From: Candidatus Saccharimonadota bacterium
GTDB lineage: Bacteria; Patescibacteriota; Gracilibacteria; UBA4473
Length of the DNA: 32,000 nt
Direction of reading: 5' to 3'
NCBI GenBank assembly: GCA_965228485.1
Contig: OZ245819.1
Span: 840,001-872,000 of the forward strand
Part shown: positions 1 through 32,000 of the stretch, piece by piece
How positions within the stretch are numbered: position 1 is the stretch's first letter
Layout of the letters: each line of letters starts with the position of its first letter
Translations under genes and position numbers: made by a program
Notes under the pieces: model-generated
What the model saw: only the letters and a program-made list of their open reading frames with translations
What the model was told of the DNA's origin: nothing
The model's database searches: none

Positions 1-235
1 GACGCTCTCTCATTTGAGTTTCTTCTCGCTTTGCATTCTGTCTAAGATCTTCAACGTATTTTTTCCCTTCGTCCAAAATACGATCAGCCTCTAGTTTAGC
101 ATTTTCACGAATACGACCAGCTTCAGCCTTAGCGTTTTCCTCAAGAAGTTGCGCTCTCGGTCGAACAAATAGGTAGGACAGAATTGCCCCCAGGGCTACG
201 CCCGCCAATGGCAAAATAATATACAGGATTTCCAT
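1..235 (-). CDS. 5' end of a membrane-anchored coiled-coil protein with an RNase Y-like N-terminus (gene runs off the window edge)
   Basis: Not in the ORF track because it is truncated by the window. Reverse-strand ATG at 235..233 gives MEILYIILPLAGVALGAILSYLFVRPRAQLLEENAKAEAGRIRENAKLEADRILDEGKKYVEDLRQNAKREETQMRER. This is one N-terminal TM helix followed by an A/E/K-rich coiled coil, as in RNase Y N-termini. An ATP synthase b-type subunit has a similar layout and cannot be excluded. Confidence 0.4.
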   Translation of the reverse strand, partial: MEILYIILPLAGVALGAILSYLFVRPRAQLLEENAKAEAGRIRENAKLEADRILDEGKKYVEDLRQNAKREETQMRER

Positions 236-446
236 AACTAAAATAATAAAAAGATAACGAGACGACTCGGGTCAAATGAGCGACGTCCATTGTAATTTTT
301 TCTTCGATAATTAAAGCCTCACGTCTGCACCGTTCAACAAGAACCAGCCACAGCTGGTAAAGGTACAAAACAAATCGCTTCCAATATAGAATCATCTCAA
401 ATCCCAGCCTACAAAAGCGCTAAAAAAAGTCAATGGACAGCCCTCT

Positions 447-863
447 CTACTTATGACATCGACGACAAGTTCCCAAAAAGCCAAGGTGAACTTTTTTTAA
501 TAAGAAGTCTTTTTCTCTTGCCAATTGATTTGCAATGGCATCGTGATAATCCAAAAATATCTCTTCAGCATAACCACAAGTATCACAAATAAGAAAGTGA
601 TGCGATTCTTCGGTATTGTGAGGATCTGTACAGAGCTTCCACTTCCCTTGAAACTCATGAACTAAACGAACCTCTTGTAGTTTTTCTAACACTCGGTAAA
701 TCGTTGTCACATCAAACCTATCATCAAGAACCTTTGCAATCTCATACGCAGATAAAAACACTTCCGAAGAGCTGAGAACCTTAAAAGTTTCACGTACAGC
801 CAAGGTTAATCGCCAGGCTCGTTCTTTAAATCGAGTTTTTAATTCCGAAGATAAATCTACCAT
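447..863 (-). CDS. Fur-family metal/peroxide-responsive transcriptional regulator
   Basis: 138 aa. Winged-helix segment TTIYRVLEKLQEVRLVHEF, then HHFLICDTCG and a C-terminal CRRC (two CxxC pairs forming the structural Zn site typical of Fur/Zur/PerR). Last gene of a three-gene minus-strand operon. Confidence 0.85.
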   Translation of the reverse strand: MVDLSSELKTRFKERAWRLTLAVRETFKVLSSSEVFLSAYEIAKVLDDRFDVTTIYRVLEKLQEVRLVHEFQGKWKLCTDPHNTEESHHFLICDTCGYAEEIFLDYHDAIANQLAREKDFLLKKVHLGFLGTCRRCHK

Positions 864-866
864 TTT

Positions 867-1685
867 TTATGTTACAAGTTTGATAAAATATTCTGGCTCC
901 ACCAGCAAGAAGGCTCCAATAATGATAAGAATAATTCCTCCAATTAAGTTTGCTGTCTGGGTTATTTTTGGACTAAAAACTGTCAGCGAAAGAGTTTTGA
1001 TCGCGATAGTAAAGACGATCAAGTCATCAAGAATATAAGCAAAATCATAAATCAATAGCGCCGTAATTTTTTGCCACCATCCCAAATCCAAAGCAATAAG
1101 AGTAGAGGTAAATACCGTTGGAATAGCAAAAGAGCATAACAACTCAAAAGCATTGACCGAAAAAGCCAAAATAACCATTCCAAGGAGTAAAAAATAAATA
1201 TTTTCACGTTTTAAAATATCGGTGAGTTGTTGGTGAAATTTCTTTTTGCTCTCTATATCCCTAACCTCACATTCTATTCCCTTGCTTTTATAGTTTTTAA
1301 CCGCAAAGAATCCAGCCACTATAGCGATAATTCCAATCGCCATAAAAGCCCACTGCATGGCACTTGTTGCAATAAAACTTGTAAGCCACTGAAACCCTAT
1401 TAAATACGTAAAAAGAGCTGCTAGGTACAAGATTCCAGAACTAGCAATAAAAACTCCCCCAATAAGCCATCGACGACGAGAGTCTTCCATTGTCAGCAAA
1501 AAACCAAGCAATATAAACAGAGTCCACATAGCACAGGGATTAAACCCATCTACCAAGCCCAAAAGAAAACTCATAACGGGCCAAGAGTAATCCAATAACG
1601 GAGCCCACCAATGCCCAGCAGCTTGCTCACTCGCAAAAGCTACCCCTCCAAAAAGAAGACTTCCTAATATTAAAAAATATTTCAT
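867..1685 (-). CDS. CcdA/DsbD-family transmembrane thiol:disulfide electron-transfer protein
   Basis: Polytopic membrane protein with Cys in TM motifs GFNPCAMW and ELLCSFAIP. The track ORF starts at 1703. The ATG at 1685 (MKYFLILG..., signal-like) lies 1 nt after the upstream gene's stop and is the more likely start. Confidence 0.6.
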   Translation of the reverse strand: MKYFLILGSLLFGGVAFASEQAAGHWWAPLLDYSWPVMSFLLGLVDGFNPCAMWTLFILLGFLLTMEDSRRRWLIGGVFIASSGILYLAALFTYLIGFQWLTSFIATSAMQWAFMAIGIIAIVAGFFAVKNYKSKGIECEVRDIESKKKFHQQLTDILKRENIYFLLLGMVILAFSVNAFELLCSFAIPTVFTSTLIALDLGWWQKITALLIYDFAYILDDLIVFTIAIKTLSLTVFSPKITQTANLIGGIILIIIGAFLLVEPEYFIKLVT

Positions 1686-1686
1686 T

Positions 1687-2181
1687 TTATTTTCTTCCAA
1701 CAAACAGAGCTCCCCCGATAAGTAAGGCCGCCCCTAAAATAATAAAAACTATCTTCGAACTCATTCCTTTTGGCTCTTCCGTCGTTTCTACTACAACATT
1801 TTCGTCAACTTCTAAAGGCGGTCCATACCGAGCCTCCAGTAAAGTTAAAATTTGGTCAGGAACAAAACCAACAACAACCTCGTCACCAATAATATTCGTA
1901 GGAACGCCCGATGGAGACATGTCTAACGCCTGCATTCTTTCTGTCCAAATTTTTTGATTTGCTACATCATGCCAAACCTCATATTCGTTAATCTGAATAT
2001 CTGGGTACATCTGCTTCAGCGTTGCAAACCATTCTTTCTCTTCATGACAGTGAGGACATTCTCTTCCATGGAAAAAATCTAACACTGGAATTTGCTGGGC
2101 CATTACAACCCCTTGTTGCAACAATGTTGCAAAAGCAAACAAAAACGCCTTTTGTAAATGAATCATTCTCATTATCGACAT
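1687..2181 (-). CDS. Exported, membrane-tethered thioredoxin-fold protein (CPHC active site)
   Basis: 164 aa. N-terminal hydrophobic signal, CPHC redox motif in a thioredoxin/glutaredoxin-like core (GVPTNIIGDEVVVGF), and a C-terminal TM anchor (IVFIILGAALLIGGALFV). Directly upstream of the CcdA-like gene. Confidence 0.65.
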   Translation of the reverse strand: MSIMRMIHLQKAFLFAFATLLQQGVVMAQQIPVLDFFHGRECPHCHEEKEWFATLKQMYPDIQINEYEVWHDVANQKIWTERMQALDMSPSGVPTNIIGDEVVVGFVPDQILTLLEARYGPPLEVDENVVVETTEEPKGMSSKIVFIILGAALLIGGALFVGRK

Positions 2182-2284
2182 CGTAAAAAGTTCTTATTTT
2201 TTTTCAAATAAATCAAAGATAAAACTCAAAAAAACAAATTCGTTGCTTCAGAACATTTTTTTAACGATAATGCACACAATGTTG

Positions 2285-2974
2285 ATGTTCAAAAACGTTG
2301 GCTTAGAAATAAATAAAAACAAAGTCCTCAAGGACCTAAGCTTTAAGATTGTTCCTGGTGAAATGGTAGCGATTCTGGGTGAGTCAGGAGCCGGAAAATC
2401 CTCTCTATTTAGTTTGCTAATAGGAGAAAAGAAGCCTTCAAGCGGTGAGATTTTACTAGATGAATTCTCTCTAGGAGAACTTTCCTTTGATAGTGTTCAA
2501 AAATACCGAAGACAGATTGGAATTATTTTCCAAGACTTCAGACTTCTCCCCCAAAAAACGGTTGAAGAAAACATTGCTTTTGCCCTAGAAGTTTGCGGAG
2601 AAGAAGAGCACATAAAGAGAAAAATACCTCAGCTACTCGAAGTGGTAGGACTCAAAGATCGAGCCAAGTCCTTCCCTTCCAGCTTGTCAGGAGGAGAAAA
2701 ACAAAGAGTAGCTATAGCAAGAGCTCTTATTCATGAACCCAAGATTCTAATTGCTGATGAGGCAACGGGAAACCTTGATCCAAAAAACTCAAAAGAAATT
2801 GCCGAATTATTTCTTCACCTCAACAAAACTCAAGGCCTCACGCTTCTTTTTGCCACTCATGATCCTATTCTGGTTCAGAAACTCACTCCCAGAGTGATTA
2901 GGCTTGAGGAAGGGGCTGTTTTATTTGATGAATATAACTGTGACTGGAAAAAGGCCTTTTCTGGACTTTTGTAA
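2285..2974 (+). CDS. ftsE: Cell-division ABC ATPase FtsE-like
   Basis: Walker A GESGAGKSS, RRQIGIIFQDFRLL, signature LSGGEKQRVAIARAL, Walker B ILIADEATGNLD. Size and motif spacing match FtsE. The track ORF begins at a TTG at 2243; the ATG at 2285 (MFKNVGLEI) is the more likely start. No ftsX follows. Confidence 0.7.
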   Translation: MFKNVGLEINKNKVLKDLSFKIVPGEMVAILGESGAGKSSLFSLLIGEKKPSSGEILLDEFSLGELSFDSVQKYRRQIGIIFQDFRLLPQKTVEENIAFALEVCGEEEHIKRKIPQLLEVVGLKDRAKSFPSSLSGGEKQRVAIARALIHEPKILIADEATGNLDPKNSKEIAELFLHLNKTQGLTLLFATHDPILVQKLTPRVIRLEEGAVLFDEYNCDWKKAFSGLL

Positions 2975-3002
2975 AATTTGTATTTTAAACGAGTAAAAAA
3001 CT

Positions 3003-3031
3003 TTGACAAACCGTCTGTAATATCTTAAATT
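3003..3031 (+). promoter_or_regulatory. Candidate sigma-70-type promoter for the 3086 gene
   Basis: TTGACA (3003-3008), 17-nt spacer, TAAATT (3026-3031), about 55 nt upstream of the ATG. Confidence 0.3.
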
Positions 3032-3085
3032 TTTGACTAGTATTGTTTTTGTGTCTTTCTTTTATATATAACTGCAGTATAGAGT

Positions 3086-4162
3086 ATGAATACTACCCCA
3101 AAGGTTGACGTAAACTTTTCAGAACTCATGTCACGACTATTAGGCCTTCTAAGTCCTAAAGAACGTGATGTTATTGAGCGACGATTTTCTCTTGCTGGAC
3201 ACAAAAAAGAGACACTAGACAAAATTGGAAAGAGCTATTCTATCACTCGAGAAAGGGTAAGACAAATTGAAGCAGTAGCGCTCAAAAAACTAGCTCGAAT
3301 CTCAATGGATCCGTCGATGAGACAGATTCATAACTTAGCATTTGAAATACTCAATGAAAACGGAAAAGTTATGCTTGAAGATCGACTTGTATCGGAGATG
3401 CTTAAAAACATGAACGATACAAAAAACATTGATACAAATGCTGTAAAACTTGCTATGAGAGTTTCTGATCGAATGATCAAACAAGATAAAAATCAGTTCT
3501 TTCGAGCTTTTTGGAGAACTTCTGACTTAACTTTGATGGAAGTAAGAACTCTTATCAAAGGTCTTCAGAAAACTATGAACAAAAAAGGGGATATTACTTC
3601 TACTGAGGAATTATTTGAAAAATTAAACAAAGATTATCCATTAAATATGATCGAATCTGCCCTAGAAGTAGATTGGAGCTTCAAAAGAACGGAAGAAGGA
3701 TGGGGTCTCAGTGCTTGGCGTCATATCAACCCGAAATCGATCAAAGATAAAATCATGATTGTTTTCAAAGAAGCCGGAAAACCACTCCACTTCACGGAAA
3801 TTGTAAATCATGTACTTAATGATTTTGATTCTAAAAAAATGGTAACCCACCAAGCTATTCATAATGAACTCATTCGACACGAAGACTTCGTTCTTGTTGG
3901 AAGAGGAATGTACGCTCTTAAAGGATGGGGGCTTGCGGCAGGAACAGTTTGCGATCTTATTGTTCAGGTTCTACAAGAAAATGGAGATCCAATGAAGCGG
4001 CAAGATATTATCAATGCTGTGTTAAAAAAGAGAGATATCCGAATTGGAACGATTTCCCTAAACCTGCAAAAATACGATTTCTTTAAACGTGTGGGGCGGG
4101 CAGTATACGAATATGCTCCAGAAATGGACAAAAGACGAAGAAACAAGAAAGGAGAAGTTTAA
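3086..4162 (+). CDS. Orphan sigma-70 region-4 domain fused to C-terminal HARE-HTH-like (RNAP delta-like) winged-helix domains
   Basis: The N-terminus LSPKERDVIERRFSLAGHKKETLDKIGKSYSITRERVRQIEAVALKKL closely matches RpoD region 4.2, but no region 2 or 3 is present. The C-terminus KPLHFTEIVNHVL...HEDFVLVGRGMYALKGWG has the HARE-HTH pattern. A second similar module follows (DPMKRQDIINAVL...FFKRVGRAVYEY). Confidence 0.6.
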   Translation: MNTTPKVDVNFSELMSRLLGLLSPKERDVIERRFSLAGHKKETLDKIGKSYSITRERVRQIEAVALKKLARISMDPSMRQIHNLAFEILNENGKVMLEDRLVSEMLKNMNDTKNIDTNAVKLAMRVSDRMIKQDKNQFFRAFWRTSDLTLMEVRTLIKGLQKTMNKKGDITSTEELFEKLNKDYPLNMIESALEVDWSFKRTEEGWGLSAWRHINPKSIKDKIMIVFKEAGKPLHFTEIVNHVLNDFDSKKMVTHQAIHNELIRHEDFVLVGRGMYALKGWGLAAGTVCDLIVQVLQENGDPMKRQDIINAVLKKRDIRIGTISLNLQKYDFFKRVGRAVYEYAPEMDKRRRNKKGEV

Positions 4163-5226
4163 ACGCCTGTTTCTATTGGTATTCGAGAAGCTATACGACC
4201 TTGAAGACGAAGGTGTTCTTGCCTATGCAGAATATGCATTACCACGACTATAAGAATAAATATGTATGGGAAGACAAAGCCAATAAGCCCAAACTCAAGC
4301 AAAGAATTGAAGACTCCATGAAGCAGCATGGCTAAAATCGCTCCTTCCATCATCTTCTCTTCATGAAAGAGTACCGAACCTTTTAAGTGCATAATTTGGT
4401 GAAATTTTTCGATAAAGGGATGACGATTCTCGGCAGCCTCTTTCTGATATATTTCTGACGAAAACTTCGCGATTCCATAGAAGTATCCCAAAATCGCAGA
4501 AAAACCAACATGAGCCCCAACAGAGACAAGAGAACGAAGGCCCACAAGCAAGGCTACTTCCTGGGTAGAAAGTAATGCCAGATTACCGATAGAATGAAAG
4601 TATAAAATGTTCTCCATAAAGGCAAATCCTAAGGCTACAACAATAGCATACTGAACGGCTTCTCCTACAGAATGGATTTTATTCTCATCTGCAAAACGAA
4701 GTACTAAATGCTTTATAAATTCTTCTAATACCCCAACGAGCATAAAAAACCAAACTTTCTCGTGTAAAGAAAGGGAAGAGAAAAAAGCCACAACACCACA
4801 AACCACTCCTACAGATATGAAAAAGCGAGGAGATTCGCAAATCTTTAAAAACTTCTGTTGAAAAACCTTGATGGTATTATCTCCAGATAACACCTCTAAT
4901 AAAAACATCATTAAGGCCGCAAATACAAATATCCCCAAGAGGACTATAACCATCGCTGTTACATAAGTAACTAAAGAAGCTCCGTCTTGAAGATTAAGCA
5001 ACGCTGAAAGATGTTTAAACAAATTTACATGCTCAAGCTCAAAAACAGCCGTATTCCAATATTTCTCATATAATTTTATAGGCAGGACAGATAAAACTCC
5101 CGCCAGAAAGGTAAGAACAAGATAAGATTTTTTCTTTGGCAGGTGTTTCCTAAAAAAGAAAAACCATAGCAGTATTGGCACAAAAGCCACGAAAGCATAA
5201 GTGAACCAAGATAAATAATCTGACAT
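4159..5226 (-). CDS. PrsW-family intramembrane protease (paralog 1)
   Basis: 355 aa polytopic membrane protein with LEEFIKH (EExxK), GFAFMENILYF (FAxxEN), AHVGFSAILG and LLHGVFNSLLE (HxxxN) motifs. Confidence 0.6.
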   Translation of the reverse strand: MSDYLSWFTYAFVAFVPILLWFFFFRKHLPKKKSYLVLTFLAGVLSVLPIKLYEKYWNTAVFELEHVNLFKHLSALLNLQDGASLVTYVTAMVIVLLGIFVFAALMMFLLEVLSGDNTIKVFQQKFLKICESPRFFISVGVVCGVVAFFSSLSLHEKVWFFMLVGVLEEFIKHLVLRFADENKIHSVGEAVQYAIVVALGFAFMENILYFHSIGNLALLSTQEVALLVGLRSLVSVGAHVGFSAILGYFYGIAKFSSEIYQKEAAENRHPFIEKFHQIMHLKGSVLFHEEKMMEGAILAMLLHGVFNSLLEFGLIGFVFPYIFILIVVVMHILHRQEHLRLQGRIASRIPIETGV

Positions 5227-5369
5227 ACTTGTTTTTTTTGTTAATTATTCCATTTTATCATATTTACAAAATAAATCAAACATTGTATTGAGGTGTTTAA
5301 TTGTTGTTTAGGGTGGTGTTTTTTTTAAATTTAGCTAGTTTGTTGGCGAAAATTTATTGAAAATCATTC

Positions 5370-6704
5370 ATGCTACATCCTTTATCTCCTCTTGACGGTC
5401 GTTACGCCAACAAAGTGAAAAGCCTTACCCATACTTTTTCTGAGTTTGGTCTTATGAAATATCGAACTGTTGTAGAGGTTCGTTGGCTACTTTTTCTCAG
5501 CGAAAAGGGAATTGCTCCAGCTATTCCAGAAGAGATAAAAATTGGACTTGAGGCTCTTTGTGAGAACTTTACCGATGAAGAATTTCAAAAAATAAAGGAA
5601 ATCGAAGTCACTACAAATCATGATGTTAAAGCAGTAGAATATTTCCTAAGAGAGCTCGTTCCACAGAATCTTTGGGCCTGGATTCACTTTGCCTGTACTT
5701 CTGAAGATATAAATAATACTGCTTATGCACTAATGCTAAAAGAAGGTCGAGAAACGCTATTAAATAATCTCGACGAGGTACAAGATGATCTCAAACGTAA
5801 AGCTTTAGAGTGGAAAAATACGCCAATGCTTTGTCGAACTCATGGACAAACCGCAACCCCTTCAACCATGGGGAAAGAGTGGGCGGTATTCCATCATCGA
5901 ATTAATATTGGAATTCAAGCCACTAGTGGTCTTCCAATTCTCGCCAAAATCAATGGAGCAACTGGAACGTTTTCAGCCCATGTAACGGCTATTCCAGATG
6001 CGGACTGGATTGAGCTTTCCGAACAATTTATAACTAACAAGCTTCAACTTACGTGGAACCCTTTAACCACGCAAATTGAATCCCACGATAGCCAAACAGC
6101 TCTACTTCATAATATTGCTCATTTTTCGAGCATTTACATCGACCTATGCCGAGATGTATGGAGCTATATCTCTTTAGGTTTCTTTGGACAAAAGACTGTT
6201 GCTGGAGAAGTAGGATCATCAACTATGCCTCACAAAGTAAACCCTATTGACTTTGAAAATGCTGAAGGGAACTTCAAACTCGCTCGTGGAATTGCCCGAA
6301 CTCTAGCGGATGAACTTCCAATATCTCGATGGCAAAGAGACCTAACAGACTCAACACTACAAAGAAACTTTGGGTTAGTTTTTGGTCATTTTCTCCTAGC
6401 TCTAGAATCACTCAAAAAAGGCCTTGGTAAATTAGAGCTTCGAGAAGAAGTGATTCTAAAAGATTTACAAGCGTCTCCTGAAGTCCTCACAGAAGCGATT
6501 CAGACTGTTTTAAGAGCTCATGGTCAACACGATGCATACGAACAGCTTAAAGCTTTTTCAAGAGGTCAGGCACTTACTCTTGATCAGGTAAAAGAATTCA
6601 TTTCTCAATGTGATCTTCCTCAGGAAGAAAAAGATCGATTAGAAACATTAACTCCAGAGACTTACACGGGACTTGCTGAACAACTAGTTGATAAATTCAT
6701 CTAA
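5370..6704 (+). CDS. purB: Adenylosuccinate lyase
   Basis: 444 aa. Fumarate-lyase signature GSSTMPHKVNPIDFEN and typical PurB N-terminus (LSPLDGRY). Confidence 0.92.
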   Translation: MLHPLSPLDGRYANKVKSLTHTFSEFGLMKYRTVVEVRWLLFLSEKGIAPAIPEEIKIGLEALCENFTDEEFQKIKEIEVTTNHDVKAVEYFLRELVPQNLWAWIHFACTSEDINNTAYALMLKEGRETLLNNLDEVQDDLKRKALEWKNTPMLCRTHGQTATPSTMGKEWAVFHHRINIGIQATSGLPILAKINGATGTFSAHVTAIPDADWIELSEQFITNKLQLTWNPLTTQIESHDSQTALLHNIAHFSSIYIDLCRDVWSYISLGFFGQKTVAGEVGSSTMPHKVNPIDFENAEGNFKLARGIARTLADELPISRWQRDLTDSTLQRNFGLVFGHFLLALESLKKGLGKLELREEVILKDLQASPEVLTEAIQTVLRAHGQHDAYEQLKAFSRGQALTLDQVKEFISQCDLPQEEKDRLETLTPETYTGLAEQLVDKFI

Positions 6705-7615
6705 TGAAAAACCTATTTCTGGGGCTCTCTAAAGAGCATCAGGGAGAACTATTATTATTTTTTGGAGTCCTTTTTTGGGGTGTTTTTCCACTATTTCTAG
6801 TACTCATTACCCAAAACGTTCCTGCAATCTTTGCTGCAGGGTTAAGTACTTTTATGGCCTTTGTTTTTATGGGCATAATTTGTGCTTTTTTTCATGGATT
6901 TAAATGGCTAAAAAGGAAAGATATTTGGTTTGATGTTCTTATGGTCGTTTTGTTTATCGGAATTGGGGTCTATGGCCTCTTATTCACCGCCTCAAAATTT
7001 ACCGATGCCAACAATATTGCCTTGCTAGGACTTACTGAAGTATTGGTTTCTTTTCTTGTGCTATCTCTTGTTAAAGCTGAAACCTACACCAAATCTGCTT
7101 ACTTGGGGGGGGCTCTTGTTATACTGGGTGGCTTTTTTGTAACTTATAAAACTGGATTTAAGTTTAATATAGGAGACATTCTTGTGGTTCTCGCTTATGC
7201 CTGTGCCCCATTTGGAAACATTTATCAAAGAAAACTTAAGCGCAAAATTAGTGCTTTACAAATGATGTTTTTAAGAAGTTTTTTTGCCAGTATTATCTTA
7301 CTCAGCATCTCCTTTATTCTAGAATCTGGACAGCTATCAAGCCTCAACTTCAACACTCTTTTACTCATTTCTATAATGGGAATTCTCTTTATGGGGTTAC
7401 AAAAAATTATTTGGATTGAAGTAATCCATAGAATTTCTATCGCCAAAGCAAATGCTATCGGTGTTATTGAACCAGTAATTACTATGTTTTTTGTCTACTT
7501 ACTGTGGTCCACTCCACCGAGCAATCAACAAATAATTGGTCTCATTCCATTAGTTCTTGGAGTGTTGATTATATTAAAATCTAAAAATTCTTTTCGTATT
7601 AATCCCTCTGTTTAA
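6704..7615 (+). CDS. EamA/DMT-family transporter
   Basis: 303 aa, about 10 TM helices in a duplicated EamA-like layout. Its start overlaps the purB stop (TAATG). Confidence 0.55.
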   Translation: MKNLFLGLSKEHQGELLLFFGVLFWGVFPLFLVLITQNVPAIFAAGLSTFMAFVFMGIICAFFHGFKWLKRKDIWFDVLMVVLFIGIGVYGLLFTASKFTDANNIALLGLTEVLVSFLVLSLVKAETYTKSAYLGGALVILGGFFVTYKTGFKFNIGDILVVLAYACAPFGNIYQRKLKRKISALQMMFLRSFFASIILLSISFILESGQLSSLNFNTLLLISIMGILFMGLQKIIWIEVIHRISIAKANAIGVIEPVITMFFVYLLWSTPPSNQQIIGLIPLVLGVLIILKSKNSFRINPSV

Positions 7616-8127
7616 TGATATTTATAGCCCTAGGATCATCGATTGGAGACGCTCCATCCATTTTTGATTCTGCAGAAAGATTTCTTAAAAAAAATGGCAT
7701 AAAGATTTTGAAAAAATCCAAAATCTTAAAAAATCCTCCAATCGGGAATGTCGCAAAAAATGAATTCTCTAATGCTGTTTGGAAAATTGATTTCCCTTTT
7801 AGTTCATGGGAAAAACTTAACTACATACTTTTGCCTCAACATCGTAAGAAAAAACTAAAATCCTATAAACTACTAAAAATACTTCAACGCTGCGAAGACA
7901 TACATGATCGCGCAAGAGAAAAACGCTGGGATGATCGGACCCTAGATCTTGATATCCTCATGTTTCACGATCTTATTATTTCAAAAAAAGCACTTACGCT
8001 CCCTCACCCTGAAATTCCAAATCGGGATTTTGTACTACTCCCATGGAAAGAAATCGTTGACGAAGCATTTTTAATTCCTAAATTTGGAGCACTTAAAGAT
8101 TTAATTACCGCACTTGATGTCGACTGA
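7615..8127 (+). CDS. folK: 6-hydroxymethyl-7,8-dihydropterin pyrophosphokinase (HPPK)
   Basis: IALGSSIGD start, RWDDRTLDLDIL, LTLPHPEIPNRDFVLLPW. Ends with TGA at 8125-8127. Confidence 0.75.
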   Translation: MIFIALGSSIGDAPSIFDSAERFLKKNGIKILKKSKILKNPPIGNVAKNEFSNAVWKIDFPFSSWEKLNYILLPQHRKKKLKSYKLLKILQRCEDIHDRAREKRWDDRTLDLDILMFHDLIISKKALTLPHPEIPNRDFVLLPWKEIVDEAFLIPKFGALKDLITALDVD

Positions 8128-8665
8128 AGAAGCCATTCGTCAAATTCTTATAAACATCGGAGAAGACCCTGATCGGGAAGGTTTAATTGAAACCCCAAAA
8201 CGAGTTAGAAAAGCTCATGAAGAGCTCTTTTCTGGTTATAAAGTTGATCCTAAATCATTAATTAAAACTTTCACAAATGAAGGGTACAATGAAATGATTT
8301 TAGTTAAAGATATTGAATATTACTCAAATTGTGAGCATCATATGCTACCATTTTTTGGCAAAGCCCACGTAGCCTATATACCAGGAAAAAATATTACGGG
8401 ACTCTCTAAATTGCCGAGGCTCGTAGACGTTTTTGCCAGACGATTACAAAATCAAGAACGCCTCACAGTACAAGTAGCTGAAACACTTATGGAGTCACTA
8501 AATCCCATTGGAGTAGCCGTACAGATTTCTGGTATGCACATGTGTATGTGTTCTCGAGGAGTTGGGCAAGCTAAGTCCGAAACCGTTTCTACCTGTTTCC
8601 TTGGAAAATTCAAAGAAGACTCAAGCCTAAGATCCAACTTTTTTGATCAGATAAAGACGAGTTAA
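8117..8665 (+). CDS. folE: GTP cyclohydrolase I
   Basis: GLIETPKRV, CEHHMLPFFGKAHVAYIP, GLSKLPRLVDVFARRLQNQERLT. The track start at 8114 is a TTG; the ATG at 8117 is the likely start. Overlaps the folK 3' end. Confidence 0.92.
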   Translation: MSTEEAIRQILINIGEDPDREGLIETPKRVRKAHEELFSGYKVDPKSLIKTFTNEGYNEMILVKDIEYYSNCEHHMLPFFGKAHVAYIPGKNITGLSKLPRLVDVFARRLQNQERLTVQVAETLMESLNPIGVAVQISGMHMCMCSRGVGQAKSETVSTCFLGKFKEDSSLRSNFFDQIKTS

Positions 8666-9675
8666 AAGGGTAAACGAGGACTTGCTTCCACTAAAGAAGG
8701 CTTAAATGAAACTTTTTTGTTTTTGTATAGAAAATACGCCGCAGCCCCTATCATGGCCGCGTTATCGGTTGAATATTCTAATTTTTTAGGCGTTAAAAAA
8801 TTTATGCCAATAGGCTGCAAGAATGCTTCAAGCTCTTTTTTTATAAAGGTATTTGCTGAAACCCCCCCCACAAAGGCGACTGTTTTTATTTCTGGATATT
8901 TTTCTAATGCAATACGAAGCCTTTTAACGAATATTCTTGCCATTGTATGCTGAAAGCTCGCGCAAATATCATTAATAAATAGGTCAGAAATTTCTCCTTC
9001 TTTGTCTATTAAGCGCCGGACAGCAGCTTTTACCCCAGAAAACGAGAATTCTAGTGAGTCTTTTCCAAGATTTGGTATCGGTAGTGGGAATTTTTTTATA
9101 TCTCCTTCTAACGCTTTCTTAGATACAATTGGCCCCCCTGGATAACCCAGCCCCAACATTTTAGCAACTTTATCAAAAGCCTCTCCCGCAGCATCGTCGC
9201 GAGTTTTTCCAATACAAGTACTCTGTGTTGGGCCGGTTGAATAATAAATCTCAGTATGCCCTCCTGAAACAGTAAAAGTTAACACTGGGAATATAATATT
9301 ATCAATTTCTCGCTCTAAAAATATAGAAGAAATATGACCATAAATATGCTGAACCGGAATCAGCGGTTTGTTATAAAAATAAGACAAAAAGCTCGCCGCA
9401 GTGGTTCCGGTTAACAAAGAAGTTTGAAGTCCAGGGCCCTGAGTACAGGCTATAGCGTCTATATCCTTCATGCTGAGACTCGCTTCTTTTAAAGCCCTTC
9501 CTAATACCGGCTCCCAATTCTCCGCATGCAGTCGAGCTGCAATTTCAGGTACTACGCCACCCCACTCAGAATGAGCAACCTGAGAAACACGAACTGAAGA
9601 AAGCACCGTTACTCCATCTTCAACCACGGCTATGGCCGTGTCATCACAGGAGGTTTCAAAAGCTAAAATTTTCAT
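8662..9675 (-). CDS. tsaD: tRNA N6-adenosine threonylcarbamoyltransferase
   Basis: ILAFETSCDDTAIAV N-terminus, HIxGH-type motif (QHIYGHI), GGVSAN near the C-terminus. Confidence 0.9.
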   Translation of the reverse strand: MKILAFETSCDDTAIAVVEDGVTVLSSVRVSQVAHSEWGGVVPEIAARLHAENWEPVLGRALKEASLSMKDIDAIACTQGPGLQTSLLTGTTAASFLSYFYNKPLIPVQHIYGHISSIFLEREIDNIIFPVLTFTVSGGHTEIYYSTGPTQSTCIGKTRDDAAGEAFDKVAKMLGLGYPGGPIVSKKALEGDIKKFPLPIPNLGKDSLEFSFSGVKAAVRRLIDKEGEISDLFINDICASFQHTMARIFVKRLRIALEKYPEIKTVAFVGGVSANTFIKKELEAFLQPIGINFLTPKKLEYSTDNAAMIGAAAYFLYKNKKVSFKPSLVEASPRLPF

Positions 9676-9762
9676 ACTCTTAGAGTGTATTTATTTTAAA
9701 ATTTAATACGAATCTCGAAATATATTGTTTACTTAAAAAATAAAATAAATATTTTGCAATAA

Positions 9763-10239
9763 ATGAATTTAAAAGCACTCTCTCTTATTTCCCTTCTCAG
9801 CATAACCCAACCAGCTATAGCAGAAGAAAGAAAGGCATTTGTTGATCTTGAGAGAATTGAAAATCTACTAAATCAATTAGAAGCTGAAGTTTTACAGCGA
9901 TCATCTCGGGTTTTACAACAGTGCGGGTTTACCCTTACCGCAGGAAGGCGGGCTCGTTCTGGAGATTCTCACAGAGTTTTTGATCTGGTCTTTAATTGCA
10001 AATTACCAGTAGATACTCAAGTCTCTATAGCAGTTGCTGAAACCCTTAAAGATGTTTTCATAAACTCCTCTGCTATTCCAATGTTACAAAGCTTTGATAA
10101 TGATCTTGGTGGGGAAACCTGCTTCAGGGTTAACCTAAAACACTCAGCAAATCCTACTAACTATCAAAGCTCAAAAAAATTCCAACTATTGGACTGCGTC
10201 GAAGACATTGAATCCTCTAGAGCGAGAATTAGGCTTTAA
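9763..10239 (+). CDS. Hypothetical secreted protein (4 Cys)
   Basis: Signal peptide MNLKALSLISLLSITQPAIA followed by EERK. No recognisable domain. Confidence 0.4.
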   Translation: MNLKALSLISLLSITQPAIAEERKAFVDLERIENLLNQLEAEVLQRSSRVLQQCGFTLTAGRRARSGDSHRVFDLVFNCKLPVDTQVSIAVAETLKDVFINSSAIPMLQSFDNDLGGETCFRVNLKHSANPTNYQSSKKFQLLDCVEDIESSRARIRL

Positions 10240-12167
10240 ACCACAACCTCCACTAGAGTCTCTTTTTTAAATTTCTGTAAAAGGATTCTTTCTGCAATTT
10301 GTGAAAGCGGTTTTTCTAAAGCTTTCTCTGGCCTTGCTGGATCATAGTTACGCGTCCATACATCTCTCATTTCCTTTTCTAGAAGCTTGAAAATTTCATG
10401 TTCAGCATTCATGTATAAGAACCCTCGAGTTCTAAAATTAATTGATTTTATTGTTCCTTTACTATGAACTACAAACGCCATAAGAACTCCATATTCGGAC
10501 ATTTTTTGTCGATCTTCTAAAACTTTATCCTGAACTTTTTCCCCAAGTTGAACCAGCACATACTTTTCTGGAAGCGCTTCTTTCTCGGTCATAAGACGAA
10601 CTCCAGATGCATCCAACTGAATTCCTCTACCATTTTTCATGATAAAGGCTTTTTCTGGATTGAAACCTAAATCTCTTACAATCAAATTTCTGTGTTCATG
10701 TCGCATAAAAACTTCCCCGTGGATAGGAACAAAGTACTTTGGATTCAACAATTGGCACATAAGCTTACATTCTTCCGCATTTCCATGCCCAGAAACATGG
10801 GTATTCATCGCCTTGTGATCGATAACTGAACAACCAATATCTGCGAGATTGTTAAGTACTGAAACCACCGCCGTTTCATTTCCTGGAATTGGAGATGAAG
10901 CAAAAATGATCGTGTCATCATGCCTTAACTTAACCTTTGGATGAATGCCTGCGGCCATTCGTGTAAGTGCCGCTAAAGATTCTCCTTGAGAGCCTGTCGA
11001 TAGAATCATCACTTTTCTTGGATCCATTTTATCGGCTTTTTGATTCATAATTTGGAGAGTGTCGTCCTTACACTTTAGGTAATTAAGTTTTCGAGCGACC
11101 GCAATATTTCTTTCCATAGACCGGCCAGATAAAAAGACCGTTCTTCCCGCTTTTTCTGCCGCTTCAACAACTTTTGCAATCCTCCCAATATTTGAGGCAA
11201 ATGTCGCCATAACAATTCTTCCTGGAGTCTTCTGAATAACCTTGGCAAGGTCTTCAGCAATAACCCTTTCTGAAACAGTTTGTCCAGGCTTTCCGGCATT
11301 TGTAGAATCTGACATCGCCACATAGACTCCTTTACGACCAATATCTGCAATTCTCCCAAGATCTGCTGGTTGATCATCGGCTGGATTAAAATCTATTTTA
11401 AAATCAGACGTATGGACAACCGCCCCATAAGGAGTATTAACTACAATCCCAACACTATCAGGAATCGAATGGTTCACATGAAAAAATTCCACGTCAAACT
11501 TTCCAAGTTTAATTTTTGATTTTGGAGTAATTTCCGTGACTTTTATCCGCTTCGTATCCAGGCGTTCGTCACAAGTAAGCAACAAAAGTTCTTTCGTTAA
11601 TCTTGTTGCATAAACTGGAGGAAAACCAAGTTCTTCCAATAGATATGGAGCTCCTCCAATATGATCCATATGCCCATGGGTATAGAATATACCTCGAATT
11701 TTTTTCTTATTTTTTACGAGATAAGAAATATCTGGAACGAGCGCATCAACGCCCATATGTTCTGGATCTGGGAAAACTAGTCCTGTATCGATGATGATAA
11801 TATCATTTTCCCACTCAAGGAACATCATATTCATCCCCACTTGCTCCATTCCTCCAATGGGGACAATCCTAATTTTGGGTTTTTCCTTTGGCTTAATGAA
11901 ATTTGTAGGATGAAATTTTTCTCTTTTTTCTGCCGTTGGACGATGGTAAGTTGGATCATTATTTGTTACTGGACCATTAAAATTTGGTCTCTTCCCTCTT
12001 TTTGATCCATTCCCTCCTTTTCCTTTTACAGAAGGTTTTTTATCCGTAGCCTTTTTGGTTTTATTAACTTTTTTTGGAGTTGATTTTTCAGTTTTTTCTG
12101 AATCTGAATTTTTCTTTCCTATTAGCCCACTCCCTTCCAACCAAACGCTTAAACTATCTTTTGCCAT
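10236..12167 (-). CDS. rnj: Ribonuclease J (beta-CASP metallo-beta-lactamase) with a basic N-terminal extension
   Basis: IRIVPIGGMEQVGMNM, HGHMDHIGG (HxHxDH), and beta-CASP and C-terminal domains spanning about 560 aa. The track ORF starts at a TTG at 12236; the ATG at 12167 (MAKDSL...) is more plausible. Confidence 0.85.
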   Translation of the reverse strand: MAKDSLSVWLEGSGLIGKKNSDSEKTEKSTPKKVNKTKKATDKKPSVKGKGGNGSKRGKRPNFNGPVTNNDPTYHRPTAEKREKFHPTNFIKPKEKPKIRIVPIGGMEQVGMNMMFLEWENDIIIIDTGLVFPDPEHMGVDALVPDISYLVKNKKKIRGIFYTHGHMDHIGGAPYLLEELGFPPVYATRLTKELLLLTCDERLDTKRIKVTEITPKSKIKLGKFDVEFFHVNHSIPDSVGIVVNTPYGAVVHTSDFKIDFNPADDQPADLGRIADIGRKGVYVAMSDSTNAGKPGQTVSERVIAEDLAKVIQKTPGRIVMATFASNIGRIAKVVEAAEKAGRTVFLSGRSMERNIAVARKLNYLKCKDDTLQIMNQKADKMDPRKVMILSTGSQGESLAALTRMAAGIHPKVKLRHDDTIIFASSPIPGNETAVVSVLNNLADIGCSVIDHKAMNTHVSGHGNAEECKLMCQLLNPKYFVPIHGEVFMRHEHRNLIVRDLGFNPEKAFIMKNGRGIQLDASGVRLMTEKEALPEKYVLVQLGEKVQDKVLEDRQKMSEYGVLMAFVVHSKGTIKSINFRTRGFLYMNAEHEIFKLLEKEMRDVWTRNYDPARPEKALEKPLSQIAERILLQKFKKETLVEVVV

Positions 12168-12393
12168 AACAATTAAATTAAAATATACAAAGGTCTTCTC
12201 ACTTTGTGACAAATACATGCAAATCACCCAATCCAAGACACAAATATCCTGCAGTGATGATAAAATTTATTACAAAACGGAAGCTCAAAGATCGATAAAT
12301 TTTGTGTGATTCACCGAGTGGAGTTTGCTCTCACTTCAAATGAATCCAAAGAATAATCCCATGAAGTTTATAGGAAAATGCCTTAAAAGTCAA

Positions 12394-12633
12394 TTATGAT
12401 AACTTTCCAGCCGCTTCCAGCGCTTGAAGTTCGCTATAACCCCCAATAAATTTTTCATCTAAAAAAATCATTGGAACCGTTCTATATCCTCCCACAGAAT
12501 CTGAAATTTTTTGACGAAGTTCTAGATCGCTAGAGACATCAAGGTCTTTAAATTCTATGTCATGAGCCGTTAAAATCTCTTTGGCTCTGATACAAAAGGG
12601 ACAGATTGGTTTTGTATAAATTAGTGCTTTCAT
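12394..12633 (-). CDS. Glutaredoxin
   Basis: 79 aa with the CPFC active site, TVPMIF and IGGYSEL motifs. Confidence 0.8.
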   Translation of the reverse strand: MKALIYTKPICPFCIRAKEILTAHDIEFKDLDVSSDLELRQKISDSVGGYRTVPMIFLDEKFIGGYSELQALEAAGKLS

Positions 12634-12636
12634 CCC

Positions 12637-13632
12637 TTAAAGTTTTTCAGCAAGTTCAACAAGACGGCATGAATATCCCCATTCATTATCATACCAAGAA
12701 AGAACCTTAACAAGGTCTCCCATCACATAAGTCGAATCTGCATCAAAAATAGAGCTTCTCGAGTCTTGTTTGAAGTCCATAGAAACTAGTGGCTTGTCAG
12801 AATATCCCAAGATATGTGGATTCTTGTCACTTGCGGCCTTAACTGCGGCATTAACTTCTTCTACTGTGGCTGATTTTTCAACCTTGATCGTTAGATCTAC
12901 AAGAGACACTGTTGGAGTTGGAACTCGAACAGCCATTCCTGTAAGCTTTCCTTTTAGTTCAGGAAGTACTAGTGCCACAGCTTTGGCTGCTCCCGTACTT
13001 GTTGGAACCATGTTAAGAGCTGCTGCTCGTCCTCGACGTAAATCTTTGCCCCCTAAATCAAGTACTGGTTGGCTTGTCGTGTAAGAATGAATTGTGGTCA
13101 TAAGTCCTGATTCAATACCGAATTCATCATTAAGAACTTTAGCGACAGGAGCTAAACAGTTCGTTGTACATGAAGCATTTGAAATTAAAGTTTCATCTCC
13201 TCTAATCTGATCGCAATTAGCTCCAATTACATACGTATCAAACCCATCCCCTTTAGCTGGAGCTGAAATCACAACTTTCTTTGCTCCTTGATCTAAGTGT
13301 AGAGAAGCTCCTTCTTTTTTCCGAAAAACCCCCGTACACTCGAGTACAATATCAATACCAAGATCCCCCCAGGGAAGCTCTGAAATTTCTCGAGTAGTGA
13401 ACTTTTGAATCTCTTTTCCGTCGATCACAAGTGTGTCTTCGCCCTCTGGCTCTACTGTTCCCGGGTATCGACCAAAATTTGAGTCATAGGCGAAGAGTAG
13501 TGCGCTATGCTCGATTGGTGAGGGATCATTAATTGCCACCAATTCCAAGGTGTCTTTATGATCTTGCATAATAATGCGGGCAGCCGATCGTCCGATTCGA
13601 CCAAATCCATTAATGGCAACTCGTTTTTTCAT
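12637..13632 (-). CDS. gap: Glyceraldehyde-3-phosphate dehydrogenase
   Basis: NGFGRIGR, SNASCTTNCLAP, WYDNEWGYS. Confidence 0.95.
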   Translation of the reverse strand: MKKRVAINGFGRIGRSAARIIMQDHKDTLELVAINDPSPIEHSALLFAYDSNFGRYPGTVEPEGEDTLVIDGKEIQKFTTREISELPWGDLGIDIVLECTGVFRKKEGASLHLDQGAKKVVISAPAKGDGFDTYVIGANCDQIRGDETLISNASCTTNCLAPVAKVLNDEFGIESGLMTTIHSYTTSQPVLDLGGKDLRRGRAAALNMVPTSTGAAKAVALVLPELKGKLTGMAVRVPTPTVSLVDLTIKVEKSATVEEVNAAVKAASDKNPHILGYSDKPLVSMDFKQDSRSSIFDADSTYVMGDLVKVLSWYDNEWGYSCRLVELAEKL

Positions 13633-13726
13633 GTGAATGATAAATTTTAAAAATCGTCGGTATTATACTTATTTTCAGGTTAGAGTTCTAAATTTTATCT
13701 AGACTTTTTTCCCCCAGAATAAAATT

Positions 13727-13755
13727 TTGACATTTATAACGATCAAAACTAATCT
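13727..13755 (+). promoter_or_regulatory. Candidate sigma-70-type promoter for the thrS leader
   Basis: TTGACA (13727-13732), 17-nt spacer, TAATCT (13750-13755). The predicted TSS near 13761-13763 sits only a few nt before the leader ATG at 13765. Confidence 0.45.
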
Positions 13756-13764
13756 CCAACTTGA

Positions 13765-13812
13765 ATGTTCACTGCATCAACAACACAGACCACAACGACC
13801 ACACCAGTTTAA
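13765..13812 (+). CDS. Thr-rich leader peptide (15 codons) of thrS
   Basis: ATG TTC ACT GCA TCA ACA ACA CAG ACC ACA ACG ACC ACA CCA GTT TAA encodes MFTASTTQTTTTTPV. That is 8 of 15 codons Thr, with 5 consecutive (13789-13803). The stop codon abuts the antiterminator strand. Confidence 0.6.
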   Translation: MFTASTTQTTTTTPV

Positions 13813-13841
13813 CTGGAGGTTTGTGAAGTAACATATTACAA

Positions 13842-13874
13842 TCTCCAGGACAAAAACAACTGGAGAATTTTTTT
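13842..13874 (+). terminator. Intrinsic terminator (attenuator) in the thrS leader
   Basis: Perfect 7-bp stem TCTCCAG (13842-13848) / CTGGAGA (13860-13866), 11-nt loop, then A plus T7 (13868-13874), 13 nt before the thrS ATG. The upstream copy of AACTGGAG (13811-13818) can pair with the same CTCCAG strand as an alternative antiterminator. Confidence 0.65.
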
Positions 13875-13886
13875 AATAAAAATCTT

Positions 13887-15644
13887 ATGAAAAACGACAA
13901 TATCACTCTTGAAGAAAAACGAAGACATACAGCTTCTCACATACTCTCGTATGCAGTTGGAATGGTATTTGGAAAAGAAATTAAAAGGGGTGTTGGACCT
14001 TGGACGAGCGAAGGATATTATCAAGATTTTGATTTTGAAGAATTAGAAGTCTCTGATAAGGACTTCAAAAAAATTGAGAAAAAGATGCGCTGGATTGTTA
14101 ATAAAAATTTTAAGGTAGAGCGTGTCGAAAAAACTCCTGAAGAAGCTCGAAATTACTTTGAGCACGATGAGTACAAATTGGAATTGATTAATGAAATTGT
14201 TGAAAGGGGAGAAGCGCTTACCTTTCATAATTTTGTGAATGATGAAGGAGTACATGTTTACCAAGATTTGTGTGCTGGTGGACATCTGGCTTCAACTGGA
14301 GAAATTGGTGTTTTTCGCATCACAAAACTAGCAGGCGCTTACTGGAGAGGGGACGCTGAAAACGCTATGATGACTCGAATCTACGGAGTTGCTTTTGAGA
14401 ACGAGGAAAAACTAAAAGCCTACGAAGAACTTCTCGCAGAAGCCGCAAAAAGAGACCACCGAAAACTCGGGGCTGAGCTTGATCTTTTCACTTTTTCGGA
14501 AAAAGTTGGATCAGGACTACCTCTTTTTACCCCAAAGGGAACTTTTTTGAGAAATAAGGTTGAAGAAACTATTATGGACATTCAGTCTAAATATGGATTT
14601 GAGAAGGTTCACATTCCACACATTACCAAAAAAGATCTTTATGAGACCTCTGGTCATTGGGACAAGTTTAAAGATGACCTATTTCATGTACACGGGAAGG
14701 GAGAAACAGCCTTTGTAATGAAGCCAATGAACTGTCCTCACCATACACAAATCTATGCTTCTAAAATGAGGTCTTATCGAGACCTCCCTATTCGATACGC
14801 AGAAACTACAACTTGCTACCGAGATGAACTTCCAGGTGAACTACTCGGCCTTTCTCGAGTTAGGTCTCTTACTCAGGATGATGGACACACTTTTTGTCGG
14901 ATTAATCAGGTTGGAGATGAGGTTCGATCACTGGTTAAAGTCATTAAAGAATTTTATACAAAGCTGGGAATGTTTAATGAAGGTGATTTTTGGGTCAGCT
15001 TGTCAGTGAGAGACCCTAAAACTCCTGAAAAATATCTTGGAGAAAAAGAAAACTGGGAAAAAGCAGAGGGATTTCTTGAAGGGGTGGCTGAATCTGAAGG
15101 GCTACCTTATAAACGAGTTGAAGGAGAGGCCGCATTTTATGGTCCAAAGCTTGATTTTCAATTTAAAGATGCCATTGGTCGTCAGTGGCAACTGGCCACA
15201 GTCCAAATAGATTTTGTGATGCCTGATCGTTTTGAACTCGAATACATAAATGAAGCAGGTCAAAAAGAACGTCCGGTAATGATTCACCGAGCTATTGCTG
15301 GATCATTGGAACGCTTCATGTCTGTGATCATTGAACATTTTGCTGGAGCTTTCCCTGCTTGGTTAGCGCCTGTCCAGGCTCACATATTGCCTGTTAACAC
15401 CGCTCATGAAGATTTCGCCTATGACCTGGCTAAAAAATTAAAGTCTCAAGGCGCTAGGATTGAAACCTATGAGACTAGTGAATCTCTAGGGAAAAGAATC
15501 CGTAATACTCAAAAAGGGAAAATTCCATTTGCCATTGTTATTGGAGATAAAGAAATGGAAACAGGTAATTTAACGGTTAGAGCTTACGGAGAGGATGAAG
15601 ATAAAAGTGTAGATATAGAAACCTTTCTAGAGTGGTTAAACTAA
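13887..15644 (+). CDS. thrS: Threonyl-tRNA synthetase (no N-terminal TGS domain)
   Basis: 585 aa. SAD/editing HTASH motif at the N-terminus, class II core (FVMKPMNCPHH, RVRSLTQDDGHTF, PVMIHRAIAGSLERF) and an anticodon-binding C-terminus. Confidence 0.95.
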   Translation: MKNDNITLEEKRRHTASHILSYAVGMVFGKEIKRGVGPWTSEGYYQDFDFEELEVSDKDFKKIEKKMRWIVNKNFKVERVEKTPEEARNYFEHDEYKLELINEIVERGEALTFHNFVNDEGVHVYQDLCAGGHLASTGEIGVFRITKLAGAYWRGDAENAMMTRIYGVAFENEEKLKAYEELLAEAAKRDHRKLGAELDLFTFSEKVGSGLPLFTPKGTFLRNKVEETIMDIQSKYGFEKVHIPHITKKDLYETSGHWDKFKDDLFHVHGKGETAFVMKPMNCPHHTQIYASKMRSYRDLPIRYAETTTCYRDELPGELLGLSRVRSLTQDDGHTFCRINQVGDEVRSLVKVIKEFYTKLGMFNEGDFWVSLSVRDPKTPEKYLGEKENWEKAEGFLEGVAESEGLPYKRVEGEAAFYGPKLDFQFKDAIGRQWQLATVQIDFVMPDRFELEYINEAGQKERPVMIHRAIAGSLERFMSVIIEHFAGAFPAWLAPVQAHILPVNTAHEDFAYDLAKKLKSQGARIETYETSESLGKRIRNTQKGKIPFAIVIGDKEMETGNLTVRAYGEDEDKSVDIETFLEWLN

Positions 15645-15645
15645 T

Positions 15646-16545
15646 ATGAAAGCTCATCTCGAAAATGGTTTTTTTTGGGCTGGACTTGCTGTCTTTGGGT
15701 TCTCTTTAGCTGTTATTTTTGGAAAGTTAGCCATTAACTCTCATCCTGGTATTTCTTTTTATAATGTAGCTTTGTGGGGTTGGACAAGCGGAATACTGGG
15801 AGCGACTCTTAGTTTTTACCTTCCTATTAGAACTCAAAGAGAAAGACTTATTCCTGAACTTAGGACCCATAAAAAATTTATCGCTCTTATTACTGCTCTC
15901 ACGGTTGGGAATGGATTACTTTGGTTCTGTGCTATGGAGCATCTCTCTGGGGGAGTTGTATCACTACTAGATCAAAACGCTTTTATTTGGTCCTTTGCTC
16001 TTGGAGTTTTATTTCTTGGAGAAAGATTTTCTCAAAAAGAAATATTCGCCATTTTGGTTATGATCTTAGGTCTCATAATTATCTCTGGTCTCAAAGGCGA
16101 GGTAACCTGGATCGGAGTATTGGCCTCTCTTGGTGCAGGATTTTTTATTGCCGTACAAAGTGTTGTGATGAAACGCTATAAAAATACATTTAACGCCCTC
16201 TCTCTGACATTTTGGAGAGCCTGGGGTCTCTGTGTAGCTACTTTTATTATTTTTGGCTTACAAGGGAAATTACAACTATCAGTCCCCCTGAATTTTTTCA
16301 TTCTTATTTTTATTAGCCAATATCTTGGACTTTTTATTGGTAGAGCCGCTTATATCAAAGCTCACGAATACCTTCCCATTGGACAATTGAGCTTTATGAT
16401 GCTCTTTATCCCTGTCATTGTTCTCAGTGGTGCGTTCTTATTTCTTCAAGAGGGCATCTCCGCTCAAAAGCTTACTGGATCTTTAATTATGCTTTTAGGC
16501 CTTTTTTGGTTTTTATATGAAAAAAGGCTTCTATCAAAAGACTAG
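15646..16545 (+). CDS. EamA/DMT-family transporter
   Basis: 299 aa, about 10 TM helices. Starts 2 nt after the thrS stop. Confidence 0.55.
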   Translation: MKAHLENGFFWAGLAVFGFSLAVIFGKLAINSHPGISFYNVALWGWTSGILGATLSFYLPIRTQRERLIPELRTHKKFIALITALTVGNGLLWFCAMEHLSGGVVSLLDQNAFIWSFALGVLFLGERFSQKEIFAILVMILGLIIISGLKGEVTWIGVLASLGAGFFIAVQSVVMKRYKNTFNALSLTFWRAWGLCVATFIIFGLQGKLQLSVPLNFFILIFISQYLGLFIGRAAYIKAHEYLPIGQLSFMMLFIPVIVLSGAFLFLQEGISAQKLTGSLIMLLGLFWFLYEKRLLSKD

Positions 16546-16580
16546 AAATTCAATTCTATTTTGCTTACAATCTGAGATAA

Positions 16581-16835
16581 ATGGAAATAAAAAACAAAAC
16601 CTATTCGGTAATGTCCCTAGTATCAATACTGGCTGGTTTTGTAATCGTTGCGTTTTATTTTAAAACTCCAAAGCTAAGCCCTGAAGCGTTAATGGGACAA
16701 ATTCCCAAAGTAGAATCTCACGCTCCTATAGAAAATATTGTTACCGATGAACTAGATGACCTGCTGGAAGTAGAAGCATTCGACGAAGAAACCAATCTTA
16801 TTCTGGATGAAATTATTGATGATCTAGAAGGGTAG
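16581..16835 (+). CDS. Hypothetical small membrane protein with an acidic tail
   Basis: 84 aa. One TM helix (VMSLVSILAGFVIVAFYF) and a strongly acidic C-terminus (DELDDLLEVEAFDEETNLILDEIIDDLEG). No family recognised. Confidence 0.35.
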   Translation: MEIKNKTYSVMSLVSILAGFVIVAFYFKTPKLSPEALMGQIPKVESHAPIENIVTDELDDLLEVEAFDEETNLILDEIIDDLEG

Positions 16836-17129
16836 ATCTTCTGGGGCAAAATCATCTTCAACACTATTTTTTGGAGCTTCATCCGCTGTCCTTGAAGATG
16901 CTGAATCTGTATTTTGTTGATTATTTGGTTTCCAGGTATCTACTTCTAAGTAATGAGTCATCCCTCCTGCCGAGGGGCTTCTTCGTTCTTTGATGACGAT
17001 ATTTATCCAACCATTATCAAGGTTTTGTTGCATTTTTTCTATGTCATCAGCTGTAAGACTTAGTCTCATAAGGTCTCCAAACTGAGTCGTAATTTTTTTC
17101 GCGTTTCCTACATAAATTTTTTCTGACAT
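16824..17129 (-). CDS. Small hypothetical protein with an SSB-type acidic C-terminal tail (candidate non-canonical ssDNA-binding protein)
   Basis: 101 aa. A beta-rich N-terminal ~65 aa (KIYVGNAKKI, LMRLSL, WINIVIKERR, THYLEVDTWKP), a low-complexity polar linker, and the C-terminal DDFAPEDLPF, which resembles the bacterial SSB tail ending DDDIPF. Confidence 0.45.
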   Translation of the reverse strand: MSEKIYVGNAKKITTQFGDLMRLSLTADDIEKMQQNLDNGWINIVIKERRSPSAGGMTHYLEVDTWKPNNQQNTDSASSRTADEAPKNSVEDDFAPEDLPF

Positions 17130-17203
17130 ATTTTAGAATGGTAAATTTTTCCAGGTAAGTATAGAAAGTTGTCATATGAACGAAAGTCGAAAATAGTTAA
17201 TTA

Positions 17204-17236
17204 TAAAAAAACCGACCACTTGGCCGGTTTTTTTTG
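17204..17236 (-). terminator. Intrinsic terminator after rpsG (symmetric A-run/T-run, potentially bidirectional)
   Basis: AAAAAAAA-CCGACC-ACTT-GGCCGG-TTTTTTTT. GC-rich stem with one mismatch and a tetraloop, 18 nt downstream of the rpsG stop. Confidence 0.65.
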
Positions 17237-17253
17237 TTTCCGTAAGAAAATTC

Positions 17254-17769
17254 TTAGTATCGTGCCAAATGAGCAAAAGCTTTATTTGATTGAGCCATTC
17301 GATGAGCCTCTTCTCTTTTTCCAAAAGCGTATCCCGTCTCATTAGAACAATCGATAATTTCTCCTGCAAGTCTTCGGGCAATTGGTTGTCCTTTTTTCTT
17401 TCGTGCTCCTTCTAGAATCCATCGAATACAAAGACTTTGTTGTCGTTTTGTCGTTACTTCCATAGGGATTTGATAAACCGCTCCTCCGATTCGTTTTGCT
17501 TTACATTCCATAGTTGGAGTTGCATTTCGAAGAGCTAATTCAAAAGTTTTTAGAGGGTCTTCACTTCCTCTTCGATTAATTTCATCAAAAATATCTTTCA
17601 AAATTCTTTGAGCTAGTGTCTTTTTACCGTTTTTCATCAAACAGTTCACAAACTTTTGTTGCAATGGATCTGTGTGAGAAAAAGGATTTTGGTATTTAGA
17701 CTTCTTAGTCTTTTTTTCCGGTGTACTTTCAGGCGCCTTACCGGCTGGCGCTGCGTTTTCTTTAGACAT
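17254..17769 (-). CDS. rpsG: 30S ribosomal protein S7
   Basis: KFVNCLMKNGKKTLAQRIL, ATPTMECKAKRIGGAVYQIPMEV, and a C-terminal AFAHLARY-type ending. Has a divergent, basic N-terminal extension. Confidence 0.9.
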   Translation of the reverse strand: MSKENAAPAGKAPESTPEKKTKKSKYQNPFSHTDPLQQKFVNCLMKNGKKTLAQRILKDIFDEINRRGSEDPLKTFELALRNATPTMECKAKRIGGAVYQIPMEVTTKRQQSLCIRWILEGARKKKGQPIARRLAGEIIDCSNETGYAFGKREEAHRMAQSNKAFAHLARY

Positions 17770-17806
17770 AATGTTAAAGTGTTAAGAATTTAAAGTTATA
17801 AGAAAA

Positions 17807-17829
17807 ACTAGCGAGATTGACCCGCTAGT
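17807..17829 (-). promoter_or_regulatory. Hairpin plus U-tract in the rpsL-rpsG intercistronic region
   Basis: Minus strand reads ACTAGCG-GGTCAATCT-CGCTAGT followed by TTTTCTT. It has a 7-bp perfect stem and starts 11 nt after the rpsL stop. Confidence 0.4.
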
Positions 17830-17839
17830 TATTTTTAAG

Positions 17840-18259
17840 CTAGTTTCCTTTAGGTTTTTTTGCTCCGTATCGAGATCTTCCTTGTTTTCGATCTTGTACT
17901 CCTTGGGTATCAAGATTTCCTCGAACCACATGATATCGTACCCCAACTAAATCTTTTACTCGTCCTCCACGAATTGTTACCACTGAATGCTCTTGAAGGT
18001 TGTGTCCTTCTCCCATAATATAGGCATTTACTTCATAACCATTTGTAAGTCTTACACGGGCAATTTTCCGTAGAGCCGAATTTGGCTTCTTTGGTGTAAT
18101 AGTTGTTACTTTCACACATACTCCTCGTTTCTGTGGAGAAGGTAGAGGAACAGATTTGTTCTTCAATGTATTAAAAGTTGATTGTAAGGCTGGAGATTTA
18201 GACTTTTTTGCCTTATCTTTTCGTGGTTTTCGAATCAGTTGGTTAATAGTTGGCATCAA
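17840..18259 (-). CDS. rpsL: 30S ribosomal protein S12
   Basis: [35 protein letters not shown]. Confidence 0.95.
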
Positions 18260-18279
18260 TTTTGAAGTTTAGAATTTAA

Positions 18280-21200
18280 TTAGTTTTCTTCATTTTCCGC
18301 TGTATCAGCGGCTTTATAATGTTTACCAGCTGGGATTAGCCGGCCGATAATAACGTTCTCTTTCAATCCGTCAAGCATATCTACTTTTCTTGTTGTAGAA
18401 GCCTCTACTAGAACTCGGATAGTTTCTTGGAACGAAGCCGCTGAAAGCCATGAATCTGTCCAGAGAGAAATTCGTGTTAGACCTAGTAGCAATCTTTCAT
18501 AAGTAATTTCTTTCTTTTTCTCTTTAGTTAGTAATTCATTAGCTTGATCAATTTCAATTACATCTCTCACCTCTCCTGGAAGGTATTCTGAATCACCTCC
18601 GTCAATAATTCGAACTTTTGAAGCCATTTGTTTAGCAATGATTTCAATATGTTTTTCATTAATATGTTGACCTTGAGAGGCATAAATATACTGAACTTCG
18701 TAAAGAATATATTCTTGCACTTTCTCTACATTTGTCAGCTCCATTAGCTGTCGAAGATCAATATGTCCTACCGTTAAAGGTGTACCTTTCTCTACTATTT
18801 CTCCATCTTTAATTTTTAGAGTGGTTCGGTGAGAAACCGTGTAGGTTTTCTTTAAGGCTTCAGATTGTTTAATCGTAATATGATCTTTTCCAACCTTAAC
18901 AACGGTACCATCACATCTTGATTTGACCGTCTTTTTATCTTCTGTACTTCGAGCAATAATTTGCTTTTCTTTTACTTTATCTCCCTTTTTAACCGCTGCA
19001 TCGAAGTTAATGCTCAGATGATGTACATCTTCTTCTGCACTTTCGGCTTCAACAAGAATTTTTGTATCGTTCTTACCTTTTTTAATCGTTACCTTACCTG
19101 TAATCTCAGCAAGAATTGATGGTGTTTTAGGGCTTCTTGCTTCAAATAATTCATCTACACGAGTAAGACCTTGTGTAATAGAGGCTCCTTCTGTTGCTAC
19201 TCCTCCCATATGGAAGGTACGCATTGTAAGCTGAGTACCTGGTTCTCCAATGGATTGGGCTGCAATAATTCCTACTGGGGTACCTTTTTCTACGACTTTT
19301 CTATTTCCAAGATCGTGACCGTAACACTTCTGACATACTCCTCCAAGTGTTTTACAGTACATCACTGAGTGAACGGCAATTTCAGAAATTTGATGATCTC
19401 TAATTCTTTGAATTTGATCATCTTCAATCACTTCTCCTTTTTTAATAACTGTTTTTCCTTTTACTTTTACATCTTCTCCGACTGTCAATCCATATACTCT
19501 TTCTTCAAAGGGAACTCCCAAGAAGTCTGAGTTTTCTCGAGTAATAGTTTTGAAAGTTGTCGTTCCACAATCTGGTTCTCGAACAATAATATCTTGTACC
19601 GAATCTACCAGACGTCGAGTTAGGTATCCTGCTTCGGCTGTTTTTAGAGCCGTATCTGATTTACCTTTACGTCCTCCATGAGTCGCAATAAAGTATTCAA
19701 GAATTGTAAACCCTTCTTTTAGATTAGATTTAATTGGAAGTTCAATTGTTTTTCCTGATGGAGAGGCTACTAATCCCTTAATACCAGCCATCTGAGTAAT
19801 CTGTCCCCAATTCCCTCGGGCGCCTGAATCAATTTGATAAAAGATATCATTTTGTTCGTCGTACTCTTTAATCATCTCAGTTGTAATATCTGATTTGATT
19901 TTTGACCAGATTTTAATGGTATGGTTATATCTTTCTTCATCAGTGATAAGTCCATAGAAGTACTGATCATTAATAGAATTAACAATATGATTCGCTTTTT
20001 CTACGATATCATCTTTATTTTCTGGCGAAGCTAAATCATAAGCGGAGATAGTAATTCCTGATTTAGTCGCATATTTAAATCCAAGATCTTTAATTTTATC
20101 AGCTAATACAGAAGCTTTTCCATCACCATATTGAGTGAAAACATCTGCAAGAATATTTTTTAATTCATTCTTACCAAAAGTCTTATTTTGGTATCCAACC
20201 TCTTCTGGAAGTTCTTGATTAAAAATAATTCGACCAACCGTCGTTTCAATTACTTCACCATCAACTCGAACTTTAATTTTAGCCTGTAGGTGAACTTGAC
20301 CTGTTTCATAAGCGTAAATAGCTGATTCACTACTTGGAAATACTCGTCCTTCACCTTCTTTTCCTTCGTGTTCTTGAGTAAGAAAGTAACATCCCAATAC
20401 CATATCCTGAGAAGGGTTAACAATAGGTTCTCCAGCTGATGGCTTAAGAAGGTTTTTAGAAGAAACAATAATTTCTCGAGCTTCTTTTTGGGCATCATCA
20501 GAAAGTGGTAAATGAACGGCCATTTGATCCCCATCGAAATCCGCATTAAAAGCCGCACATACTAGAGGATGAAGTTGAATGGCTTTTCCCTCTACTAATC
20601 GTGGTTGAAAAGCTTGAATTCCAAGTCTATGAAGTGTTGGAGCACGATTTAGAAGTACATATTTACCTTCAATTACTTCGTCTAAAATATCCCAAACCAC
20701 TTTTTCTCCATTTTTAATTAATTTTTCTGCACTCTTAACATTATGAGCTAAATCAAATCCAATAAGTTTAGAAATAACAAAAGGTTTAAAAAGTTCTAGA
20801 GCAATTTTCTTAGGAAGACCGCACTCATGAAGTCTTAGAGTTGGACCTACAACAATTACAGAACGTCCAGAATAATCTACTCGTTTCCCAAGTAGATTTT
20901 GTCGGAAACGCCCTTGTTTTCCTTTAAGCATATCCGAAAGACTTCTAAGTCTTCGCCTTTGTACTTGATTTACTCCTGATCGAGAATTTCGAACAGAGTT
21001 AGAAATTAAAATATCAACGGCTTCTTGAAGCATTCTTTTCTCATTTCGACAAATAATTTCAGGCGCTCCAAGTTGAATTAATTTTTTTAATCGAGCATTA
21101 CGATTAATTACTCTTCTATAAAGATCATTAAGATCAGAAGTTGCAAAACGTCCTCCATCAAGCTGAACCATTGGTCGAAGCTCTGGTGGAATTACTGGAA

Positions 21201-22119
21201 TAACTGTTAAAATCATCCATTCAGGACGAATCCCACTTCTTTCTAATGAAGAAGCGAGTTTAATTCTTTTTAATAATTTTTTCTCTTTTTGACCAGAAGA
21301 TTTTTTTTGATCTTCTTTCATTTCTTCAATAAATTTTGGTAAATCCATTTTTTGGATTACTTCTCTAATAGCATCAGCACCAATTCCTGCTCGGAAAACA
21401 TGCCCAAATTTCATTGATATATTTCTGTAGTCAGTTTCTGTTAAAACCTGACCTACCTGTAAATTCTTAAGCTCATCTTTGGCTAAACGGAAATTCTCAT
21501 TTACTTCTTCTATTTTTTGAACAATTTCATTTTCAAGAGCCGTAAAATCTTTTTCTATCATATCGCCATCTTTTACTGCTTTTTTAGCCGCTTTAAGACT
21601 AGCACTTGTCTCTTCTTTTGTTTGATTAATAATTTTCTGATAATCCGTTTCCAATTCTTTTAGAGCTTCTTCTTTTTCTTCTTCATCAACATCAACCACT
21701 AAATAAGAAGCAAAATAAACAATTTGCTCTAACTGTTTAACAGAAAGATCCATTAATAATCCAATCCTAGAAGGAGTAGATCTTAAAAACCAAGTATGAG
21801 TTACAGGAACTGCTAATTTTATGTGTCCCATTCGTTCTCGTCGAACAATAGAACGGGTTACTTCAACTCCACATCGTTCACAAATAATACCTTTATATCT
21901 AATTCTTTTATACTTACCACAAGCACATTCCCAGTTTTTTACTGGACCAAAAATTTTCTGACAAAATAAACCATCTGGTTCTGGTTTTTGAGTTCGGTAA
22001 TTAATCGTCTCAGGTTTTGTAACTTCTCCATGAGACCAAGATAAAATTTCTTCGGGTGACGCAATAGATAGTGCAATCGCATCGAAGTCTTTGATTTTTT
22101 TGATGTTGCTCATAAACAA
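18280..22119 (-). CDS. rpoC: DNA-directed RNA polymerase beta-prime subunit
   Basis: 1279 aa. Zn-finger [23 protein letters not shown], catalytic [12 protein letters not shown], and trigger-loop and bridge-helix regions. Stop lies 20 nt before rpsL. Confidence 0.97.
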
Positions 22120-22240
22120 TCTTTGAGTTTAAAAAGTACTTTTTTTGTAGTTTCTAAGGGCTTTTTCAGTGTTTAAGAATTATGTTTAAACCAATTCTCG
22201 TAATCTTCTTAAAACCAAAAAAGACAATAAAATTTCTACC

Positions 22241-22258
22241 AAAAGGTCTGGCCAGACC
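22241..22258 (-). promoter_or_regulatory. Perfect 14-nt palindrome / short hairpin in the rpoC 5' leader
   Basis: GGTCTGGCCAGACC (22245-22258), followed on the minus strand by TTTTGG. It is the only GC-rich element in the 527-bp AT-rich gap. It could be a weak attenuator hairpin or a protein-binding site. Confidence 0.3.
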
Positions 22259-22276
22259 ATGTTTAAAACACGCGCG

Positions 22277-22304
22277 AATATAGGTAAAAAGTTAATTTAG
22301 TCAA
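22277..22304 (-). promoter_or_regulatory. Candidate sigma-70-type promoter for rpoC
   Basis: Minus strand TTGACT (22304-22299), 16-nt spacer, TATATT (22282-22277). It would give a leader of about 150 nt. Confidence 0.35.
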
Positions 22305-22402
22305 ATTGTTTCGAGTAAAAAATTAGTTTGTCAAACTTTTCTTTTCTTATTGTTTTTTATTAAAAATATTAATTATAGATTTAGTATTTATTAGTGATTT
22401 TT

Positions 22403-22642
22403 TGTGTATTGCTTTTTTTGTGTATTTTTCTTGTGGAAAAGTATAGTTTTTAAATCTATATATTTTTTAAGTTTTATAAAATTACTCAGAATTTTTGGCT
22501 TGTTTTTAATAAAAAACAGGATTAAAAAATTAGATCATAATAATATTTATTTTTTGTGGAAAAAATGAGTGTAAGTTGAGGAAAAGATATAAAAAAAATG
22601 AGGAAAAATATTCCTCATTAATATTAAATTTGTTTATACACA
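22403..22642. promoter_or_regulatory. Cluster of DnaA-box-like 9-mers in an AT-rich intergenic region
   Basis: TTTTCCACA on the minus strand at 22432-22440 and 22555-22563, and TTATACACA on the plus strand at 22634-22642; all three fit TTWTNCACA exactly. Weaker relatives are CAATACACA (22403-22411) and AAATACACA (22419-22427). Flanked by very AT-rich tracts at 22360-22400 and 22441-22550. Confidence 0.3.
22590..22619 (-). terminator. Intrinsic terminator after the nucleotidyltransferase gene
   Basis: Perfect 8-bp stem ATGAGGAA (22598-22605) / TTCCTCAT (22611-22618) with a 5-nt loop. On the minus strand it is followed by a T8 run. Lies about 30 nt downstream of the stop at 22647. Confidence 0.6.
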
Positions 22643-22646
22643 AAAA

Positions 22647-23849
22647 TTAATACCAGATTTCCCCAGGTCTTACTAAGGTTTCCACAGGAATTTTACACCC
22701 TGGCATAAGTTTTGCACCAATCCCTATTTGAACTTTCTTACCAACAATAGCTCCTAATTTATTATGTTTAGAGTTTATTTTTTCTTCTTTTATAACTACT
22801 TTAATTGTTTCTTTATCAAGTCTTAGATTAGCCGTACAACTAAAAGCTCCAAAATTAACGCCTTCATCAATAATAGAATCTCCAATATAAGCTATATGAG
22901 TGGTTATATTATCACTAAGAAAACTCCGTGCAATTTCTGTATTATAACCAATAATACAGTTATTACCGATGTTAGAATTTCTTATTAGTACATTATTTCC
23001 AATAATTGAATTTTTTCCGATATAACTTTCCGATATAACCGCGTTTTCAAAAACTTTAACGCCTTCATCAATATAAACCCCTTCTTTTATAATTGCGCTT
23101 TCAGCAATTTCCGCACTTGGGTGAATAAATGTTTTTATTTGAGATTTTAAAAATATATCCATCATCTCCAATACATGCCAAGGGTATTTTATTGCTTGCC
23201 AGACTCCACTGTATTCAACGGCCTTAAAGTTTTTTGATTTAAAAAGTGAATCTAGAGCCACTTCATAAACATCATCACTATCAGATTTACTATTTTCTAG
23301 AGCTGATTTGAGATCTGAACTTTTAGAAAAATAATGAACGACTATATTTACTAAATTAGAAGGTTCATTTCCTTCTCCAGGTTTTTCTATAATACTATTT
23401 ATTTGCTTGTCACTATTAATCTCTAGATATCCACCAGGAAAGTAAGTTTCTACTTTTTGTCCTAAAATAGCTCCATCTTTATTTTTTCCAGTAGTTATGA
23501 CTTTTTTAATAACACTAAAATCAACTAAGTCATTACCATTATGAATAAGTACATCTTCTTCATCCTCTACAAAACTTAAACCTTCTAGTATTCCCCCAGC
23601 CATTCCTTCTTCAAGTTTTGGTTGAGTTGTTATAATTGATGTTTCTAAAAATAGATGTTCTTGGCAGAGTTTCTGTATTTTTTCAAAATTACCTTTATTT
23701 CCAACAATAATAAAATCACCCACTCCAGCTTTATGAGCATTTTCTAAAAGCTTTAATATTAAAGGTTTTCCCTGGAAGTTTAAGAAATTTTTATCACTTA
23801 AAGGATCCATTCTACTTGAGGTGCCAGCAGCGAGAAATATGGCTTTCAT
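22647..23849 (-). CDS. Sugar-1-phosphate nucleotidylyltransferase with a C-terminal left-handed beta-helix (GlmU-like / archaeal-type bifunctional architecture)
   Basis: 400 aa. N-terminal MKAIFLAAGTSSRM nucleotide-binding loop (GxGxR-like) and C-terminal hexapeptide repeats (IGKNSIIGNNVLIRNSNIGNNCIIGYNTEI...). Confidence 0.75.
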   Translation of the reverse strand: MKAIFLAAGTSSRMDPLSDKNFLNFQGKPLILKLLENAHKAGVGDFIIVGNKGNFEKIQKLCQEHLFLETSIITTQPKLEEGMAGGILEGLSFVEDEEDVLIHNGNDLVDFSVIKKVITTGKNKDGAILGQKVETYFPGGYLEINSDKQINSIIEKPGEGNEPSNLVNIVVHYFSKSSDLKSALENSKSDSDDVYEVALDSLFKSKNFKAVEYSGVWQAIKYPWHVLEMMDIFLKSQIKTFIHPSAEIAESAIIKEGVYIDEGVKVFENAVISESYIGKNSIIGNNVLIRNSNIGNNCIIGYNTEIARSFLSDNITTHIAYIGDSIIDEGVNFGAFSCTANLRLDKETIKVVIKEEKINSKHNKLGAIVGKKVQIGIGAKLMPGCKIPVETLVRPGEIWY

Positions 23850-24377
23850 TTATGCTTTTTCAAATTTAAAACCTTCGTCATCATCAGTAACCTTATAGTC
23901 AATAACTTTATTTTGTAACAATCTATAACTATCCGGGTCACAAAATATTTTGATTCTATTAGATTCAACAACTTTATCGCCTTTATCTGGGTTTTTTTCA
24001 AAATCAAGAAAATAAGACAAATTACCTCCAAATCCAGTTATTTCTACTCGGAATCCATATCCTTCTTGGTCAGCATCTTTTTGAAAGGCGAGTATTTTTT
24101 CCTTTGCGTTATCTGTAACTACCGGGTCCTTGGTTTCTTTTTTTCCTCCAGGTTGAAGTTTTAATTCTTGAGCGGCTTCATTTAGATCGTTTATTACGAT
24201 CATATACATTTCTTCTCCATAGTGAGCGATGATTCCATCTCTCAAAGATTCATACTGGTTAATGTGGCAACCGGCACAGGCAATTCCGTGTGCAGCTAAA
24301 ATTTCGTGAGCTTCTGGAAATTCTAGAAGTACATCGGCAATAATTTCTTCTCCGGTGAATTGCTTAATAGGAGTCAT
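23850..24377 (-). CDS. Fusion of a DUF1858-like redox-disulfide domain (CAGC) and a Cys-less HesB/IscA-like domain
   Basis: The N-terminus EIIADVLLEFPEAHEILAAHGIACAGCH matches the small hybrid-cluster-associated disulfide domain. The C-terminus GFRVEITGFGGNLSYFLDF...IKIFCDPDSYRLL matches the HesB/IscA fold but lacks the usual Cys ligands and the C-terminal CGC. Confidence 0.5.
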   Translation of the reverse strand: MTPIKQFTGEEIIADVLLEFPEAHEILAAHGIACAGCHINQYESLRDGIIAHYGEEMYMIVINDLNEAAQELKLQPGGKKETKDPVVTDNAKEKILAFQKDADQEGYGFRVEITGFGGNLSYFLDFEKNPDKGDKVVESNRIKIFCDPDSYRLLQNKVIDYKVTDDDEGFKFEKA

Positions 24378-24444
24378 TCAAATAGTACTTTAATTCTGCT
24401 TATTTACTTGTCCAGTATGAAAAAAGGATTAAAATTCCGCCTGA

Positions 24445-25293
24445 ATGGATACCCACCCACTCAATGCTTTCGATGTTCAGTATTCTCAGGTTTTAAAAGA
24501 AATTTTAGATTCTGGTATTGAAGAAAAAAATGAGAGAACAGGACATGTCTGTAAGAGTCTTCCTGGAATGACGATGAAATTTGATCTTAGTGAAGGATTT
24601 CCACTTTTAACGTTGAGAAAAATTCCCCTGAAGGTTTTTATTGCCGAACAAGTTTGGTTTTTAATGGGGGGAAAAGATTTAGAGTGGTTACAACAGTTTA
24701 CGAAGATATGGGATGATTTTGCTGAGGAAGATAATTGTGTGGAGTCGGCTTATGGATTCCGATGGAGAAAGCACTTTGGAAGAGATCAGATAGATGGATT
24801 GGTAAAACTTTTGGATGAGGATCCAACTTCAAGACACGGTGTAATTTTGATGTGGGACCCATCAGATGATGGGCTGGCTTGTGGAACGAAAAAGAAAAAT
24901 GTTCCTTGTCCTTACACTTTTACGGTCCAGGTTATTGGGGGGAAGCTTTGTCTTCACCTTGTGATTCGAAGTAATGATATGATGCTTGGAAATCCTCATG
25001 ATGTTGCGGGCTTTGCTTTTTTGGCTCATCTTTTAGCTGAAAAACTTAGAGTTGCCCCAGGGTTTTTGACGGTTTCAATTTCAAATGCGCATATCTATGA
25101 TATTCATTTTGATCAGGCAAAAGAGATCGTAGCAAGAACGATTAGTCATAAACCAGTTAAATTTAACTGTCCAGAGGGAGCTTTTGATAGAGCAGAGTCT
25201 GGGGATGTGACTTTGGTTGAAGAGGTTTTTGCTCAATTTCAGGAAATGTATGAGCCTCAAGAAAGTTTGGGAAGAATGAAAATTGTCTTATAG
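24445..25293 (+). CDS. Thymidylate synthase (ThyA) family pyrimidine C5-transferase; atypical Asp at the base-specificity position
   Basis: 282 aa, colinear with ThyA. Matching motifs are NERTG (R21), EQVWFL (E58), AYGFRWR (Y94), the VPCPY nucleophile Cys (C146), RSND (R166/D169) and AHIY (H207/Y209). The RSxDxxLGxPFN motif reads RSNDMMLGNPHD, so E. coli N177 is Asp here. Confidence 0.8.
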   Translation: MDTHPLNAFDVQYSQVLKEILDSGIEEKNERTGHVCKSLPGMTMKFDLSEGFPLLTLRKIPLKVFIAEQVWFLMGGKDLEWLQQFTKIWDDFAEEDNCVESAYGFRWRKHFGRDQIDGLVKLLDEDPTSRHGVILMWDPSDDGLACGTKKKNVPCPYTFTVQVIGGKLCLHLVIRSNDMMLGNPHDVAGFAFLAHLLAEKLRVAPGFLTVSISNAHIYDIHFDQAKEIVARTISHKPVKFNCPEGAFDRAESGDVTLVEEVFAQFQEMYEPQESLGRMKIVL

Positions 25294-25330
25294 AGCTATG
25301 TTTAAATCTACTAAGTTACCAATAAATAGA

Positions 25331-25350
25331 CGTCCTTCAGGAAAAGGACG
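25331..25350 (+). other. Stem-loop downstream of the thyA-like gene (no U-tract)
   Basis: CGTCCTT (25331-25337) / AAGGACG (25344-25350), a 7-bp perfect stem with a 6-nt loop, followed by AAAAG rather than a T-run. Confidence 0.3.
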
Positions 25351-25440
25351 AAAAGAGGTTTAGACAAAGATTAAATGCATATTTTTTAGAGTTTTTTAAC
25401 ATAAAAGCTTTATTTTTTATTCTTTTAACCTTTTGTAAAA

Positions 25441-25716
25441 ATGGCTTTAGAAACAACAGATAATGGTAATTTAACTTTGGCAGCAGTTAATGAAGTTCTT
25501 GGTGATGGATGGGTCGCTGTTCAGAGTCCTAATGGTTTATATAATGGCGCACTTGGTTCAAGTGGTTTTGAACTTATGCAGGGGACAATAGATGCTGAGG
25601 GAGATTTGATTACTACCGCAGATTCATTGCCAGTAGTTAGAGCTAATAATATTGGAAATACGGTTAGGTTTCGATTGCTTAATGGGGTTGATATTGATTT
25701 GCATGAACTTCAATAA
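25441..25716 (+). CDS. Hypothetical acidic, lysine-free 91-aa protein
   Basis: ORF with GNN-rich periodicity. No signal peptide, no Lys, no Cys; rich in G/N/L/D. No family recognised. Sits between the thyA-like and DHFR genes. Confidence 0.4.
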   Translation: MALETTDNGNLTLAAVNEVLGDGWVAVQSPNGLYNGALGSSGFELMQGTIDAEGDLITTADSLPVVRANNIGNTVRFRLLNGVDIDLHELQ

Positions 25717-25734
25717 GAGGGTAATTTTAAACTG

Positions 25735-26238
25735 ATGAAAGTGACCTTGTTAATGGCTATAACCTTAGATGGGAAAATTGCTAAAGATAGCGATCATTTT
25801 CCTGATTGGACGGGGAAAGCGGATAAAAAGTTCTTCATGGAAAGAACCAAAAGAGCAGGTTGTTTAGTTATGGGTTCAAAAACTTTTGCTACCATCGGAA
25901 GGCCTCTTCCAGGAAGAAAAAATATTATTATGACTCGAAGCACTGATCGTGCTTCTGAATGGGATGATTTGGTTTTTACTCACCAAAGCCCAAAAGAAAT
26001 ATTATCGGATCTTGAAAAAGAGAATTTTCAGGAAGTAATTCTTGCGGGAGGAGCTCAAATTAACACTCTCTGGGCTCAAAAAAACTTGATTGATGAAATT
26101 ATCCTTACGATTTCACCACTTTGCTTTGGGGTGGGAATAGATCTTTTTACTGCAGAGGTTGACTTAAATTTAGAATTAGCCGAATTGACAACGCTTGATG
26201 ATAATTTAGTCTGTGTTAGATATAAAGTGAAGAAATGA
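25735..26238 (+). CDS. Dihydrofolate reductase (FolA/RibD-C superfamily)
   Basis: 167 aa. VMGSKTFATIGRPLPGRKNIIMTRS is nearly identical to the E. coli FolA segment IGRPLPGRKNII. N-terminal LLMAITLDGKIA and ADKKFF (catalytic-Asp context) are present. The C-terminal half looks more RibD_C-like. Confidence 0.7.
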   Translation: MKVTLLMAITLDGKIAKDSDHFPDWTGKADKKFFMERTKRAGCLVMGSKTFATIGRPLPGRKNIIMTRSTDRASEWDDLVFTHQSPKEILSDLEKENFQEVILAGGAQINTLWAQKNLIDEIILTISPLCFGVGIDLFTAEVDLNLELAELTTLDDNLVCVRYKVKK

Positions 26239-26885
26239 TTCTAACTCGTCACGAAATCAAAGAGCTGATTGAGAAAGGAGATCTACGGTTTACTCCTTCG
26301 TTAGACAAATTTCAAAATCAACCACATGCGGTCGATTTACGTTTAGGGACGGTATTCTACCTTCCAAAAACCTGGAAAACTACTGATCGAGGAAGAGAGG
26401 TTTTAACGGTTGATGTTACTGAAACAGCGGGAGATAATTATGAAAAAATTGAATTAAAGCCTGGGCAATTTTTTGATCTTGCCCCTGGAGAATCAATCAT
26501 TGCTTCTACTCTTGAAAATATTTGTGTAGAAGCCCCAGATCTCATGGGGATACTTTATCCTAGAAGTTCCATTAATCGTCGAGGGTTATCGGTGGATTTG
26601 ACGGGTATTATCGATACTTTTTATTGCGGGAATTTAATGATTCCTATTCTTAATAAAACGAGTTCTCAGGTGATTCGTATTTATCCAGGAGAGAGAATTT
26701 GTCAGGTAGTTTTTCACAAACTCACTCAGTCTTTGACCAAGGAAGAAGCCCTTATTCATGGGAAAGTAGCTGCAAAATATAATGATTCAGATGGGCATAA
26801 CCTTTCCTCTAAAAAAGATGCAGATGAGGAAATTTCACTTATAAAGTCAGGTGACCTAGATGGACTCAAGAAGCATATCTACTAG
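26235..26885 (+). CDS. dCTP deaminase/dUTPase-superfamily protein (Dcd-like, catalytic Glu not conserved)
   Basis: 216 aa. Dcd-type N-terminus (VDLRLG), PRSSINRRGL (the R-S-S of Dcd), GIIDTFYCGNLMIPILN and PGERICQVVF. By ungapped alignment to E. coli Dcd from the RSS motif onward, E138 (VLEFYN) corresponds to Pro. ATGA overlap with the DHFR gene. Confidence 0.65.
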   Translation: MILTRHEIKELIEKGDLRFTPSLDKFQNQPHAVDLRLGTVFYLPKTWKTTDRGREVLTVDVTETAGDNYEKIELKPGQFFDLAPGESIIASTLENICVEAPDLMGILYPRSSINRRGLSVDLTGIIDTFYCGNLMIPILNKTSSQVIRIYPGERICQVVFHKLTQSLTKEEALIHGKVAAKYNDSDGHNLSSKKDADEEISLIKSGDLDGLKKHIY

Positions 26886-26919
26886 CCAGAGCTTCTAATT
26901 TTCGGCATAATTGATATTG

Positions 26920-27717
26920 ATGTTCTGGGAGGTCTTTGCACACGAGTACTTTTGGCTGAGTTTTTTGCCAATCTCTTTCTTGGGAACAGGATTTTGGTTG
27001 CTTTTTTTTGATCGTGCCAGAGATACTCGAGATCCTCTACCACTTCTTTTTATGGCTGTTGGAGCGGGGGTTCTTAGTTGTGTTCTTTATAGCCTCTTTG
27101 GTGGTGCACTCGGAATTAAGCACTTTTTAGCTCAAGTGTTTTGGGAAGAGTTTTTCAAAATGTATATGGCCATTGTAGCTATGGAGCTTTTTAAACATCG
27201 TTTCAAAAGTATTGCTGGCGGGGTGGTTTATGGATTTGCAGTAGGACTTGGTTTTGCTATGGCGGAAAATATTATTTATCTTTCTCGAGTTTATGAACTC
27301 TATCAATTTGATGCAGGATTCTGGCTCACTTGGCAGGGGCGTTTCTGGAGTTCAACAATTCTGCATGGTGTGACCATGGCTATTTTTGGACTCTTTTATG
27401 CTTCGGCTTATTTACACAGAACTATTGCAAAAGATGAACACGAGTCTCCTCTTAAAGTATTTTGGACATTACCAAGCCTGAAGCAAGTGTGGAGAATCTT
27501 TACGCTAGATATAGCTCGGAAACATATGCTTTTTGAATGCAGAGACTGCTTAGGAGGGTATAGAGCTAGAACGGTAATATTAGAAGGTTTTTGGGCCGCT
27601 GTTTTGGTACATGCAATGTTTAATTTGGCACTTGAATATTCATTTCCTGAGATTTCTATTATTTTAGCGTTGTTTTTTATGTGGTATTTGCGGTATCAAG
27701 TAGATAGAGCTCAATAA
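26920..27717 (+). CDS. PrsW-family intramembrane protease (paralog 2)
   Basis: Polytopic membrane protein with WEEFFKM (EExxK), GFAMAENIIYL, ILHGVTMAIFG and LVHAMFNLALE motifs. The track start is a TTG at 26911; the first ATG is at 26920. Confidence 0.6.
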   Translation: MFWEVFAHEYFWLSFLPISFLGTGFWLLFFDRARDTRDPLPLLFMAVGAGVLSCVLYSLFGGALGIKHFLAQVFWEEFFKMYMAIVAMELFKHRFKSIAGGVVYGFAVGLGFAMAENIIYLSRVYELYQFDAGFWLTWQGRFWSSTILHGVTMAIFGLFYASAYLHRTIAKDEHESPLKVFWTLPSLKQVWRIFTLDIARKHMLFECRDCLGGYRARTVILEGFWAAVLVHAMFNLALEYSFPEISIILALFFMWYLRYQVDRAQ

Positions 27718-27750
27718 AAAAGCGACTCTTAGGTCGCTCTTAATTTTTTC
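27716..27750. terminator. Shared terminator between convergent PrsW-like and sodA genes
   Basis: AAAAA-AGCGAC (27721-27726)-TCTTAG-GTCGCT (27733-27738)-CTTAATTTTTT. A 6-bp perfect stem flanked by an A-run and a T-run. Confidence 0.55.
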
Positions 27751-27753
27751 TAG

Positions 27754-28362
27754 TTAGACACCACCTTCTTCGTACCATTTTTCGACTTGCTCCCAGTTGA
27801 CCACTTCCCAAAAGGCGCTTATGTAGTCAGGTCTTTTGTTTTGGTATTTGAGATAGTAAGCGTGTTCCCAAACATCGAGCCCAAGAATTCGTTTATATCC
27901 TAAAGATAATGGAGAGTCTTGATTAGTGGTAGAAATAATTTTTAAGTCCATATCTTTAACTACAAGCCAGGCCCACCCAGATCCAAATTGGCCCGTAGCT
28001 GCAGCGTTAAATTCTTCTTTCATTTTTTCGAAACTTCCAAAGGTATCATTAATGGCCTCTTCTATTCGGCCATGAGGGTTTCCTCCTCCATTAGGACTTA
28101 TTGCAGCCCAAAAGAAATTGTGATTACAAAATCCTCCAACATTATTTATAATTGCCGCTCTTCGATCAATTGGGAGAGAGTCAATGTTCGTGAGAATTTC
28201 TTTTGGAGTTTTGTTTTCCCATTTGGTGTCAGCAACAGCAGCATTTCCTTTTGACGCATAAGCTTCATGATGCTTCGTGTGGTGAATTTCCATAGTTTTA
28301 GCATCAAAATGAGGTTCTAGTGCATCGTAGGTATATGGTAGTGGTTCAACTTTAAAGGCCAT
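27754..28362 (-). CDS. sodA: Superoxide dismutase, Mn-type signature
   Basis: [25 protein letters not shown] (Gln in the Mn-type position), [18 protein letters not shown]. Confidence 0.93.
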
Positions 28363-28391
28363 TATTTTATTTTTTATTAAGGTACGCCGAA

Positions 28392-28400
28392 ATTCTAACA
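28392..28400 (-). promoter_or_regulatory. Candidate extended -10 promoter element for sodA
   Basis: Minus strand reads TGT-TAGAAT (TGn plus -10) about 30 nt upstream of the sodA ATG. No good -35 element. Confidence 0.3.
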
Positions 28401-28448
28401 GGATTTGTTAAATAGTGAAGATAATTTATGAATACAAAAAAAGAATAT

Positions 28449-29450
28449 TTATTTTATATTCGCTTTTTCTCGTACCAAGCCTTCAATTTCTGTGGCTAGA
28501 TCAGGATTAGCTTTCAAGAAGTCGACGGCTTTGGCTTTTCCTTGCCCCAACTTGGTATCTAGATAGCTATAAAAGGCTCCTGATTTTGTAATAATTTCTA
28601 GCCTTACTCCTGTGTCGAGAAGGTCTCCCATTTTTGAAATTCCTTCATTGAAGACAATATCAACAACGGCTGTTTTAAATGGAGGCGCGACTTTATTTTT
28701 AACAATTTTGACTTTTGCCTCATTTCCAAAGGCTTCTTTTGCATCCCCTGTTCCCACTTCCATTTTACCTCCCTTTCGTACCTCTACTCTCACTGATGCA
28801 TAAAATTTTAGGGCGTTCCCTCCAGTTGTAGTTTCTGGGCTTCCAAACATAACACCAATCTTCATCCGAATCTGGTTAATGAAAATTATTGTTGTTCCCA
28901 TCTTATTAGCTGTAGCTGTAAGCTTTCTTAAGGCTTGACTCATTAGTCGTGCCTGGAGCCCCATGTGGGAGTCTCCCATTTCTCCTTCAATTTCTGCTCG
29001 CGGTGTAAGAGCCGCCACAGAATCAACAATGATGAGGTCCACTCCTCCAGACCTTACGAGTGCTTCGGTAATATCTAGAGCTTGTTCTCCTGAATCTGGT
29101 TGAGAAAGAAGTAGTTCATCAGTATTTACTCCAACTTTTCTTGCGTATTCTGGGTCCAGTGCGTGTTCAGCATCTACAAATGCAACGGTCCCACCAGCTT
29201 TCTGGAATTCTGCAGCAGCATGAAGTGTGAGCGTCGTCTTTCCTGAAGATTCAGGTCCATAGATTTCGATGATTCTTCCCTTTGGATATCCCCCCCCAAG
29301 GGCGAGATCGATAGAGATAGATCCTGAAGATACAGTTTCAATTTTTACTTGCTCCTGATCTCCCATTTTCATAACGGCTCCTTTTCCAAAATTTTTCTCA
29401 ATTTGGGCTAAGGCGGCTTTTAATGCTTCTTGTTTGGCTTTGTCTGACAT
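28449..29450 (-). CDS. recA: Recombinase RecA
   Basis: GPESSGKTT Walker [48 protein letters not shown]. Confidence 0.97.
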
Positions 29451-29483
29451 TTTAGTTTAATGGTTAGTAATAGTTTTAATTTT

Positions 29484-29624
29484 TTAGCTTCGCACAAGGC
29501 TTTGGTAGGCGAAAGGACTACTCATTAATTTTTGAGTTTTTCTTGGAAGTCTTATTCTTTTTCTTGGGGATTGAGGAAGTCTTCCAGTGGTTTTTAGTCG
29601 GGTTGGTTTGTATTTAAAAATCAT
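29484..29624 (-). CDS. Candidate 46-aa highly basic small protein between lexA and recA
   Basis: Below the ORF-track size cutoff. ATG at 29624-29622 (4 nt after the lexA stop), TAA at 29486-29484 (33 nt before the recA ATG). Sequence MIFKYKPTRLKTTGRLPQSPRKRIRLPRKTQKLMSSPFAYQSLVRS, with 13 K/R in 46 residues. The two GGAAGTCTT DNA repeats encode its two RLP motifs. Confidence 0.3.
   Translation of the reverse strand: MIFKYKPTRLKTTGRLPQSPRKRIRLPRKTQKLMSSPFAYQSLVRS
29545..29585. repeat. Direct 9-mer repeat GGAAGTCTT x2, 30 bp apart; the second copy forms the palindrome GGAAGTCTTCC
   Basis: Copies at 29545-29553 and 29575-29583. The 11-bp palindrome is at 29575-29585. Confidence 0.5.
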
Positions 29625-29628
29625 GGTT

Positions 29629-30252
29629 TTATAGATTAGAAAAAGAGCGCACAACAACGCCTTGTATGCGAAAATCTTCTGTTAGGATAATAGGTTGATG
29701 TATAGGGTTTGAAGATTTTGGCTTGAGAATTACGAGGCCGTTTTCAGGATAATATTCTTTGATAGTGGCTTCATCATCAATAAGAGCTAGAACTTTGTCG
29801 CCTTTCTTTGCAGTATTTTGTTGGCGAATTAAAACAGTGTCTCCATCTTGAATTCCTGCTTTATCCATTGAGTCCCCTTGAATTCGCAGAAGAAAATATT
29901 GGGAATTTGCAGGTGCAATCTTACTACTAATTCTAAAGTAAGCTTCTACATTTTCTTCGGCAAAGATAGGACCACTACAAGAAGTTACTCCCACTAATGG
30001 AATTTCGACAGTACTAGTTTGTCCATCATGATCTTTTTCACTATTGAATGCTAACTTTCGGTTCTCTAATCTGATAAGAATATTTTTATCAATTAACCGT
30101 TCAAACATTACAGAGGCAGACCTTGGAGACTTGTATCCCATGAGGTTCATAAGCTCTCTACAAGAAGGCATCTTCCCCATATGATTGATATGATCTCTTA
30201 TACACTTAATGGCCTCGGCTTCTTTGCTGTCTAGTTGTGATGAATTTATCAT
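29629..30252 (-). CDS. lexA: LexA repressor (S24 peptidase)
   Basis: N-terminal winged HTH (MPSCRELMNLMGYKSPRSASVMFERL), cleavage-region VGVTSCSGPIFAEENVE, catalytic GDSM Ser and the Lys in ATIKEYY. The track start at 30261 is a GTG that would lie upstream of the predicted TSS; the ATG at 30252 is preferred. Confidence 0.85.
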   Translation of the reverse strand: MINSSQLDSKEAEAIKCIRDHINHMGKMPSCRELMNLMGYKSPRSASVMFERLIDKNILIRLENRKLAFNSEKDHDGQTSTVEIPLVGVTSCSGPIFAEENVEAYFRISSKIAPANSQYFLLRIQGDSMDKAGIQDGDTVLIRQQNTAKKGDKVLALIDDEATIKEYYPENGLVILKPKSSNPIHQPIILTEDFRIQGVVVRSFSNL

Positions 30253-30255
30253 TGC

Positions 30256-30290
30256 ATACACTAGTATACACTTTGTATTTTTTTTTGCAA
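30256..30290 (-). promoter_or_regulatory. lexA promoter with an overlapping direct-repeat candidate operator
   Basis: Minus strand TTGCAA (30290-30285), 16-nt spacer, TATACT (30268-30263). Direct repeats ATACAC at 30256-30261 and 30266-30271 (10-bp period; GTGTAT-N4-GTGTAT on the minus strand) bracket the -10 and the predicted TSS. The ATG at 30252 is only about 4-6 nt from the predicted TSS. Confidence 0.45.
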
Positions 30291-30310
30291 GTATTTTTCT
30301 TTAAAAACCT

Positions 30311-30354
30311 AAAAAAGCCTTTTTTATAAAGGGTTTTTTTGTGTATACAAACCC
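30311..30354 (-). terminator. Terminator-like hairpin after the Zn-ribbon gene
   Basis: Minus strand GGGTTT (30354-30349), 12-nt loop, AAACCC (30336-30331), followed by TTTATAAAAAAGGCTTTTTT. Begins 4 nt after the stop at 30358. Confidence 0.4.
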
Positions 30355-30357
30355 TCT

Positions 30358-30711
30358 TTATTCTTCTTCTTTTTCCTCAAGATGGTAAAATCTCTTGAGC
30401 GCATCTTCTCGTCCCGAAGATATTTTTTTTGATCCACAAATACCACAGACAGGGCGAAGCTTTCTACGAACCTCTTTAAGTTCAGGAGGAACAATGGCAT
30501 TACAGTCATGACAGTAAGTTGCCATATTCACTCTTGGAAGATTTTCCCAGTCTGTTTTTCTGTAGGCTTCTAAAACCTCTGGAGTAAGAATTTTGTTGAC
30601 TCCATCCATAGAGTCTTCCCAGTTTTCTAGGGCAATTTTTCCAGTCCCTTTTCCTTCTAGTTGAAATTCGTGCAAAAATGATTGTGGTGTTTGATCTTTT
30701 TTATCGGCCAT
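30358..30711 (-). CDS. Hypothetical zinc-ribbon protein
   Basis: 117 aa. CHDC...(17 aa)...CGIC four-Cys ribbon and an acidic C-terminus. No family recognised. Confidence 0.4.
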   Translation of the reverse strand: MADKKDQTPQSFLHEFQLEGKGTGKIALENWEDSMDGVNKILTPEVLEAYRKTDWENLPRVNMATYCHDCNAIVPPELKEVRRKLRPVCGICGSKKISSGREDALKRFYHLEEKEEE

Positions 30712-31226
30712 TATTCGGATGATTCATTATTTTCTAGAGGAAGTGTTGGATGTTGGAAAAACTTCTTTGCTTCGTGCTGACGATCTAGTTGATAATTTAA
30801 AAATGTCGCTACAAGTCCTGAGATCTGAGCGATAAAAGCAATAAAAATTCCAAATCGGATTTCATGGTCTCCAAAATCTTTCCCGGTTGAGATAAGTACT
30901 GACCATATAAGAACCAGGAGTAAGACTTGCTGTGCCCCAGCGGCAAAGTAAAGTGTGTTTTCTGAGAAGGGTAATTTTACCACCTCTTTTTCAAAGAGTC
31001 GATCTAGGTAAAGTAAAACGATTATTAGTGAGATCAAAAAAATAAAGGCTCCGATGAGAAACCCTGGTCCCTGAAATGCATTATAGAAAAAAGTAGCTTC
31101 ATAGGCTGGGTCCGCTTCAAACCAAGGGAAGAAACATACGACCAGAGTCACGAAATGCGAAAAGAAAATAACCTTTTTTTCAAAAGTTAATTCTCTAAAG
31201 TTTTTGTGCAAAAAAGCGTACTTCAT
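30711..31226 (-). CDS. Hypothetical integral membrane protein
   Basis: 171 aa with 4 predicted TM helices. Its stop overlaps the next gene's start. Confidence 0.4.
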   Translation of the reverse strand: MKYAFLHKNFRELTFEKKVIFFSHFVTLVVCFFPWFEADPAYEATFFYNAFQGPGFLIGAFIFLISLIIVLLYLDRLFEKEVVKLPFSENTLYFAAGAQQVLLLVLIWSVLISTGKDFGDHEIRFGIFIAFIAQISGLVATFLNYQLDRQHEAKKFFQHPTLPLENNESSE

Positions 31227-31274
31227 ACGCTCTTATTGTATCTGTTCTCACCAAAAAGCAAATTTACCTCTTTC

Positions 31275-31721
31275 TTAGTGTCCACAATCTCTATCCAAAG
31301 CCATTGAATGAAGTATTTGCATATCAGCATTTTTGTGTACTGGGGTCATTGGTTTTCTGTTTAGCATTTGAAACCATGAATTTTGAGGGAAGCTTTCAAT
31401 AGGCTCGATTATAGATCTTTCTGAGGGTTGGTCTCTTTCAAACTTTTTTTCCGTTACCACGATATTCCCAGCCTCAGAAATTCTTGCTACCAGCACCCTG
31501 GATATCCCGCTTCTTACAGAAGTCCCATAAACAAATACTGACTCGCTCCCTTTGGCAATGCACGGAACATTGCCACTCATGCTAACCGTGTGATTTACCG
31601 TTTCTCTAACAATTCGTTCTAAGATCGCTTGGCCTTGTTCTCGATTTTGAGCAAAGGCTGGATTGAAATTGCTTAGAGAAAGGATGGCTAATCCGGTGGA
31701 AAGTATATCTTTTGCTTTCAT
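31275..31721 (-). CDS. Hypothetical secreted protein
   Basis: Signal peptide MKAKDILSTGLAILSLSNFNPAFA followed by QNRE. No recognised domain. Confidence 0.4.
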   Translation of the reverse strand: MKAKDILSTGLAILSLSNFNPAFAQNREQGQAILERIVRETVNHTVSMSGNVPCIAKGSESVFVYGTSVRSGISRVLVARISEAGNIVVTEKKFERDQPSERSIIEPIESFPQNSWFQMLNRKPMTPVHKNADMQILHSMALDRDCGH

Positions 31722-31767
31722 TTAATCTTCTTTTAGAACTTTTTTATAAATTTGTCAATATTTGTAA

Positions 31768-32000
<233 letters not shown>

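Follow-up and report, generated by a model that had tools for sequence, protein, structure and literature searches.

How is the expression of thrS, the gene for threonine-tRNA ligase, set in a member of the CPR/Patescibacteria? These bacteria lack the ability to synthesize most amino acids and rely on hosts or on scavenging, and to our knowledge almost nothing is known about their gene regulation. The question is raised by the DNA upstream of thrS in the 32,000-nt stretch analysed here (the window), where a short ORF rich in Thr codons is followed by sequences which can fold into alternative hairpins. A preliminary description had proposed that thrS is controlled by leader-peptide attenuation at these Thr codons. 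At the level of sequence, this proposal is supported by the conservation of the arrangement in about 23 loci, by covariation and by the spacing between promoter and start codon. We consider it quite likely that a Thr-codon leader-peptide transcription attenuator adjusts the expression of thrS, and probably also that of the adjacent gene for an EamA transporter, to how much charged tRNA-Thr is available.

The thrS locus

The thrS gene is located at positions 13887-15644 of the forward strand and codes for a protein of 585 aa, which matches TIGR00418 with 629 bits (cut-off 383.65). A gene for a transporter of the EamA/DMT family (15646-16545, forward strand; Pfam EamA 1.5e-24, with a weak match to TIGR00950) begins 1 nt past the thrS stop codon. 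The same gene pair is found in the closest relatives of the window, at the loci L001, L002/L093, L081/L082, and L007. Because the transporter gene is probably co-transcribed with thrS, it would also be co-regulated by the leader. No other aminoacyl-tRNA synthetase (aaRS) gene was found in the window besides thrS, and none of class I in the flanks.

Promoter, start site, and leader ORF

The leader promoter was read directly from the sequence. It consists of a -35 box TTGACA (13727-13732) and a -10 box TAATCT (13750-13755), both on the forward strand and separated by a 17-nt spacer, exactly as in the preliminary description. The -10 box is weak (three of six consensus positions are matched) and ends 9 nt before the ATG of the leader ORF. 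A simple consensus scanner for promoters and terminators did not list this promoter in the window, nor did it list the terminator described below, the 11-nt loop of which exceeds the scanner limit of 8. Both were missed because of the thresholds of the scanner.

The leader ORF (13765-13812, forward strand) starts with the ATG at 13765 and comprises 15 codons, eight of them for Thr. These encode MFTASTTQTTTTTPV and are followed by the stop codon TAA (13810-13812). Five Thr codons (ACC ACA ACG ACC ACA) are consecutive at 13789-13803; this run is part of segment 1 (see below) and is the putative site of ribosome stalling. ORF and codon run were found base for base as they had been described. Only 0.01 short ORFs with at least five consecutive Thr codons are expected per random 32-kb window when both strands are counted.

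The geometry of the promoter is conserved among 21 related loci. In 19 of these, TTGAC(A/T) is present at the equivalent place and is followed after 16-17 nt by a TAnnnT hexamer, and in 17 the hexamer ends 7-10 nt before the ATG or GTG of the leader ORF. An SD-like tetramer between the -10 box and the start codon, and a weak one, was encountered in only one of the 21 loci (L006). Because the distance from the -10 box to the start codon is conserved, transcription is predicted from promoter geometry to begin with the leader start codon itself or 1-3 nt upstream. The transcript would thus be leaderless or would carry a 5' UTR of 1-3 nt, and the earlier characterization of the ORF as "essentially leaderless" gains support from this conserved spacing.

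Alternative folds of the leader RNA

Four segments of the leader RNA, all on the forward strand, are involved in folding. Segment 1 (13784-13808) covers the Thr-codon run together with the last two sense codons and folds through two strands. Its outer strand (13784-13791), which is Thr-codon tract (ACNACN), pairs with 13818-13825, the G/U-rich continuation of segment 2. Its inner strand, CCAGU (13804-13808), pairs with ACUGG (13812-13816), which leaves the stop codon in the loop. Segment 2 (A CUGGAGGUUUGUGA, 13812-13826) starts directly after the leader stop codon with CUGGAGGUUUGUG and can pair with either segment 1 or segment 3. Segment 3 (UUACAAUCUCCAG, 13836-13848; ACAAUCUCCAG in the model) is the 3' strand of the antiterminator, and 13842-13848 also serve as the 5' strand of the terminator. 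Segment 4 (13860-13874) is the 3' strand and tail of the terminator and consists of CUGGAGA (13860-13866), a single A, and U7 (13868-13874).

The pairings are apparent from short complementary and repeated motifs. CTGGAG (13813-13818), which is directly abutted by the TAA stop codon as previously described, is complementary to CTCCAG (13843-13848), and AACTGGAG is present twice, at 13811-13818 and at 13858-13865. The terminator has a 7-bp stem, an 11-nt loop, and the U7 tract. The distance from the U-run to the thrS ATG (13887) is 12 nt, where 13 nt had been given before. The hairpin loops in the window are UUUAA, GAAGUAACAUAU, and GACAAAAACAA.

When the folds were compared with those of shuffled sequences, the window's 1:2 pairing reached -11.8 kcal/mol (z = -2.0). 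The antiterminator (2:3) reached -13.8 kcal/mol (z = -3.7), with none of 200 shuffles being as good, and the terminator (3:4) reached -10.6 kcal/mol (z = -3.4), with two of 200 shuffles being as good. The minimum-energy fold of the full leader combines the 1:2 pairing with the terminator (-24.4 kcal/mol, z = -2.9). In the window, the antiterminator folds if segment 1 is masked; if the 12 nt after the stop codon are masked, the terminator folds, both in the window and in nearly all loci. Since the antiterminator exceeds the terminator in stability, tight termination would depend on kinetics and on the timely formation of 1:2.

Folding and covariation (see below) show that 1:2, 2:3, and 3:4 exclude one another, which is the classical four-segment design of the trp type. 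The preliminary description had set out a switch with three segments. Its antiterminator and its terminator, including the second copy of AACTGGAG and the T7 tract, are confirmed, and the comparison of energies which it suggested shows that both of these exclusive structures fold. Its anatomy was incomplete, the pairing of segment 1 with segment 2 having been missed. This pairing removes a flaw of the three-segment switch, because the antiterminator would otherwise form by default if the leader is not translated.

Conservation of the leader upstream of thrS in related loci

The relatives of the window's ThrRS are all from uncultured CPR/Patescibacteria, with the best matches being 73-79% identical. 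They are labelled as Gracilibacteria, Peribacteria, Peregrinibacteria, or as the DOLZORAL124_38_8 lineage, which we take to be Fertabacteria. Examination of 160 related loci revealed the leader architecture in front of thrS in about 23 distinct ones, a count which includes the window (the others are L001-L009, L012, L013, L015, L016, L020, L028, L031, L038, L074, L081, L083, L088, and L104). The ThrRS from these loci are 41-79% identical to that of the window. The shared architecture consists of a promoter, a Thr-rich ORF of 11-16 codons, a stop codon in a hairpin loop, the antiterminator, the terminator, and a U-run. The conservation of the Thr-rich mini-ORF and of the alternative pairings in relatives, which the preliminary description had named as a check, is thus found in these loci, and the helices covary.

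Leader peptides from related loci are exemplified by MQQMTTTTTTTTH, MKNTTTTTTTITE, MKITNTTTTTITRI, MKNLITTTTTTTG, and MTTTTITTKTTTG. Over 22 leaders, Thr accounts for 136 of 301 codons (45%), compared to 5.3% for the thrS gene of the window. Each of the four Thr codons occurs (ACC 53, ACA 37, ACT 27, ACG 19), and outside Thr the peptides are unconserved. The last Thr codon is located two codons before the stop codon in 14 of the 22 loci. In a check free of ascertainment, the 800 nt preceding thrS were examined in 154 loci and contained 16 runs of four or more ACN codons. All 16 are in frame in a short ORF, with an ATG or GTG 1-7 codons upstream and a stop codon 0-8 codons downstream, which argues for translation and not for a mere RNA repeat.

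The RNA structure is conserved along with the ORF. Across the loci, the gap between the leader stop codon and segment 2 is 0-9 nt, and a GGAGG-like core of segment 2 is conserved in most of them. All but one of 21 loci have the inner 1:2 hairpin, and at least five U follow the terminator stem in 17 of 22. Averaged over 21 loci, the z score of the folding energy is -3.3 for the antiterminator (below -2 in 19 loci), -2.9 for the terminator (below -2 in 17), and -2.45 for the 1:2 pairing (below -2 in 13). L001 looks degenerate, having kept the folds with only two Thr codons, and L081/L082 and L003 are devoid of a convincing terminator hairpin.

According to a rough neighbour-joining (NJ) tree of ThrRS, the leader occurs in at least three clades and is carried by all 14 members of the clade to which the window belongs. 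It was not found upstream of thrS in the relatives L010, L011, L017, L036, and L084-L086. As a side observation, L088, the thrS of which holds five in-frame TGA codons, has a leader as well; it is the only locus that looks recoded.

A generic scan for a promoter and a short ORF with enrichment of any amino acid was applied to both strands of the 160 loci and the window. Apart from the Thr leaders of thrS, it gave no more than two hits, both unrelated. Neither the window nor the loci yielded a leader-like ORF rich in another amino acid or belonging to another aaRS gene. Extra copies of the leader were searched in 876 kb with the covariance model R1, which matched only at leader sites, itself missing divergent members outside the seed (L001, L002, L006, L012, L081, and L088).

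Covariation of the three helices

When 17 leaders were aligned by MAFFT without guidance, RNAalifold returned no consensus structure, because loop lengths vary and the structures compete. As the unguided alignment gave no result, a manual alignment padded with N was used together with a covariance model. Pairs were counted on the resulting 21-sequence alignment (A2), which was left almost intact by MAFFT.

For the antiterminator and the terminator, the alignment is anchored on one pair per helix and thus leans toward the structure. With this anchoring, 76% of the cells are paired over the 12 pairs of the antiterminator, and 42 cells show double changes compared to a mean of 15.4 in shuffled alignments, with none of 500 shuffles reaching the score. 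If its 3' partner is slid by 1-3 columns, pairing falls from 76% to 34-53%. The terminator, anchored in the same way, has 74.9% of cells paired over nine pairs and 32 double-change cells (shuffled mean 13.2), again with none of 500 shuffles reaching the score. For the inner 1:2 hairpin, the alignment is not fitted to the structure, the stop codon alone having positioned the 5' strand and the GGAGG anchor alone the 3' strand. Over its five pairs, 62% of the cells are paired and 14 show double changes (shuffled mean 7.9), a score reached by one of 500 shuffles.

Proposed mechanism

The leader ORF would be translated as a leaderless mRNA, with transcription starting at the ATG or within about 3 nt of it. 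If Thr-tRNA is plentiful, the ribosome would proceed to the stop codon, where it would cover the first 9-10 nt beyond the stop. With its footprint over the beginning of segment 2, the 3:4 terminator would form, and transcription would end 12 nt before thrS. If Thr-tRNA is scarce, the ribosome would stall on the Thr codons and mask segment 1; with a Thr codon in the A site, it would extend no further than a few nucleotides past the stop codon. Segment 2 would then be free to form the 2:3 antiterminator, and RNA polymerase would read into thrS. If no ribosome is on the leader, 1:2 would form and 3:4 would again terminate transcription. The sizes of the ribosome footprints were taken from established knowledge; the footprint geometry and the behaviour in vivo are inferred.

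Under these assumed footprints, the geometry is that of classical attenuators, with the stop codon abutting segment 2 and the Thr codons close to the stop. Further features of this class are also present in the leader, namely an ORF with cognate codons, the exclusive pairings 1:2, 2:3, and 3:4, and an intrinsic terminator before the gene. Because the regulated gene encodes ThrRS, the outcome would be a homeostatic feedback loop on ThrRS activity and charged tRNA-Thr, as in E. coli pheST. The leader model would imply that transcription and translation are coupled in these organisms and that translation can initiate on leaderless transcripts.

Alternative explanations

Spacers rich in AT often contain short ORFs and weak hairpins, and both the promoter and the terminator escaped the consensus scanner, so that a chance co-occurrence in an AT-rich intergenic region has to be considered. 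With 0.01 such ORFs expected per 32 kb, shuffle z scores of -3.4 to -3.7, conservation over about 23 loci, and covariation, the probability of this is close to nil, and the comparative data effectively refute it. The switch could also be biased by an RNA element with an untranslated ACN repeat, recognized by ThrRS or another protein or acting as a minimal T-box-like site for tRNA-Thr. The ACN run pairs with the G/U-rich segment 2, so its conservation could be partly structural; moreover, E. coli ThrRS is known to autoregulate through an RNA operator, and T-boxes control thrS in relatives. We nevertheless regard such an element as very unlikely, since every ACN run of at least four is in frame between a start codon 1-7 codons upstream and a stop codon 0-8 codons downstream, the start codon is at a fixed distance from the -10 box, the third positions are free among all four Thr codons, and the stop codon is always just before segment 2. 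Neither a T-box nor any other Rfam family matches, and the leader of about 110 nt is too short for a T-box.

Two further alternatives accept the transcription unit or the switch as such. The unit owns a promoter and a terminator and might mainly produce a trans-acting sRNA of about 110 nt, with the regulation of thrS being incidental or secondary; trans-acting sRNAs derived from attenuators are documented, such as rnTrpL in Sinorhizobium (PMC6614838). A trans function would, however, add to attenuation in cis and not replace it. In every case the element immediately precedes thrS in the same orientation, irrespective of the gene on its other side; it has no copy elsewhere in the 876 kb searched, and its Thr-codon content matches the downstream gene, which makes a primary role in trans very unlikely. 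Alternatively, the switch might report general translation capacity, that is, any slowdown or shortage of ribosomes. On mechanistic grounds, any stall within segment 1 would favour the antiterminator, and failed initiation would favour termination. That the signal is not specific for Thr-tRNA is nonetheless very unlikely in view of how strongly and specifically Thr codons are enriched (45%) beside a Thr-specific gene and of Thr being the only enriched amino acid in the generic scan. We thus retain attenuation at the Thr codons of a translated leader as the preferred explanation.

Comparison with known regulatory systems

Rfam revealed nothing relevant in the region 13400-14100 at E <= 10, nor in the whole window at the gathering score. 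A weak match to NsiR1 was rejected because it merely reflects the terminator hairpin.

The closest parallels in design are found in E. coli. The thrL attenuator (Rfam Thr_leader, RF00506) also has a short leader peptide rich in Thr codons (there along with Ile codons), four segments with the pairings 1:2, 2:3, and 3:4, an intrinsic terminator, and a stop codon near segment 2. It differs in that it controls the biosynthetic genes thrABC and not an aaRS gene, in that its leader ORF has an SD of its own and a 5' UTR, and in that it belongs to the Gammaproteobacteria and not to CPR; the window has no similarity to its sequence or to the RF00506 model. The pheST attenuator with its pheM leader peptide is likewise a case of leader-peptide attenuation of an aaRS operon, through which the level of the cognate charged tRNA feeds back on expression. 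There, however, the codons are for Phe, the leader is SD-dependent, the sequence is unrelated, and the phylum is a different one.

Other systems act on the same gene. The E. coli translational operator also exerts feedback on thrS through the 5' leader, but there ThrRS binds tRNA-like anticodon-arm hairpins which overlap the thrS ribosome-binding site. Inspection of the folds did not reveal any anticodon-like 7-nt loops in the window's leader, the last hairpin of which ends 20 nt before the thrS ATG and is followed by the U-run. The Thr (ACC) T-box on thrS, known from Bacillus and found in CPR relatives, shares with the leader the gene, the signal (charging of tRNA-Thr), and the output (a choice between terminator and antiterminator). 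The T-box is an RNA of about 220 nt which binds the tRNA directly, whereas the sensor proposed for the window is the translating ribosome. The T-box model RF00230 has no match in the window. It does match upstream of thrS in the distant relatives L026, L024, L018, L021, and L043, with E values of 1e-18 to 5e-4, which is below the gathering score; in L026, the specifier is ACC. With a T-box at the position of the leader in these distant relatives, two types of sensor share one niche: judged by these matches, T-box and leader peptide occupy the same regulatory niche upstream of thrS in different lineages.

Leaderless regulatory short ORFs with a run of a single codon type are also represented by the polycysteine uORFs of mycobacteria, reportedly described by Shell et al. 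2015 and Canestrari et al. 2020. There, the codon run signals the supply of the amino acid; these uORFs reportedly act on the expression of the downstream operon without a classical 2:3/3:4 switch with an intrinsic terminator.

In Streptomyces lividans, a leaderless short ORF directly upstream of thrS has been annotated as 'thrL' and proposed to be Thr-dependent (PMC8079986). Its peptide, MKRVRPFLETTPGFVPAR, contains only two Thr, and the RNA has one hairpin with neither a U-run nor a clear terminator; no alternative structures and no comparative evidence were reported (PMC8079986). The leaders from CPR are unrelated to it in sequence, hold 4-9 Thr codons (except for the degenerate L001), and show three covarying helices, with a clear terminator in most loci.

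Novelty and implications

While the mechanism is textbook, we found no earlier description for this combination of lineage and gene, and our literature search did not return any paper on leader-peptide attenuation in CPR. A search for Thr-codon leaders of thrS returned only the weak Streptomyces annotation; an earlier prediction may be contained in Lopatovskaya et al. 2010, reportedly a comparative survey of attenuation in amino-acid and aminoacyl-tRNA operons. The preliminary description had considered a Thr leader on thrS in a reduced-genome lineage as apparently undescribed, which holds for this family and lineage but not for the concept, given thrL from S. lividans (PMC8079986). Compared to that annotation, the leader analysed here is the best-supported case of leader-peptide attenuation on thrS in the literature searched.

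We incline to the view that this is the first leader-peptide attenuator family recognized in CPR, covering Gracilibacteria, Peribacteria, Peregrinibacteria, and Fertabacteria-type bacteria, including a TGA-recoded lineage. The family would be leaderless, would occupy the niche of the T-box, and in the window's clade would co-regulate thrS and an EamA transporter, possibly one for amino acids. In some CPR organisms, the translating ribosome would then probably be the sensor of charged tRNA-Thr, as the T-box is in neighbouring lineages. If this is true, ultra-small and largely uncultured bacteria tightly couple transcription to translation and initiate on leaderless transcripts with 70S ribosomes, and the leader is a marker of amino-acid supply sensing in CPR which can be read from the sequence. 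The arrangement also suggests a threonine-responsive operon of which the adjacent EamA transporter gene is part. With about 150 bp, the leader is a compact part which would be suited to heterologous or cell-free systems.

Further features of the window

The window reads cleanly under the standard code. Genetic code 25 was considered and rejected, the long ORFs being intact under table 11 and thrS being devoid of in-frame TGA. The gene upstream of the leader codes for GAPDH and is in divergent orientation. Housekeeping genes in the window are rpoC, rpsL, rpsG, recA, lexA, tsaD, purB, folE, folK, and thyA, and genes for a superoxide dismutase and for RNase J are also present.

Variants of the Thr leader in related thrS loci

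The Thr leader, a proposed attenuator, was also encountered upstream of related thrS genes in contexts that differ from that in the window. In locus L004 (2303-3007), the leader MQKNTTATKTTIQA is accompanied by an antiterminator, a terminator, and a U7 run, and an ORF of about 170 aa is inserted between leader and thrS. The product of this ORF resembles a membrane protein. The attenuator of this locus would govern a two-gene unit which consists of the inserted ORF and thrS.

In locus L088 (1348-3162), five TGA codons lie in frame within a thrS gene of normal length, an indication that the lineage is recoded (code 25 or 4). Despite these in-frame TGA codons, the Thr leader is present (MIMLVRTVATTNTNTL); its stop codon is TAA.

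An additional member of the family, MKNNIVTTTSTSS, was found in locus L074 (ca. 2800-2960), with the pairing elements GGGAGG, CCUCCU, and AGGAGG and a U6 run. The ribosome-binding site of thrS is AAGGAG in this locus, and the MAG is labeled as Pseudomonadales. Either this label is untrustworthy or the Thr-leader family extends outside the CPR.

The leaders of L001 and of the pair L081/L082 look degenerate. Upstream of position 228 in L001, the folds are kept, and Thr codons occur only twice in the reading frame of the peptide MKNCATLTLIKKIA. In L081/L082 (1375-1490), four consecutive Thr codons are retained (five in total), and a convincing terminator hairpin was not found in this region.

In most loci, an SD-like GGAGG is located directly 3′ of the leader stop codon (13813-13819 in the window), within segment 2, the strand which pairs with either segment 1 or segment 3. 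Neither the leader ORF (13765-13812) nor thrS of the window has a Shine-Dalgarno sequence of its own.

T-box leaders in more distant relatives

In more distant relatives, T-box leaders occur upstream of thrS (L026 at 2630-2868, L024, L018, L021, and L043). The matches reach E-values down to 1e-20, and all of them are below the Rfam gathering cut-off. The specifier of the L026 T-box is ACC (Thr). T-box-like motifs are also present in L073, L075, and L152.

Genes associated with thrS and other genes in the window

A gene for an EamA/DMT-family transporter (15646-16545, plus strand) starts 1 nt past the thrS stop codon. The same gene pair occurs in L001, L002/L093, L007, and L081/L082. RhtA from Escherichia coli, a member of the EamA/DMT family, exports threonine and homoserine. 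The transporter gene may be a threonine-responsive operon partner of thrS.

The rpoC gene (18280-22128, minus strand) is preceded by an AT-rich gap of 518 bp (22129-22646, GC content ca. 0.27). Beyond this gap, the next gene codes for a GlmU-like nucleotidyltransferase rather than being rpoB, and thus rpoB and rpoC are not adjacent in the window. The ORF at 3083-4162 (plus strand) combines an N-terminal sigma-70 region 4 with a HARE-HTH domain in one protein, which looks like a regulator of unusual type.
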